A program made the position numbers and the translations under genes. 64,000 nucleotides of DNA, taken from assembly GCA_963664115.2 (NCBI GenBank), contig CAXWPJ010000009.1:576001-640000 (forward strand), given 5' to 3'. Positions 1 through 64,000 of this stretch are shown here, piece by piece; the stretch's first letter is position 1, and each line of letters begins with the position of its first letter. The DNA is from Terriglobia bacterium. Its GTDB lineage: Bacteria; Acidobacteriota; Terriglobia; 20CM-2-55-15. The notes under the pieces are model-generated. The model was not told the DNA's origin. It saw only the letters and a list, made by a program, of their open reading frames with translations, and did not search any database.

Positions 1-692
1 ATGCCTTTATAAAAACGCGCCAGACCCTGCACGAACGGCGCCTGAACACATTTTCCGGGTTCTTCGAAACAAGCAACATCTATCAAGATGATCAAAATGC
101 CACGATCGTCCCTCAGATAGGAATACAGGCCGCGCATGGAGTCGCCAAGATAGAAGAAAGGCCCCTGCATGGCGGCTGCCATGTACGCGAGTTTCTTATC
201 CCGGTAGTTCTTTTCAACCGCATTCAGACCTTCAGTATGATTCGTGAGACAACCAGTCGAAATCGATCGCGCGCCAAGCGCTATAGCCGGCATAACAAGA
301 CGCCCATAGTGACCCGTGTACAGTATGACCGGCTCGTTCTTCGACCGTGCCCGCTCTAAGTGTTCCAGGCCTCGGAAGCGAATGAAGTTCTCGTAATTTG
401 AGACATTGATCCTTCGATAAAAGAAGCTGTCCAGGATCTCTCGCTCTCGGAGACCATAGTAATACTGCACTTGCCGCTCGGCATCGACGCTGTGCGCATC
501 ACAAGACAGCGCATTGCTAATTATGGACGTCAGATAGCGGCGTGGCTTCCTGTCTGCCGCAAAAACGCAACGGCCGTAGAGAGTCACCACTCTGTATCCG
601 ACGCCACACGGCAGCAAGGACAGCAACGGCAACACGACGTGGTATTTCAACCACAACCCCACCACGAAAATGCCAGCGAATAGCTTCTTCAT
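1..692 (-). CDS. Lysophospholipid/lipid A-type acyltransferase (partial, runs off window start)
   Basis: Not in ORF track; hand translation from ATG at 692: MKKLFAGIFVVGLWL...FRGLEHLERARSKNEPVILYTGHYGR, matching the LPLAT 'GlEhL...vIl.t.H.G' block; open to position 1. Confidence 0.7.
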   Translation of the reverse strand, partial: MKKLFAGIFVVGLWLKYHVVLPLLSLLPCGVGYRVVTLYGRCVFAADRKPRRYLTSIISNALSCDAHSVDAERQVQYYYGLREREILDSFFYRRINVSNYENFIRFRGLEHLERARSKNEPVILYTGHYGRLVMPAIALGARSISTGCLTNHTEGLNAVEKNYRDKKLAYMAAAMQGPFFYLGDSMRGLYSYLRDDRGILIILIDVACFEEPGKCVQAPFVQGLARFYKG

Positions 693-696
693 TTTC

Positions 697-1947
697 CTAG
701 CTTTTCCACTCGTGTGGAATATACACACTACCCAATTCGCGCCCGGCATTGCGCACAGTGAAAGGATGTACGTATTCCGCCTGGTCATAGACGTGCAGTC
801 CTGTCTCGTCCAGGACGAACACACTGATGAGATAGTCTCCCGAAAGAATTGGGAGCCGGGGGATCGACAGAATGAGTTCATCCTTAGTTTCGCCTGACAG
901 GTGTGCGGGATGTTCCTCGAAATGCGTGCCGGTGCCAAAAATCCGTTCACGGTCGCTGCGGTAAATGATGACACCCACATGATACGTAGTGTGGCTATCG
1001 AAGAACTTCAGCCGGACTCTGATAGCCATGTCCGAAAACGACTTGAACTTCTCACTGGGAATTCCCTCCTCATCCAGCAGGTCGATTTCCCGGATTCGCA
1101 CCGGCGTAAAGGTTTGCTGTCCCGGCGCTGTTTCAGGCACAACCATTTCCTTCTCAGCTTCCTTCTCAGCTTCCTTCTCAGCTTTACCTCCCTTTACCTT
1201 CATCTGGCCCTTGCTTTTTTTCTGTTCGTAACTCTCATAGCGCGCCACAACCTCTTCGGTTTCCCCCATCGCCATGACCTGACCCCGGTGCAACCAAACA
1301 ACCCGACTGCATAAGGCTCGGATCTGGTAGAGATTGTGCGAGCAAAACAAGACGGTCTTTCCGCCATCACAAAAACTCATGATCCGATCGAGACTCTTTT
1401 TCTGAAAATGCATATCGCCAACCGACAACGCCTCATCGATTACGAGCACGTCGGGACTAACGTTGGTTGCGACAGCAAACGCCAGACGCATGAACATACC
1501 TGTAGAATATGTCTTGACCGGACGGTTCAAGACATCGTCGGACAACTCCGAAAATGCGGCCGTCTGTTGGAAGTAGTTGTCCATGTCTTTGGGCCCCACA
1601 CCATTGAGTGCTCCCAAGAGGTATACGTTCTGCCGTCCCGTTTCGGCCGGATGAAACCCAGTACCCAGTTCCAGGAGAGCAGCCACCCTGCCATGAACGG
1701 CGACCGCTCCCTGGGTAGGAATACTGGTTCCCGCCACCAGCTTGAGCAAAGTGCTTTTGCCGGCACCGTTCTCTCCAATGACGCCGAAGGTTTCACCGTC
1801 CTGAATGGAAAGGCTCACACCCTCGAGAGCGCGGTGGACCACAAATCTTGAATTTCGACTGAAGAGGTCCCACAGACGGTCCGCGGGCCGTTCATACGAG
1901 CGGTACGCTTTAGCGACTTCAGTCAGTTGTACGGCAGGCGCCAACAA
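697..1947 (-). CDS. wzt: Polysaccharide ABC transporter ATP-binding subunit with Wzt C-terminal domain
   Basis: Walker A GENGAGKST, signature YSTGMFMRLAFA, DEALSVGD; TTG start near 1947 inferred from a GGAGG site. Confidence 0.88.
   Translation of the reverse strand: MLAPAVQLTEVAKAYRSYERPADRLWDLFSRNSRFVVHRALEGVSLSIQDGETFGVIGENGAGKSTLLKLVAGTSIPTQGAVAVHGRVAALLELGTGFHPAETGRQNVYLLGALNGVGPKDMDNYFQQTAAFSELSDDVLNRPVKTYSTGMFMRLAFAVATNVSPDVLVIDEALSVGDMHFQKKSLDRIMSFCDGGKTVLFCSHNLYQIRALCSRVVWLHRGQVMAMGETEEVVARYESYEQKKSKGQMKVKGGKAEKEAEKEAEKEMVVPETAPGQQTFTPVRIREIDLLDEEGIPSEKFKSFSDMAIRVRLKFFDSHTTYHVGVIIYRSDRERIFGTGTHFEEHPAHLSGETKDELILSIPRLPILSGDYLISVFVLDETGLHVYDQAEYVHPFTVRNAGRELGSVYIPHEWKS
1147..1182. repeat. 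Perfect 3x12 bp tandem repeat (TTCCTTCTCAGC) encoding AEKE x3 in the Wzt linker
   Basis: Read directly. Confidence 0.95.
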
Positions 1948-1964
1948 TGGATTCCTCCGCGCCA

Positions 1965-2744
1965 CTAGAAATAATCCTCCACCGAAGGTTGGATCAGGCG
2001 GAACAGGAACACGCCACCAAAGCCCAACAGGAGAACCCAAAACGCCAGGAGCCACAGGCTTTGCACGTTGATATCGAAACCGAGCAACGCGGCATGATAC
2101 AGATCGATCAGCGGGTAGGCTGGATTCAGCAATGGAATCCAACTCATAGCTTCAGGAATCATCGTGCTGGGGTAGACGATTGGCGTACAGTAAAACAGTA
2201 GTTGGGTCACCAGCGGGAGCACCTGCAATACGTCCCGTAAATGTACGCTCAGCACGGCGAGAGTCAATCCCGCACCCAGCACAACAAAAACCTGTGCAAG
2301 CAGCAGCACGGGCAGAAGATACAAACCGGAGATCTCCAGCTGACCCGTGACAAGTAACAGCAGCATGAGTAATCCCATACCGACAAACTGTTGCAACAAA
2401 CTGGTAACCACAACAGTAGCCGGAAATATCGCCAATGGGACAACGGTTTTCTTGATGAACTCCTCCTGCTCTACCAGCGCGCCCGCGGAACGGTTCAGTC
2501 CCTCAGCCACGCTCATCCAAGGTATTAAGCCGGCCAAAAGATAAAAGAAAAAACCCAGATCCCCCGGTAGCTCTTCAATACGCACCCTGAGAATGAGGGA
2601 AAACACGAAGTAATACAGGACGATGTTAAACAACGGGGTAACGACCGACCACGCCAAGCCACCCATGGAACCAAGGTAGCGCCCACGCAAATCGCGCTGG
2701 ATCCACATGAGAAAAAAATGCTGTCTGCCTTTCAGTTCGCGCAT
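1965..2744 (-). CDS. wzm: Polysaccharide ABC transporter permease
   Basis: RDLRGRYLGSMGGLAWSVVTP and FYCTPIVYP motifs; several TM segments; adjacent to wzt. Confidence 0.88.
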   Translation of the reverse strand: MRELKGRQHFFLMWIQRDLRGRYLGSMGGLAWSVVTPLFNIVLYYFVFSLILRVRIEELPGDLGFFFYLLAGLIPWMSVAEGLNRSAGALVEQEEFIKKTVVPLAIFPATVVVTSLLQQFVGMGLLMLLLLVTGQLEISGLYLLPVLLLAQVFVVLGAGLTLAVLSVHLRDVLQVLPLVTQLLFYCTPIVYPSTMIPEAMSWIPLLNPAYPLIDLYHAALLGFDINVQSLWLLAFWVLLLGFGGVFLFRLIQPSVEDYF

Positions 2745-2878
2745 GGAATGAGGGATGTTGACTCCGCGTGATCGCCGGCAAGCGGCAGGAGCACATTGTA
2801 GAAAGCCGGCGCGTCAGATTACGGATCCCCGTATTCGAGGCCTGGCAGTCCGTGGCGGCTCACATCCGACACAGGAAA

Positions 2879-4903
2879 TCACCCGATGATTTCTTGGATT
2901 TCTTTCAGCTTCTGTTTCAGTTCTTCGGTTGCCTGATCGGCCTCCTCGGTGTCTCTAATGACATGAGGGGTGATCAGAATGATCAGCTCAGTCCGAGTTG
3001 TGCTGTTACTGGTACTTCCAAACAAAGCGCCCAATACAGGAATCCTTCCGATCAATGGCACTCGACTCTCGACCTGTTGACGGCTCTCACGGATAAAGCC
3101 GCCGAGGGCGATCGTCTGACCATCCTGGACAACAATGGTTGACTCCACCGACGATTTACCGATTACGGGAGCCACGATGCCCGAGGTTGTGTTCGCACTC
3201 GCTTGACTGACTTCCTGGGATATCGAGAGCGTAACCCGTCCGCTTTCTGTGATCTGTGGAAGAACACTCATAATCACGCCGGTCGTACGGAATTGGATCG
3301 TTTGAGCAAATGCGAAAATGTCTGTGCTGCCAGCGTTAGGATTAACCGCCGAGGTCGTAGGCACCGGAATATCTGCTCCGACTTCAAAAGTGGCCACCAT
3401 GTTGTCGCTGACAAGAACCGAGGGCGCTGAAATAGTACGCACGCGGGAACGATTCTCGGAAGCATTTAGAAATGCCAAAAGTTCCCTCGACCGGCCTACA
3501 AATGCGAAGGTCTGGGCACCGAGCAAACCGCCATTTGTAAACGACGCAGTGGTCTGTGGGTTGGCCAGCGTGCCTCGATTCTGAAGCGTTGCCGACAGGC
3601 CAAAAGAGAGCGAGTCGTCCAGAACGACTTCGTATATTTGCGCGTCGATCAACACCTGTCGGGCCAGAACATCCAACTGACTGAGCGTCCGTTCGATCTC
3701 GGCATATTCCTGAGGAGTCGCCTGGATTATCAGAGAATTCGTAATGGGATCGGCCACGATTCGAATGTTCTGCTCTAAAAATGTCGAATCGAAAGACGGC
3801 ACGGGTTGGACCGTGCCGTCAGGTAAACCAATCTGTCCCGGGCCTGTTCCCGGCAGAGCTGCGGGGATCGGTGCGGCGACCGGATTGCGGCCGTAGAGTT
3901 GGGCCAGAACTCTCTGGAGGTCTGCGGCCTTGGAGTTTCTGACTCTATAGACGAAAACCTGAACGCCACCGCTTTGCAGCGGCTGATCCAATCGCAGCAA
4001 CCATTCTTCCACTTCCGGAAAAACTGAGGCATTGGGCGTTACGACGAGAATAGAGTTGAGACGTTCAATCGGAACGAAGCGAATGGCCGTCGTTTCGCCC
4101 GAGAGGGCATAGCCAGCAAAAATCGATCTCAAATCCGGAATGAGATCGCTGGGAAAGGCGTTCTCCACAGCGAACATGCGGACACGTTCGCCTTCGAACG
4201 CGCCCGCATCAAAGATATCCACGATATCCAGCAGCTTTCTAAGGTTGCCCCGGCGTTCGCTGACCAGCAAGATGTTGCCCGAATCGTAAACGACGATGTT
4301 TCCGGCGTCGCTGAGGTATGGCGTCAACAGCTGCGACATCTCGGTCGCCGCCACGTACCGCATACGGACAACCTGGATGACGATTCGATCATCGGGCGCC
4401 ACCTGCTGGAACACATCGTTCTGGAGAGGCACCGGCTCCCGAACAGCCGTATTGGCAGGAACAATCTGGTAGAAGTTCCCCGTCTGGATCATCGTGGCCC
4501 CGTTGATCTTCAGGATCGTTTCCAGAAGCGGCAGGAGATCCGATGTTCGCAGCGTATCGGAAGTGCTGATGTTCACCGTTCCCTGGACGGCGGGGTCGAT
4601 CACGTAGTTCAATGCCAGCGCGTCGCCAATGATACGGATGACCTGGTAGATGTCGGCATTGTCGAGAATGAGTGAAATCGGCGCGTCAGAATCGTCGGCC
4701 TCTTCTTGCTCGACAGCAGCCGCCGCTGGAACCGCGTCTGCCTGGACTTCTGTCGGAGCTTCTATCTGAACCGGAACCGGCCCAAACGGTGTCTGAATGA
4801 CGGCCCCATCCTGCTCTGGGTCGACGGGCACTTCCTGGGCTATGATCGGCGCCGCACAGAGGAAGCCAAACCACAATATTGCTTTGGATATTCGAATGTT
4901 CAT
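2879..4903 (-). CDS. gspD: Type II secretion secretin
   Basis: Signal peptide, N-domains, QVLIDAQIYEV, VPLIGRIPVLGALF, RTELIILITPHVI; ATG overlaps upstream TGA. Confidence 0.92.
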   Translation of the reverse strand: MNIRISKAILWFGFLCAAPIIAQEVPVDPEQDGAVIQTPFGPVPVQIEAPTEVQADAVPAAAAVEQEEADDSDAPISLILDNADIYQVIRIIGDALALNYVIDPAVQGTVNISTSDTLRTSDLLPLLETILKINGATMIQTGNFYQIVPANTAVREPVPLQNDVFQQVAPDDRIVIQVVRMRYVAATEMSQLLTPYLSDAGNIVVYDSGNILLVSERRGNLRKLLDIVDIFDAGAFEGERVRMFAVENAFPSDLIPDLRSIFAGYALSGETTAIRFVPIERLNSILVVTPNASVFPEVEEWLLRLDQPLQSGGVQVFVYRVRNSKAADLQRVLAQLYGRNPVAAPIPAALPGTGPGQIGLPDGTVQPVPSFDSTFLEQNIRIVADPITNSLIIQATPQEYAEIERTLSQLDVLARQVLIDAQIYEVVLDDSLSFGLSATLQNRGTLANPQTTASFTNGGLLGAQTFAFVGRSRELLAFLNASENRSRVRTISAPSVLVSDNMVATFEVGADIPVPTTSAVNPNAGSTDIFAFAQTIQFRTTGVIMSVLPQITESGRVTLSISQEVSQASANTTSGIVAPVIGKSSVESTIVVQDGQTIALGGFIRESRQQVESRVPLIGRIPVLGALFGSTSNSTTRTELIILITPHVIRDTEEADQATEELKQKLKEIQEIIG

Positions 4904-5640
4904 CAATCTTGTACCTGAAACCTTCCCCATGGGGTCACGACGATTCGCGTACCGGGTGCTGGCTCGTCGTTCGGACCCAGCCGCACAGGCGCTGTCGTTA
5001 TTCGAGGCACAGCCGTAGCTGGCGCCACCGTGGCTGAGGCCGTCGGGGCCAATACCGCCGATGTCTCAGCCTCGACAGGTTCTGAAGCCACGACGACGGG
5101 TTCATTCGAGCGTGCTCTATTGGTCGCTCTCACCGTTTCCCGGGGGATGGACGCGGAAGGATCGTTCATGATGAGGGTTTGCTGGACCGCATTGGCTTCG
5201 ACCACAACCGATTTGCCCTGAATCTCGACCAATCGCCATCCATCAACACTCTCACCCACACGGATAGGCTGGTAGGACCGGGCATTACCGGCGCCGGCCG
5301 GCGCCAGCATCGCCATCAAATCGCCACCGAGCGACATCGTCCCTACCAAGAGCGGCTTGTCACCCACTACAACGGGGCCCGCGTCGGGAAGATACGCGAC
5401 GTCGGACCGGTCGAAGCTGAAAGGATTCATCAACGCCACCTCATCCCAACCATTGGATGGAACTTCGGAAAGCGGCTCCGCCAGAGAGTCCAAGTCAAAC
5501 GCTTCGGCCTCAGGCTGAACGGTTGCAACCGTGTGCGTCATCTCAAACGTCTGCCAATCACGGTAGGCTGTCCAGGCCCCACCGGCCAGCAGCAACGCGA
5601 GAGTCAGGTTCAACAAGAGAAATCGTTGCCAGATTTTCAT
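4903..5640 (-). CDS. GspC-like inner-membrane T2SS component
   Basis: N-terminal TM, NPF motif, 'VGESVDGWRLVEI' HR-domain-like segment; position before the secretin. Confidence 0.6.
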   Translation of the reverse strand: MKIWQRFLLLNLTLALLLAGGAWTAYRDWQTFEMTHTVATVQPEAEAFDLDSLAEPLSEVPSNGWDEVALMNPFSFDRSDVAYLPDAGPVVVGDKPLLVGTMSLGGDLMAMLAPAGAGNARSYQPIRVGESVDGWRLVEIQGKSVVVEANAVQQTLIMNDPSASIPRETVRATNRARSNEPVVVASEPVEAETSAVLAPTASATVAPATAVPRITTAPVRLGPNDEPAPGTRIVVTPWGRFQVQD

Positions 5641-6224
5641 AATGGATTGAGCACCAGGGCTCCTACGCTCAAGCTAACGCGGAGCGTCTTCTCTAGCTCT
5701 CCTTGGTCTGGAACTTCATGAACGACCTCGAGAGGACGAATTTCAATCGATCCAACGGTGAGGACCTTGGGCGCTACACGCAGGTCGGTGAGAAACTGGA
5801 CAAGCTGGTCCGGGGTCGCGTCGAACGATAAAGTCATCGTGGTTTCCCCAAAGTAATCGTCAAGTTGCCGCATCCCAACGATATTTCTCTGTTCGACTCC
5901 GATACCGGCCCCTTGGCTTGCTTCCTCGACAAGCGCTTGCAACTGGACTGAAGCCAGGCCTTCGCTTTCGGCTTGTATCCAGCGGCCGTCCAGTTCGGCT
6001 ACACGGTCGCGCGCCTCTGAGATAAGCTCGGTGTCGCGGGTCTGCCGTGACAACGCACGCCGGTATCTGCGGAGTTGATCTTCCTTGTCCACAGCCGCCT
6101 CGCTCGCTAAGGCCAAGCGATCATAGGCAGGGAAGACCAGCTCCGACATCGTCAGATACACTGCCAGTGCAAGGGTCAGGCCTATCAGGGCCCGCCGGTC
6201 GCGGTCTCGAATTTGAATCTTCAC
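5637..6224 (-). CDS. gspM: GspM/PilO-like T2SS protein
   Basis: RDRR + TM + coiled coil + ferredoxin-like C-terminus; operon context. Confidence 0.7.
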   Translation of the reverse strand: MKIQIRDRDRRALIGLTLALAVYLTMSELVFPAYDRLALASEAAVDKEDQLRRYRRALSRQTRDTELISEARDRVAELDGRWIQAESEGLASVQLQALVEEASQGAGIGVEQRNIVGMRQLDDYFGETTMTLSFDATPDQLVQFLTDLRVAPKVLTVGSIEIRPLEVVHEVPDQGELEKTLRVSLSVGALVLNPL

Positions 6225-7549
6225 CGGGACGCCTCTACCGAAGCCCTTATGACGAAGCGATCCTTACCTGAACCGTCCCGCACTAAGGGAGAAATGAACT
6301 CCACATCACCTAACTGGACGCTGTCTTCCAGCAACTGTTGTAACTCAGCCGGGCTCTCGGAAAATCCTGAAATCGTTACCGTATTCCCTTCGTAACTGTA
6401 GCTGGACAGAAACGTTGCTGCAGGCAGGGACCGAGCCAATTCGGCGAGTGCCTCCAGGTTAGTGTCCCGGCCGGCCAGGTGGGTTATCGCAACTTCATAT
6501 TGCTCGTTGAGTTGGTTTAACTCGTTTTCCATCGCACTCACTTCGCCGACCTCGGCAGCCAGTCTCTCAATCTCTGCATCCAAACGAGCTGCGTAAGCAA
6601 CGTTCTGATACCCATCCTGAAACACATACACGAATCCCAAGCCCAGCAAAAGGACAAGCAGCGCTCCCGTGGGTATCCATTGCAGCCAATTCTGGCGGTA
6701 TCTTAGCTCTTCAGGTACAAGGTTCGTCCTAAACGCAGTGGATTTCAATCCGACAAGCGCCGCAGCGAGCACACCAAAAACGCCGGGCCGTGGGGTGACC
6801 GTCGATTCGACGGGCAGACGAACAGGATCCCATGGAACTGAATCCGACGACGCCCCATGGACGAGGACACGGACATCTTCGGGGGAATCCAAACGGCCAA
6901 GGGCCACGATCCTCTGGATCGATTCCTGAGCCAAGCGAGTGGTTTCTTCCCCGCTGTTTCGAACGGCAACAAAGCGGGGACCCTCTACAAGCAAACCCTC
7001 TACAGCGCCGGGTTCGCATCCAAGCACTATCGTGGGACTCGCTGGCCAGAGCGTCGTGGCGGCATGGGCCCAGGCCAGAGGCGCCAGACACGCGCCTGAA
7101 AGCCGCAATCCCGCATTACTGAACAACTCCAACCACGGGTCTAGATTTGCTCGTGGGACAATCGTCACCGACACCGTTACAGAGCGGGCACCTTTGGGAC
7201 CTCGCTCGAAGCCGTAGTCCCAATAGATCTCATCGGAGGACCAGGGACACCAAGATTCCAGCTGCAAGCCAATAGCCTCTTTCAATTCCTCTATTCCTTC
7301 GACGGGGAATTCAACCTGACGCACCATGCCCAGGTCATGCGAAAGAGACAGGAAGATGTGTGAGGTCGGGATTCGGTGACGGCGCAACAGTGAAACGAGA
7401 GCTTCGCGCTTCTCTTCGCTGGAAAGTTCGCCAAAACCCTCTACATACCATTGATTTACAAGATGGATCGTGTTCCAGACACGCCGGACTACCGCAACCC
7501 GCAGGTCGCTTCCCGCCAGTTCGAATCCGGCGCTGGTCTTCAGAATCAT
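6221..7549 (-). CDS. gspL: GspL-like (PilM/PilN-type) T2SS protein
   Basis: Actin-like N-terminus, NLVPEE, TM, coiled coil, PilN-like C-terminus. Confidence 0.7.
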   Translation of the reverse strand: MILKTSAGFELAGSDLRVAVVRRVWNTIHLVNQWYVEGFGELSSEEKREALVSLLRRHRIPTSHIFLSLSHDLGMVRQVEFPVEGIEELKEAIGLQLESWCPWSSDEIYWDYGFERGPKGARSVTVSVTIVPRANLDPWLELFSNAGLRLSGACLAPLAWAHAATTLWPASPTIVLGCEPGAVEGLLVEGPRFVAVRNSGEETTRLAQESIQRIVALGRLDSPEDVRVLVHGASSDSVPWDPVRLPVESTVTPRPGVFGVLAAALVGLKSTAFRTNLVPEELRYRQNWLQWIPTGALLVLLLGLGFVYVFQDGYQNVAYAARLDAEIERLAAEVGEVSAMENELNQLNEQYEVAITHLAGRDTNLEALAELARSLPAATFLSSYSYEGNTVTISGFSESPAELQQLLEDSVQLGDVEFISPLVRDGSGKDRFVIRASVEASR

Positions 7550-7615
7550 ATCGGTACTTTCCTTCGAGCGAACGCGCCGCTTCCACTCTAAAGACGCGCC
7601 CCCATAGGAAAAAGA

Positions 7616-8077
7616 CTACTGCCAGTTCACAATATCGGCGTTCTCGTCCTCGCCGCCTTCCCCACCGTCAGCGCCCAAAGAAAGTATGTCGAAATCTCCG
7701 TGCTCTCCGGGGTACCTATAAAGATACGGACGGGCCCACGGATCGAGCGGCACATCTCTTCGAAGATACGGCCCGTCCCAATTTCCGAGCCCACCCGGGT
7801 TCAAACGCAAGACACTCAGGCCCTCCGACGCAGTCGGGTACCGCCCAACATCCAGACGGAAGAGATCCAACACACTCTCAAACTCTGCAATCTGGACCCG
7901 GGCCGTGGTCTGCCGGGCTTGATCGACTCTGCTGAACAACCGCGCTCCGACCAAGGTTGCAAACAGCGAAATGATAACCATCACAACGATCAACTCGATC
8001 AGCGTAATCCCTCGCTCAAAAGAGTTTGGAGAGGTGGGGTTTGGGGGCCGACGAGTTCGAGGCCGTCGATTCGCCAT
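7616..8077 (-). CDS. gspG: Major pseudopilin
   Basis: Prepilin site G/ITLIELIVV, GRYPT, WDGPYL, DPWARPY, SLGADG. Confidence 0.93.
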   Translation of the reverse strand: MANRRPRTRRPPNPTSPNSFERGITLIELIVVMVIISLFATLVGARLFSRVDQARQTTARVQIAEFESVLDLFRLDVGRYPTASEGLSVLRLNPGGLGNWDGPYLRRDVPLDPWARPYLYRYPGEHGDFDILSLGADGGEGGEDENADIVNWQ

Positions 8078-8151
8078 TTCACAAGCGTCGTAATATTCGA
8101 AGTCCTCCGTCTCCGATCTCCATCTCCAATTCCACATCGATTCGCTCCTGG

Positions 8152-9369
8152 TTAGAATGCTATGTCGTTGATGCTGAATATCGCTGTCAACATTGACAGT
8201 ACGACACCACCGATCAACACGCCCATGACAAGTATTATGGCGGGTTCAAAAACCGAAGTTAGCATTTTCACGGCCGACCGCACGTCTTTCTCATAAACTT
8301 CGGCAACCTGGATCAGCATCGTGTCCAGTCTGCCCGTCTCTTCGCCCACAGCGACCAGATGCACCGCCAAGCCGGGGAACAAGCCGGCATCGGTCATGGG
8401 CCCGGCGACACCCTCCCCACGTTTGGCGCCATCCGCGATGCGTGAGATCGCGTCAGCCAGAACTCTATTATTCGCTATCCCCTCGACGATGCGCACGGCC
8501 GCGATCAGCGGCACTCCGCTCCGGATCAAAGTTCCGAGCGTGCCTGCAAACCGCGCGACCTCCAATTTGAGAATCGTCGAACCTAACAATGGGATGCGCA
8601 ATTGAACTCGATCCCAGGTCCGCGCCCCCTCAGGCGACCGCAGAAAAGCGCGACCCGATATCACCGCCAGTCCGAGGGCGGCCAACACCAGCCACCAATA
8701 GGACCTTGAAAAATTGGCTATCGCAATCAGCACCAACGTTGAGGGCGGAATCTGGGCGCCTACGTCTTCGAAGATGCCCGCAAAACGAGGTATGACAAAG
8801 TAGAAAAGGATCGCAACCGAGCCCAGGCCGACTGTCGCCAAAAGGGCCGGATAGACCAGAGAAGCCGACACGTATGATCGCAGTTCGTCGGCAGAGCGCT
8901 CGAACTCGGTCAGTCTTTCGAGGATCACGTCGAGAATGCCGCCTGCTTCGCCCGCCCGAACCATATTCACATAAAGTTTCGAGAACTGCTTCGGGTGAGC
9001 CGAGAGCCCGTCGGCAAGCGAGCCACCGCCCTTGATTTGCTTCAAGACATCTTCTATGACCTTCCTCAGTGCCGGCTTAGCGGCCAGTTCGGCCGTGATC
9101 TCCAGACTCTTATCCAGCGGAAGCCCAGCTCGGACCAGCGTCGACAACTCTTCGGTGAAAAGCAGCATGTCCTTTCGGGTGATACGTCTAAGCTGCAGGC
9201 GATCGCGCGCCGGTCGGAGCGCTTTGTCACCGACGTCTGCCTCCACCGAAAGAGCAATCAGCCCCATTTCTTGGACGCTTGCGGCCGCCATCTGCGTATT
9301 GCTGGCTTCAACTCGGCCTGCTACCCGCTTGCCCTCCCGACTGACAGCTCTGTAGATAAATATCCCCAC
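8152..9369 (-). CDS. gspF: T2SS inner-membrane platform protein
   Basis: Two T2SSF repeats: YVNMVRAGEAGG and VGEETGRLD...EP. Confidence 0.92.
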   Translation of the reverse strand: MGIFIYRAVSREGKRVAGRVEASNTQMAAASVQEMGLIALSVEADVGDKALRPARDRLQLRRITRKDMLLFTEELSTLVRAGLPLDKSLEITAELAAKPALRKVIEDVLKQIKGGGSLADGLSAHPKQFSKLYVNMVRAGEAGGILDVILERLTEFERSADELRSYVSASLVYPALLATVGLGSVAILFYFVIPRFAGIFEDVGAQIPPSTLVLIAIANFSRSYWWLVLAALGLAVISGRAFLRSPEGARTWDRVQLRIPLLGSTILKLEVARFAGTLGTLIRSGVPLIAAVRIVEGIANNRVLADAISRIADGAKRGEGVAGPMTDAGLFPGLAVHLVAVGEETGRLDTMLIQVAEVYEKDVRSAVKMLTSVFEPAIILVMGVLIGGVVLSMLTAIFSINDIAF

Positions 9370-9379
9370 TTCGATCCTC

Positions 9380-11068
9380 TCAGACTTCCTGCGTCACTCG
9401 GAGCACTTCGTCCGGGGTTGTCACGCCCGCCAGAACCTTGTTCCAGCCGTCTTCCTTCAATGTGTGCATGCCTGATTTCACGGCACTCGCCCGAAGAACG
9501 TTGGCATCCGGATTGGTCGTAATGACGTCCCGCAATTCCCCACCGACATCGACAAGTTCAAAAATTCCCATCCGGCCTTCATAGCCTGTGTATCCGCAGC
9601 TTTCACATCCGGCACCCCGCTGGATCTCGATTTCGCCGGAGTCGAAAGAAAATCCGGAATCTGCCAAAGCATCTCGAGAAACTGACTCGCTCCTGCGGCA
9701 GTCCTTGCACACGACACGGACCAGGCGCTGAGCTAAAATTCCGATCAATGAGGACGCCAGCAGGTAGTCTTCAACCCCCATGTCGATCAAGCGCGTGATG
9801 GCACTCGGCGCGTCATTGGTATGGAGCGTACTGAAAACCAGATGTCCGGTCAGCGCCGCGCGAATGGCAATCTCCGCCGTCTCCAGATCACGAATCTCTC
9901 CGATCATGATGACGTCAGGGTCCTGCCGCACGATGTGTCGCAATCCCGCGGAAAAGGTCAGGCCAATCTGAGAGTTCACCTGAATCTGGTTGATTCCCTC
10001 CATCTGGTATTCCACTGGATCCTCGATCGTGATGATTTTGCGATCTGGAATGTTGATTCTCTTGAGCGCGCTGTAAAGCGTTGTCGTCTTACCACTACCG
10101 GTCGGACCGGTCACCAGCAAGATGCCGTGAGGCTTGGACGTCATCTCGCATATCTTCGCGTACAGATTTTCCGGAAATCCAATCCGGCGAAGATCGATCA
10201 AGTCCGTGTTCGACTTATCGAGAATCCGCATAACAACGCTTTCGCCGTACATCGTCGGCAGTGTCGACACGCGCAAGTCTATTTCCTTCCCCAGGACTTT
10301 TAGTTTGATACGACCGTCCTGAGGCAATCGGCGCTCTGCAATGTTGAGCTTTGCCATGAGCTTGATGCGCGAAGTGATCGCACCACGCAACTGATTGGGC
10401 GGCGGATCCACGCTATGCAGCACTCCATCGACGCGATAGCGGAGTTGGAGTTCTTTCTCGAAGGGTTCAATGTGGATATCGCTGGCTCGCGATTCCACGG
10501 CTCGAGAGATGATAAGGTTGACCATCCGGATAACAGGGACTTCCGAGGCCAAGTCTTTAAGCTGCTCGACATCGGCCTCGGCCAGAGAATCGCCCAGGGT
10601 TTCGATGAGACGTTCCTCTTCCGGGTCTCCACGATGGAGCCTGTCTAGCTGATCCGTTATCTCACTTTCAGATGACAGATAGATCTTGAGATTGTGACCC
10701 GTGCGCGACTGAATCGCGGCGCAGGTCTCCGAATCGAAGGGATCCGTCATCACAATGGATAACACGCCGGATTCCAGGTGAACGGGCACAACGGAAGACG
10801 CTCGAAGGAAGCGATAGGGCAAGTGGTCTATTTCGATCGGAACCGCTGGGTAATCTCCAGCGAACAAGTCGACACCGCTCTGCTCACTCAATGTGGATAG
10901 AACGTCCCTTTCCGACACAAAGCCAAGATCAACCAATATCTTCCCGATACGATCGCTGCTTCGCGTCTGGAGGGACAGCGCACTGGAAAGGTCTTCTTCT
11001 GAAATCAAGCCCCGATCTCGCAGCAAGTCTCCGAAACGCCGATGCTCCAAGGCAAGTAGTGCTTTCAA
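9380..11068 (-). CDS. gspE: T2SS ATPase
   Basis: ASDIHIEP, GPTGSGKTTT, RQDPDVIMIGEIRD, tetracysteine motif. Confidence 0.95.
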   Translation of the reverse strand: MKALLALEHRRFGDLLRDRGLISEEDLSSALSLQTRSSDRIGKILVDLGFVSERDVLSTLSEQSGVDLFAGDYPAVPIEIDHLPYRFLRASSVVPVHLESGVLSIVMTDPFDSETCAAIQSRTGHNLKIYLSSESEITDQLDRLHRGDPEEERLIETLGDSLAEADVEQLKDLASEVPVIRMVNLIISRAVESRASDIHIEPFEKELQLRYRVDGVLHSVDPPPNQLRGAITSRIKLMAKLNIAERRLPQDGRIKLKVLGKEIDLRVSTLPTMYGESVVMRILDKSNTDLIDLRRIGFPENLYAKICEMTSKPHGILLVTGPTGSGKTTTLYSALKRINIPDRKIITIEDPVEYQMEGINQIQVNSQIGLTFSAGLRHIVRQDPDVIMIGEIRDLETAEIAIRAALTGHLVFSTLHTNDAPSAITRLIDMGVEDYLLASSLIGILAQRLVRVVCKDCRRSESVSRDALADSGFSFDSGEIEIQRGAGCESCGYTGYEGRMGIFELVDVGGELRDVITTNPDANVLRASAVKSGMHTLKEDGWNKVLAGVTTPDEVLRVTQEV

Positions 11069-11071
11069 GGC

Positions 11072-11602
11072 TCAGTATTCCCGCATCACAACGCGATCAG
11101 CGAATGCCGTCTTAGAAATCGCAGCCGATTGCAGATCCGCAGCGTCTTGTTTCGTTACCGACGCGACGATTTGAGTGGGCAGATCCGGCAAGTCCGCTGG
11201 ATTCGTGTTCAGCATATAGATGACAACGGCAACCCTTTCATCCGAAGGCATGCTTCTGATCCCGGGCACGTACTCTCCGAGCAAGTCCACTGTGGCTTCC
11301 TTGAGCGCTAGACGGCGCTCATTGCTGGAGCGGCGAATTTCTTCCGGTGACCGCATCCCTGTGAAAGGGTTCCGGGGTAGCGCTAACGCCACCTCGATAG
11401 TCACAACCAGACCGTAGCCCTCCAGATACGTTGATTTCGCCCTCTGCAACATTGGTCCGGGTACGATGCCCGCAACGCGTTCGTCAATCGCAGCCGTGAT
11501 AGCGGCTCTCTCCTCGACTGATGGGCCGACTTGGCCAAGCAGCGCGGCGGGAAGGAATGCGGCAAAGAAGAAAATCGTTAAGAACAAGTGGGAACGGAAC
11601 AT
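11072..11602 (-). CDS. Exported hypothetical protein
   Basis: Signal-peptide-like N-terminus; translationally coupled to the anti-sigma gene. Confidence 0.6.
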   Translation of the reverse strand: MFRSHLFLTIFFFAAFLPAALLGQVGPSVEERAAITAAIDERVAGIVPGPMLQRAKSTYLEGYGLVVTIEVALALPRNPFTGMRSPEEIRRSSNERRLALKEATVDLLGEYVPGIRSMPSDERVAVVIYMLNTNPADLPDLPTQIVASVTKQDAADLQSAAISKTAFADRVVMREY

Positions 11603-11603
11603 G

Positions 11604-12260
11604 CTACTCCCTCCCGGTCTGGGCGGCGAGAAGTTGAATTGAAGACGCGTTTTCGTAGGCGACTCTCCGCGCCGAACGTTGCAATTCAGAAAAATACTGA
11701 AGTTCCGCACGCAACCTTTGGATCTCTTGATTACCTGCGACCTCAAGCTTCAAAACGGCCTGATCGATTTCCGCCCGAAGCCATCCTTCTTCTTCCTCGC
11801 GGATGCGGTCCACGATCTGAGCGTAATCCAGGCTTGCGTAATCGATGGTTGGAGATACAGAAACCTCGGCAAGAACAGCTTGGAGTTCAGCCGTCTGTGT
11901 GGGCTCGCTCACAGGACCCAGACCAATCACAAAACCGGAATCAAGCCGTTCGAAACGCAGGGGGCCACCCAGCACGACTGCCAGTACGAGCGCCACGGCA
12001 ATGGCGGAAGGAATTGCCCATCGTAATGGAGCCCAGTTCGTTTTCGCTCGGGTTTCCGATGGAAGGAAAACCATTCGCCGTGGAACGTCCACATCGGGCA
12101 ACTGCTCAAGCGAGTGTTGAACCTTTCGAAATCCGGCCACGCGTCCCTGGCACTCCAAACACTGAGCCACATGTTGACGGGCCGCTTCCATTTCCGGCCC
12201 CGTCAAATCTTCAAACACAAACTCCGCAAGCTGGTCTTCTAAATGCGACATTTGAATCAC
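11604..12260 (-). CDS. Membrane anti-sigma factor (zf-HC2)
   Basis: HVAQCLEC (HxxxCxxC) plus TM segment, directly after the ECF sigma gene. Confidence 0.8.
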   Translation of the reverse strand: MIQMSHLEDQLAEFVFEDLTGPEMEAARQHVAQCLECQGRVAGFRKVQHSLEQLPDVDVPRRMVFLPSETRAKTNWAPLRWAIPSAIAVALVLAVVLGGPLRFERLDSGFVIGLGPVSEPTQTAELQAVLAEVSVSPTIDYASLDYAQIVDRIREEEEGWLRAEIDQAVLKLEVAGNQEIQRLRAELQYFSELQRSARRVAYENASSIQLLAAQTGRE

Positions 12261-12811
12261 CTATTTGCTTTCCCTCGATCGATCACTTGTTCACCTAAAA
12301 CTGATTTCAGCTTGTCGAAACTCATGTAGAGCCTCGACTTCACGGTCGAAACCGGCGCATCCTGAACAGCCGCTATTTCATCAAACCTGAGGCCCTGGTA
12401 GACCTTCAGGACCACGACTTCTTTCTGATCGTCAGGCAGCTGGGAGAGGGCCTTCTCCACAGCCAGCCGATTCTCGATCGGCATGCGGGATGCCCCCACA
12501 TTCGGGTCCAACTCAACAAAGGTCTTCCCCTGGTCCTTCCGGAATCTCGAATAACACACGTTGTGGGCGATCCGGTACAGCCAGGACGAAAAACGGTCCC
12601 GGTCCTTCAGGTTTCCGAGTTCGCGATAGGCCTTCAGAAAACTCTCCTGACATAAGTCCAGAGCGTCGTCCCGATTGCCAACCATCCGATAGATATAGTT
12701 GTAGATCGGCTTCTCCCACTGCCACACTAGGAGGTTGAAAGCGTTGGTATCGCCGTCGAGGACTCGATCGATGATCCGCGAATCGTCGGCACTCTCTAAA
12801 TTCAAAGCCAA
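12257..12811 (-). CDS. ECF RNA polymerase sigma factor
   Basis: DALDLCQESFLKAY, FSSWLYRIAHN, STVKSRL. Confidence 0.92.
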   Translation of the reverse strand: MALNLESADDSRIIDRVLDGDTNAFNLLVWQWEKPIYNYIYRMVGNRDDALDLCQESFLKAYRELGNLKDRDRFSSWLYRIAHNVCYSRFRKDQGKTFVELDPNVGASRMPIENRLAVEKALSQLPDDQKEVVVLKVYQGLRFDEIAAVQDAPVSTVKSRLYMSFDKLKSVLGEQVIDRGKANR

Positions 12812-12960
12812 ACTCGGGCCTCACACTCTAAAAAGACGCGTTACGGTGTTAAAAAGTCGAATCCATATCCGGGTTCGTCGCGGACACCCGTCAATTAGAG
12901 ACAACGGCGGAAAGCATGTCGTTTGAAATTATAGGCTTAGAAGGTCGATTGCGGTCCCGG

Positions 12961-15285
12961 TTAAAGACGAATTCCGAAGTCTTCGCGGTCGCGCGTCAGA
13001 TTGGGGTTGTAGTAGGGATCCTCAAGCAAGGCATTTCCCCAACGCGTTTTCATAAAAGCCACTGCCTCCGCATCCGGAATGTCCCGAGAGGCCGCCTCGT
13101 GCTGATACAACTGGGCATGCGGCGTCCAGACGATACGAAACCCCTGCCCCCTGACACGAAGACAAAAATCCAGATCGTCAAAGCGTTCAGGAACTGCTTC
13201 GTCGAAACCACCGACCCGGTCAAACACATCGCGCCGTACCATCATGCAGGAGCCGGCAACGGCCGAACAGTTGCGGACGTCGGTGACCCACCCGAAGTGG
13301 TAGCCCGTGTCGGCGGGAAACCCCCTCAAGGTATCTCCGGCAAGAGCGTCCGCGCCAAGTCCGACGATAGTCCCCGCATGCCGTATCCTTCCAGCCGTTG
13401 ACAGGAGCTTCGCACCGACCACACCAATCTCGGGCTGCTTCGAGAACTCAAGCATGGCTTCCAGCCACGCAGGGGTGATCACCTCTATACTCGAGTCCAC
13501 GAAGAGGAGATAGGGACTATCGGTTGCCCGCGCGGCCAGGTTCTTCAGTCGTGACGGAACCGTCCCCAACGGTGAACGCAACACGCGCTCGCTACAGTTG
13601 GCAAGATACGACCGGGTCTCGGCTGTTCCGCCTTCGTGCGACGAGATCACGATCTCATGACTTGAATGTGTCGTCCGTCTCCCGACACTCTCAACACATC
13701 TCCTCACACCACTCGACCGATGTCCGGTAGAAACGACAACGGAAACCGAAGACCTGGGATCGACGTCGTGCCGCACCCTGTAGTGCCCCGGCCCGTAGCC
13801 ATCCAACAACTCACCTTTCATGTCCCGCCGTTTGAGCTGGTCAGCCAACGCTTTCTTCGCGGCCGTGTACGCGTAGAGCTTCGCGCCTGTCGAACCGGCC
13901 GCGGAACCGGCGGCTTTACGCCAGTGATAGAGAATCTTCGGTATGTGAAAGACGTTTCCTGTCCCCTCGGCGACACGGAGCATCAGATCATAGTCCTGAC
14001 TTCCGTCACAAGCGCTTCGAAAACCTCCGATCTTGTCGATCAACTCTTTCCGATAGACGCTGAAGTGGCATGTGTACATGCACGAAAGCAAGTACTCCGG
14101 TGACCAGTCGGGCTTAAAGAAGGGTTCGCTACGGAGGCCTTCAGACTCCAGTTTGTCCTCATCGGAATAAATAACGTCCGCCTTCCGGTGACGCTGGAGT
14201 AGCTTGACAACCTCATATAGCGCATCTGGAGCGAGTTCGTCGTCGTGGTCGAGTAAGCCGGCGAATTCACCGGTGGCCATCGCCAAAGCCCGGTTCGAAG
14301 CGTGCGAGGTACCGTGGTTACTTTCCGAAAACACGACTTTGATTCGTCGATCCAGCTGGGAATACTGCCTGAGCATGGACCCGACGTGGCCTTGGGTTGA
14401 GGCGTCGTCGGCCAGACACAGCTCCCAATGCGGATACAACTGGTTGCGCACTGATTCGATGCATTTGCGTAGCCATCGGGGATCGGTATTGTAAACGGGG
14501 GTGATGAGGCTGATCGTCGGGACATAGGAAAAGCTTCTGATGCGTCGGGGTATCTCTCGAAGGTCCTCCGGTTTCAGACCGTGTTTCTCGATCCAGAGTT
14601 GATACACACCTTCTTGCTCGTGAAGTACCAGTTGGCCTTTCATCGCAACGACAAAGACCTGCCGCAAGCCAGACGATCCTAACTTCCGAATATGCGCGAT
14701 CAATCGCGAAACCTGGGGGCCAAGGCTGCGTCTGTTCAGGAGCCGAGGCCTGTTCCAGATTGTCTCAGCCCCCTCACCGCCGCCTTTGGGAGCCAGCACC
14801 CGCAATTCGAGCGTTATCGCACGCCCAGCGTACTCGCCAAGATCAATGGACAGGCTAATCGGTCGAGAGGGCACTCGGCGCACGGACACCGACAGAACAC
14901 CCTGCCAAACCACTCGCGACCTGCCCTCATCAGTCACCGCCACGACAGTTTCCACTGCGTGCTCCTCGGGCTTCCCGATATGGGCGTAAGCTAAACGGGC
15001 TTGGAAACGTGGACGGTCACCGAGGTTCAATTCAAAGCGCAATCGAGCGTCAGGAGGGATGAGTATTCCGTAATCGTCATGAATTTCCGGATTGGCGACG
15101 ACGCGAATAGCTTCGGCGGATCCCGAGCCCCTAGCTTCCTTATCCGCGCCCTCGAATAAATACGTCAGAGGAAGTTGATCGTAGGCAAGACGTTCGTAAA
15201 TCGACGTCCAGACCGCGACGACCGATCGCGCCCACATGTAGAACGATTGGCGTTTCATGTTCGGACGACTTGTCGATCGCCACAA
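12961..15285 (-). CDS. Tandem GT2 glycosyltransferase (O-antigen/rhamnosyl type) with N-terminal beta domain; start uncertain
   Basis: ISLITPVYNT, DDAST, LDHDDEL, YSDEDK; second GT2 domain ending DPYYNPNL. Confidence 0.88.
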   Translation of the reverse strand: MWRSTSRPNMKRQSFYMWARSVVAVWTSIYERLAYDQLPLTYLFEGADKEARGSGSAEAIRVVANPEIHDDYGILIPPDARLRFELNLGDRPRFQARLAYAHIGKPEEHAVETVVAVTDEGRSRVVWQGVLSVSVRRVPSRPISLSIDLGEYAGRAITLELRVLAPKGGGEGAETIWNRPRLLNRRSLGPQVSRLIAHIRKLGSSGLRQVFVVAMKGQLVLHEQEGVYQLWIEKHGLKPEDLREIPRRIRSFSYVPTISLITPVYNTDPRWLRKCIESVRNQLYPHWELCLADDASTQGHVGSMLRQYSQLDRRIKVVFSESNHGTSHASNRALAMATGEFAGLLDHDDELAPDALYEVVKLLQRHRKADVIYSDEDKLESEGLRSEPFFKPDWSPEYLLSCMYTCHFSVYRKELIDKIGGFRSACDGSQDYDLMLRVAEGTGNVFHIPKILYHWRKAAGSAAGSTGAKLYAYTAAKKALADQLKRRDMKGELLDGYGPGHYRVRHDVDPRSSVSVVVSTGHRSSGVRRCVESVGRRTTHSSHEIVISSHEGGTAETRSYLANCSERVLRSPLGTVPSRLKNLAARATDSPYLLFVDSSIEVITPAWLEAMLEFSKQPEIGVVGAKLLSTAGRIRHAGTIVGLGADALAGDTLRGFPADTGYHFGWVTDVRNCSAVAGSCMMVRRDVFDRVGGFDEAVPERFDDLDFCLRVRGQGFRIVWTPHAQLYQHEAASRDIPDAEAVAFMKTRWGNALLEDPYYNPNLTRDREDFGIRL

Positions 15286-15288
15286 GAC

Positions 15289-16218
15289 TTATTCGACTCG
15301 GCTCCTCGGATCAACATCCAGCCCCATATCGTCAGAAGCCGCAACGCCAACGCTGCGGATGGAAGAACCGTGCTTCTCGAAAAGGTAATCGGCCAAGCCT
15401 CTTTTCCAGTGCCGCATCCGATTGAGACCCAAAGCGTTCAGGCGCGCGTTGTCCAGAACGGAGTACGCGGGGCGGCGGGCCGGTGTCTGGTAGACGCTCC
15501 CGTTGGTCGGTTCCAATTGCACATCCAGACCACTCAACTCAAAGATCGCTCGGGCGAATTCATACCAGGTACAACACCCTTCTGCAGTGCAGTGAAACAG
15601 CCCATATTGATCGGCCTCGAGCAGGAGGGCCACTTGCTCGGCCAGATCGGCCGTCGGCGTGGGCGTCACAAGCTGGTCATCAACAACTCGAATGGCCTCC
15701 CCCGCTTTCGCTTTACGAAGCATGGTTTCCACGAAATTACCACCCTTGCCCGAATTACCTGCCATCCCGTACAGGCCACACGTTCGAATGACGATGTGTT
15801 TATCGCACTCGGAACGGACGCAATATTCCCCAGCCAACTTGGAGTTTGCGTAGACCGAGATCGGGCGAGGTATGGCTTCCTCCGAGTACGGTTCAACGGA
15901 ATCTCCATCGAAAACGTAGTCCGAGCTGATGTGGACGAGCCGTGCCCCGAGTATTTTGGCAAGACAGGCGAGGTGGAAAACTGCAATTGCGTTGACGCCG
16001 AAAGCGTCACCGGGCTCTGATTCACAGAGGTCGACTTTATGAAACGCTGTCGTGTTGATGATCGCGTCAGGGCTCGAAGCGCTTAGGTGTTCCCGGGCGG
16101 CTTCATGATCAGTGACGTCAAAATCGGATCGCGTAAACCCGATGAGATCATGGTCCGATAGCGCACGTTTCAGATCGAACGCGAGCTGGCCGTTCGCTCC
16201 GAGCAAGGCAATCTTCAT
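15289..16218 (-). CDS. rmlD: dTDP-4-dehydrorhamnose reductase
   Basis: GANGQL, HISSDYVFDG, YANSKLAGE, RPAYSVL. Confidence 0.93.
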   Translation of the reverse strand: MKIALLGANGQLAFDLKRALSDHDLIGFTRSDFDVTDHEAAREHLSASSPDAIINTTAFHKVDLCESEPGDAFGVNAIAVFHLACLAKILGARLVHISSDYVFDGDSVEPYSEEAIPRPISVYANSKLAGEYCVRSECDKHIVIRTCGLYGMAGNSGKGGNFVETMLRKAKAGEAIRVVDDQLVTPTPTADLAEQVALLLEADQYGLFHCTAEGCCTWYEFARAIFELSGLDVQLEPTNGSVYQTPARRPAYSVLDNARLNALGLNRMRHWKRGLADYLFEKHGSSIRSVGVAASDDMGLDVDPRSRVE

Positions 16219-16239
16219 AGCGAAAAGAGAGTGAATCCG

Positions 16240-17271
16240 TTAATCACAGCCGAAAACCGAACCAACTCGACGCAGCGTCTTTTCCATTCGGTCAAGTTGA
16301 GTCATCCACTGGATATTGTAGTAGATGGGATTCATGAAATCATTTTTCGAATGGCTTTCGATTCGGCGGACCATGTCCACGACCGAATCCTTGACGGACG
16401 AACGCGCACGGAAACCCAGGCTGGCCTCGATCTTGTCCGTCGAGACCCGGTAACTGCGCCCCTTCAAGGGCGTGTAGTCGACGTCGATCTCTACGTCCCG
16501 AATGTCTGACAGCGCTTCCTTAACCCAGTGCGCCAGTTCCAGAATCCGGTAGTTCCTGTACGACACATTGAAGGTTTCGCTATGCACCTTATCTTCCGGG
16601 GCCTCAACCCCGCAGATGTGGGCTTCGGCCACATCGAAAACATCAACCAGGGGGCGCCACGTTTCCCCGCCACCGAAAACCGTCAGACGCCCCTTCGATA
16701 AAGCGTCTTTGACAAAGGTATTGACGACAAGGTCGTAGCGCATCCGCGGGCTGTAGCCAAACACCGTACCCTGGCGAAAGATCACGGGACAGAACGACTC
16801 ATCGGCCAGCCGAAGAAGGATTCTCTCTGCATCGTAGTTGGAGACGGCGTAAGCCGCTCGTGGTGAAACTTTCGCTGTTTCATCGACGAGGACGTCGTCA
16901 GCCATCAGGCCACGGTCATAGACAGAGCACGTGGACGCGAAGGTGAATCGGCGCACACCCGCTCTCTTGGAAAGTTTTGCAATCCGTTCAGTCGCGATGG
17001 TGTTGATTTCGTAGTTCGCGCGTGGATTGTATTCCGCAGTCGGGTCGTTCGAGAGCCCCGCAAGATGGATCACCGCATCGATCCCTGAAAAGGCTTCTGC
17101 ATCGATTGAGCGAACGTCGCCTTCGATCACATCTATTCTGTCTCGGAATTCGGATAGAGGGTCTTCACCGAAGAAAAGCTTGTCGAACACCCGAACCGTT
17201 TCGCCCCGCTCCAGCAACTCGCGAACAAGAACGCAGCCGATATATCCCGCACCTCCGGTAACCAGAATCAT
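16240..17271 (-). CDS. NAD-dependent nucleotide-sugar epimerase/dehydratase
   Basis: TGGAGYIG, HLAGLSNDP, SPRMRYDLVVN; catalytic YxxxK reads YAVSN. Confidence 0.88.
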   Translation of the reverse strand: MILVTGGAGYIGCVLVRELLERGETVRVFDKLFFGEDPLSEFRDRIDVIEGDVRSIDAEAFSGIDAVIHLAGLSNDPTAEYNPRANYEINTIATERIAKLSKRAGVRRFTFASTCSVYDRGLMADDVLVDETAKVSPRAAYAVSNYDAERILLRLADESFCPVIFRQGTVFGYSPRMRYDLVVNTFVKDALSKGRLTVFGGGETWRPLVDVFDVAEAHICGVEAPEDKVHSETFNVSYRNYRILELAHWVKEALSDIRDVEIDVDYTPLKGRSYRVSTDKIEASLGFRARSSVKDSVVDMVRRIESHSKNDFMNPIYYNIQWMTQLDRMEKTLRRVGSVFGCD

Positions 17272-17385
17272 GCTGAAGTACCTTTCACAACGGAAATGCA
17301 ACCACCATGCAGCGTTTCAAAGCCATTGATAATAGCATCGATACCAACGCACTACCCATTGAGTATGTTAAAAGTGGAGGCCCTG

Positions 17386-18000
17386 ATGGGCGTGCGTTTC
17401 ATGTCTCGGCTGGCGTTCTCGGTGCGACGGCTCTACGATTGGGTGATCGGCTGGGCCGACAGTCCGTACAGCCAATGGGCCCTGTTCGGCATCGCATTTG
17501 CGGAATCGTCCTTCTTTCCCATACCACCCGATATTCTCCTCATCGCTCTCGGCGTTGCACTCCCCCTCAGAGCACTCCGTTACGCCCTGATATGCAGCCT
17601 GGGGTCGGTGATTGGTGGCATTTTCGGATATTGGATCGGATACGAATTCTTCGGGATCATTGGCGAGCCCATCGTCCGGTTTTACGCCGCAGAAGACCAA
17701 TATGTCAGGGTGCAGGAATTATATCGCCAGTATGACGCCTTCGCCGTGGCTATAGCAGGTCTCACCCCCATTCCGTACAAGGTCGCAACGATCACAGCCG
17801 GATTCTTCGAGGTCAACTTCGGACGTTTCGTGCTGGCGTCCGCTGTGAGTCGATCCCTTCGCTTTTTCGTGATTGGCGGCCTGATTCGCGTTTTCGGGGC
17901 TCCGATCCGGGCATTCATCGAAAAATATTTTGAGATTTTGATCATAATATTCCTTATCCTATTGGTCGCCGGCTTCGCAGTAGTTCGGTTATTTTTTTAA
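17386..18000 (+). CDS. yqaA: YqaA/DedA (VTT domain) membrane protein
   Basis: FAESSFFPIPPD and TPIPYKV motifs; GGAGG at 17376. Confidence 0.85.
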   Translation: MGVRFMSRLAFSVRRLYDWVIGWADSPYSQWALFGIAFAESSFFPIPPDILLIALGVALPLRALRYALICSLGSVIGGIFGYWIGYEFFGIIGEPIVRFYAAEDQYVRVQELYRQYDAFAVAIAGLTPIPYKVATITAGFFEVNFGRFVLASAVSRSLRFFVIGGLIRVFGAPIRAFIEKYFEILIIIFLILLVAGFAVVRLFF

Positions 18001-18016
18001 GAAAGAGGAGAATTGA

Positions 18017-18496
18017 ATGCCCAATCCAACCAACGAGCTGAAGGTCGGCGATGAAGCGCCGGACTTCACTCTCCCATCGCATCTCGACTCCGAGATGACA
18101 TTGTCCAGTTTCAGGGGCAAGAAGAACGTGGTCATGGCCTTTTACCCGGTCGCGTTCACACCCGTGTGAACGCTGCAGATACCGGCGTATGAGGAAGATC
18201 TTTCCGAATTCGACCGGTCCGATACCCAGGTCCTGGGTATTAGCATCGACTCGACATATTCCAACAAGGCGTGGGCCGAATCACTGGGTGGAATCTCCTA
18301 TCCCTTGCTGAGCGACTTCTGGCCTCACGGAATGGTCGCATTGAAATATAACGTCCTTCGAAAGGAAGGCATCACCGAGCGTGCGATCTTCATAATCGAC
18401 AAGAAAGGCATCGTGCGCTATATCGACGTTCACGACATCGGCGACCAACCCAAGAATTCAGTTCTTTTCGAAGAACTGAATAAGATCGCGGGTTAA
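18017..18496 (+). CDS. AhpE-type peroxiredoxin, probable selenoprotein (TGA=Sec at 18167-18169, codon 51), 159 aa
   Basis: GAGGAG RBS; [10 protein letters not shown]...[17 protein letters not shown]...LLSDFWPHG...[11 protein letters not shown]; TGA sits exactly at the peroxidatic Cys of PxxxTxxC and the frame continues. Confidence 0.88.
18181..18218 (+). promoter_or_regulatory. Candidate bacterial SECIS for the peroxiredoxin
   Basis: Hand-folded: ACCGG/CCGGT outer stem starts 11 nt after TGA; apical GGAA[GATCT]TTCC with G first in the loop. Confidence 0.5.
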
Positions 18497-18510
18497 GGAA
18501 TCCGACCGGC

Positions 18511-19233
18511 ATGGGCGGCGAAACCGCCCATGCCAACCTCCCCTCCCAGATGCCCATTCAGATTGCCAGAGCCTGTATTCCTTACACGCCTTTCAAGCGT
18601 GACCTCAATGGTTCGCGGGTAGCTCTCGTGACAACCGCAGGCGTCTATGCGGAGGGAATGGAGCCATTCACGGACAACGATTTAAGCTTCAGGAAGATTC
18701 CCAGTGACGTCGACACCGGAGAGCTTCGGGTTGTTGCCGGTCACTACGACCCCACCTCTGCCGCAGCCGATATCAACTGCGTATTTCCATTGGATAGACT
18801 GAGAGATCTCGTTTCAAACGGTGTCGTGGGGAAGATATCCGACTTCCACATTTCGATGGGACTGACGACCCAGTTGCGGAAACTCAAGGAAGATGTCAGT
18901 TGGACTCTGGCAGAAGAGGTCGCACGGCTACGCCCGGATGTGGTGCTTCTGACCGGTGGCTGACCGCTCTGCCATCGGACGGTCGTCACGATTCAACGGG
19001 CCATCGAGTGCATGGGTATCGCTTCAGTTCTGATTACGGTCTCGCCCGACGAGTCCGAACAAGCCGGCCCCTCCCGCGCGCTATACCCCAAGCCGTTTAC
19101 CGTGGGTCAGTCGCTCGGTCCCCCGCACCAGGCTGCACTCCAGCTTCGAATAATTTCAGACGCGCTGGATCTCTTGAAGAACCCCGGAGAACCCGGGACA
19201 ATCGTTACGAAAGACTACGGTCCTACAGCGTAA
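18511..19233 (+). CDS. PrdB/GrdB-like (glycine/proline reductase selenoprotein B family) protein, TGA=Sec at 18961-18963, 240 aa
   Basis: PYTPF, RVALVTTAGVY, DINCVFPLDRL, DVVLLTGG-TGA-PLCHRT (UxxC); joins ORFs 18511-18963 and 19012-19233 in frame; PSRALY...GQSLGPP C-terminus. Confidence 0.88.
18974..18992 (+). promoter_or_regulatory. Candidate bacterial SECIS for the PrdB-like gene
   Basis: Hand-folded ATCG-GAC[GGTC]GTC-A-CGAT starting 10 nt after TGA; loop begins GG. Confidence 0.55.
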
Positions 19234-19495
19234 TGACTGATTGCAGGCTGGTTATCTCGATCCGCTTCCCGCATCGGGGCGTTTCACAACGGACCGTGTC
19301 GTCGATCCGTACCATATAATCCCGGGCTGCCTTGAAGCGGGCACGATCATCCTCACTGGCATGGCGCGGCAGCGATTTCTTCTTCGAACGAACCCTCCAG
19401 CGGATCTTGTATTCGTTCAACTGTCTACAGGACGGGCAGTTCAAGCGGTGGATCTTGACTTCGTCCTTTTCCGAAAAAAACTCTCGTTCTTCCAC
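19223..19495 (-). CDS. Small basic Cys4 (zinc-binding) hypothetical protein, 90 aa
   Basis: GTG start EEREFFSEK...CPSC...CETPRC; C-terminal part of ORF 19223-20080. Confidence 0.65.
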   Translation of the reverse strand: MEEREFFSEKDEVKIHRLNCPSCRQLNEYKIRWRVRSKKKSLPRHASEDDRARFKAARDYMVRIDDTVRCETPRCGKRIEITSLQSVITL

Positions 19496-19578
19496 GTTAG
19501 TTCGGTCTCTCTTTTTGTGCGTTGTTCGAAGCTCGTGGCCTTTACACCAATGTCCCCAAAATAAAGGCCTCGTTAATC

Positions 19579-19980
19579 TTACATGCTGTGTCCAATAATT
19601 GCGGTCGCGCTCACCAATATCACCGCTAGAAGTTCGATCCCCAGCCACACAGTTCGAAACGCTTCTTCGGGAGAATCCACCCCCGCTTCGGCCGAGTAGC
19701 GAAGGAAGGTCACGGTCACAAGAACGATAACTGTAAGAATTCCCAGCCCGGCATGTCCGGTAACGGTTCCACCACTGCCCAGCCCGCTCATACCTGCCAG
19801 ACTGAAGCCCGTTACAGTGGCAACGACCGCCGCCAGGGCGGCGAATGGTGTAAGGCTTGACCCGATTCGATATAGCCTGGGGGCACGGGCATAGAAGCCG
19901 CGAGCGTCGTAGAAGAACGCCGCAAACGTCAGTGCGATGGGAAAGTGAACGATGAGGGTGTGAAGTTGAATACCAAACAT
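19579..19980 (-). CDS. DUF2231-like membrane protein
   Basis: LHTLIVHFPIAL start and four TM helices with a conserved His. Confidence 0.75.
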   Translation of the reverse strand: MFGIQLHTLIVHFPIALTFAAFFYDARGFYARAPRLYRIGSSLTPFAALAAVVATVTGFSLAGMSGLGSGGTVTGHAGLGILTVIVLVTVTFLRYSAEAGVDSPEEAFRTVWLGIELLAVILVSATAIIGHSM

Positions 19981-20053
19981 TTTTGCTCGATCCAGACTGC
20001 CTGCTGTCGACTGCCTTTCGACACTTTGATTCGCAGGAGGGATGCGGACTCGT

Positions 20054-20124
20054 GAAGGGGACGGACACTTCATGCAACATTATGCCCTGGCGAGTGTATT
20101 TCGTCTGAAGTGTCCGTCCCCTTC
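20054..20124. repeat. Perfect 19-bp inverted repeat (GAAGGGGACGGACACTTCA), REP-like
   Basis: Arms 20054-20072 and 20106-20124, 33-nt spacer, intergenic. Confidence 0.85.
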
Positions 20125-20285
20125 TATCTTCCCCACCGCGGGTTACTCGCCCTCACCTATTCTCTTAACACCGACGGAATCGGTTTGTACAGTCCGGCAA
20201 GAAACGCATCTATCATTACAGTGTGCTTTACGACCGCAGACTTCCGCTTTGCCCGATGACGCTTCCATCCCTATAATTTGCACAT

Positions 20286-21542
20286 ATGCCTGAACAACCA
20301 CGACGGCAATCGCTCACCGTAGATGTCGCCGGTGTCTGCGTGGGGGGCACCCACCCGATCGTCGTACAATCGATGACGAACACCGACACCGGGGACGTCG
20401 CCGCGACCGTGCAACAGATTGCGGCACTTAGTGAAGCTGGATCGGAGTTGGTCCGGATAACGGTCGACACACGGGAATCAGCACAGTCTGTCGCTGAAAT
20501 CGTAGAGAGGCTCCGTGATCAGGGCATCCAAACACCCATCATTGGGGACTTCCACTACAACGGGCACATCCTGCTCCGAGAGTTCCCCGAATGTGCGGCA
20601 GCTCTGGCCAAGTACCGGATTAACCCGGGCAACGTTGGAATGGGCAGCCACCACGACGAAAACTTTGAAACAATAATCGGAATAGCTCGAGACAACCAGA
20701 AAGCCGTTCGTATTGGCGTCAACTGGGGGTCGCTGGACCAGACACTCGTCACCCGGCTGATGGATGAAAACGCGAAACGCAGCGAACCCAGGAACGCCCG
20801 CGGCGTCGTACTCGAAGCGATGGTCACGAGCGCACTTGAATCGGTCCAACTCGCGGAGTCATGTGGCCTTGGCCGGGACAGAATTATATTGAGCGCGAAG
20901 GTTTCGACGGTCTCCGACTTGATCGAAGTATACAGGGATCTGGCATCCCGGACAGACTGCCCACTCCACCTGGGATTGACGGAAGCCGGTATGGGACGAA
21001 AGGGCATCGTTGCCAGCACCGCCGGGCTTTCTGTTCTGCTTGCTGAGGGGATCGGGGACACGATTCGTGTAAGCCTGACCCCTGCCCCCGGGGGCGATCG
21101 CACCGAAGAAGTCCGGATTTGCCGTGACGTTCTCCAGAGTCTCGGTCTTGGCTGCTTCTCACCTCAGGTGGCCGCTTGCCCTGGCTGTGGCCGGACGACG
21201 AGCACTCTATTTCAGGAAATGGCCCAGGACATCGAAAAATATCTCGAAAGTCAGATGCCGAAGTGGAGAGGGCTTTACACAGGAGTAGAGGAACTGCGAG
21301 TTGCTGTTATGGGATGTGTGGTCAACGGACCGGGCGAGTCGAAACATGCCGACATCGGGATCTCACTCCCAGGGAACGGTGAGGAACCCAAGGCTCCCGT
21401 TTATGTCGATTCCAGTCTCCACACGACCCTTCGGGGCGACACCATAGTCAGCGATTTCATCGCTATCCTGGAAGAGTATGTCCGGACACGGTACGGCAAG
21501 AAACCAGTTAGGAGTTCGACCTTGCGGAATCCCCGCACTTAA
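20286..21542 (+). CDS. ispG: HMBPP synthase
   Basis: [47 protein letters not shown]. Confidence 0.96.
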
Positions 21543-21837
21543 ATTTCAACTTCCTATTTCTTGTTCGACGGTTTAACTCCGGAGAAACGGACGGCTGGTC
21601 TTTGTGAGGGAAAGAAAGCAGCTTCGGAAATTCCTCCTCCACGCAAAACCAGGCGGCTGCGGTCGAACCCTCCGATGACGAAAATTACGCTATCTCGACC
21701 CACTGCGACCCCATTTCATCCCTGCTTCGTCTATGATAGATACCGAACCGCCCAGCAATAGGCAGATGAAAAATAGGTTAATTGTTGCTGAGAATTCTGT
21801 TAAATTTGCCTCATCGCGTTGGAGGATTACGAAAACC

Positions 21838-22347
21838 ATGAAGATTAAGTACGTCTTTGGCTGTCTGGCCCTGTTATTGGCCTTGAGCGTAAATGCATCG
21901 GCACAGCTGATTGCAGGAACCCCGGAGGACATGCTGTATCAGCGGATAACGGACGCCCCCGATCTGGACCAGAAGATGGAGCTGTGCCTACAGTTTGAGA
22001 CAGAGTTCCCCGATTCCAGCGTGCTGGGTGACGTCTACACGCTCTTGATGGACGCCCATAATCAGAGGAACGAATCCGATCAAACGATCGAATACGGAGA
22101 AAAGGCCCTCGAAGTGGACGGGGAAAACGTCACCGCGTTGATGACTGTGGCTCGAACGCTGTCGGTAGCCAGACAGCAACCGGCCAAGGCGGTGGATTAC
22201 GCGGAACGCGCTGTAAACACAATTGAGCAAATGAAGACCGGCGATATGCCGCAACAGTTCACACCGGAAACGTGGCAAGCCTACCTCACGAGTCTGGAAG
22301 GCCCTGCCCGGGACATCCTCAGTTACGCCAGGGCTGTCAGCCCTTAG
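21838..22347 (+). CDS. Exported TPR-like protein
   Basis: Signal peptide (ASA/Q) and a TPR-like YGEKALEVD segment. Confidence 0.65.
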   Translation: MKIKYVFGCLALLLALSVNASAQLIAGTPEDMLYQRITDAPDLDQKMELCLQFETEFPDSSVLGDVYTLLMDAHNQRNESDQTIEYGEKALEVDGENVTALMTVARTLSVARQQPAKAVDYAERAVNTIEQMKTGDMPQQFTPETWQAYLTSLEGPARDILSYARAVSP

Positions 22348-22429
22348 CATCCCCTCTAGCGGATATTTTCGGATGGGAGGAGCGCTCTCATCCAACCCAG
22401 CTCTCGTTCTCGGACAAGTGTGTCCCAAA

Positions 22430-24028
22430 TCAGGCGATGTCGAACTGCCGCAGGAAATGGAGTGAAGTGAGTCCTTCACCCGTGGCGCGCTCCAACAAAG
22501 AGTTCCACGCCCATCGCGCCCCCGGCTCGAAAACCTGCTCCCTCATGTATGCACCCACCTCTGGGGTAAACATGTCCCCGTCGGGGGCCACCTCTCGCCC
22601 GACGTATTCCAGAACCTGAGACGCCATCAGCTCACCTAGGATGTAATTGTGGTAGTAGACCGGAACGATCGCGAGGTGGATCTTCGACGCCCAATCGGGA
22701 CGGGTTCTATCTGAAGGCGGTGCCACCTTCTGGATCCGTTCGACAAGATCCCACCAGAGTGACCCAAGATCCTGGCGCGGATCGCGGTACAACTCTCTTT
22801 CAAAGCGTACGAGCGTGAGCGCCCATCTCACAAAGACCAGCATCGAGCTTCGAAGAGCCTGGAATATCTCCTCACCCATTTCCTCTGCCGTCTCGACGGG
22901 GACTCCCGCAAAACGGACGAGCCAGGACGGGGTTTTGGTCATTCGTCCGTTCAGCATGGCGACGGCTTCTGTCGTAAACGTGTGGGCGGGCCTGCGCAGA
23001 GCGAACGGCAGGGAACGATCGTTGTACTTGTCATAGACGGCATGTCCGAATTCGTGGAGCATGACGCTCATCCACCGCTCATTGTGACGGATATTGCACA
23101 GAACCCTTACGTCGCCCGCATGGTCTACGTCCAGACAGAATGCGTGTTGAGATTTTCCCTCGCGCTCGTACAGATCAGCATCCAGCAAAAGGTCATCGAT
23201 TTCCATACCCTGGCTCTGGAAGTGCCTGCGGGTCAACTCTTCGAGGTTCTGGTTCTCGAAGATTGCGTCAAGTTTCCGAGTGACACCCATCGACGGGAGC
23301 TCCTGGAAAAACGGATCGCTGTAGAGCCAGGGGTGGCTCGCGGCTCCAGGGACGCCAAACCGTTGTTTGAGTTCCTGATCCAGTTCTGCCTTGGCATTGA
23401 TATAGGCAGTTTCCGACGCGCTCTCCAATTCGTCCAACAGGCTGAACAACCATCCCTCCTCGAATTCCTGGGTCTCCAGCATGAGCGTGTAGTAGTCCGC
23501 GAATCCAAGCCTCGAGGCTTCCTTGTTTCGAAGTTCGACCAGAGCGATCACGTCCTCCGCAACTGCCTCACCCACCTGTTTGCTCGCTTCCCACACTCGA
23601 CGGCGGTGATCGATGTCCTCCAAAGAACCCAGCATTTCGCGCAGTTCGTTGTCCGACACCTTGCGACTGTCAAGATCCGCACGGAAAGTGTTGAAGGTGT
23701 TTTCGATCTGAGCCTCCTTGTAGACAATCTCCTTGAGAACGTCCGCATCCATCTGGTAGGGAAGGAAGTCCAGGTAAGCACACTCCAGCTCGCGAGCGCT
23801 TACTTCGCCAAGATCTCCACTCATTTCCTTGCGCCACGACTTCAAGCGCTCAAAGGCCTTTCTATCTCTGTAGACATCCAGATACCGGCCCTTGGCCGCG
23901 ACAAGCGCGTCGACCGACTCGGGGGTGCCTGTCAGAGACATTTCCCAGAAGCTTCGCGAGTAATCCCGGTGGAGGGGCTCTATCGCTTTGTTGTGTTGGG
24001 TGAGGAAAGCCCGGAGTTCTTTGTGCAT
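22430..24028 (-). CDS. M2/M3-family zinc metallopeptidase
   Basis: HEFGH...TEAVA, YYHNY. Confidence 0.85.
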   Translation of the reverse strand: MHKELRAFLTQHNKAIEPLHRDYSRSFWEMSLTGTPESVDALVAAKGRYLDVYRDRKAFERLKSWRKEMSGDLGEVSARELECAYLDFLPYQMDADVLKEIVYKEAQIENTFNTFRADLDSRKVSDNELREMLGSLEDIDHRRRVWEASKQVGEAVAEDVIALVELRNKEASRLGFADYYTLMLETQEFEEGWLFSLLDELESASETAYINAKAELDQELKQRFGVPGAASHPWLYSDPFFQELPSMGVTRKLDAIFENQNLEELTRRHFQSQGMEIDDLLLDADLYEREGKSQHAFCLDVDHAGDVRVLCNIRHNERWMSVMLHEFGHAVYDKYNDRSLPFALRRPAHTFTTEAVAMLNGRMTKTPSWLVRFAGVPVETAEEMGEEIFQALRSSMLVFVRWALTLVRFERELYRDPRQDLGSLWWDLVERIQKVAPPSDRTRPDWASKIHLAIVPVYYHNYILGELMASQVLEYVGREVAPDGDMFTPEVGAYMREQVFEPGARWAWNSLLERATGEGLTSLHFLRQFDIA

Positions 24029-24038
24029 TGCTCCAAAT

Positions 24039-24374
24039 CTACTCGGGCGTCACGAAATCGGTTACCGTTAGCCCGCTGGCGTACTTTCGGATCTCCTGAC
24101 CCACCTCGACGTGGAACGGGTCCTTCTGGTAGATCTCCAAGCCCTCCTCATCCGCGAAGTCCATCAGCAAGACATACTGAAATTCGGAGGACATGCGGGC
24201 GCGATATCCGGCGTCTCGCGGCTGGAGCACTTCACCGATGGCCAGCCGCCGCACAGAGCGAATGTCTGATAATTTACGAATCTGCCCAAACAAGTCCTCG
24301 CGGTCAGAATCCGAAGTATCAGCCTTCAAGTTCAACATCAACATGTGACGAATCATCTCGTTTGTCTCCTTCAA
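24039..24374 (-). CDS. Dabb-family stress-responsive A/B barrel protein
   Basis: IRH start and F.D...L..YQ.DPFH motif. Confidence 0.75.
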   Translation of the reverse strand: MKETNEMIRHMLMLNLKADTSDSDREDLFGQIRKLSDIRSVRRLAIGEVLQPRDAGYRARMSSEFQYVLLMDFADEEGLEIYQKDPFHVEVGQEIRKYASGLTVTDFVTPE

Positions 24375-25282
24375 TCGGGGCTTCTAACGGACGGATCGCG
24401 AACCTCGGTGCCGGCCAGCTCTTCAAAAAATTGAATGATTCCGCTATGGTCGTCCCCGCCCCGGGACCGGGCCTGCATGGCTCTAAGGAACTGCTGAACC
24501 AGTGCGGTCGTGGGGATTGGAACTCCCAGGGAAGCTGCGGCTGCCTGGACCAGACCCAGATCTTTTTGATGGAGATCGATCTTAAACCCCGGCGCAAAAT
24601 CACCGGACAGGATTTTTTCCGACTTCTGTTCCAGGCAACGACTGGCAGCCATACCACCGGAGAGCGCCTGGATCATTTTCCTGGGATTCACACCCGATCG
24701 CGCACCGAACACAAGGGCCTCACCCATTGCCGTCAGATTGATCGCCACGATCATCTGGTTGGCCAACTTGGTAAACCCTCCGCTCCCCAGAGATCCCATG
24801 TGGGTAATCGTTCGACCCATGACTTCAAACAGCGGCTGCGCCCGTTCGAAATCGGAGGATTCCCCGCCGACCATGATCGAGAGAATTCCCTCGATTGCGC
24901 CGGGTTCACCGCCACTGACGGGTGCGTCGAGCATAGCGACGCCCTTCGCTGCGAGTGCCTCGCCTATTTTCTGAGATATGAGAGGGTTGATTGTGCTCAT
25001 GTCGATCAGCAGCTGGCCCTCACGTGCCGCCTCGATGAGCCCGTCCGGACCCAAAGCCACGGATTCGACATCAGGCGAATCCGGAAGCATGGTGACTATG
25101 ATCTCGGAAGCTTCCCCCACCTGGCGCGGTGATTCGGCCCTGCCCGCACCCTCATGGCCCAGTTCATCGACGTTCCCGCGGCTTCTGTTGTGAACCAACA
25201 GCGGATACCCGGCCTTCAGCAGATTCCGAGCCATGGGCTTGCCCATGATTCCCAATCCAATAAACCCAATCTTTGTTTTCAT
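24371..25282 (-). CDS. garR: 2-hydroxy-3-oxopropionate reductase / beta-hydroxyacid dehydrogenase
   Basis: GFIGLGIMGKPMA, DAPVSGG, KLANQ, PGFKIDLHQKDL. Confidence 0.85.
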   Translation of the reverse strand: MKTKIGFIGLGIMGKPMARNLLKAGYPLLVHNRSRGNVDELGHEGAGRAESPRQVGEASEIIVTMLPDSPDVESVALGPDGLIEAAREGQLLIDMSTINPLISQKIGEALAAKGVAMLDAPVSGGEPGAIEGILSIMVGGESSDFERAQPLFEVMGRTITHMGSLGSGGFTKLANQMIVAINLTAMGEALVFGARSGVNPRKMIQALSGGMAASRCLEQKSEKILSGDFAPGFKIDLHQKDLGLVQAAAASLGVPIPTTALVQQFLRAMQARSRGGDDHSGIIQFFEELAGTEVRDPSVRSPD

Positions 25283-25307
25283 ATATATTCAACTCAAGAA
25301 CAGATGA

Positions 25308-25437
25308 AACGCAGAGACGCGGAGATGCAGAGGAAGAAATGACAAGTTAAGAGTGACGAATTCGCTGACCAAAGGTCATTACTGGCCCAGAAAATACATT
25401 CATCCTCTGCGTCTTTGCGCCTTTGCGCCTTTGCGTT
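25308..25437. repeat. Inverted pair of short CGCAAAGG/CGCAGAGA-type repeat tracts between acs and garR
   Basis: AACGCAGAGACGCGGAGATGCAGAGG ... CCTCTGCGTCTTTGCGCCTTTGCGCCTTTGCGTT. Confidence 0.7.
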
Positions 25438-25469
25438 GAAATCTTCTCTCCGTGCCGCTGTCGGCGCTA

Positions 25470-27425
25470 TCAAGCTTCTTCGGACTCACGGAGTTTCGCC
25501 AGGACAGCATAGTCTTCAAGCGTCGTCGTGTCCCCAACGGCTTCCTTGCCCGAAGCCAGGTCCCGGAGGAGGCGCCGCATGATCTTGCCGCTTCGTGTCT
25601 TGGGAAGCGCATCGGTAAACCGGATCTGCTCGGGTTTGGCAAAAGCGCCGATAACTTTTCCGACGTGATCTCTCAGTTCGTTTTTGAGTTCCGGCGTGGG
25701 TTCACTATCACCGGTTGGCGTTACGAAGGCTACGACGCCCTGGCCCTTAATTTCGTGTTCGATCCCGACCGCAGCCGCTTCAGCGACGTTTGGATGGCTG
25801 ACGAGGGCACTTTCGACTTCCATCGTACCGATCCGGTGCCCCGAAACATTGATCACATCGTCGATGCGGCCCATGATCCAGAAGTAGCCGTCCTCATCCC
25901 GGCGAGCGCCGTCGCCGGTAAAGTAGACACCGGGAATTTCATCCCAGTACTGTTTCTTCATTCGCTCCGGATCGCCATAGATCGTCCGCAGCATGGATGG
26001 CCAGGGACGTTTGAGTACAAGGAAGCCACCCTGGTTGTCGGGGAGTGAGTTCCCATCGCGATCGACAACGTCGGGAACAATGCCAGGCAAGGGGCGCGTT
26101 CCGGAGCCGGGCTTTGTGGGTGTCGCTCCAGGCAGCGGGGAGATCATGATGGAACCGGTCTCGGTCTGCCACCAGGTATCTACGATCGGACAGTTTTCGC
26201 TCCCGATTTTGGAGTGGTACCACATCCAGGCTTCGGGGTTGATAGGCTCACCGACGGTTCCAAGCAATCGAAGGCTCGAAAGGTCGTGCTTTGCCGGCCA
26301 TTGATCGCCCCACTTGATGAAAGCCCGGATGGCCGTGGGGGCCGTGTAGAAGATGTTGATCCGATACTTCTCGATTATTGACCAGAGCCTGTCGGGCTCC
26401 GGATAGTTTGGAGCGCCCTCATACATCACGCTGGTCGTGCCGTTGAGCAAGGGCCCGTAAACGATATAGCTGTGTCCGGTGACCCATCCGATGTCGGCAC
26501 CACACCAGAACGTATCCTCATCTCGAAGATCGAAGACCCACTTCGCCGTCGCGTAGGCACTCACCATATAGCCGCCCGTCGTATGGACCACACCTTTCGG
26601 TTTTCCCGTCGTCCCGCTCGTGTAGAGCATGAACAAGGGGTGTTCAGCGTCCAACCAGACGGCCTCGGATTGGTCCGACGACTCGGCCATAAGTTCATGC
26701 CACCAGAGATCACGCCCAGATTCCATCCCAACCGTCTCCCCGGTCCGCCTGACGACAACGACTTTCTCCACCGAAGGCGCACCACCACCGAGAGCATCGT
26801 CCACGTTCTTCTTCAGAGGAACGATCACACCTCTACGATAGCCACCGTCAGCGGTGATGAGAATCTTCGATCCTGAGTCGTTGATACGGTCGCGCAACGC
26901 TTCTGCGCTGAACCCTCCGAACACAACGTTGTGCATCACACCCAGGCGGGCACACGCCAACATCGCTATAGGTAGTTCGGGCACCATTCCCAGATAGATC
27001 GTCGCTCGATCACCGCTCCGAAGACCCAGGGAAACCAGGACGTTGGTAAACCGGCAGACTTCACGATGCAGCATCTGGTAAGTCAGAATCCGCTGGTCAC
27101 CCGGTTCGCCCTCCCAGAGCAACGCTACGCGGTTCTTGCGCCAGCCGGAGAGATGACGGTCGAGGCAGTTGTAGGACAAGTTCGTCTTCGCACCCACGAA
27201 CCACTTCGCAACGGGCTCGTTCCATTCGAGAACCTTCGACCACGGTTCGAACCACTCCAGCTCGGATGCGATCTCGGACCAGAATACGTCGGGCTCATCC
27301 AGCGATCGTCGATACATCTCCTCGTACGCATCCATGCTCGAAATTCTGGCCTGGCTGGAAAATTCCGCACTGGGGGGGAAGACGCGACTTTCTTTAAGAG
27401 AGGATTCAATGTTCGTATCAGCCAT
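25470..27425 (-). CDS. acs: Acetyl-CoA synthetase
   Basis: [31 protein letters not shown]. Confidence 0.97.
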
Positions 27426-27580
27426 GAGTGGATCCTTATTCTGTTACTCGGATTTCGCGGATCTATCTTCAGACATGAATTACACGCATCCGACTGATCA
27501 GACAGCTACGTCTAATCGGCGTAGTCCGCGTATTCGTAATTGCCGGCTCAGGGAGGATAAACCAGAGGGGAAACACATGC

Positions 27581-27611
27581 AAAAAAGGGCGGCCGTCCGG
27601 CCGCCCTTTTT
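27581..27611. terminator. Bidirectional intrinsic terminator (originally directly after the ferredoxin gene)
   Basis: AAAAAGGGCGGCCG-TC-CGGCCGCCCTTTTT. Confidence 0.85.
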
Positions 27612-27633
27612 CGACTTTCAACTCGATGGACTA

Positions 27634-28784
27634 GTGGTCCCCGTTAAACAGACTGTAACTTATCAAGATTTCGCCGGCCGCGCTGGACTTTAGCAAGGAT
27701 GTCGGAAGCCGTTGCAGTCCAGATGAAGGGTTTCGGGTCTTCATTGTGACGAGCGAGGTAGTCCTCCACGGCCTGGATCAACTCGGGGACCGAGCGGAAA
27801 ACGCCACGCCGGAGTCGTTGCTCGGACAGATCCCGGAAAAAGCGCTCGACCATGTTGAGCCACGACGCACTGGTTGGCGTGAAGTGCACATGAAAACGCT
27901 TGTTACGCTTGAGCCAGTTGACGACTTTCTGATGTTTGTGAGTCGCATAGTTGTCGCAAATAATGTGGATCTCCTTATCTTTCGGCATGGCGCGTTTGAT
28001 CTGATTCAGAAACCGGATCCATTCCTGATGGCGATGCTTTGGCATGCAGGTTCCGATGACCGAACCGTCCAGGATGTTGAGCGCGGCGAAAAGCGTGGTT
28101 GTCCCGTTACGTTTGTAATCGTGGGTCATGGTGCCACACCGCCCCTTCTTCAGAGGTAACCCGGGTTGCGTGCGGTCCAGGGCCTGCATCTGGCTCTTCT
28201 CATCGCAGGACAAGACAATGGCGTTTTCCGGTGGGCTCAGATACAGACCGACCACATCCTCCAGCTTTTCGGCGAATCGTTTGTCGTTGGATAGTTTGAA
28301 GGTTCGTGACAGATGAGGCTTCAGTCCATGGACCCGCCAGATTTTCCCGACCGTGGACTCGCTCACGCCAACGGCCTTCGCCATCGAGGCCCGACTCCAG
28401 TGCGTCGCGTTCGGGGGCTTCTCTTCCAGTGTCTTCTTGACGATCCGGGCTCGCTTCCGGCGACTGATCGTGGGAATCCGTCCGCTTCGCGGCGCATCCT
28501 TTTCGATCCCAGCCAAGCCCTGTTCCACAAAACGATTGCGCCAGCGGCCCGCTTTCTGGCGCGTGATCTCCAAGCGGGCGGCGATCTCATAATTGTTCCG
28601 ACCTTCAGCGGCCAGTAATACAATTCGGGATCGTTCCGCCAACCGGACCGATGTACTCCGGCTTCGACTCAGTCGCTCCAACTCCATCCGCTGCTTGTCA
28701 TCCAATTCAATGGTCGGTGCTTTCCTCATTCTCTATTGGACGTTGGAAAGCTATTTTAGTTACATTACTTCGAGCGGGGTACAC
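27634..28784 (-). mobile_element. IS630-family insertion sequence with TA duplication
   Basis: Ends (CTA)GTGGTCCCCG and CGGGGTACAC(TAG); TA at 27632-33 and 28785-86. Confidence 0.9.
27644..28729 (-). CDS. IS630 transposase
   Basis: HTH, DEKSQMQALDR, HDYKRNGTTTLFAA, DNYATHK, SWLNMVERFF. Confidence 0.96.
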   Translation of the reverse strand: MRKAPTIELDDKQRMELERLSRSRSTSVRLAERSRIVLLAAEGRNNYEIAARLEITRQKAGRWRNRFVEQGLAGIEKDAPRSGRIPTISRRKRARIVKKTLEEKPPNATHWSRASMAKAVGVSESTVGKIWRVHGLKPHLSRTFKLSNDKRFAEKLEDVVGLYLSPPENAIVLSCDEKSQMQALDRTQPGLPLKKGRCGTMTHDYKRNGTTTLFAALNILDGSVIGTCMPKHRHQEWIRFLNQIKRAMPKDKEIHIICDNYATHKHQKVVNWLKRNKRFHVHFTPTSASWLNMVERFFRDLSEQRLRRGVFRSVPELIQAVEDYLARHNEDPKPFIWTATASDILAKVQRGRRNLDKLQSV

Positions 28785-29053
28785 TAGTCCTTGGTCAGAC
28801 CAAAATACTCATAGTTCGGTGCGATGTATTTCTCTTCTTCCTCCGGCACGTTGTCCTCAGGCCAAATGGCAGTGACCGGGCAGGCTGGCTCACAGGCACC
28901 ACAATCGATGCACTCCTCCGGATGAATGAAGAGCATCTCCGATTCTTCGAAGCCATCTTCATCTTTCTTGGGATGAATGCAATCTACCGGACACGCATCA
29001 ACGCAAGCCGTGTCCTTAGTGCCGATGCACGGCGAACCGATGATATAGGTCAT
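28784..29053 (-). CDS. Dicluster (7Fe-type) ferredoxin
   Basis: CIGTKDTACVDACPVDC and CIDCGACEPACP. Confidence 0.93.
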   Translation of the reverse strand: MTYIIGSPCIGTKDTACVDACPVDCIHPKKDEDGFEESEMLFIHPEECIDCGACEPACPVTAIWPEDNVPEEEEKYIAPNYEYFGLTKD

Positions 29054-29179
29054 TCTGATCTCCTCTCCTTACAATTTAATTATGGCGTCCGAAAAATGAC
29101 ATTATACACCGACTTTTGCCAACAGGCTGTGGCAGAAGTATCGAGCGCCGCGCCGCACGTCTTACCGATAATCCTCGCG

Positions 29180-30634
29180 TCACTTCAGCATGCGCTTCAG
29201 CACCTTTCCGGAAGGTGTTCTGGGCAGATCATCGACGATCTCAATCACCTTCGGCACTTTGTAGTTCGCCACAAGCTCTTTGCAAAAACTGCGCAGCTCG
29301 CGTTCATCGAGCGTGGCACCGTCCTCAACGATCACAAAAGCCTTGGGAACCTCACCACGCACTTCATCAGGCACACCGATCACGGCCACTTCCTTTACTG
29401 AATCGTGCCTTATGAGCGCTTCTTCGATCTCTCTCGGATAAATATTCTCACCTGCAGATATGATGAGCTCCTTCTTCCGGCCGGTGATCGAAACGAAACC
29501 ATCAGCATCTACCTTGCCAAGATCGCCGGTACGCAACCATCCATTCGTGATCGTCTGTGCAGTCTCTTCAGGGAGGTTGTGGTAACCCTCCATGACGTTC
29601 TGGCCCCGGACCATCACCTCACCGACTGTATCCACCCCCAACGGTTCACCGCTCTCGTTCCAGATCGCAACTTCCACGTTGGGTAACGCGCGACCGACCG
29701 TGCCGAGCTTCCGGTCACCCGGAACATTGAGCGTGATTACAGGGGCCGCTTCGGTTTGCCCATAACCCTCGTAGATATCTACGCCGAAGCGGTTTTCGAA
29801 GGCTTCGGCGATCGCAAGCGGAAGAGGCTCACCGCCAGATATGGGGAATCTCAAGGCGCTGACATCGAATTCCTCATCGGAGGCTGCTAACACCCGATAC
29901 ATCGACGGGATCGCCATGAAACACGAGACCCTCTGCTCTTCGATCAGCTTCAGAACCTTGGTCGGTTGGAATCGATCCACCAGGACGGCCTTGCTTCCGT
30001 TCAGGAGGGGCAGGAGAAAGGTTCCCGTAATAGCGTAGGTATGAAAGAAGGGCAGCAGGCACAAAAAGCTGTCGTCGGGATTGAATTTACCTGCGAGTTG
30101 TGAAGACTCGACGTTCGCAATCAAGTTGGCGTGCGAAAGGGTGACACCTTTCGGACGACCCGTGGTGCCCGAAGTGTACAGATAGAGCGCCGGATCCTGA
30201 TCCGCTGCCGGTTCAATTCCCTCAGCTTCGGGAATGAAATCGGGATCATCAGCCATAAGGATTTTTCCGCGATCACCGAATAAAGGCCGGATCTTTCCAA
30301 TCGCTTCGTCAAAAAACCTGGATGCGATCAGAGCGGACATCCCGGAATCCTTGATGATGAAACCCAGGTCCTGGGGCGGCAGAAGATAATTCAAGGGGAC
30401 GGCGGTCTTTCCTGCCTTCCAAATAGAAAGCATAGATATCAGGTACCGCTGGGAATTCAACAGCAGGATTCCGACGACATCACCGGGGACTTCAGACTTC
30501 AGACGCCGAGCGAGGCGATTTACTTCATCACCCAACTCTCCATAAGTCCACGAGCGCCCTGCTTCATCGACGAGCGCGGTGCGGTCCCTGTATTGCCCGA
30601 CTGTGCTATCGAATTGTTCAGATAAGAAAGGCAT
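29180..30634 (-). CDS. Long-chain fatty acid--CoA ligase (AMP-binding)
   Basis: YTSGTTGRPKG, EGYGQTE, TGDLG, PRTPSGKV. Confidence 0.9.
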   Translation of the reverse strand: MPFLSEQFDSTVGQYRDRTALVDEAGRSWTYGELGDEVNRLARRLKSEVPGDVVGILLLNSQRYLISMLSIWKAGKTAVPLNYLLPPQDLGFIIKDSGMSALIASRFFDEAIGKIRPLFGDRGKILMADDPDFIPEAEGIEPAADQDPALYLYTSGTTGRPKGVTLSHANLIANVESSQLAGKFNPDDSFLCLLPFFHTYAITGTFLLPLLNGSKAVLVDRFQPTKVLKLIEEQRVSCFMAIPSMYRVLAASDEEFDVSALRFPISGGEPLPLAIAEAFENRFGVDIYEGYGQTEAAPVITLNVPGDRKLGTVGRALPNVEVAIWNESGEPLGVDTVGEVMVRGQNVMEGYHNLPEETAQTITNGWLRTGDLGKVDADGFVSITGRKKELIISAGENIYPREIEEALIRHDSVKEVAVIGVPDEVRGEVPKAFVIVEDGATLDERELRSFCKELVANYKVPKVIEIVDDLPRTPSGKVLKRMLK

Positions 30635-30722
30635 ACGACCTCAGCAGGGGCGGAGTATAACACGAGAAAACCCATGCCAGTTGGGGTTCCCGCAGCCCCT
30701 GCGTGAAGGGGGGGGGCTTCTC

Positions 30723-31118
30723 TCAGGAACTCTCCGAAATCGGCGGATGGTAGATAAGCTGGATCAGGATTTGGTCAGGATCGTGGAAATAGAAAGACCG
30801 GGCTCCGTCGCGATGAGTCTTCGGAGGCTTGACCAACCGAATGCCTTGATCCTTGAGGCGCAACGCCCAGACATCGACGTCCTCTGCGGAGAGAACGGCA
30901 AAGCCGACGTGGCCGAGTGTCTGGACTTCGCCGGGTTCACGATCGGGAGGTAGCTGATGGAGCGCGAGGTTGTCGGATCCCGAGGTCAGATAGACGTTTT
31001 CCTCGTCCGGCTTCCACTCCAGTTCCATGCCCAAAACATCACGATAGAATGCCAGTGAGCGGCCCACATCCCGGACATAGAGCGCCACGTGCCGGAGGCC
31101 TATGAAGTGGGGGCTCAT
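30723..31118 (-). CDS. VOC/glyoxalase family protein
   Basis: LRHVALYV...FYRDVLG...HVGF...FYFHDPD. Confidence 0.88.
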   Translation of the reverse strand: MSPHFIGLRHVALYVRDVGRSLAFYRDVLGMELEWKPDEENVYLTSGSDNLALHQLPPDREPGEVQTLGHVGFAVLSAEDVDVWALRLKDQGIRLVKPPKTHRDGARSFYFHDPDQILIQLIYHPPISESS

Positions 31119-31280
31119 TGACTTGGCCTCACCGCCAACACTACAATTGTTCCCCTCGTCATCAGACACGCGAGTGTAGCATACGCAGCCGAGGGCAAGT
31201 TGGCCGCCAGGAACCCGCCCCGCACTGCTGAGGTCACGACGAATGCCGTCTTCAAAAACGAATGGAACTTGTCCACAGCC

Positions 31281-32561
31281 ATGAGTCTCAAAAAATCGAG
31301 AAAACCCTATAAGGTTGAGCAGTTGAACGCCTGGCGAATGCATAGCCAATGGCTCGATCGCCCGTTCAAAGGGCGCAATCTCCTCGACCTGGTCCGCTCG
31401 GTCGGATGGATTCACGCCCCCGGCTGTTCCTCCCCGTACCTCTCCCTCTGGGCACGATCGGCTAAGTTCCAGCCCGCAAGCCTGGACCGTCTCGTCTTTA
31501 AGGAGCAGAAGCTCGTCCGATTGGAAACGCTGCGCGGTTGCACCATGCTCGTACCCCGCGAACACGCGCCTATCGCACTCCGCGTGCGGAGCCGCACCTT
31601 CACCGACCTGGCCAGGGATGCCCGCGCTCTGCTGCCCATCAACGAGAAGGAACTCGATCAGCTCAAACGCGCGGTCATCCGCGCGATGGAAAGCGGTTTA
31701 ACAACCCGCGACAAAATCCGCGACACCGTGCCATCGCACCTTGTTCGAGACTTTCCCTTGCGTTTGAAACGGATTGGCCTGACAGAAAGTGTTTCGCTAG
31801 CGATTCGCCTTTTGGAGGAGGACGGACGAATCGTCAAGGTACAGTCCATCAAACAACTGAATTCGAGCGATTACACGTATCAGTTGCTGTCCAACGTCCT
31901 GCCCGAAGTTGATCCGTTTGAGCTGAAGACCGAGATCGCCAATATCGAACTCGCCAGACTTTATTTCCGGTCCGAAGGGCCAGCTCGAATCAAAGACTTC
32001 GCCTGGTGGGCCGGGATCAACATGACAGACGCGATCCGTGCCGCCGAGGCGGTCCAACCGGGTCTTGAACCCATCAAGGTCGCCCATAGCAAAGACGAAT
32101 TCTTTTTGAGCGGAAGCGACCTTGAGGAATTCGCCGACTTCACCCCAGACGACTCCACGGTGAACCTGATCCCGTATCGCGATATCTATCTGAAGGGGCA
32201 ACGGGAAGTAGTAGATCGCTACGTAAGCTCCGATCACTCTGACAAACCATTCACCCGGTGGCGGGGGAAGCTCATGAACGATCCCATCGCAACGGTGATC
32301 CGGAACGGCCAGGTCGTCGGCGTCTGGGAATGGGATTCCAAAGCCCAGGGGACTTTGAACTTCGAGCTCTTCGAGAAAGGTATCGCGAAAGCAGATCTCG
32401 GCCGGATCTCCAAGCGTGCTGCTGAGCTTGGCCGGTTCATTAGAAAAAACCTGAAAGACGGCCGCCTGCAGGGGACCGATTCCAACCGGCAAATGACTCG
32501 AATCAGCGACTTGAAAACATACTGGGGTCAGGGAGCCGAGGCGGATGTCCCTGCCGTTTGA
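31281..32561 (+). CDS. AlkZ/YcaQ-like (HTH_42) winged-helix DNA glycosylase family protein
   Basis: PYLSLWAR, LRGCTMLVP, YFRSEGPARIKDFAWWAG, GQVVGVW. Confidence 0.8.
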   Translation: MSLKKSRKPYKVEQLNAWRMHSQWLDRPFKGRNLLDLVRSVGWIHAPGCSSPYLSLWARSAKFQPASLDRLVFKEQKLVRLETLRGCTMLVPREHAPIALRVRSRTFTDLARDARALLPINEKELDQLKRAVIRAMESGLTTRDKIRDTVPSHLVRDFPLRLKRIGLTESVSLAIRLLEEDGRIVKVQSIKQLNSSDYTYQLLSNVLPEVDPFELKTEIANIELARLYFRSEGPARIKDFAWWAGINMTDAIRAAEAVQPGLEPIKVAHSKDEFFLSGSDLEEFADFTPDDSTVNLIPYRDIYLKGQREVVDRYVSSDHSDKPFTRWRGKLMNDPIATVIRNGQVVGVWEWDSKAQGTLNFELFEKGIAKADLGRISKRAAELGRFIRKNLKDGRLQGTDSNRQMTRISDLKTYWGQGAEADVPAV

Positions 32562-32856
32562 GATCGATCGAACCGAAGCATCCTATTGGTGGCGCACTAA
32601 CGTAATCGCAGGTGTGATTCTCCACCGCTTGATGTGGCTCTTCATTGCGGCTTCGGCCGCTCTGGTCTGGCAAAGTTATCAGGTACTGGGTTTCCTCGTC
32701 GTCCTGGGAATGATTCCCTACGGGTTTTTTCTCCGATTTCTCTCCGCACGGGCCTGTTCAAATTTTCTCGAAGAACATCCCGAAACCATCGATGAATTCA
32801 TAGAAAACAGAGTTATTACGCGTGCGGGGACTGACGATTCCGTTCCTGAGCGGTGA
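32545..32856 (+). CDS. Small two-TM hypothetical protein
   Basis: Overlaps upstream stop; two hydrophobic segments. Confidence 0.55.
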   Translation: MSLPFEIDRTEASYWWRTNVIAGVILHRLMWLFIAASAALVWQSYQVLGFLVVLGMIPYGFFLRFLSARACSNFLEEHPETIDEFIENRVITRAGTDDSVPER

Positions 32857-32964
32857 CCTGACCATCGTCAACGAGTTCGCGCCGTGGACGGAGTAGTCTG
32901 TCCCATCTTCTTTACACCTGCCCATTTGTTGCGAGGATTCGCCAATTCTGGATATGATGGGTCC

Positions 32965-34827
32965 ATGGAGCGAAAACACTACCCCATAGCTGTGTTGATC
33001 CTCGCCATAGTCGCCATATCCTCGATGGCTCTGGGCTCTCTCGTCCGAACACCCGTAGAGACAACGCCAAGCACACACCTGCTTGCGGCTAACGGCTTAT
33101 CGACAAACCAGTACATGGATCACGTCCGGTTCCTGGCGGATCCTGCAATGGAAGGCCGCGGAAACGGTGCGCCCGGATTGGAAGACGCAGCGGAGTATCT
33201 GGCAGCCCAGTTCCGCGCTTGGGGACTGCGCCCTGCCGGCGAGAACGGAACGTACTTCCAGACCTTTGAGTTGACAACCGAAACTGAACTGGGACCGGCC
33301 AGTCGGTTGACCCTTGGAGAACGGAACCTCCTTCCAGGAGACGAGTTCCAGTCGGTCCGGTTCTCAACGCCCGCCAATGTCGGGGGTTCCCTGGTCTTCG
33401 TCGGTTACGGCATCACGGCGCCTGAAATGCATTGGGACGACTACGACGGGGTCGATGTCACCGGCAAGATCGTGGTGGTTTTTCGCCACGAACCTCAGGA
33501 ACAGGACGAGGACAGCCCATTTAACGGCACGGCGTTTACCTCCCACGCGTCGCTGATGAACAAAGCGATCAACGCCAGGCAACATGGAGCGGCCGGCATC
33601 GTGTTCATTCTGGACCCGAACAACCACGGAAGCGATGAAGAGGCGATCGTGGCGACCGCGACAGGCACTGCGACAGACAACTCCGGCATTGCGGCCGCGT
33701 ATGCGCGCGCGGAACCCGTGCTGTCCTATTTCGAAGCCGGAGGCTTCGATTTGCGTCAGATGCAGCGCGAGATCGATACCCAACTGGAATCCCGTTCGTT
33801 CGAATTCGCTGGCAGCACGGCGAACCTGACGACGGATATCCTTCGGATTCGAAAGCCCGTGCGTAATGTCTTAGCGGCCATCGACGGTTCGGACCCGGAG
33901 CTGAGGAATGAATGGGTCATCGCCGGAGCGCACTACGACCATCTGGGTCTGGACGGAGAGTTTTCCCTGGCCCGCGATGGGAACGGCCAGATACACCACG
34001 GAGCCGATGACAATGCGTCGGGTACCGCAGGCATTCTGGAGTTGGCACGGATTGCAGGACGAAATAAGGACTCTTTCAAGCGTTCGGTCCTGCTGATGGC
34101 GTTCGCGGGCGAGGAAGTAGGACTGCGTGGATCCAGCCACTTCGTCGCCGAACCCACGATCGATATCGAGAATGCCGTCGCCATGTTGAATCTGGACATG
34201 ATCGGACGGTTAAGAGATGACCATGTCTATGTGAGCGGTGTCGGAACCTCTCCAGATTTCAGGACAGCTTTGGAAGAACTCAACGAATCCGTCGGCCTGT
34301 CGCTGGACTATTCCAGTTCGGGAATGGGGGCCAGTGACCACATGTCGTTCAACATCAAAAAGATTCCCGTTCTCTTTTTCTTCTCGGGCCTCCACAGCGA
34401 CTACCATCAGCCATCGGACACGGCAGACAAGATCAATGCGGACGGAGCACGCAAGGTCCTGATGCTCGCCTACCAGATGCTGGGGCGTTTGGCCGCAGAG
34501 GTCGAACGACCTCTCTACACGGAGGTTTCAGAGCCCCGACCGGTCACTGGGAGTGGCGGGGGATATGGCCCGTACTTCGGGTCGGTTCCCGACTTTCGGG
34601 ACGACCTGGGCGGCGTCCTGTTTGCAGACATCAGTCCGGCGAGTCCCGCCGAGGAGGCCGGCTTCAGGGCCGGAGACCTCATGGTCGAATTCAACGGCAA
34701 GCAGATTCAAAACCTATATGACTTCACCTATGCGTTACAGGCCGAGGCACCCGGAAATACAGTAACCGTCGTTGTCGAACGGGACGGTGAGCCGATGAGC
34801 GCTGAGGTCACCCTGGGGACACGTTAA
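32965..34827 (+). CDS. M28 peptidase with PA and PDZ domains
   Basis: AHYDHLG, GADDNASG, GEEVGLRGS, SDH, DYHQPSD, C-terminal PDZ. Confidence 0.9.
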   Translation: MERKHYPIAVLILAIVAISSMALGSLVRTPVETTPSTHLLAANGLSTNQYMDHVRFLADPAMEGRGNGAPGLEDAAEYLAAQFRAWGLRPAGENGTYFQTFELTTETELGPASRLTLGERNLLPGDEFQSVRFSTPANVGGSLVFVGYGITAPEMHWDDYDGVDVTGKIVVVFRHEPQEQDEDSPFNGTAFTSHASLMNKAINARQHGAAGIVFILDPNNHGSDEEAIVATATGTATDNSGIAAAYARAEPVLSYFEAGGFDLRQMQREIDTQLESRSFEFAGSTANLTTDILRIRKPVRNVLAAIDGSDPELRNEWVIAGAHYDHLGLDGEFSLARDGNGQIHHGADDNASGTAGILELARIAGRNKDSFKRSVLLMAFAGEEVGLRGSSHFVAEPTIDIENAVAMLNLDMIGRLRDDHVYVSGVGTSPDFRTALEELNESVGLSLDYSSSGMGASDHMSFNIKKIPVLFFFSGLHSDYHQPSDTADKINADGARKVLMLAYQMLGRLAAEVERPLYTEVSEPRPVTGSGGGYGPYFGSVPDFRDDLGGVLFADISPASPAEEAGFRAGDLMVEFNGKQIQNLYDFTYALQAEAPGNTVTVVVERDGEPMSAEVTLGTR

Positions 34828-35942
34828 TGCTTCATATTGACAGGCGATTGATGGTAGCGGCTGTGGGATTGCTCCTGGCTGCATGCGGGACGACCGGTGA
34901 GCTCGATGATCAACCTGCCAGCACCGATCCGGGACCTGCGAGCTCGCCTGCCACCGCCCGGGCAGTTGAGCCTCACCCGGATGAAATCCACATTCAGAAT
35001 CCGAGACAACTGACCTTCGGCGGAGAGAACGCGGAGGCTTACTTTTCTTCGAACGGCGAGGACATCATCTTTCAATCCACACGCGACGCCAACCGGTGTG
35101 ACCAGCAGTACACAATGAAGACGGACGGGTCCGATCTGAGGCGGGTCAGCACGGGTGAAGGACGCACCACCTGCGGATACTACACGCCGGACGGGTTGAC
35201 GATCATCTACGCGTCGACTCATCTGGGAGCGCCGGAATGTCCGCCTGTTCCCGACCAATCGCTGGGTTACGTGTGGCCACTGTACCGCTCGTTCGACATC
35301 TTTGCGGCGAACGCGGACGGCACAGGCCTCCGCCGACTCACTGATGCCGATGGATACGACGCCGAGGGAACGGTCTCTCCCGACGGCGAGAAAATAGTCT
35401 TCACCTCGACACGAGACGGTGACCTCGACATCTACACGATGAATCTCGATGGCAGCGAGCAGACCCGATTGACCGATGAACTCGGTTATGACGGGGGCCC
35501 GTTCTTCTCGCCCGACAGTCAGTGGATCGTCTACCGGGCCAGTCATCCCACCGACTCCGGAGAAGTCGCTCAATATGAAGAATTGATAGCACAGGACCTG
35601 GTCCAGCCGGACAATCTCGAAGTCTGGATCATGAGGGCGGACGGGAGCGAAAAGCGCCAGATAACCTCTTATGGAGGCGCCAACTGGGCGCCGTATTTCC
35701 ATCCGAGCGGTGAAAAGATCATTTTCGCGTCAGATATGGACAACTTGAGCCCGCGAGTTCCCAACTTCGAGCTCTATATGGTCAATATCGACGGCACGGG
35801 CCTCGAGCGTCTGACCTTCGATGACTCATTCGACGGATTCCCCATTTTCAGCGCGGACGGCTCGCAGCTGTTATGGGCATCGAATCGATTTGCCGAGAAT
35901 GAGGGCAACACGAACGTTTTCATAGCCGACTGGGTGGAATAG
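34827..35942 (+). CDS. TolB-like beta-propeller (PD40) lipoprotein
   Basis: Lipobox LAAC; repeated SPDG..I.F.S.R.G units. Confidence 0.85.
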   Translation: MLHIDRRLMVAAVGLLLAACGTTGELDDQPASTDPGPASSPATARAVEPHPDEIHIQNPRQLTFGGENAEAYFSSNGEDIIFQSTRDANRCDQQYTMKTDGSDLRRVSTGEGRTTCGYYTPDGLTIIYASTHLGAPECPPVPDQSLGYVWPLYRSFDIFAANADGTGLRRLTDADGYDAEGTVSPDGEKIVFTSTRDGDLDIYTMNLDGSEQTRLTDELGYDGGPFFSPDSQWIVYRASHPTDSGEVAQYEELIAQDLVQPDNLEVWIMRADGSEKRQITSYGGANWAPYFHPSGEKIIFASDMDNLSPRVPNFELYMVNIDGTGLERLTFDDSFDGFPIFSADGSQLLWASNRFAENEGNTNVFIADWVE

Positions 35943-35951
35943 GAGAACGAA

Positions 35952-36170
35952 ATGCCATTGTTTGAATATGTTTGTGGTGAGTGCGGAAGCAAATTCGAAA
36001 AAATCGTCCGTACCCACACCGCGTCCGTTGAATGTGTCAGTTGCAATAGCGTGAAGGTCGAACGTCAGTTGTCCGTCTTCGCCGTCGCTAGCGGTGGCAC
36101 TGAAAGTGCCCCTGCTGAATTCTGCGGACCCTGTGGAATGCCCGGACCGGGCTGCGGAAGCGTCAATTAA
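35952..36170 (+). CDS. FmdB-family zinc-ribbon protein
   Basis: MPLFEYVCGECG..FE...CVSC. Confidence 0.85.
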   Translation: MPLFEYVCGECGSKFEKIVRTHTASVECVSCNSVKVERQLSVFAVASGGTESAPAEFCGPCGMPGPGCGSVN

Positions 36171-36303
36171 GAAAGTGACTCCAGGTCAGTGACACCCAAG
36201 ATTTCCGAACTCACCACGCGTCACTGGTCGCGCGTCACTCCGGCCGGTAGGCCCCCGACTCGAAGGGAACATTGCTTCTTGCGCGTGTGCTAAACTCCAG
36301 CTC

Positions 36304-39162
36304 ATGCAGGATTTAGCGCGCCGACTGCAGGAGAGAATCTCTGGTGAGGTCCGTTTCGATCCGGCCTCGCGTTTCCTCTACAGCACCGACGCCAGCATCT
36401 ACGAGATCGAACCGATCGGCGTCGTCATCCCCAGAAACCTTGAAGACATACTTGCGACTGCCGAGGTCGCGGCCGAGTTCGGCGTCCCCGTACTGCCTCG
36501 GGGCGGAGGGACCAGCCTCGCCGGCCAGACCGTCGGTCACGCCGTCGTCATCGACTTCTCGAAGTACTTGAATCGCGTTCTCGAAGTAAACACCGAGGAA
36601 GGTTGGGCATGGGTCGAACCCGGGGTCGTCCAGGAACAGTTCAACAAGCACCTGCACCCGATGGGATTCCTCTTCGGGCCCGACACCTCGACGGCAAGCC
36701 GCGCAACCATAGGCGGCATGATGGGAAACAACTCCGCCGGGTCACACTCGATCGTATATGGCAAGACGGTCGATCACGTTCTCGAAGTCGACGCCGTCCT
36801 GGCTTCCGGGGAGCGCCGGATCTTCAAGGAGATGGACTTCGAACATGCTCGCCGGAAGGGCGGTTTAGAAGGACGGATTGCCGACATCATCGATACGAAC
36901 AGAAGTGAGATCGAACGGCGATTTCCAAGCCTCATGCGCCGGGTCAGTGGATACAACCTCGACGAATTTTGCCGAAACGGGAAATTCAACCTGGCCAAGC
37001 TGCTGGTGGGTTCGGAAGGAACCCTGGCTCTGGTCAACCGCGCCAAGGTCCGGATCGAACCCCGGCCCAAGGCGACGGCATTGATGGCTGTCCATTTCAG
37101 CGACATCGTAGATTCGATTCGAGCAACTCAGTCCATTCTTCCTCTCGACCCGTCGGCGGTTGAGCTCATCGACGACGTCATCCTGAACCTCGCGAGGGGA
37201 TCACTGGAGTTCTCACGGCAGATCGGTTTCATCGAAGGCCGCCCCGGCGCGATTCTGCTGGTCGAATTTTACGGAGAAAACAGAAAAGAACTCGAAGCAC
37301 GCCTGGATCAACTTGAGAGCATACTCAAACGCGACGGGCTCGGCTATGCCTATCCCCGTTCGTTGGAAGCAGCCGGCCAGGCTGCGATGTGGAAGGTGCG
37401 CAAAGCGGGCCTCGGACTCCTCCTCGGCATGAAGGGCGAACGGAAACCGATCGCGTTCGTGGAAGACTGCGCAGTGGAACCCGATCAACTGCCTGAGTTT
37501 TTCAGTCGCTTTCGCTCCGTAGTGGACAAGTACGAAACCAACGCCGGTTATTACGGCCATGCCAGCGTGGGTTGCCTGCATATTCGCCCTCTGATAAACA
37601 CGAAGCTGTCCTCTGAAATCCGGAAAATGAAGGACATGACGAACGAGATTGCCGATCTGGTCATGGAGTTTGGCGGCGCCATGAGCGGTGAACATGGCGA
37701 TGGGCTCGCTCGAAGCCACCTGAATAAGAAGCTTTTCGGACCTCAGATATACCGTGCGTTCCAGCAAGTGAAGCGGGCCTTCGATCCTCTGAACCGGATG
37801 AACCCCGGGAAAATCGTAAACGCTCCCGAAATGGATCAAAACCTCCGTTACGGAGAGGCCTATGAAACGATCACGGTAAGCACGCATTACGACTTCACGA
37901 GAGAAGGCGGGTTCGCCACAGCTATCGAACTGTGCAATGGCAACGGCGCGTGCCGCAAGACGGGGGAAGGCACGATGTGCCCCTCCTACATGGTCACGCG
38001 TGAGGAGGAACACTCTACCCGGGGCCGGGCAGATCTGATGCGGGCCGTGCTTTCCGGAAAACTGGAAGAGCGGGAACTGTCGGGACAGATGCTCTACGAC
38101 GCCCTGGACCTTTGCCTCGAATGCAAGGCCTGCAAAGCCGAATGCCCGTCGAACGTGGACATGGCCAAATTGAAGTATGAATTCCTGGCGCGGCACAACG
38201 ACACCCACGGCACCCCCCTGCGTTCACTTTTGTTCGCCCACATTCACCGTCTCAACCGGGCCGCCTCCTGGTGGCCGGCCGCAGCGAATCAAATGATTAA
38301 GAGCCCGACTCTCCGGAGATTTCTGGAGCGGGTCTTGGGAATTGATGCCCGAAGGCAGCTTCCTGCGTTCGCAGATGAAACATTCGAAGCATGGTTCCGG
38401 AAGCGCCCCGTCCAGACGACAACTGGAAGTGCTCCCGTAGGCCGAGTGGTCTTGTTCCACGATACGTTCATGAACTTCAACCATCCAGAAGTCGGTCGAG
38501 CCACCATACAATTGCTTGAGGCCGCCGGTTACGAAGTGCAGCTCGCGGATCGGGTATGCTGCGGTCGACCGATGATTTCGAAAGGCCTGGCCGAAACAGC
38601 CCGCTCCCATGCCGCTCACAACGTGCGCGAATTTCTCGGGTGGGTCGACGCAGGTTATACGATCGTAGGTTGCGAACCGAGTTGCATTCTCACCTTCCGG
38701 GACGAATACAAGGATTTACTCCAGGGAGACTCCGTTCAGAAAGTTGCTGATGCCTGTTTGCTCCTGGACGAGTTCATTGACCGGGAAACACGTGAAGGGC
38801 GATGGCGACTCGAATTCGGTCCCTCCCGTGAAAAAGCCCTGCTTCATACGCACTGCCACCAGAAGGCCCTGGTTGGAAGTGCTCACCTGATTCGCATGCT
38901 CGGCGCCGCATACGAAGTATCCGAAGTCGATTCCGGTTGCTGTGGCATGGCGGGCTCATTCGGTTACGAAAAGGAGCACTACGACCTGTCGCTCCAGGTC
39001 GGTCAACGACGCCTGCTACCCGCAATTCAAAACGTCCCCGATGCCGTCGTCATAACGCCAGGAATCTCATGCCGCCAACAAATCCAGGACACAACAGGCC
39101 GACGTGCCCTGCATCCGGCGGAAGCACTCGTCCGAGCCTTGGAAAACAGCGCAGTCTCATAA
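36304..39162 (+). CDS. FAD-binding and (Fe-S)-binding oxidoreductase (GlcD/GlcF-type fusion)
   Basis: PRGGGTSLAGQ, GSEGTL, GEHGDG, CLECKACKAECP, CCG domains. Confidence 0.92.
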   Translation: MQDLARRLQERISGEVRFDPASRFLYSTDASIYEIEPIGVVIPRNLEDILATAEVAAEFGVPVLPRGGGTSLAGQTVGHAVVIDFSKYLNRVLEVNTEEGWAWVEPGVVQEQFNKHLHPMGFLFGPDTSTASRATIGGMMGNNSAGSHSIVYGKTVDHVLEVDAVLASGERRIFKEMDFEHARRKGGLEGRIADIIDTNRSEIERRFPSLMRRVSGYNLDEFCRNGKFNLAKLLVGSEGTLALVNRAKVRIEPRPKATALMAVHFSDIVDSIRATQSILPLDPSAVELIDDVILNLARGSLEFSRQIGFIEGRPGAILLVEFYGENRKELEARLDQLESILKRDGLGYAYPRSLEAAGQAAMWKVRKAGLGLLLGMKGERKPIAFVEDCAVEPDQLPEFFSRFRSVVDKYETNAGYYGHASVGCLHIRPLINTKLSSEIRKMKDMTNEIADLVMEFGGAMSGEHGDGLARSHLNKKLFGPQIYRAFQQVKRAFDPLNRMNPGKIVNAPEMDQNLRYGEAYETITVSTHYDFTREGGFATAIELCNGNGACRKTGEGTMCPSYMVTREEEHSTRGRADLMRAVLSGKLEERELSGQMLYDALDLCLECKACKAECPSNVDMAKLKYEFLARHNDTHGTPLRSLLFAHIHRLNRAASWWPAAANQMIKSPTLRRFLERVLGIDARRQLPAFADETFEAWFRKRPVQTTTGSAPVGRVVLFHDTFMNFNHPEVGRATIQLLEAAGYEVQLADRVCCGRPMISKGLAETARSHAAHNVREFLGWVDAGYTIVGCEPSCILTFRDEYKDLLQGDSVQKVADACLLLDEFIDRETREGRWRLEFGPSREKALLHTHCHQKALVGSAHLIRMLGAAYEVSEVDSGCCGMAGSFGYEKEHYDLSLQVGQRRLLPAIQNVPDAVVITPGISCRQQIQDTTGRRALHPAEALVRALENSAVS

Positions 39163-39163
39163 G

Positions 39164-40276
39164 ATGTCAAATCTCATACAAGGAACAGCCACACTTGAAG
39201 GGACCGCCAGATTCGCGGACCGGTTCCCCAGAGCGGCTCCCGGGCATTTCCGGAAAAGCCTGGGACTGACGCTGGCGTCTATTGGAGTGGGCACGTATCT
39301 GGGAGAAGCCGATAGACGGACAGACGAGCTCTATAAGCAATCGATTGTACGAGCGGTTCAAATGGGCTCCAACGTGATCGATTCGGCGATCAACTATCGA
39401 TATCAGAGAAGCGAAAGAGCGATTTGCGCCGCGCTAAAAGATCTTCAAAAGGATGGATTCAGACGGGAGGAATTGATCATTGCAACCAAAGCCGGATTTT
39501 TGAGTTTCGACGGCGAACCGCCGTCCGACCCCAGCGAGTATTTCGAAAAAACGTATCTGAATTCCGGGTTACTTTCTCCAGGTGATATCGCCGCAGGCTC
39601 CCACTCAATCGCGCCAGCTTATCTTGAAAACCAGTTGAATCGCAGCCTCGAAAACCTTGGATTGGAAACCATCGATGTTTTCTACATTCACAACCCTGAG
39701 ATTCAGCTTGAAGAGATTGAAATCCAGGAATTTTCCAAACGATTGCACAGTGCCTTCGAGTTTCTCGAAACGGCGGTAGAGGCCGGTAAAATTCTGATGT
39801 ACGGAACCGCGACCTGGAACGCTTACAGGACCGCACCAGATTCCCGCGGCTTCTTGAACCTCTCCGACATTGCTCAATGGGCACGTGACGTTGGGGGACA
39901 GGATCATCACTTCGGCGCCATTCAACTCCCGTACAGTCTTGCGATGAGGGAGGCGTTCGCGCTGAGAAATCAGAAGGTCGGGAACACGCTTGTCTCAACG
40001 CTGGAAGCGGCCCACGAACTGGGCATCACCGTCATGGCGAGCGCATCAATGCATCAGGCTCGCTTAACCCGAAATCTGCCTGAGTTCCTGGGCAGGCATT
40101 TGCCGAACCTCGCCACAGATGCTCAGCGCGCGATCCAGTTCGCCCGGTCGACACCAGGAATCACAAGCGCCCTAGTCGGTATGAGCCGTCCCAACCACGT
40201 CGAAGAAAACCTCCGGTTGGTAGAAATTCCCCCTGTTCCCGCGGACAGTATTCAAAACCTGGTCAATGCTGCGTAA
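39164..40276 (+). CDS. Aldo/keto reductase
   Basis: IGVGT, IDSAINY, IIATK, SLENLGLETIDVFYIH. Confidence 0.88.
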   Translation: MSNLIQGTATLEGTARFADRFPRAAPGHFRKSLGLTLASIGVGTYLGEADRRTDELYKQSIVRAVQMGSNVIDSAINYRYQRSERAICAALKDLQKDGFRREELIIATKAGFLSFDGEPPSDPSEYFEKTYLNSGLLSPGDIAAGSHSIAPAYLENQLNRSLENLGLETIDVFYIHNPEIQLEEIEIQEFSKRLHSAFEFLETAVEAGKILMYGTATWNAYRTAPDSRGFLNLSDIAQWARDVGGQDHHFGAIQLPYSLAMREAFALRNQKVGNTLVSTLEAAHELGITVMASASMHQARLTRNLPEFLGRHLPNLATDAQRAIQFARSTPGITSALVGMSRPNHVEENLRLVEIPPVPADSIQNLVNAA

Positions 40277-41270
40277 CTACATCGAAGGTCGCGAACGGCG
40301 CTGGCACCAGCGAGACTCGAATCGTTTACCCAAACCGTTCGAGTGGGGCATCGAGCATCTGAATCTCAAAAACGGATCCGACCCGAGGGTTGCTTTGGAG
40401 GAATTTGCGGACGAAGCTGTTCAGGACAGCGAACGCTTCTACGCCTATTCTCCTACTGAGGATTATCAGTTCGACGGCTACACGCTTCAGTTCCCGAGCG
40501 CGGTCAAAACACCCCACGGCGTCAATAATACCGTCTGGGGACGCTTCTTTCCGGCCGCAGGGCCACTGGCCGTCATCGTGTTGCCTCAGTGGAACGCCCA
40601 ATGGGGAAGCCACATCGGTCTGTGCCGCGTTCTCCAACGCTTTGGCATCACAACGCTACGGCTGAGCCTGCCTTACCACGACCATCGACGGCCTCGGGAA
40701 CTGGAGCGCGCCGAACCCCTCGTGGGCCCAAACGTCGGGCAGACCATGGCGACAACCCGGCAGGCAGTGCTCGACGTGCGGCGCTGTGCCGACTGGCTCG
40801 CGAACCGCGGATACGACAGGCTCGGCGTTCTGGGCACCAGTATCGGATCTTGCATCGGCTTTCTGGCAATGGCTCACGATCCGCGCCTCCAGTACAACGC
40901 GTTCATACACGTGTCGTCCTACTTCGCCGATGTGGTGTGGGAAGGACTCTCGACCGGCCACGTTCGAGAGTCTTTGGAATCCTCCCTCCGCTTGGAAGAA
41001 TTGCGGCGGTTCTGGGCGCCAATCAGTCCATACCCCTTCATTTCGCGGCTCAGCAACGCTCCAAGGCCGATGCTTGTGATTTCGGGACGATACGATCTGA
41101 GCTTCCCGTATCATCTTACGCGGAAGTCCTTTGAGGATTTTGACCGGCATAGAGTCCCCTACGAACGCGTACTTCTTCCCTGCGGGCACTACACCATGGC
41201 CCTGTTCCCTTTCAGAGAGATCGTTGGATTTCAGATTGTGAAGTTCTTCAGGCGGTACAGGGGCAGTTAA
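40266..41270 (+). CDS. Alpha/beta hydrolase
   Basis: GTSIG nucleophile elbow, Asp, PCGHY. Confidence 0.8.
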   Translation: MLRNYIEGRERRWHQRDSNRLPKPFEWGIEHLNLKNGSDPRVALEEFADEAVQDSERFYAYSPTEDYQFDGYTLQFPSAVKTPHGVNNTVWGRFFPAAGPLAVIVLPQWNAQWGSHIGLCRVLQRFGITTLRLSLPYHDHRRPRELERAEPLVGPNVGQTMATTRQAVLDVRRCADWLANRGYDRLGVLGTSIGSCIGFLAMAHDPRLQYNAFIHVSSYFADVVWEGLSTGHVRESLESSLRLEELRRFWAPISPYPFISRLSNAPRPMLVISGRYDLSFPYHLTRKSFEDFDRHRVPYERVLLPCGHYTMALFPFREIVGFQIVKFFRRYRGS

Positions 41271-41378
41271 GAATAGAATGAGAAATCAAAAGTTTCGAGT
41301 TATGAGATAAGGGATGGGGTTTGAAACTTCTGACGTTCAACCCTTAACTCCTGACTCTTAAGAGTACAATTCCTGGCC

Positions 41379-41513
41379 ATGACCTGTGATCTATGCAACG
41401 ACGATGATGGAAAAGGCACACACTATCACGCCTTCATAGACGGCAAGCATTACTGGATCTGCGGGCCTTGTAAAGAAAGGCTGAAGATCGAATCCGAACA
41501 CACCGACGAATAG
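41379..41513 (+). CDS. 44-aa CxxC...CxxC microprotein
   Basis: MTCDLCNDDDGKGTHYHAFIDGKHYWICGPCKERLKIESEHTDE; TACAAT 8 nt before ATG; below ORF-track cutoff. Confidence 0.6.
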   Translation: MTCDLCNDDDGKGTHYHAFIDGKHYWICGPCKERLKIESEHTDE

Positions 41514-41572
41514 TCCCGGGGCAGCGAAGACACGTGCTGCCCGTCGTTTACCTCTTTTCCATAAGATTTTTC

Positions 41573-41633
41573 ACCGCAAAGGCGCGAAGACGCAAAGGTG
41601 AATTTTCAACACGAAGACACGAAGGTGACGAAG
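41573..41633 (+). repeat. Degenerate short repeat tract (CGCAAAGG/CACGAAG units)
   Basis: ACCGCAAAGGCGCGAAGACGCAAAGG...ACACGAAGACACGAAGGTGACGAAG; same family as 25308-25437. Confidence 0.6.
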
Positions 41634-41754
41634 TCTATTTATCGCGGGGATCTGGGAAGAATATATTGACTGCGGAGATATGGAACAGCTTTCGAATCGT
41701 TCAGCGATACAAGGGACTCGTTTTTTGTCCGAGGCTCATCACGTGTCACTACAG

Positions 41755-42627
41755 TCAATCGCCTGCGGGATTCTCTGGGGAGTCGGCCGATTCCTCGGGG
41801 CCGTCGAGGAAGGCGATCGGAGCCCCGGTCTCTTCCAGGGTCTTCTCGGCAAGCGCCTTGGGCTCAAGTTGCTCGGCACTCGTGCTCAGGACAACGATGT
41901 CCACGCGGCGATTTAGTCCCCGACCCTCTCGGGTGTCGTTGGGCGCCACCGGACGGTACTCTCCGTAGCCCACGGCCGATAAGCGGCTGGGTGGAATCCC
42001 CCCCTGCGCAATCAGATATCGAAGAACGTTCGTTGCCCTCGACGTTGAGAACTCCCAGTTTGAAGGAAAGCGAGCAGTGCTGATCGGGATGTCATCGGTG
42101 TGTCCTTCGACGCGGAGGTCATACGGTAGATCGAGGAGCCTCGCGGCAATACCCTCGAGGGCTTCTAGAGCCTGCGCTTCGATCACTGCTGCACCCGGCG
42201 AGAAAAATCCCGCTTCGTTCAAACTAACAGTCAATCCGCGGGAATCAATGTTGAGGCGAACCTGCCCTTCCTCCACCTCCCTTTCGAGCATCTTCTCGAG
42301 ACGATCTTGTACCTGTTCCAACTCGTAGTCACCCTCCCCTTTTCCACCGCCCGGGCCGGGCATTATCACTATCGAGTCCAACATCGCACTCGCAGCAGCA
42401 TCTCCGTCCCCGAAGATAGCAACTGACGCAGCGGAGGGGCTAAAGATACCCAGCTCAGAGAAAGCAGCCTGGAAGGACCGCGCAACCTGGCCGGCTTTCG
42501 CCTCATCTTCATTTGAAGCCGCAAACATGACGACGAAGAACGCGAACAGGAGGGTGATGAAGTCGGCGTAGGACACCAACCACCGCTCGTGGTTGACGTG
42601 CTCCTCTTTCCTTTTGCGTCTCGCCAC
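41755..42627 (-). CDS. motB: Flagellar stator protein B
   Basis: WLVSYADFITLL; OmpA-like EGHTD...NRRV. Confidence 0.95.
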   Translation of the reverse strand: MARRKRKEEHVNHERWLVSYADFITLLFAFFVVMFAASNEDEAKAGQVARSFQAAFSELGIFSPSAASVAIFGDGDAAASAMLDSIVIMPGPGGGKGEGDYELEQVQDRLEKMLEREVEEGQVRLNIDSRGLTVSLNEAGFFSPGAAVIEAQALEALEGIAARLLDLPYDLRVEGHTDDIPISTARFPSNWEFSTSRATNVLRYLIAQGGIPPSRLSAVGYGEYRPVAPNDTREGRGLNRRVDIVVLSTSAEQLEPKALAEKTLEETGAPIAFLDGPEESADSPENPAGD

Positions 42628-42660
42628 TATCGCTCCTTTAATTACTCATACTGACTTGCG

Positions 42661-43431
42661 CTATTTCTTTTCCCGCATCTTCTGCAGTTCTTCGTCCAGG
42701 AAGGAAGACAGTTTTCCTTCAATCAAGCGGGGGTTCTGGCCCTCCAGAATACCCAGCGTTCCTTCAAGCATCATCTCTTTGATGATCATGCGTTTGCGGT
42801 GTTTGGCCTTCAGCTTCGCCGCAGCGGGCAGGAAGAAGATATTCGCCATGCCGACACCGTAGATGGTCGCCACGAAAGCCACAGCGATGCCGTGACCGAC
42901 TTCCTCGATGTCGTCCAGATGTTGCATCACCTGGATCAGCCCGAGCACCGCACCAATAATTCCAATCGTCGGTGCGTAACCACCTGCGGCTTCGAATATT
43001 TTAGCGGAAGTTTCGCCGCGCTCGTCCATGTAGCCCAGCTCGACCTCCATCGTCTCGCGGAGTTCGCTCGGCTCGCTGCCGTCAACCGCCATCATGATTG
43101 ATTTCTTGAAGAAAGGATCTTCCACATCGTTGCCATCTTTCTCCAGCGAGATGATCCCTTCGCGGCGCGCCTTGTTGGTGAAGCTGATGATTTGATCAAT
43201 GACCGCGTTCGGCTGAACGGTCTCTTCCTTGAAAACATAGATCAACTCACTCACTGCTCGTTTGAACGAGGACAGAGAAAAGCCGATCATGGTAGCCCCA
43301 ATCGTTCCGCCACCCACAATAAGTGCTGCGGTCGGTTGGATCATCTGAAAGATTGAACCACCTTCCAAGAACTGCCCGAACAAAATGCCAAACGTTGCTA
43401 CGGTTATGCCAAGTATCGTTCCAAGGTCCAT
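42661..43431 (-). CDS. motA: Flagellar stator protein A
   Basis: ARREG, APTIGIIGAVLGLI, AFVATIYG. Confidence 0.95.
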   Translation of the reverse strand: MDLGTILGITVATFGILFGQFLEGGSIFQMIQPTAALIVGGGTIGATMIGFSLSSFKRAVSELIYVFKEETVQPNAVIDQIISFTNKARREGIISLEKDGNDVEDPFFKKSIMMAVDGSEPSELRETMEVELGYMDERGETSAKIFEAAGGYAPTIGIIGAVLGLIQVMQHLDDIEEVGHGIAVAFVATIYGVGMANIFFLPAAAKLKAKHRKRMIIKEMMLEGTLGILEGQNPRLIEGKLSSFLDEELQKMREKK

Positions 43432-43504
43432 GGTTGTATTCCCTTACTACTGACGCCCATCTCCGGCCGCATCGGCCTGGATCCGGGTTAAAGAGCGATT
43501 CCTT

Positions 43505-43753
43505 TCACTCTCCAACGGTTTCGAGTTCCTCCATTTTTTCCTCTTCCGATCGCATATATACGTTGATTCCAGAGGAATTAATTGCTTTTCTGTATTCAAT
43601 CACTTTGCTGACGATCTCATAAGGCCGGTCTGCAACAACGAGCTTCTCTCCTGTAGTCAGGGAAATCACCGTGTCGGACTCACCCTCGATCGTCTTTATG
43701 AGCTCACAGTTGACCACCATTTCTTTCTTATTGATCCTACTGACCGTGATCAC
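43505..43753 (-). CDS. flbD: Flagellar FlbD family protein
   Basis: MITVSRIN...VNCELIKTIE..DTVISLTTG; upstream of motA. Confidence 0.88.
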   Translation of the reverse strand: MITVSRINKKEMVVNCELIKTIEGESDTVISLTTGEKLVVADRPYEIVSKVIEYRKAINSSGINVYMRSEEEKMEELETVGE

Positions 43754-43811
43754 GCTTTACCTCCCGCGTAGAAGTGCGACGGGCACATGTGGTCCGTCCC
43801 CTACATTCCAC

Positions 43812-43840
43812 TCATCGGCCGGAGAGTGGGGTTACTACAG
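43812..43840 (-). promoter_or_regulatory. Possible sigma28 promoter for flbD-motAB
   Basis: CTGTAG-N15-GCCGATGA, same spacing as the three flagellin-locus promoters; weak -35. Confidence 0.4.
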
Positions 43841-44061
43841 GATTAATTATCGAAATCGAAAGCCCGGGGTTTCACGAATTAAATGAAGTTCTTAGGCTAT
43901 TGCAATTCGGGGGAGGGGAACCGGATCTGCCGGCCTGATGTGCAGGTTGGTTTGAAATCAAAAGGTTGATCAGAGCAATTCGCAAAGGGCTGAGGGCTTC
44001 CTTATTTCACTAGATCCGCGTAATCGGCCAATCTGCCCCGATTCGCGTAGTTCGCGGCTGA

Positions 44062-44763
44062 TCAGACTGCGGCTGTGGGGCTGAGGTCCTGTGCCTGTTG
44101 AATGAGAGCTGGAAGATCGAATTCCATGCCGCCCAGATTCCGGGCCACCTCCTGCACCCGCAGGTAATCGGGCAGCTCGTCCACGGTGAGACTCAATTCC
44201 GGGCACTTACAGGTGGGTCGGGGTTCGAGAAAGATTCCACCGGTTTGAAACGGGTTCTCTTTGGCATAGAGCGTCACATGCTCCCTCCAACGTTTTTCGT
44301 GAGCGGTTGCCGCCATTCTTGCCAGAAGCTTTCGCGTCAGGGCCTCGCCTGTCGTTCCGACGGGAAGCCCGTTTTCGATGACGTACTCGGCGCCGGTCTC
44401 CACAATATGATTCACGACGCGATCGATACTTTCAGGGTCCGTAAAAGGATTATCAGCAGTCACCCGGACGATGATGGCCGCGTCGGTCACTGTCGCGGCC
44501 CCAAGGTAGCGATCGAGCACGTCGTGCTCGCTTCCACGGAAACATTCAATACCGTGGCGGAGGCATTCCTCAACGATGATGTCGTCCCCAGGATGAACGG
44601 TGGTCGCGACGACCACATGATCCAGGCACTTGGTCTGACGCAGACGCTCGACCAGATAAGTCAATATGGATCGGCCATGGAGGGTCAACAGGACCTTACC
44701 CGGCAGACGGGTCGATCCCATCCGGGCCTGCACAATGGCAACAGTTCGCGGTTTTACTGCCAC
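44062..44763 (-). CDS. SpsF/PseF-like cytidylyltransferase
   Basis: IVQARMGSTRLPGKV, GSEHDVLDRY, RVTADNP, REHVT, LTVD. Confidence 0.88.
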   Translation of the reverse strand: MAVKPRTVAIVQARMGSTRLPGKVLLTLHGRSILTYLVERLRQTKCLDHVVVATTVHPGDDIIVEECLRHGIECFRGSEHDVLDRYLGAATVTDAAIIVRVTADNPFTDPESIDRVVNHIVETGAEYVIENGLPVGTTGEALTRKLLARMAATAHEKRWREHVTLYAKENPFQTGGIFLEPRPTCKCPELSLTVDELPDYLRVQEVARNLGGMEFDLPALIQQAQDLSPTAAV

Positions 44764-46466
44764 GCCTTCCCGCCCGGAGACGCACCCAAAGTGGTTTCGA
44801 CCGCAGCAACGAGTTCCCCGATCCGGAAGGGCTTGGCAAGGCATGCAACGCCTGAGCTCGCGATAAATTCCTTCATTTCCCGGCTCGCAACATCCCCGGT
44901 GAGCAGGAGCACCCCGGTAGTCTTGCCCTCCGAACGCATCCATTCAATAAGCTCTCGACCACCGATTCCAGGCATCCGTAAATCACTGACGACCAAATCG
45001 AATTCCTTTTGCTGAAGCTGGGCTATGGCTTCCTCGCCGGAACCCACACATTCGACTTCACAGTCCGCGTTTGATAAGACGGCCTCCACAAGATCCAGAA
45101 TGTGGTGTTCGTCATCAGCGACAAGGATGCGACTTGGTCTTTCGTCACCGACCTCCGATTCCGGGTTGATCTCTTCTATTGGGAAACTCAGGCTGAACGT
45201 TGTCCCCCGGCCTTCGTCGCTGACGACAGAAATCTCTCCCTTGTTGGCTTCGACAAGTTGGCGCGAAAGGCTCAGTCCCAGACCCGTCCCGGTTTCCTTC
45301 GTGGTAAAAAAGGGCTCGAATATCTTGGCAATGTCGCCCTGGCCCAGACCGGGCCCATCGTCTTGAATGTGGATTAAGACGCGGTCTCCAGAAACCTCGG
45401 TTGATACGTCAACGACACCCTCGCCACGATCTTCTTCAATGGCCTGTACGGCGTTCGTCACGACATTCAGCAAAACCTGAGTGAATTCACAGGGATTGAC
45501 TGAAATTGCGGGGCGCTTCGGAGACAGATTCAATCCTATATTGACCGTGTTCAACGGCAGTTGATACGCCGCGAGCTCCAGAGTTTCTCTAACAGTCGAA
45601 TTCAGATCGATGATCTCAATGTCTGTTTTTCCAGGACGCGAAATGCGCAGTACATTCCGGACGATGCGTGCGCAACGCTCAGTTTCTGAAACAATTCGGC
45701 CGAGATTCTTCTTGTTTCCCTTGTCCGTGCGGGCCAGCAACTGGGCGAAGCCGAGGATGGTCGTCAAGGGATTATTCAACTCATGGACAATTCCCGCCAG
45801 TAGCTTGCCGACCGCAGACATCTTCTCGGATTGGGAAAGCCGGCTCTGATAGTCCCCGACTTGCTTGCTCAAGGCGGTTTGCTCGAGCTTGAGTGCGTCA
45901 AAACGACGGGTACGTTCAAGGGCCGCGGCAATATGCTCGGCCGCAGTCGAGACGATCTCTTCATCCTGATCAGAAAAAACCCCGGGCGCCGGGCTGCTGA
46001 GGTTGACAACGCCCACCACCCTTCCAGCGGTTTGCAGCGGAAAACTGATGAGCGAGTTGACGATGCCGGCGGATCCCGCACCTAATGCGAATCGCTCGTC
46101 CTTCGACGCCTCTTCGAGGCGGACGGGTTCGCACTGTGCCGCCACCCACCGAGTGACGCCATTGCCTCCATCCGGTGACATGATCGAATCGCTCTGAGAC
46201 AGCCCAGGATTGATAGCGGCCTCAGTCTGGCTTCCCACAACATCCAGAATTCCTGTATGTTCGTCGAGGAGCAACAACGAACAACTTTCCGCCGCCGTGT
46301 TTTCCAGAAGGAGACTGGCGACAAAATCGCCGGTCTCTCGAACGGATTCGGCGCGGATCAACCCCCGCATCAATCGGTCCATAAAATCATCCCTTCCACT
46401 ACGGGAAATAAGCCAGGCCGGTGCCTCGATTTCAGGTGTCGATTGGAGAAAGTGAGAAGACATCAA
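44754..46466 (-). CDS. Hybrid sensor histidine kinase (GAF-HisKA-HATPase-REC)
   Basis: HELNNPLT, DDGPG, FFTTK.TGTGLGL, receiver DDE...D..MP...KPF. Confidence 0.92.
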   Translation of the reverse strand: MMSSHFLQSTPEIEAPAWLISRSGRDDFMDRLMRGLIRAESVRETGDFVASLLLENTAAESCSLLLLDEHTGILDVVGSQTEAAINPGLSQSDSIMSPDGGNGVTRWVAAQCEPVRLEEASKDERFALGAGSAGIVNSLISFPLQTAGRVVGVVNLSSPAPGVFSDQDEEIVSTAAEHIAAALERTRRFDALKLEQTALSKQVGDYQSRLSQSEKMSAVGKLLAGIVHELNNPLTTILGFAQLLARTDKGNKKNLGRIVSETERCARIVRNVLRISRPGKTDIEIIDLNSTVRETLELAAYQLPLNTVNIGLNLSPKRPAISVNPCEFTQVLLNVVTNAVQAIEEDRGEGVVDVSTEVSGDRVLIHIQDDGPGLGQGDIAKIFEPFFTTKETGTGLGLSLSRQLVEANKGEISVVSDEGRGTTFSLSFPIEEINPESEVGDERPSRILVADDEHHILDLVEAVLSNADCEVECVGSGEEAIAQLQQKEFDLVVSDLRMPGIGGRELIEWMRSEGKTTGVLLLTGDVASREMKEFIASSGVACLAKPFRIGELVAAVETTLGASPGGKAWQ

Positions 46467-46550
46467 ATGTTCGTTGTAATCAATCGATGACGCTTTAAAT
46501 CTTGATCTCAGCTTTGAGCTTCGGGTGAAATTCCGCCTGATCGCAGATCG

Positions 46551-47588
46551 CTAATTGATGAATGCGGTCAGAGACTTCGTTCGCGCAAACCGGCCTCGCG
46601 GTGCGCGGTTCCGCGTAATCTTCAACTCTTCCTCGCTCGCAAACAGGCTTTCCTCGAAACTCATCATGGTCAAATCTTTCTGAAATTTCCCAAGCTGGGA
46701 CGGGATGGATCGGCCACCCCTCATCTGGACGAGCCATGTGGCGAAATCCGCTCCGGAAGCAATTGTCAAAGGAATCCCTCCAGAAAATCGAGGATTCACT
46801 TCGATCAGGCTCACCGTGTGACCATCCCATTTGCATTGGATATTCGCCGCACCTACGATCCCCAGGCTTTCGGCGACGTTAGCGGCAAATTCCATAACTT
46901 GCTTGTGGTTCCGCGTGGTCCCTTTGTCGCTCACGCCCGCCCGTATCACCAGCCGTTCACGAGGTACTATAGACATCACCCGTCCTTCGAAGTCGGCGCA
47001 TACGTCGACCGTAAACTCCGCCCCCTCCAGGTAGTCCTGCACGACCGCGTCGGGCACGTACCGGCAGAAAAAGCGAAGCTGTTCTTCGTTGTGAGCTTCA
47101 AACACCTGAACACTTCCACGCCCACTTCTCGGTTTGACGACAACCGGATAGGTGATCTGTTCGAAATCGACGTCCGCGGCCAAACGCGTCGCCGGAGTTT
47201 CGATCCCGTTCATGAGCGCGAACTCATACATGCGGTACTTGTCGTTGGAGATCTCGGTCGTTTCTTCACTCGAAACCGACACCCAAACATCGTTTTGTTC
47301 AAAGCGCGCTCGGTTTCGGGCGAAGATCGGCAGTTCAACGTCGATCGTCGGAATGATCAGGTGAACGTTCTCAACATCGCAAATGCTCTCAATGATCGGA
47401 ATGTATTCGGGATCACTCGTCAGGGGCACGATGTGATTGCGATGGCCGAAGTAGAGAGCCGGAGACATCGAGTTAATGTCGGTGGTAATCACCCTACCTT
47501 TTCCGAAGCGCTCAACAGCCCTCCGAAAAGCCCTTACCAGACCGACACGACGTGAAGCAGCCGTGATGAGAACGTTTACAGATTTCAT
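46551..47588 (-). CDS. ATP-grasp domain protein
   Basis: DKY, VVKPRSGRGS, QDYLEG.EFTVD, IEVNPRFSGG. Confidence 0.85.
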   Translation of the reverse strand: MKSVNVLITAASRRVGLVRAFRRAVERFGKGRVITTDINSMSPALYFGHRNHIVPLTSDPEYIPIIESICDVENVHLIIPTIDVELPIFARNRARFEQNDVWVSVSSEETTEISNDKYRMYEFALMNGIETPATRLAADVDFEQITYPVVVKPRSGRGSVQVFEAHNEEQLRFFCRYVPDAVVQDYLEGAEFTVDVCADFEGRVMSIVPRERLVIRAGVSDKGTTRNHKQVMEFAANVAESLGIVGAANIQCKWDGHTVSLIEVNPRFSGGIPLTIASGADFATWLVQMRGGRSIPSQLGKFQKDLTMMSFEESLFASEEELKITRNRAPRGRFARTKSLTAFIN

Positions 47589-48628
47589 CCGATGGCATCC
47601 CACTGTACGGGCGCGTTTTCATCTATGGCGTTTCGCGCCTCGCGGCCCACGACATCATCCACGTGCTCCGGGGAGATCCCGACGGCAGGTCGAAGGGCAT
47701 ACAACATGTCCCTGGAAATCGTCTCTCCCGACGCGATCGGACGTTTTGCGTAAAGCGAACGACGGGACGCCGTCAGGTTCTGGCTCTCAGTTTCGGTGAC
47801 AAACTTGTCGCGCCGACCCAAAATCGGGCCAATCGCACGCAGTTCTTCGATATGTGTGCGCAATTGCTTGGTGTCGAACGAGACAGCGCGATCGGGGACA
47901 TCCCCTCGCGTGTCGAGCATGAAGTGGCGCTCGATGACCTGAGCACCCAGGGAGACGGCGATAATGGAGCCCATGCTATCCACGCTGTGATCGGAAAAAC
48001 CGACAGGCAGACCGAATCGATCCCGCAGGAACTCGATCGATTTCAGGTTCAACTCTTCCGGCTTGGGCGGATAAGCCGAGACGCAGTGCAGCAGGATGAT
48101 CTGGTGATTCTCCTCGGTGTATATCCAATCAATCGCTTTCTCGATCTCCTCGGACGAGCTCATCCCCGTCGACAACAGAACCGGTTTGCCCTTTCGAGCG
48201 ATATGTTTGACCAGAGGGCTGTGCGTGATGTCGCCTGAGGCTATCTTGAATGCCCCGACACCAAGTTCCTCTAAAAAGTCAGCACTCTCTTCATCGAACG
48301 GGGTGGAAAGAAACTCGATTCCCAATCGCTTCGCCTCGCTGTGTATCGTGCGAAAATCGTCGAAGCTCAGTTCCAGTTTCTTGAACAAGTCCTGCAGATC
48401 GACATCTTTGGTATGGGTGAGTTGCGCTCTCGTCTTGGAGTTGAGCTTGTCGGCTCTAAACGTTTGAAACTTGATCGCGTCGGCTCCGGCCCATTTCGCC
48501 CCGCGCACCATGGCCATCGCTTTCTCTTTGGAGCCCCCATGGTTGAGGCCGGCCTCGGCTACAAAGAACGTCTCGGCGGACTCGTTCTGCAAAAGGTCGA
48601 ACAGGTTAACTGTTACATTGTTAGACAT
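47585..48628 (-). CDS. NeuB/PseI-family nonulosonic acid synthase with SAF domain
   Basis: AEAGLNHGG, KFQTF, KIASGD, LHCVSAYP, GFSDH. Confidence 0.92.
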   Translation of the reverse strand: MSNNVTVNLFDLLQNESAETFFVAEAGLNHGGSKEKAMAMVRGAKWAGADAIKFQTFRADKLNSKTRAQLTHTKDVDLQDLFKKLELSFDDFRTIHSEAKRLGIEFLSTPFDEESADFLEELGVGAFKIASGDITHSPLVKHIARKGKPVLLSTGMSSSEEIEKAIDWIYTEENHQIILLHCVSAYPPKPEELNLKSIEFLRDRFGLPVGFSDHSVDSMGSIIAVSLGAQVIERHFMLDTRGDVPDRAVSFDTKQLRTHIEELRAIGPILGRRDKFVTETESQNLTASRRSLYAKRPIASGETISRDMLYALRPAVGISPEHVDDVVGREARNAIDENAPVQWDAIG

Positions 48629-49560
48629 AATTCTCTCCTAACGATTTCTCTGACTCGGAACAATCCCTGACCGTCGACCAGTCTGCGACCGGTTTCAGTA
48701 AGGTGACGCATCAGCGATGGGGTTTTGCGCATCTCCATTGCACGGTCGACAACTTCATCTGGATGAAGCACAGACATTTCGCCGGCGCTTCGGACAGCGC
48801 CTCTCTCTTCAAAAGCATTCGCCGTCTTGAGTTGGAGTTTATCGACGCTGAGCGCTATCGTAGGCACACCCGCCGCCAACATTTCATAAAGTGAAATTCC
48901 CGCGTTTGTAATCGCCAACAGACAACTGGATACAGCTTTTTGAATTTCGTCGCGACTGCGAATCCAACGAACCGCCGGGTTGGGCAAAGCCGAAAACTTT
49001 CGATCAAAGCCTTGGGTTGCACAGACCCGGAGACCTCGATCGCTAAGCGCATCTGCCACAGCGATTAGATACTCGGAATGGATTCCACCGCCAAGGGTTA
49101 GGAAGATCTCGTCACCCGTTTCGCCACGCTGGGGGGACCGGGGATCGACGACCGTGTAGTCCGGTCCCACGAACATCTTCCGGTCGGGATGCTTAGAATA
49201 GGGAACGATTTGAGTGATGCTGCCATCGATAACGACGTCAGATTCACACTGAGCCAATCCCAGATCACGGATGCTGATATGGCGGCAGCCCTGGCTCCTG
49301 ATAGTTTCGGTAACCGGGTGCGCGCGGCAAAGATCGCTTACAGTGATAGGCGGAAACCGGCCATCGAACTGAACCCTATGTTCGCGTTCGGAAAGGAACT
49401 GGGCACAGGGCACCGATAGAGGATAAAAGCTCACCGTCACGTCGGGATTCAAACCTTCCGCAATGCGAAGGCAACGGACGACATGTCCGTAGCCCACCTC
49501 GGGCCCCGCGTCCACGACGAATCCGATATCGGCTGCCTTGATTCTAGTTAACGTGGCCAC
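48613..49560 (-). CDS. PseG/SpsG-like nucleotide-sugar hydrolase (GT-B fold)
   Basis: DAGPEVGYGHVVRC, LTLGGG, AITNAGISLYE..A.GVP. Confidence 0.78.
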   Translation of the reverse strand: MATLTRIKAADIGFVVDAGPEVGYGHVVRCLRIAEGLNPDVTVSFYPLSVPCAQFLSEREHRVQFDGRFPPITVSDLCRAHPVTETIRSQGCRHISIRDLGLAQCESDVVIDGSITQIVPYSKHPDRKMFVGPDYTVVDPRSPQRGETGDEIFLTLGGGIHSEYLIAVADALSDRGLRVCATQGFDRKFSALPNPAVRWIRSRDEIQKAVSSCLLAITNAGISLYEMLAAGVPTIALSVDKLQLKTANAFEERGAVRSAGEMSVLHPDEVVDRAMEMRKTPSLMRHLTETGRRLVDGQGLFRVREIVRRELCLTM

Positions 49561-50134
49561 GTGTCCTCTTAACCAAACTCTTCCATCCATCCAACACTGG
49601 GGCGATCTCATATTCCAGAACGTCGCAGACAGAAATCCAGAATCCGTTCTCCTGCGCAGAAATCAGTTCGCCTAAAGCTTGCTCCAGGGAGGCGATCAGG
49701 GCTGGCCGGGAATCTCCGCTCTCCTCATGGACCCAGCCCAAATCCTCCGAAAAAATACTGAACAGGACGGCAAGTGACTCCAGATACTGCGATAGCGCCT
49801 GGTAGGCCTGCTCCTGATCGCGGCTTTCGAACAGGCGAACAATCGCAGCGCCGGCTTCAGCGACCTGATCCAGTTCGCGATCCAGTTCCCCCAGTGCCTC
49901 GACCACGACACTGTCAAAGTCTCCACTTTCGATGTCAATCTGCTCCAGACCGTGGAGATCTTGGCCGCAAATTGTGCTGTCGCGGTAGCTCAATGTTTCC
50001 TGGGCGTCGAAATTTACACTCGTAATGCATTGACCTGCACTGAGATAGTCAGTCTCGAGCCAATCCAACAGCTCACCCCAGGTCGAGAGTTGCCCAGGCA
50101 CGTCGACGGGGTCCTGATTTAACCGGATGTTCAT
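49544..50134 (-). CDS. Hypothetical protein of the flagellin-glycosylation locus
   Basis: Acidic and helical; C-terminal 'D.LEYE..P'; operon-coupled. Confidence 0.65.
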   Translation of the reverse strand: MNIRLNQDPVDVPGQLSTWGELLDWLETDYLSAGQCITSVNFDAQETLSYRDSTICGQDLHGLEQIDIESGDFDSVVVEALGELDRELDQVAEAGAAIVRLFESRDQEQAYQALSQYLESLAVLFSIFSEDLGWVHEESGDSRPALIASLEQALGELISAQENGFWISVCDVLEYEIAPVLDGWKSLVKRTRGHVN

Positions 50135-50179
50135 CTTATGACTCCACTCGGAAGATTGATGACGGTCATGATTCCGACG

Positions 50180-51460
50180 TCAAGTTCCTTTTGCGCCGGT
50201 GCCCGCCGGAATGGCCGAGCCCCCGGGATTCAATAACTTCTGCTCCAAAACCTGCACTTCCTTTTCGAAGAAGGGCTGTGTCTGCAGACTCCACAAGATC
50301 TTCTCTGTTGCACTTCGGTTTCCTTTTTCCAGATACCGGTGGCCTTTTTGGAGCATCACCAGCGGACCGGACCATCGTGGCGGAACCAATCGGGGCTCCA
50401 TATTCTCGAAAATTTGGGACCATTCATTCGCGATCGACCGCCACGAGTAGTTGCGGAACGCTCGGCTGCGGGCGGCCTCGGACATTTGACGATGCCGGTC
50501 CCGGTTCTGCGCCAATCCGGTCACAGCCTCAACAAACTCACGACGGTAGCTTTCCGACGATGGCTCGCCATCGATGCAGTATCCCGTCTCCCCGTCGTTG
50601 ACCGTTTCCTTAAGGCCAGCCTTCGCGGAAGTGACGACAACGGCGCCACACGCCTGTGCTTCGATCGCCGCAATGCAGGAGGTTTCATCGAAGGTATTGG
50701 GATACAGCAGGAATCCGCTACGGGACAACTCTTCCAGCAGCAACTTCTGACCAACGCTACCGTGCATGGTCACACCGGGCTGCTCGGCGTCCTTATATAG
50801 AGCGCCATAGGATTCACGATCGTTCTCTTCAGACCAGCCATAGACTTTCATGCTACTGAAAACGTCGAGCGACATGCTGGGCACCTGCTCCCGGATTCGG
50901 GGAAACATCTCCAGCAAACCCTTGAGCCCGCGAAAGGGTGTGCTCGAATAAACCCCGTTGGTCCAGATCTTCTCCCGTTTGGCAGGAACGAGATCGGTCC
51001 GAAAGCCGTTGCGGGTGGCGATGACCTTCTCAGAAGGCAAGTTAAAGGTGTCGATGAAGGTCGTACGATGCCATTCGCTCACGCAGAAGTGAAGGTCGAC
51101 GTTCTCCTGGATTGCCGGATGGCCCAGGTTGGATATCGCGGGCTGGTCGAAGGCGTCACCCGTCCAGAAAATGGTTCGTGGCGCGATCCGGCCTATCAGA
51201 AACGGATCGAACGAACGGAAAGAAATAAAAACGTCCCATTGCGCGACCCGATATTCTTCGAAAAAGCGGTGGTGATGCTGGTAGTGAACCCCGTCGTAAA
51301 CCCCGGTTTCCGGGCAGTTACAGTAAACACGCACCGAATGCCCGATTGCGGCAAGTTCGCGCGCCATATAGACGATGCCACTCTCGCTACCTCCCAGAGG
51401 ACCCTCCACAGGCGAATTCCCGTGAAACGGGATGCCGTTGTTGTAGATCGCCACGTTCAT
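50180..51460 (-). CDS. GT4-like glycosyltransferase
   Basis: GGSE, YSSTPFRGL, ETSCIAAIEAQACG. Confidence 0.85.
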   Translation of the reverse strand: MNVAIYNNGIPFHGNSPVEGPLGGSESGIVYMARELAAIGHSVRVYCNCPETGVYDGVHYQHHHRFFEEYRVAQWDVFISFRSFDPFLIGRIAPRTIFWTGDAFDQPAISNLGHPAIQENVDLHFCVSEWHRTTFIDTFNLPSEKVIATRNGFRTDLVPAKREKIWTNGVYSSTPFRGLKGLLEMFPRIREQVPSMSLDVFSSMKVYGWSEENDRESYGALYKDAEQPGVTMHGSVGQKLLLEELSRSGFLLYPNTFDETSCIAAIEAQACGAVVVTSAKAGLKETVNDGETGYCIDGEPSSESYRREFVEAVTGLAQNRDRHRQMSEAARSRAFRNYSWRSIANEWSQIFENMEPRLVPPRWSGPLVMLQKGHRYLEKGNRSATEKILWSLQTQPFFEKEVQVLEQKLLNPGGSAIPAGTGAKGT

Positions 51461-53220
51461 GCTTGGTGAGTCCCTTCCTGCGGCACCGCTCTGGGCCGGG
51501 AACCTGCCATGTAAGACGTCAGGGCTGCGGCCACCCGGGGTTCGCTCCGTTTCTGACTGATCCAGTCGCGAAGCTCAGGCAACTGATCGGCCATTACCTG
51601 GAAGTGTTCCATCAGTTCGCCCCACATTTCCTTACGCTCGAGAATCAGACTCCTGTAAATCCAGTGATCCGTCGTCGCCTGACTCGAGGCGATGACCGCG
51701 TCGAGGTGAACGAGAGCGTCGTCGAGCAGGCCTCCCCGCGCTTCGTAAATGCTCAGCGTGGGTAGTAGAGCGGCATTACTGGTCTTCTCATAGCCGTAAT
51801 GCAGGTGGCGGGCGGCACGACCGAACTCACCCGCGTTCGCATAGACATGACTGACGTTGATCCGTGCATCGACGATGGCCTGATTGCCGCGAATGGCCAG
51901 TTCCAGGTGTTCCCGGGCTTTATCGTTGTCACCGCGTTCCAGGTAGGCCGCTCCCCGTAAGGATTCAGCCACCGCATCGCCGGGGTAGAGGTCACCGAGC
52001 AACTCCAGCGCAATGTCCGCGCGCTTGAGCTGAAGATTCGCCTTGACCAGCGCCAATCGGACATCCCGGCGCTCGGTGTGGTGGGTCAATAGGTCCTCCA
52101 GGATCGTGGCAGCCTCCTGGAAGCTACCGGCGTCAGTGTAAACGGCGGCGAGTTCCAATCCGGGTTCCGCAAAGGCCGGATCCAGGTGACGCGCTCGACG
52201 GTAGTAAGACACCGCCTTGTCCAACTGGTCCATCTTCCTGTGGGTGAGACCGAGGTTGAAAGTCGCGACAGGGTTCCCTATGTTCCGCTCCAGGCTAGTC
52301 CGGTAGTACTTCCGGGCCTGCTCGTGATCACCCAGCGCCAGCGATACGTTGCCGCGCTCCAGATGGAGTTCGAAGGTGTCCAACCCGCACTTGGCGGCAC
52401 GATCCAGAAGCTCCCCGGCTGCTTCGTGGTTGCCGAGGTTCTTCTCGGATATGGCACAGTGGAGCAAGCTTATCGGATTGCCGGACATCTCAAACGATTT
52501 CAGAAACGGCTTGCGAGCCTCCCCGTGCTGCTTCAGTTCCTGAAGCTGGATGCCGTAATCCATGTAGGCCTTCGCATTCGTCGGATCCTCTTTCAGTTTC
52601 TTTTTGCCTAACTTCAGATACAGGTGTTGCTTCCGGACGACGCAATCCTCTCCCCGAACCTTCCCAAAATGGTGAATGACGACCGGGAGACTGGAAAACC
52701 GCAGGCTCGGAGGCAGCCGGGTGGGGTCGACGATCTCGTGGACGGCACCGTGGAAACGCAGCTTCGGGTCGTTACGGAAAAAGCGAATCAGGGGGTTGTC
52801 GACAAACCCGGGATAGGGACGACCTTCTTCGTAGTCACTGGTATTGGGTTCCCAACCGTGGACTTGGTTTTTATAGACATAGTTCCGCTGAGTCAACGAG
52901 TAACCGTCGTTGGGCCCCGCCATCGCCTGTTCCAAATTCTTCAGGTCGCCCTCGGCGATGCATTCGTCGGCGTCCAGGACCAGGATCCAGGGATGGGTTG
53001 CTTCGGCGAGCGAGATGTTGCGCGCGTCTCCGAAATGGTTCGTCCATTCGCTGTGAATAATCTTCGGGGAGAAGGCCTCCACTCTCTCCAGAGTCCGATC
53101 CGTGCTCCCGGTGTCCACAATAATGACTTCGGAAACTATAGAAATGACACTTGAAACGGCCTTGGCGATCCAATCTTCCTCATTCTTAACGATCATGCAT
53201 AGAGATATTCCGTTCGTCAT
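51457..53220 (-). CDS. GT2 + TPR glycosyltransferase (flagellin O-glycosyltransferase type)
   Basis: ISLCMIVKNEE, DTGSTD, LDADE, VHE, multiple TPRs; divergent from the flagellin gene. Confidence 0.88.
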   Translation of the reverse strand: MTNGISLCMIVKNEEDWIAKAVSSVISIVSEVIIVDTGSTDRTLERVEAFSPKIIHSEWTNHFGDARNISLAEATHPWILVLDADECIAEGDLKNLEQAMAGPNDGYSLTQRNYVYKNQVHGWEPNTSDYEEGRPYPGFVDNPLIRFFRNDPKLRFHGAVHEIVDPTRLPPSLRFSSLPVVIHHFGKVRGEDCVVRKQHLYLKLGKKKLKEDPTNAKAYMDYGIQLQELKQHGEARKPFLKSFEMSGNPISLLHCAISEKNLGNHEAAGELLDRAAKCGLDTFELHLERGNVSLALGDHEQARKYYRTSLERNIGNPVATFNLGLTHRKMDQLDKAVSYYRRARHLDPAFAEPGLELAAVYTDAGSFQEAATILEDLLTHHTERRDVRLALVKANLQLKRADIALELLGDLYPGDAVAESLRGAAYLERGDNDKAREHLELAIRGNQAIVDARINVSHVYANAGEFGRAARHLHYGYEKTSNAALLPTLSIYEARGGLLDDALVHLDAVIASSQATTDHWIYRSLILERKEMWGELMEHFQVMADQLPELRDWISQKRSEPRVAAALTSYMAGSRPRAVPQEGTHQA

Positions 53221-53340
53221 GGTGGCTAACAGTGCAAGCGGGGAGCCAAAACCTGATCCACCGACCGGCCACTCTAGGCGCAAGGAAATCAAAGGTTTTG
53301 GAAAGAAATGAGGAGGGGTGTCGGTTTTTTGACACTGGGT

Positions 53341-53369
53341 CTAAAGTTCGACACCCCCTGATTCGATAA
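53341..53369 (+). promoter_or_regulatory. Sigma28 promoter of flagellin 1
   Basis: CTAAAG...TTCGATAA (TAAA-N16). Confidence 0.7.
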
Positions 53370-53427
53370 GGAGTGTGATGGTCTACAAGTGGACCGTCAG
53401 CCCAGCGGGGCTATGAACTCAAAACGA

Positions 53428-53469
53428 CCGCAAGGATGCGGCACTAACAAGTAAACTTCACGGAGGAAG
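53428..53469 (+). promoter_or_regulatory. Two CsrA-type GGA hairpins in the flagellin 1 leader
   Basis: CCGCA[AGGA]TGCGG and CTTC[ACGGAG]GAAG over the RBS. Confidence 0.7.
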
Positions 53470-53474
53470 CTTAA

Positions 53475-54302
53475 ATGAGCTTTTCAGTAGTTACGAACCT
53501 GTCCTCGATTAACGCCCAGGCCACTTTGGAAGGTACCCAGATGGGATTGCAGCGGACTTTGGCCCGCTTGACATCCGGCTTGCGTATCAACAGCTCTGCC
53601 GACGACGCCGCCGGCCTGGCCGTGGCCAACCGCCACAAATTGGACAACACCGGCCTGACCGTCGGTATCCGGAGTGCGAATGACGCCATCAGCAAGCTGC
53701 AGATCGAAGACGGCGCGTTGAACAACATCGCCTCGTTACTCGATCGCGCTTTGACTCTGGCCAGCCAGGCGGCTTCGGACACCTTCACCGGTTCTCGGGC
53801 GACCCTGGATGCCGAGTTCCAGTCGGTGCTCGCCGAAATCACCCGAAACGCGCAGGCTGCCGGCATCGAAACCGGCAATGCGAACCTGAACGCACGGTCG
53901 GTTTTCGTTGGGAACACCCAGACCAGCACCTCCGCCAGCGTTACCTATGTTTCGTTTGCTCTGACCACAGCGGCCGACGCTCAGGGTCTGGGAGTCAGCA
54001 CGCAGAACATCACCAACCAGGCCAATGCCGCAGCCGCCATCTCAAGTATTCAGACAGCCGTCGGTAGCCTGGGTACAGTTCAGGGCCGCGTGGGTGCGGC
54101 GATGAACCGCTTGAGTTTTGCGGTTTCACAGGCGCAAACGATGTCGGTCAGTGTGCGGGCTTCGGAATCCCGAATCCGTGACGCCAACATCGCTGAGGAA
54201 GCGGCAGCATTGACGAAGTTCAACATCCTGACCCAGAGCGGTTTGGCCGCGCTGTCTCAGGCGAACGCTTCGTCCCAGTCCGTTCTTCAGCTACTCCGGT
54301 AA
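53475..54302 (+). CDS. fliC: Flagellin (275 aa, D0/D1 only)
   Basis: RLTSGLRINSSADDAAGLA; SRIRDANIAEE...QAN. Confidence 0.96.
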   Translation: MSFSVVTNLSSINAQATLEGTQMGLQRTLARLTSGLRINSSADDAAGLAVANRHKLDNTGLTVGIRSANDAISKLQIEDGALNNIASLLDRALTLASQAASDTFTGSRATLDAEFQSVLAEITRNAQAAGIETGNANLNARSVFVGNTQTSTSASVTYVSFALTTAADAQGLGVSTQNITNQANAAAAISSIQTAVGSLGTVQGRVGAAMNRLSFAVSQAQTMSVSVRASESRIRDANIAEEAAALTKFNILTQSGLAALSQANASSQSVLQLLR

Positions 54303-54410
54303 AATCTGGAGGCACCGGCGCCGAATTCCATGAACTCGAGTAGTTAGACATCGCAGGGAAGGATTTCGGCCGTCTGTACTCTGAATTTTTACGAAAATCT
54401 CCGGGGGTCT

Positions 54411-54439
54411 CTAAAGAGGCCTCCGGGGACTGCCGATAA
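54411..54439 (+). promoter_or_regulatory. Sigma28 promoter of fliD-fliS operon
   Basis: CTAAAG...GCCGATAA (TAAA-N16). Confidence 0.8.
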
Positions 54440-54478
54440 CGTGGTTGCGAACGAGATTGAGAGATCGAGGAGACAACC

Positions 54479-55834
54479 ATGGCAGGCGAGATTAACTTTT
54501 CAGGATTCAACGGCTTTGACTTCGGCCAAATCATCGACGTCACGATCGAAGCCGAAAGCGCTCCCCTAAAAGCATTACAGGACAAAGACAGCGACCTCAG
54601 AAAGAAGGATTCCGCGCTGGGATCGTTCGGCCTCGAAGTGGCCGACCTGCAGGATCCCGTTGGTGATCTTGTTCTTGGTACAGTATTTACAGACCTTGAG
54701 GCGTCCAGCACCGACGAAGACGTGGCCACGGTGACGCTCGGGGACACCGCGGTTATCGGGGCCTACGACCTCAACATCACCCAACTGGCTAAAGCCCAGG
54801 TCACGGCATCCACAAACGGATACACGAACACGACCGATACCGCCGCTGATGGCGGCACGATTTCGTTCACGATCGGCGCTGCGACCACGACCGACATCAC
54901 GATCAGCGCCGCGACCTCGGTGGCCGAGCTCAAAACCTTGATCAACAACCAGAATTCGGGCGTCGTCGCCTCTGTGGTTAATGACGGCACGAACAACAAG
55001 CTCGTAATTTCCAGTCGAGCTACGGGAGCCACAAACGGATTCACGATCAACAACAGCCTGACCAACGGTGTCGCCACCGTCGTGGCGTTTGCGGTGGGAC
55101 AGAGCCCCTCGGTCGGCAACAGTCAGGATTCACAGGACTCCGCATTTACCGTAAACGGCCTCGCGATTTCCAGCGCTTCGAATACAGTAACGGACGCGGT
55201 TCCGGGAACAACCGTAAAGCTGGTAGCGACTGGAACGGCAACCGTCAACGTGGAAGCCGACTACGATACGCTCAAAGAACACGTCAAGACCTTCATCACG
55301 GAATTCAATGCCTTGAAGGAATTCTTCGATAAGCAGACCAAAATCGACAGCATCACCGGAAAACCGGGGCCACTGGCCAATGACTCGATTCTGCGGCAGG
55401 CTCTGTCCGACGTTAAGAACATCATACTCACATCGAATGGTAACAACGGTACGTACTCATACTTGACCGAAGTCGGCGTCGAGTTTAAGCAGGATGGAAC
55501 TCTGACGCTGGACGACGAAACGTTCGACACCGCAATCAATACGGCGATTACAGATCTCCAGAAGCTCTTTCAGGGTGACGGCACCGTGGACGGCGTTTTT
55601 GACGATCTGAAATCGGCACTCAACAACATCGACAACACTGCGGGGTTGATCAAAACGACGCGGGACGCGTTGAGCCAGGCCATCAAGAACCTCCGCGACC
55701 AGATTCTCGGGCAGCAATTGCGCCTGGAGCTGAGACGGACGGAACTCCAGAAGTTGTATGCAGCGGCTGATCTGACCATGTCCCGACTCACGTCACAACA
55801 GGGCGCACTGGGATCGATCGGCTTTGCGTTCTAG
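54479..55834 (+). CDS. fliD: Flagellar filament cap
   Basis: N-terminal SGF.G.D, QLAKAQ, SNTVTDAVPG, DGTLTLD; between fliC and fliS. Confidence 0.9.
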   Translation: MAGEINFSGFNGFDFGQIIDVTIEAESAPLKALQDKDSDLRKKDSALGSFGLEVADLQDPVGDLVLGTVFTDLEASSTDEDVATVTLGDTAVIGAYDLNITQLAKAQVTASTNGYTNTTDTAADGGTISFTIGAATTTDITISAATSVAELKTLINNQNSGVVASVVNDGTNNKLVISSRATGATNGFTINNSLTNGVATVVAFAVGQSPSVGNSQDSQDSAFTVNGLAISSASNTVTDAVPGTTVKLVATGTATVNVEADYDTLKEHVKTFITEFNALKEFFDKQTKIDSITGKPGPLANDSILRQALSDVKNIILTSNGNNGTYSYLTEVGVEFKQDGTLTLDDETFDTAINTAITDLQKLFQGDGTVDGVFDDLKSALNNIDNTAGLIKTTRDALSQAIKNLRDQILGQQLRLELRRTELQKLYAAADLTMSRLTSQQGALGSIGFAF

Positions 55835-55877
55835 ACAGCAGTACGGGCGAGTGCCGTACAACAAGAAAGAGGAGCCT

Positions 55878-56321
55878 ATGAACTACTCAAACTATCAATC
55901 CGATGCTTACAAGGAAACGTCGGTAACGACTTCCAACCAGACCAAGCTGATCGTCATGCTCTACGAAGGCGCGATACGTTTTCTTCGTGAAGCGGTTGGT
56001 GCCATCGAAAACAAGGACATCGGTGCCAAAGCCAAGGCATGTGATCGCGCTCTTGCCATCGTTCAGCACCTCCATCTCTCTCTCGACATGGAACGTGGCC
56101 AGGAGATCTCCGCCGATTTGGACCTACTCTACCGCTTCGTAATTTCTAAGATTGTGGACGGGTCGAGCCAACTGTCGTCGAAGAACTTGGATGAGGCAAT
56201 CAAAGTGCTAGACACACTCTGTACTGCATGGACTGAGTTGGCCCAGAAGGAGCAAGTGGAATCGGTCCCTACCGAACTGCTGGCCCAAGCTGCAAAGGGC
56301 CGGCTGGCGCTGCACGGATAA
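55878..56321 (+). CDS. fliS: Flagellin export chaperone
   Basis: KLIVMLYEGAIRF, SLDME.G.EI. Confidence 0.92.
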   Translation: MNYSNYQSDAYKETSVTTSNQTKLIVMLYEGAIRFLREAVGAIENKDIGAKAKACDRALAIVQHLHLSLDMERGQEISADLDLLYRFVISKIVDGSSQLSSKNLDEAIKVLDTLCTAWTELAQKEQVESVPTELLAQAAKGRLALHG

Positions 56322-56335
56322 TTCAGGAGGAATAG

Positions 56336-56770
56336 ATGAATTCTGCTCAAATCATAACAAGCCTCGAACGCGAGAGGCAATTACTTGAAGAATTTCGCAG
56401 CGTATCCGAACAGCAACTCAGGCTCATCGGAGATGACAATATCGACGGTGTTGAAAACTTACTCGGACGACGGGCGGACCTGATGGTGGAACTGACCGCG
56501 ATCGAGTCCACGCTGGCCACGTGGATTGCCCAGATCCGTCATGACCCTTCGGTCACTCCTGAAATGATGCATGAGCTTCGGACTCTGAACGATGAAATCG
56601 TGGAGCTGGCCAAGGAAGTGGTGGCCATCGATGCTGAAACTCACTGGAAGCTCGACCTCATTCGCGAACGGACACAGGCCGAGTTGAAGGACATCGATAC
56701 GAGCGTCCGGGCGCTGACGCAATACGGGAACACCGTCGAGGCCCAACCGCGACTCGACATCGACGGCTAG
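56336..56770 (+). CDS. FlgN/FliT-like helical chaperone
   Basis: Helical 144-aa protein directly after fliS. Confidence 0.55.
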   Translation: MNSAQIITSLERERQLLEEFRSVSEQQLRLIGDDNIDGVENLLGRRADLMVELTAIESTLATWIAQIRHDPSVTPEMMHELRTLNDEIVELAKEVVAIDAETHWKLDLIRERTQAELKDIDTSVRALTQYGNTVEAQPRLDIDG

Positions 56771-56959
56771 GCGCGCACACGTTCTCCAGGTGCCCGACGG
56801 TTGATTTTGCCTACCCGGCAAATTTGACCCACCTCGAGGATCAAACTCGAAGCACCTCTCGCACTTCTTTATCACAAGAGCCTTGGCGTTCAGAAAACGC
56901 AGGAACTCTGCAGTCAACGTGCGCGAGAAAAATGACCGAACGATTTTCGTCACAAGAAC

Positions 56960-56988
56960 CTAAAGGTTTGTGACACCGGTACCGATAG
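56960..56988 (+). promoter_or_regulatory. Sigma28 promoter of flagellin 2
   Basis: CTAAAG...ACCGATAG (TAAA-N16). Confidence 0.75.
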
Positions 56989-57035
56989 AGAAAGTATCTG
57001 GCCAAATGGTCAGGTAAGAGAAACGAGGGAGTAGG

Positions 57036-57072
57036 CCAGCACGGATGCTGGTTTCCAAAATCACGGAGGATT
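57036..57072 (+). promoter_or_regulatory. Two CsrA-type GGA hairpins in the flagellin 2 leader
   Basis: CCAGCA[CGGA]TGCTGG and AATC[ACGGAG]GATT. Confidence 0.7.
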
Positions 57073-57077
57073 ATTCA

Positions 57078-57908
57078 ATGAGTTTTTCAGTAGTCACCAA
57101 CCTTGCATCCATCAACGCACAAGCGACTCTCCAGGGAACCCAGATGGGTCTTCAACGAACACTGGCGCGCCTGACTTCGGGATTGCGCATCAACAGCGCG
57201 GCCGATGACGCCGCCGGCCTCGCCGTTGCGAACCGCCACAAGCTGGATAACACGGGTCTGACTATCGGTATCCGGAGTGCCAACGACGCGATCAGCAAAT
57301 TGCAGATCGAAGACGGTGCGCTCAGCAACATCGCTTCGTTGCTGGACCGGGCCCTGACTCTGGCCAGCCAGGCCGCTTCGGACACCTTCACGGGTTCCCG
57401 CGCAACCCTGGATGCCGAGTTCCAGTCGGTCTTATCGGAGATCACCCGAAACGCGACGGCCGCCGGTATCGAGACGGGCAATACCAATTTGAGTGCCCGG
57501 TCGGTGTTTGTCGGAAACACGACGACCAACACGTCGGCGAGCGTGACCTACGTTTCGTTTGCACTCACGACTGCGGTCGACGCTACAGGACTGGGTGTCA
57601 GCACGCAGGACATCACGAGCCAGGCCAATGCGGCGACCGCCATCTCGGCCATCCAGGCCGCGGTCGGAAATCTGGGAACGGTTCAGGGGCGTGTCGGTGC
57701 GGCAATGAACCGACTGAGTTTCGCCATTTCCCAGGCGCAGACGATGTCGGTCAGTGTCCGGGCATCGGAGTCTCGGATCCGTGATGCCAACATCGCTGAG
57801 GAAGCGGCAGCACTGACGAAGTTCAACATCCTCACCCAGAGTGGTTTGGCCGCTCTGAGTCAGGCGAACCAGTCGGCGCAGTCCGTATTGCAGCTACTCC
57901 GGCAGTAG
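57078..57908 (+). CDS. fliC: Flagellin, second copy (276 aa)
   Basis: Close paralog of 53475-54302; GGAGG before ATG at 57078. Confidence 0.96.
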   Translation: MSFSVVTNLASINAQATLQGTQMGLQRTLARLTSGLRINSAADDAAGLAVANRHKLDNTGLTIGIRSANDAISKLQIEDGALSNIASLLDRALTLASQAASDTFTGSRATLDAEFQSVLSEITRNATAAGIETGNTNLSARSVFVGNTTTNTSASVTYVSFALTTAVDATGLGVSTQDITSQANAATAISAIQAAVGNLGTVQGRVGAAMNRLSFAISQAQTMSVSVRASESRIRDANIAEEAAALTKFNILTQSGLAALSQANQSAQSVLQLLRQ

Positions 57909-58004
57909 TAAAACTTTCGTGGGGGCGATAGCCGTCCCTGGCCTGATGACGCGACACCCGTAAGATCGCCCCCGAAGAACAGGCCAGCATAAACACACTC
58001 GAAG

Positions 58005-58031
58005 AAAAGCCCGGCTAAAGCCGGGCTTTTT
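58005..58031. terminator. Bidirectional intrinsic terminator
   Basis: AAAAGCCCGGCT-AA-AGCCGGGCTTTTT between convergent genes. Confidence 0.85.
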
Positions 58032-58089
58032 CGCGATTAGACACTACGCTGATTGTGCCACATATTTTTGGCAGGGCTGGGGATTCGGC

Positions 58090-58458
58090 CTATGAGGAGT
58101 GCTCCCCGCCTTTCGAACGCGAAAGCTCGTTTTCTGCTGTTGCGAGTCGATCCCTCTTAGTCGATAGTTCCTTATAGACCAACGACAGCCGCTTCCGTTC
58201 AGTCATCAGTTCCTGCTCCAGGGCTGCCAGCCGCTCTCTTTCAATTGATAAGTCCTGCTTCAGTTCGTCGACCCTGGCACTCACGCCGGTGAAATGGCCC
58301 GGGACATCCGGCAATCCGACATCCTCGAAGGAGTCCTTAGCGGTTTGATTCGTTTTCGCCCTGAATGTAGCCTCAAGAAACCCCCGTCCGAAGCGTCGGT
58401 CGGGCTCTATATGACAACCTTCGGCCCATTCGTTCCAGGCATTGATAAAGACAAATCG
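58090..58458 (-). pseudogene. 3' remnant of a WbsX/GH99-like gene with coiled-coil tail, truncated at IS256
   Basis: Frame open from the IS end: [30 protein letters not shown]..., the WbsX C-terminal signature. Confidence 0.8.
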
Positions 58459-59843
58459 GAGTTATTGTCAAAAGTGGTGTTTAGGAGATTGATTCAAGCG
58501 GCGGCCTGATCGACTTGTGTCGCTTCGACACCATCGTTGAATTTCACTCCGATGATTACCTTGCTCAGATCATCGAATCCTCGTAATCGTCGCCAATTGT
58601 TCTCAGCGCACTGGCCCAGTTTGAACATCATGTGCAGCATGCCATCCCGTGTCAGGCAACCTCTGGATCGCTTCGTTCGGTGTCGAATGGTGGCAAAGGT
58701 CGACTCAATGGGATTCGTCGTTCTGATGCTCTGCCAGTGCTTGGCCGGAAAGTCGTAAAAGGCCAGCAGTTCCTCTCTGTCTTTCTGCAGGCAGAGTGTG
58801 GCTTTCGGATACTTCGGTTCATAGGTTTCAATGAACAAGTCGAATGCCTTCTCGGCGTCTGCCTTCGTCTCGGCCTGCCAGATCGAGTGCAGGGCCTGTT
58901 TCGCCTTCGCCTGGACCGACTTGGGCAGGCAGTTGAGGACGTTCATGACTTTGTGCATCCAGCAACGTTGTTGACGTGTCTCGGGATAGATTTCCTCCAG
59001 TGCGGCCCAGAACCCCATCGCACCGTCACCGATGGCCAACTTCGGAACATTCATCCCACGGGACTTCAGCTTCAACAAGACCTCGCGCCAACTCTGTGTC
59101 GATTCCCGTACACCGTCTTCGATCGCCAGGAAACGCTTCTCTCCGCGTTCATTCACGCCGATCACGACCAATGCACACAACTTGGTTTGTTCCGCCCGAA
59201 GTCCGCTGTAGATGCCGTCGGCCCAGACATAGACCCAGCGATCTGCATCCAAACGCTCCTCGCATCCGAGGCGGTACTGTTCGCCCCAAACCTGTTTCAA
59301 CCGCGATACCGTGCTCGCCGACAGACCCTGCGCCTGGGGACCGACAAGAACTTTTAGGGCCTCACCCATCTCGCCGCTGGAAACGCCTTTCAAATACAAC
59401 CACGGCACCGCTGCTTCCAGCGACTTCGTCTTCCGAATGTACGGTGGTACCAGGGCCGATCGGAACGTCACAGCTTCGCCCGTCTTGGCACGGACCTTCG
59501 GGATTTGGACTGTTACCGGACCCAATCCCGTCTGCAGTTCGCGTTCCGGCAGATAACCGTTGCGTACCACCCCGGCGTTTCCTGTCTCAGTTCGCCGGCC
59601 ACCGTGCTGGGATAGCAGCTCTGCCAATTCGGCTTCCACTGCGCGTTGGATCAGTTGCTGTGCCCCAACTCGTAGTAGTTCTGTTACTGGATCCTCAATC
59701 GTTTCTCGACCTTCCGGTCCATTCACGTTACTCTTGCTCACAGTGGCGTATCTCCTATGGTTGCTTTGAAGTTTTGTCACAACAAATCAACCAGATACGC
59801 CGCTCTTATTCAATCCCTCAAACACCAGATTCGGTTATAACTT
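58459..59843 (-). mobile_element. IS256-family insertion sequence, no target-site duplication
   Basis: Imperfect IRs AGTTATTGTCAAAAGTGGTGTTTAGGAGATTGA vs AGTTATAACCGAATCTGGTGTTTGAGGGATTGA; flanks unrelated; ends +/-1 bp. Confidence 0.85.
58494..59741 (-). CDS. IS256 transposase
   Basis: RNGY, YVWADGIY, GDGAMGFW, QRCWMHK, TTNPIES. Confidence 0.95.
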   Translation of the reverse strand: MSKSNVNGPEGRETIEDPVTELLRVGAQQLIQRAVEAELAELLSQHGGRRTETGNAGVVRNGYLPERELQTGLGPVTVQIPKVRAKTGEAVTFRSALVPPYIRKTKSLEAAVPWLYLKGVSSGEMGEALKVLVGPQAQGLSASTVSRLKQVWGEQYRLGCEERLDADRWVYVWADGIYSGLRAEQTKLCALVVIGVNERGEKRFLAIEDGVRESTQSWREVLLKLKSRGMNVPKLAIGDGAMGFWAALEEIYPETRQQRCWMHKVMNVLNCLPKSVQAKAKQALHSIWQAETKADAEKAFDLFIETYEPKYPKATLCLQKDREELLAFYDFPAKHWQSIRTTNPIESTFATIRHRTKRSRGCLTRDGMLHMMFKLGQCAENNWRRLRGFDDLSKVIIGVKFNDGVEATQVDQAAA

Positions 59844-60791
59844 GAGTTCATTCGAAGAAATCCGACTTACAAGAAAGAACAAGCATGGTTCGTCGATCGC
59901 AGAGCTGATTGGTTCGACAAGCACGGAATCGATCTCACTCGAATCTGGCCCGGGGATATCGACGATGCTGATAAATTCGTCCAGGCGCACCTCCATTCGG
60001 ACGACGAGATCTTGGACTGGCGTCTCGGTGTCGACGCCGACCGTGAGGCGATCCACCAGAAGTGGGGAGTAAAGTGGCCGTTCGATCCCGATCTATCCCT
60101 TCCAGCCAGCCGCATAAACCCCGGGAACATCTCGATTCCAGATTGTTTGGATGCAGTGCCGGTCGATGAAGATGTGTATTTCGACGGTGAATCTGCCTCG
60201 GACCGCGCTCGACAGATTCGATCCGACCTGCGGACACATCGGCAACACATCAAGATCCTTCCGACTGACCATCCTGGCCAACCCGGGCCGAACGGGACGT
60301 GGCGTTCCGTTGCGTATCAGATTGGACGTGCTTTGACTTGCTACCTCGGAGATATGGCACCCGACAACTTTCTCGGTTCCAGGATCGTGATGGACGTAGA
60401 AGGTGAGTCACTCGTGATACGGAAAGTCAATTTACCCGGCGACGCCCCCAGCGACATTAGATCAAGCGAGTTTAAGGTCGATCCGAGTCTTGGACGGCTC
60501 GGAAACTACCGACGTTTCAATGAATACATGGAAACTTTCAGCTGGCCCGACGATGACGCCCGTTTCTTCAAGCCATGGAACCCGGTTCCATTGGAAACGT
60601 ACGAGGGCTATCTCCGAGTATGGGACACCCGTAAGCTCAACCCTGACGTCAATTTTGCCGAGATCGCACGGCGACTCGACGGGGACGAATACGCTAAAGA
60701 ATGGCGGCGTGAATCTCTAAGGAAACAGGCTGCCCGCCAGCACCGGAAAGCTCAGGAACTAATCGAAGGCGGCTTTCTCGAGATCCACTAA
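59844..60791 (+). pseudogene. 5'-truncated FseA-like activator (DUF6499-like N-terminus, DUF2285-like HTH C-terminus)
   Basis: Frame open from the IS end: EFIRRNPTY...; C-terminus YLRVWD...FAEIARRL...W..ESLRKQ...AQELIEGGF. Confidence 0.6.
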
Positions 60792-60797
60792 TCCAGC

Positions 60798-60867
60798 CGG
60801 ACATCTGCCGTACACACCCCCTGTACCGCAGATGTCCGTTGACCTTTCCCACCTTGCCGAATTAAAT
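60798..60867 (+). promoter_or_regulatory. 17-bp inverted repeat abutting a sigma70-like promoter
   Basis: CGGACATCTGCCGTACA-N7-TGTACCGCAGATGTCCG (16/17), then TTGACC-N17-TTAAAT. Confidence 0.55.
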
Positions 60868-60874
60868 CGTATGT

Positions 60875-61096
60875 ATGCAGAACACAGCAGCCACGATTCC
60901 ATGCCCAACGTGCCGGCAGTCTCTTCGCGAGCAGCAAAGCAAGACCGGTAAACCGTATTTCATCTGTGGACCGTGCGGAGCTCAGATCTTTATCCGAATG
61001 CAATACGGAATCGATCTGTTGCACCAGACGGCCAGCGATCAGCAGCACGATCGGACAGAGAATCGGGGATTGGCCCATGCTGGGCCTGGAGTGTAA
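60875..61096 (+). CDS. Small zinc-ribbon protein
   Basis: CPTC...KPYFICGPC. Confidence 0.6.
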   Translation: MQNTAATIPCPTCRQSLREQQSKTGKPYFICGPCGAQIFIRMQYGIDLLHQTASDQQHDRTENRGLAHAGPGV

Positions 61097-61112
61097 ATAA
61101 CGGGGAAAATGA

Positions 61113-61140
61113 AAAACGGTGCGCGACAACGCACCGTTTT
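61113..61140. terminator. Hairpin after the zinc-ribbon gene
   Basis: AAAACGGTGCG-N6-CGCACCGTTTT. Confidence 0.5.
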
Positions 61141-61445
61141 CAGAGTTCTGAGGGCCAACCCGGTTAGGATCGGTAACAGAAATCAGTAGAAACCGAATTC
61201 TAGCACAGCAGCCTTCAGAGCTTCCCCATAAATAGCCCACAGCGGAACACCGTTAAGAACGGTTTCTGACGGTTTTCAGAACGGTTTTTTGAATTGTTTT
61301 GAATCTCGTTGGTTTTCGGAAAAACCGAAATCAAACCGTAGTTCTCTCGGAGTTCCCCTACGGGGAAACTTTTCACGGTGGAAACGGTTGATATTTTTCA
61401 AAATCGTTTCTAACGGAAATTAAACGGAAGGAGCGGAGTTTTTAA

Positions 61446-61886
61446 ATGCGAATCAAGATTCCTCTATCTGAAAAGACAGAACAGTTATTACCGACTGGCG
61501 ACTATGTGGCCGAAATCAACGAGGTCTCACCTGGCACCGCGAACACTGGAACCAAGTTCCTGAGAGTAGTCTTCGAGATCGTAGGACCGGATCATGAAGG
61601 CGCTCAGACGGATTGCCAGCTTTACCTAACCGAACGGGCAGCCTGGAAGCTGAACACGCTGCTCGCGGCAGCCGGAGTGGAACCCCAGGGCGACGAGATT
61701 GAGACGGCCGAACTTCTCGGATCGAAACTCCACATTCACGTCAACCAACCGCAGGACTCATCAGGGCAGCCAATGCGACCCGAAGTAACGAGTTTCAGAC
61801 GGTTGGACCCGACCCCGAACGGATCCGAACCGAACGGTCAACCGATTGAAAAACCGAAAATTACGGATGACGACGTTCCGTTCTGA
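61446..61886 (+). CDS. DUF669-like phage ssDNA-binding protein
   Basis: LLPTGDY.AEI.EV...G..FL.V.FEI; SSB-like acidic tail TDDDVPF. Confidence 0.7.
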   Translation: MRIKIPLSEKTEQLLPTGDYVAEINEVSPGTANTGTKFLRVVFEIVGPDHEGAQTDCQLYLTERAAWKLNTLLAAAGVEPQGDEIETAELLGSKLHIHVNQPQDSSGQPMRPEVTSFRRLDPTPNGSEPNGQPIEKPKITDDDVPF

Positions 61887-62146
61887 AACGGAACTCTGCG
61901 TGGCGTAGCGGCAAATGGAGCCGCAGCGGTACCGGTTCGATTCCGGGCGCTCACGAATGCCTGTCCTCCGGCCCGGTTAACCATTCCACGAGTGGGCAAC
62001 GGGGTCTGGCCGACGACGACCCACGACGGCGAACGGCATGCTGGTGCCGGATGGATGGGCGGCCCGGGGGTCCCAGGGGGCAGCGCCCCTTGGTGACCAC
62101 TCGGACACGACGAGTGGAGCGATGGCCAGAACAAGGCGAAACCGGG

Positions 62147-62182
62147 CACACCGGGGGCTATTGCTAGTAAGCCCCCGGTGTG
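62147..62182. other. Candidate rolling-circle double-strand origin hairpin
   Basis: Perfect 13-bp stem CACACCGGGGGCT/AGCCCCCGGTGTG with loop ATTGCTAGTA, immediately upstream of rep. Confidence 0.55.
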
Positions 62183-62205
62183 TCTCAAAACGGAAACGAA
62201 ACACG

Positions 62206-62826
62206 ATGAAACGGAACAAAACTCAACAAATCGAGACGTTCAAGGGAATCGACGATCCCGAGGAATCTCCGCAGTATGTGGGCGGGCAGTGGCGCGAAAG
62301 GATGAGTGGGGGAACCGACCTGAAAGTGGAAGCACATCCTCCACACAACCATGAAGCTCGGCAGCGCATGAACGCAGAAATTCCGGATGAAATGGGACCT
62401 TGGCTCGAAGGCCTTGCGCCCTGGGACTGGTTCTCGACCTATACGTTCAGCCGCCTTGCGACCGCCGAAGGCGCACACACGATGTTTCGGAAGCACCTCA
62501 AGTGGCTCGAACTGAAAGCGGGTCAACCCGTCTATGCGTTTCGTGCAGACGAGTACGGTGCGTTAAACGGTCGTTTTCACCTCCACGCACTGATCGGCAA
62601 TGTCGCGCGTTTAACCCCATGGTGTGGCGAGAAATTGCCACCTGGAACCTGGGGTCTTCCCTGTTGCGGGGTTCACGGATGGCCCTGCGGCCACGCTCGA
62701 GTGCTGCCCTACGATCCCGAGATCGGCGCCGGAGGCTACGTCGCCAAGTACATCACGAAGGAACTCGGCGACTTCGAATTGATTGGCTTCCCGGCGTCCC
62801 CTCAACCCGTACTTCAAAGTGGGTAA
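62206..62826 (+). CDS. HUH rolling-circle replication initiator (start uncertain)
   Basis: Motif I FSTYTF, motif II RFHLHALI, motif III YVAKY. Confidence 0.8.
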   Translation: MKRNKTQQIETFKGIDDPEESPQYVGGQWRERMSGGTDLKVEAHPPHNHEARQRMNAEIPDEMGPWLEGLAPWDWFSTYTFSRLATAEGAHTMFRKHLKWLELKAGQPVYAFRADEYGALNGRFHLHALIGNVARLTPWCGEKLPPGTWGLPCCGVHGWPCGHARVLPYDPEIGAGGYVAKYITKELGDFELIGFPASPQPVLQSG

Positions 62827-62830
62827 GCCG

Positions 62831-63457
62831 ATGTCAACAAAGCCGCGACATCAATCAGACCCGTTGTTGGACCCGGACGACGTCATCCAATGGCCTCCAA
62901 CCTCCGAGACAGATGAGCAGGCAGTTCTATTGGTAACGCCCACTCTGATTGAACGTCGTGCCGCCGTTGACGAGGATTTCCGTTCGCGGGTATTCGGGAC
63001 CGACCAAGCTGTCATGGATACGCTTGCCCGTGCAGCGATGGAAGCGGGCATGTCTCTGATGGATCTAATTCATTCGGAGCTTGGCAAGTCAAAGTCAGAC
63101 AGAATCACAACCGTTTTGAAGGAAACACTCAAGCGTATCTACGATGCCGAAAAACATCGCTTGGCGCGTCGACGGGAAGTCGAGCGGATCCGGAGATCGC
63201 GTCCGGGACGCGTCGTAATCAAAGGCCTCCCACTCAAACGATTCTACCGAGTCCGCCGAAGGTTGCTCGACAGTTGGTCCAACACGGAGCATTTTCTGAA
63301 CGAAGCGCAATGCGACCTAGAGCAGGAAAACGGACCACACGTGAAGCTTGTCACCATGTACCGGTACGGCGGACCAAGGATCAATGTGGTCGCCGTGTTC
63401 CAGGTCGATGCCCCTGAGGAGGTAGTTCGAAATGGCAAAGAAGAAACGGAAGGATAA
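62831..63457 (+). CDS. Hypothetical protein of the element
   Basis: ATG 4 nt after the rep stop; 208 aa. Confidence 0.6.
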   Translation: MSTKPRHQSDPLLDPDDVIQWPPTSETDEQAVLLVTPTLIERRAAVDEDFRSRVFGTDQAVMDTLARAAMEAGMSLMDLIHSELGKSKSDRITTVLKETLKRIYDAEKHRLARRREVERIRRSRPGRVVIKGLPLKRFYRVRRRLLDSWSNTEHFLNEAQCDLEQENGPHVKLVTMYRYGGPRINVVAVFQVDAPEEVVRNGKEETEG

Positions 63458-63611
63458 GAAGAAACGGAAGACCCGATCTGTCAGTCTCGAAGGTTTCGAG
63501 ATCGGAACCGCAGAATGGTTTCCAGATTGTGAACCGACAACTTACGTCGACGGCTTCCCGGCCTACTGGATCGACGGAAAGTTGGTGATCTATATCCCCC
63601 TGGTCGCGTAA
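63432..63611 (+). CDS. 59-aa protein with Lys/Arg-rich N-terminus
   Basis: GAGGAGG RBS; MAKKKRKDKKKRKTRS...; stop abuts next ATG; below ORF-track cutoff. Confidence 0.55.
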   Translation: MAKKKRKDKKKRKTRSVSLEGFEIGTAEWFPDCEPTTYVDGFPAYWIDGKLVIYIPLVA

Positions 63612-63860
63612 ATGATCGGCAAACCCATCGCACTCATCCAAGTCCCAAACCAGCGACTCTTTAGCGTCCGAGCCGCAGCCCAATACCTGGGGATCCATGA
63701 ACAGACTCTCCGAAAGCTAACGGAAGAGGGTGAGGTCCGGGCACGCCGATCAGGAAGCCGGCGCGTGTATGCGCTGGAGGATCTGGATTCCTACGTCGCA
63801 TCGCTTCCTGAGTGGTACGATGCCGGCGGCGAAGAATCCGGGACAGAAGGGAGGTCCTAG
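63612..63860 (+). CDS. Excisionase-type HTH_17 DNA-binding protein
   Basis: LFSVRAAAQYLGIHEQTLRKL...G...RRVYALEDLD. Confidence 0.82.
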   Translation: MIGKPIALIQVPNQRLFSVRAAAQYLGIHEQTLRKLTEEGEVRARRSGSRRVYALEDLDSYVASLPEWYDAGGEESGTEGRS

Positions 63861-64000
63861 ATGGGAATTCTTCGCAGGCGAGACCAATCCGGCGGTAACC
63901 GGATTGAACTCTCGAAGCGATGGCCGGACGGGTCCCGGTTCCGGCGTTACTTTCCAAACAAAACGATGGCAGCAAAGACGCTGGCCAGGATTGAAGAATC
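63861..64000 (+). CDS. Probable integrase N-terminus (partial)
   Basis: GGGAGG RBS; ATG abuts xis stop; MGILRRR...RWPDGSRFRRYFPNKTMA resembles an arm-binding domain; catalytic domain outside the window. Confidence 0.45.
   Translation, partial: MGILRRRDQSGGNRIELSKRWPDGSRFRRYFPNKTMAAKTLARIEE

What the first reader, a model, noticed from the sequence alone, without database searches (positions are those of the whole stretch)
59844..64000. Small integrative element combining an FseA-like activator, SSB-like protein, HUH rolling-circle Rep and xis/int
Seen: co-oriented genes for a DUF6499/DUF2285-like protein, zinc ribbon, DUF669-like protein with a DDDVPF tail, a minimal ~200-aa HUH Rep with two Tyr (YVAKY), two unknown proteins, an HTH_17 excisionase and an integrase-like start. 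No capsid, Zot or conjugation gene is visible. Known: FseA-type activators switch on excision of conjugative ICEs such as ICEMlSym. Inference: an ICE-type activation switch driving a rolling-circle replicon suggests an unclassified satellite or integrative plasmid class.
Basis: partly seen in the sequence, partly recalled or inferred. Interest (0 to 1): 0.75.

Follow-up and report, generated by a model that had tools for sequence, protein, structure and literature searches.

The report
Broken acidobacterial integrative rolling-circle plasmid
This is the right half of a 10-kb mobile DNA element inserted at a leucine tRNA gene and cut in two by an insertion sequence; it belongs to an acidobacterial family predicted to copy itself as a rolling circle, a known kind of element, and its unusual feature is a broken gene resembling the activator of conjugative elements.

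Summary
The genes are real and as described. The integrase is complete and ends beside tRNA-Leu(CAG). The other att copy and the element's left half lie about 600 kb away on the same contig: two identical IS256 copies have swapped target duplications. Rejoined, the element is 10.1 kb, carries two candidate anti-phage systems, and its FseA-like gene is one frame split by the IS. The Rep has an HUH fold and marks an Acidobacteriota family (53 groups from 94 loci). 25 of 26 groups with enough flank have a recombinase downstream; others sit on 1.3-3 kb contigs with terminal repeats and no integrase. A fixed-spacing motif upstream of rep (35 of 43 groups, once in this genome) is the likely replication origin. 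The FseA-like gene was found only here: 0 of 150 upstream ORFs in relatives. So the family is an integrative rolling-circle plasmid with pSAM2-like activator-rep-xis-int logic but no transfer genes, and the 'ICE switch' is a single, inactivated case. This scan has already noted similar integrase-plus-HUH elements in other genomes. Verdict: new variant of a known kind.

The parts
58459..59843 (-). IS256-family copy (1385 bp) that interrupts the activator gene. Its twin at G000:C9:31772-33156 carries the reciprocal 9-bp target duplications, so the element's left half is C9:26815-31771 (outside the window): att copy (63 bp), DUF5131, TcmP, 61-aa ORF, DuOB, two DUF488 genes and the first 24 codons of the activator
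59844..60791 (+). 3' part (315 of 336 codons) of an FseA/RovC-like activator gene; DUF6499-type motif split at the IS, DUF2285-type domain at the C-terminus
   Evidence: PF10074 over cut-off; PF20109 weak, E 0.025, residues 1-14; Atlas neighbours carry PF20109/PF10074 at score 0.93; one frame, no stops across the IS site
60798..60867 (+). 17-bp-arm inverted repeat (60798-60838, 7-nt spacer) directly followed by a -35-like hexamer at 60839; candidate activator box and promoter of the mobility operon (could also be a terminator)
   Evidence: (I14); consensus scan found no sigma-70 promoter or terminator here; role inferred from the FseA box position in PMC10359603
60875..61096 (+). 73-aa zinc-ribbon ORF
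   Evidence: weak Pfam hits only; similar to the N-terminal zinc ribbon of some family Reps (phmmer E 0.003-0.04)
61446..61886 (+). DUF669 protein with acidic tail; predicted single-stranded DNA-binding protein
   Evidence: one relative (L033) has a homologue next to rep
61994..62027 (+). conserved non-coding boxes upstream of the origin hairpin; candidate single-strand origin or second Rep site
   Evidence: alignment A4; first box in 23 of 43 groups; function inferred
62147..62183 (+). candidate double-strand origin: 13-bp stem, 10-nt loop holding the family motif TTGCTWGWAR, then 7 nt, then GTGT
62206..62826 (+). minimal HUH Rep (206 aa from the ATG at 62206; start not certain), no helicase domain; H125, H127, Y178, Y182; Cys/His insertion C140, C153, C154, H157
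62831..63457 (+). 208-aa ORF of unknown function
   Evidence: one non-self homologue at 58% identity; no family
63432..63611 (+). 59-aa basic ORF of unknown function
   Evidence: no family or homologue found
63612..63860 (+). HTH_17 excisionase-like protein
63861..64000 (+). start of a 363-aa tyrosine integrase that runs past the window end to G000:C9:640952; it is followed by a convergent tRNA-Leu(CAG) at C9:640980-641063, whose 3' end holds the 63-bp att core (C9:640969-641031) repeated exactly at C9:26815-26877

Best explanation
This is the right half of a 10.1-kb element integrated at tRNA-Leu(CAG) and broken by IS256, which when intact likely worked as an integrative rolling-circle plasmid carrying candidate anti-phage genes. 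Shown: att repeats, complete integrase, excisionase-like gene, HUH-motif Rep, a family-wide non-coding motif just upstream of rep, defence-candidate cargo, and the IS split. Inferred cycle: the FseA-like protein would bind the inverted repeat just after its own gene and switch on the co-oriented zinc ribbon-SSB-rep-orf-orf-xis-int genes; Xis and Int would excise a circle; Rep would nick in the hairpin loop at 62160-62169; host helicase and polymerase would roll off a single strand coated by the DUF669 protein; Int would re-insert at the tRNA 3' end. With no transfer genes it would spread as a hitchhiker, most likely in phage particles. In this genome the activator is cut and the att sites are about 614 kb apart in the assembly, so the copy is probably inactive.
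For: att: 63-bp exact repeat of the tRNA 3' end. Split: the only reciprocal target-duplication pair among 48 full IS copies (27 matched, 21 unmatched); both interrupted genes (activator 336 aa; WbsX 342 codons) become stop-free when the flanks are swapped back. Rep: model pLDDT 84; best solved match SIRV1 ORF119 Rep, Z 8.2, rmsd 3.1 over 105 residues, then AAV5, vientovirus and nanovirus Reps at Z 6.3-6.7; 142 viral matches at E<=1e-3, named ones are replication proteins; H125, H127, Y178 invariant in 101 sequences. Family: 15 of 15 genome loci are titled Acidobacteriota lineages; 25 of 26 groups with >=2 kb downstream have a co-oriented recombinase (18 tyrosine, 7 serine) and 16 of 26 a tRNA within 4 kb; five have 20-52 bp att repeats giving 4.7-7.5 kb elements. 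The same Rep is the only recognisable replication gene on small integrase-free contigs with terminal repeats (L071 1283 bp, L047 2689 bp, L037 two ~1.5-kb units). Origin: core motif in 33 of 43 groups, 0 of 43 downstream control stretches (several short or empty), shuffle mean 0.7, max 4 of 200; with one more allowed letter 35 of 43, spacer exactly 7 nt in 35 of 35; once in the 4.9-Mb genome. A gene next to rep is filled by three unrelated SSB-like families: DUF669, SpoVG-like (7 groups; PF04026 E 0.002 in one member) and an acidic-tail family (6 groups). Cargo matches PADLOC candidates PDC-M30/M41 and all three PDC-M45 genes. Precedent for activator -> rep-xis-int: pSAM2 pra; FseA binds an inverted repeat next to the -35 box.
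Against: No excised circle, single-stranded form or transcript was observed; contig depth in run X1 was flat (flank 12.2, left 11.8, right 12.2), and the higher right-half depth in X3 and X5 is not a copy number. Regulation by the FseA-like protein is untested and rests on one broken gene. The consensus scan found no promoter at the proposed site and the repeat's geometry (17-bp arms, 7-nt spacer) differs from the FseA box (hexamers 16 bp apart). Z 8.2 is near what unrelated ferredoxin-like folds score (a ribosomal chain at Z 6.2), and Foldseek on PDB gave nothing under E 0.001. 8 of 43 groups lack the origin motif even with the relaxed pattern. Terminal repeats on metagenome contigs suggest but do not prove circles. 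The transfer route has no direct evidence.
Confidence: 0.68

Rival explanations
1. Same replicon, but the FseA-like gene is a passenger or has another target: it came in with the cargo and does not control rep-xis-int.
For: No homologue in relatives or in three database searches; the only other over-cut-off PF10074 match among 401 phylum genomes has no family Rep or recombinase within 9 kb; no promoter by consensus scan.
Against: It sits where many relatives keep a co-oriented 180-350 aa gene of unknown family, several followed by short repeats right after the stop codon; a strong inverted repeat abuts a -35-like hexamer straight after it.
Confidence: 0.17
2. It is an integrative mobilizable element: the HUH protein serves as a relaxase, the conserved motif is an oriT, and a conjugative helper moves it.
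For: HUH fold, tRNA integration, no own mating pore, and an activator type known from conjugative elements.
Against: Sequence and fold matches are to viral-type replication initiators, not relaxases; the Rep is the only recognisable replication gene on small integrase-free contigs; no VirB4 (PF03135) match in the 97%-complete genome. Replication and mobilisation are not exclusive.
Confidence: 0.1
3. It is a decayed filamentous or microvirus prophage, or an ICE remnant, that lost its structural or transfer genes.
For: The Rep's nearest annotated matches are microviral and other small-virus replication proteins (7 records, E 1e-4 to 5e-3); two ORFs are unexplained.
Against: Both ends are mapped and no virion or transfer gene was detected between them; no Zot match in the genome; no family Rep in 2.9 million viral contigs with the two patterns used; att-bounded relatives of 4.7-7.5 kb show no capsid or Zot hit among ORFs scanned.
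Confidence: 0.05

Closest known systems
pSAM2-type actinomycete integrative and conjugative elements (PMC2440964; passages and section 8 part 1 read)
   Same: About 10 kb, tRNA integration by a tyrosine integrase, rolling-circle Rep, rep-xis-int order, switched on by an element-encoded activator (Pra).
   Different: No FtsK-type transfer gene or Kor repressors; much smaller Rep of the PF23343 group; activator is FseA-like; host is an acidobacterium; own SSB-like gene.
Integrated and free HUH-Rep plasmids of Kazlauskas et al. 2019 (PMC6668415; passages read)
   Same: HUH Rep on att-bounded integrated elements without virion genes; both free and integrated states.
   Different: pCRESS Reps carry an SF3 helicase, this one does not; the passages name likely new integrated-element clusters from Clostridiales, Actinobacteria, Neisseriales, Bacteroidetes and MSBL1, not Acidobacteria. 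Their supplements were not opened and may list relatives.
FseA of ICEMlSymR7A and RovC (PMC10359603; passages, sections 18, 25 and part 1 of 19 read)
   Same: AWEFLRRN-like motif near the N-terminus, DUF2285-type C-terminal domain, inverted repeat beside a -35 hexamer upstream of excision genes.
   Different: Described from Proteobacteria and conjugative elements; here one frame without the +1 frameshift (as in about 39% of their homologues), longer (336 aa), no QseM found (one PF10074 match in the genome), different repeat geometry, IS-broken.
VEIMEs and other minimalist phage satellites (PMC9618062, PMC11389934; passages read)
   Same: Up to 17 kb, integrase, excisionase, replication and defence genes, no capsid genes; rolling-circle concatemers proposed.
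   Different: Defined by being found in virions, which was not testable; their named replication genes are primase/helicases or plasmid initiators.
Thaumarchaeal cryptic integrated element NitAQ6f-E2 (PMC6563490; passages read)
   Same: Integrated element with a rolling-circle endonuclease, classed as neither provirus nor ICE.
   Different: Archaeal, SNJ1-like Rep.

Membership tests
HUH Rep endonucleases | Motifs I, II (HUH) and III (catalytic Tyr) | tested here: met
   H125, H127, Y178 invariant in 101 sequences; Y182 invariant in the 25 closest but not listed at >=90% in the 101
HUH Rep endonucleases | HUH fold | tested here: met
   Model pLDDT 84; top four solved matches are Reps (Z 8.2-6.3); 142 viral matches E<=1e-3
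HUH Rep endonucleases | Nicking-joining at the origin | not testable with these tools
   Candidate origin mapped; needs a bench assay
FseA/RovC activators | AWEFLRRN-like motif (DUF6499) | tested here: met
   WEFI ends the left piece and EFIRRNP opens the right piece, one frame; PF20109 itself only E 0.025 on the right piece and nothing in the genome search
FseA/RovC activators | C-terminal DUF2285 domain | tested here: met
   PF10074 over cut-off
FseA/RovC activators | RovC-like fold | tested here: inconclusive
   Single-sequence model of the last 163 residues, pLDDT 66; best Z 4.3
FseA/RovC activators | Binds an inverted repeat beside the -35 box and activates | not testable with these tools
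   A repeat is in that position; geometry differs
ICEs of the ICEMlSym/Tn4371 kind | Relaxase and type IV secretion genes | tested here: not met
   None among the 13 ORFs scanned between the att copies; PF03135 0 matches in G000
pSAM2-type AICEs | tRNA integration with activator, rep, xis, int | tested here: met
pSAM2-type AICEs | FtsK-type transfer protein | tested here: not met
   No such hit among ORFs between the att copies
Inoviridae | Zot/pI morphogenesis ATPase and coat genes | tested here: not met
   PF05707 0 matches in G000; no PHROG structural family as a leading hit in 13 ORFs
pCRESS plasmids | Rep fused to SF3 helicase | tested here: not met
   206-aa Rep, nuclease domain only
Phage satellites (VEIME/PICMI type) | Packaged in helper-phage particles | not testable with these tools
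   No family Rep in viral contigs; 7 origin-motif matches there, none with a family Rep

The most novel reading that the evidence does not exclude
Acidobacteria host an undescribed family of replicons built on a roughly 150-200 aa HUH Rep with a Cys/His (likely zinc) insertion and one defined origin, which moves between 1.3-kb free circles and tRNA-integrated defence islands by swapping recombinase, SSB and activator modules; this member recruited a true FseA-type switch from conjugative elements to fire rolling-circle replication, the first such use outside Proteobacteria and outside conjugation. The minimal rep-plus-origin circle would be a ready vector backbone for a phylum with few genetic tools.
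Probability: 0.3. Interest if true: 0.65.

Novelty: new variant of a known kind. Interest (0 to 1): 0.42.

Why it matters
It defines a Rep family and its probable origin in Acidobacteriota, with free and integrated forms, which makes replication directly testable and could give small native vectors. It extends FseA-like proteins to a non-conjugative element in another phylum, but in one broken copy only. It also shows how IS256 spread can split and freeze a defence island. The general kind (integrase plus HUH Rep at a tRNA) is in print and was seen repeatedly by this scan, so surprise is moderate.

Tried and rejected
Looking for the second att copy near the window failed (best local repeat 11 bp); it was found by whole-genome BLAST. 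Activator homologues: none by word search (0 of 1553 candidates), plasmids, viral contigs, or 400 phylum genomes (one weak hit, E 0.008). By eye the upstream genes of family F12 (L024, L026/L027, L042, L068, L101) resembled the activator's C-terminus; rejected as homologues: no PF10074 hit in 14 of 14 relative C-terminal pieces, hhalign probability 0.1%, Atlas uninformative. Fold searches with the activator model gave nothing and did not list RovC. Sequence search of PDB with the Rep profile gave nothing relevant. Rep not found in PLSDB plasmids. Rfam found only the tRNA and one chance-level match. Viral-contig scan with the broad alignment A2 could not run. Origin motif not found in 9 of 10 fetched loci L109-L118; the hit (L118) is a close family member, so the motif is specific to the close family. 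GC skew did not tell a real rearrangement from a mis-assembly. Read depth as evidence of amplification was set aside; run X4 barely covers the left half and its flank. The Rep tree (40 rows) places the query with L025, L047, L029 and L038; serine-recombinase rows fall on one side of a branch that also holds tyrosine-integrase loci left unlabelled, so no order of events is claimed.
Full report
Observation. The window is G000:C9:576001-640000. The eight co-oriented ORFs are present and the family calls hold: PF10074 over cut-off, DUF669 and a PHROG SSB family, REP_ORF2-G2P just under cut-off, HTH_17. Read on in the genome, the last ORF is a 363-aa tyrosine integrase with its catalytic residues, ending just before a convergent tRNA-Leu(CAG). 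The host is inferred to be a Terriglobia acidobacterium: genome G053, listed as same class, holds a contig of the same length and genes as locus L022, titled Terriglobia.

Boundaries. A 63-bp exact copy of the tRNA 3' end lies at C9:26815-26877, about 614 kb away, in the same orientation. The IS256 copy left of the finding and a copy at C9:31772 have each other's 9-bp target duplications, the only reciprocal pair among 48 full copies, of which 27 are matched. Swapping the flanks back gives a stop-free 336-codon activator and a stop-free glycosyltransferase frame, and an element of 10,136 bp. The left half holds DUF5131, TcmP, a 61-aa ORF, DuOB and two DUF488 genes, matching PADLOC candidates PDC-M30/M41 and PDC-M45 A, B, C; these are candidate, not proven, defence systems. 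In 4 of 4 runs laid the right-half contig starts inside the IS end, and in 3 of 4 the left-half contig ends inside the IS start; no uninterrupted allele appeared in the rows shown, though tables were cut, contigs drop rare variants and one run may be the source. So the IS insertion is real. Whether the 600-kb displacement is biological or an assembly swap is open.

Rep. The 28 close proteins (query included; 25 aligned) keep motifs I-III and an invariant Cys/His insertion (C140, C153, C154, H157), probably a zinc site (inference). The profile reaches 2496 representatives at E<=0.001; in 101 aligned sequences H125, H127, G162 and Y178 are invariant. The model (pLDDT 84) matches SIRV1 ORF119 (Z 8.2, rmsd 3.1, 105 residues), AAV5, vientovirus and nanovirus Reps and 142 viral models; Foldseek on PDB gave only weak rows, many of them Reps. 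Annotated matches are small-virus replication initiators (6 of 7 records annotated so); none in plasmids.

Family. Scans gave 15 genome loci, all titled Acidobacteriota lineages, 79 metagenome loci from a capped scan and none in viral contigs. The 94 loci form 53 groups by single linkage at 90% Rep identity. Of 26 groups with at least 2 kb downstream, 25 have a co-oriented recombinase (18 tyrosine, 7 serine) and 16 a tRNA within 4 kb. Five have clear att repeats (4.7-7.5 kb elements). Three contigs have terminal repeats and no integrase, and a fourth has an internal 95-bp repeat at its end. The family is patchy: 3 of 60 relatives by single protein, 5 of 400 phylum genomes by profile. Neighbouring slots are modular: three unrelated SSB-like families and varied regulators and cargo (ORFs picked by a heuristic, 150 scanned from 32 loci, two of them just downstream of rep).

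Origin. Unbiased word counting upstream of rep found a shared motif. The core is in 33 of 43 groups with enough flank (query included), 0 in downstream controls, and the full motif occurs once in the whole genome, at 62161; shuffles give 0.7 on average, 4 at most; core plus GTG at exactly 7 nt occurs in 35 of 43. In the query and six relatives it forms the loop of a 12-16 bp perfect stem, with different stem sequences, as described for rolling-circle nick sites (PMC2440964); in the other groups no long stem was found. A likeness to the pC194/phiX174 nick sequence is recalled, not checked. The groups are related, so the counts show conservation, not independent trials. Further conserved boxes lie 130-170 nt upstream.

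Activator. It has the AWEFLRRN-like motif and DUF2285-type domain that PMC10359603 uses to define FseA homologues, and Atlas neighbours carry PF20109 and PF10074 (13-37% of members; recognition below the tool's threshold). An inverted repeat touches a -35-like hexamer right after it, the position of the FseA box, though with other geometry and no consensus promoter. It is not a family trait: 0 of 150 neighbouring ORFs, 0 of 15 host genomes of family loci over cut-off, 2 of 401 phylum genomes over cut-off including this one, and the other has no family Rep nearby. Relatives often have a different unknown gene in the same slot; homology was tested and not found.

Mechanism. Shown: integration site, integrase, Rep motifs and predicted fold, conserved non-coding motif, cargo, IS damage. 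Inferred: activator on, excision, nicking in the loop, rolling with host enzymes and the element's SSB, re-integration. Transfer is inferred to need a helper, probably a phage: no VirB4 or Zot match in the genome.

Comparison and novelty. It works like pSAM2 without transfer genes and resembles the integrated HUH plasmids of PMC6668415; it fails membership of ICEs, AICEs, inoviruses and pCRESS. Nine paper searches listed no description of this acidobacterial family or of an FseA-like gene on a rolling-circle element; the library lacks most subscription papers and no supplements were opened. The Charybdis preprint (abstract and outline only) is unrelated. The scan's index showed eight similar integrase-plus-HUH notes from other genomes, none by sequence to this Rep and none with FseA; these are unchecked notes, and two gave me the pCRESS and VEIME leads. 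Verdict: new variant of a known kind, interest 0.42.

Noticed in passing
G000 whole genome: 48 full copies of this IS256 element, 21 with unmatched target duplications, pointing to recent expansion and much IS-driven rearrangement.
   Followed up: partly
window left of 58459 and L002:13157-13825: A WbsX-type glycosyltransferase gene is split by the same IS pair; if contiguity in between is right, the 601 kb from C9:33157 to 634458 would close into a circle.
   Followed up: partly
L042:1156-1240, L068:3115-3190, L101:5748-5830: An unnamed family of 180-270 aa genes (F12) upstream of rep; in these three an ACGAAA...TTTCG-type inverted repeat, often doubled, follows the stop codon (seen by eye): a candidate new activator-operator pair.
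   Followed up: partly
L037 (3059 bp), L071 (1410 bp), L032 (1779 bp), L047 (2719 bp): Very small integrase-free contigs with the family Rep, three with a CopG-like gene (named by eye); L037 is two diverged units in tandem, each with its own origin motif.
   Followed up: partly
L058 group (17 loci): Loci linked at >=90% Rep identity sit beside different tRNAs (Ser, Ala, Met, Lys), suggesting the integration module is exchanged faster than Rep.
   Followed up: no
L010:6482-7825, L012:6739-7935, L015:6113-7546, L075:2464-3540: A recurrent 350-480 aa protein with an N-terminal HTH_17 and a long charged region in family members; function unknown.
   Followed up: no
L016:7214-7930, L020:6070-8301, L021:1-1686: Cas3 genes (L020, L021) and a regular repeat array (L016) lie just upstream of serine-recombinase members; not checked whether inside the elements.
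   Followed up: no
window 61100-61445: AT-rich non-coding stretch with many short AAAC/AACGG-type repeats between the zinc ribbon and DUF669 genes; unexplained.
   Followed up: no
window 53475-57908: Two near-identical short flagellin-like genes flanking fliD/fliS-like genes (names by eye).
   Followed up: no
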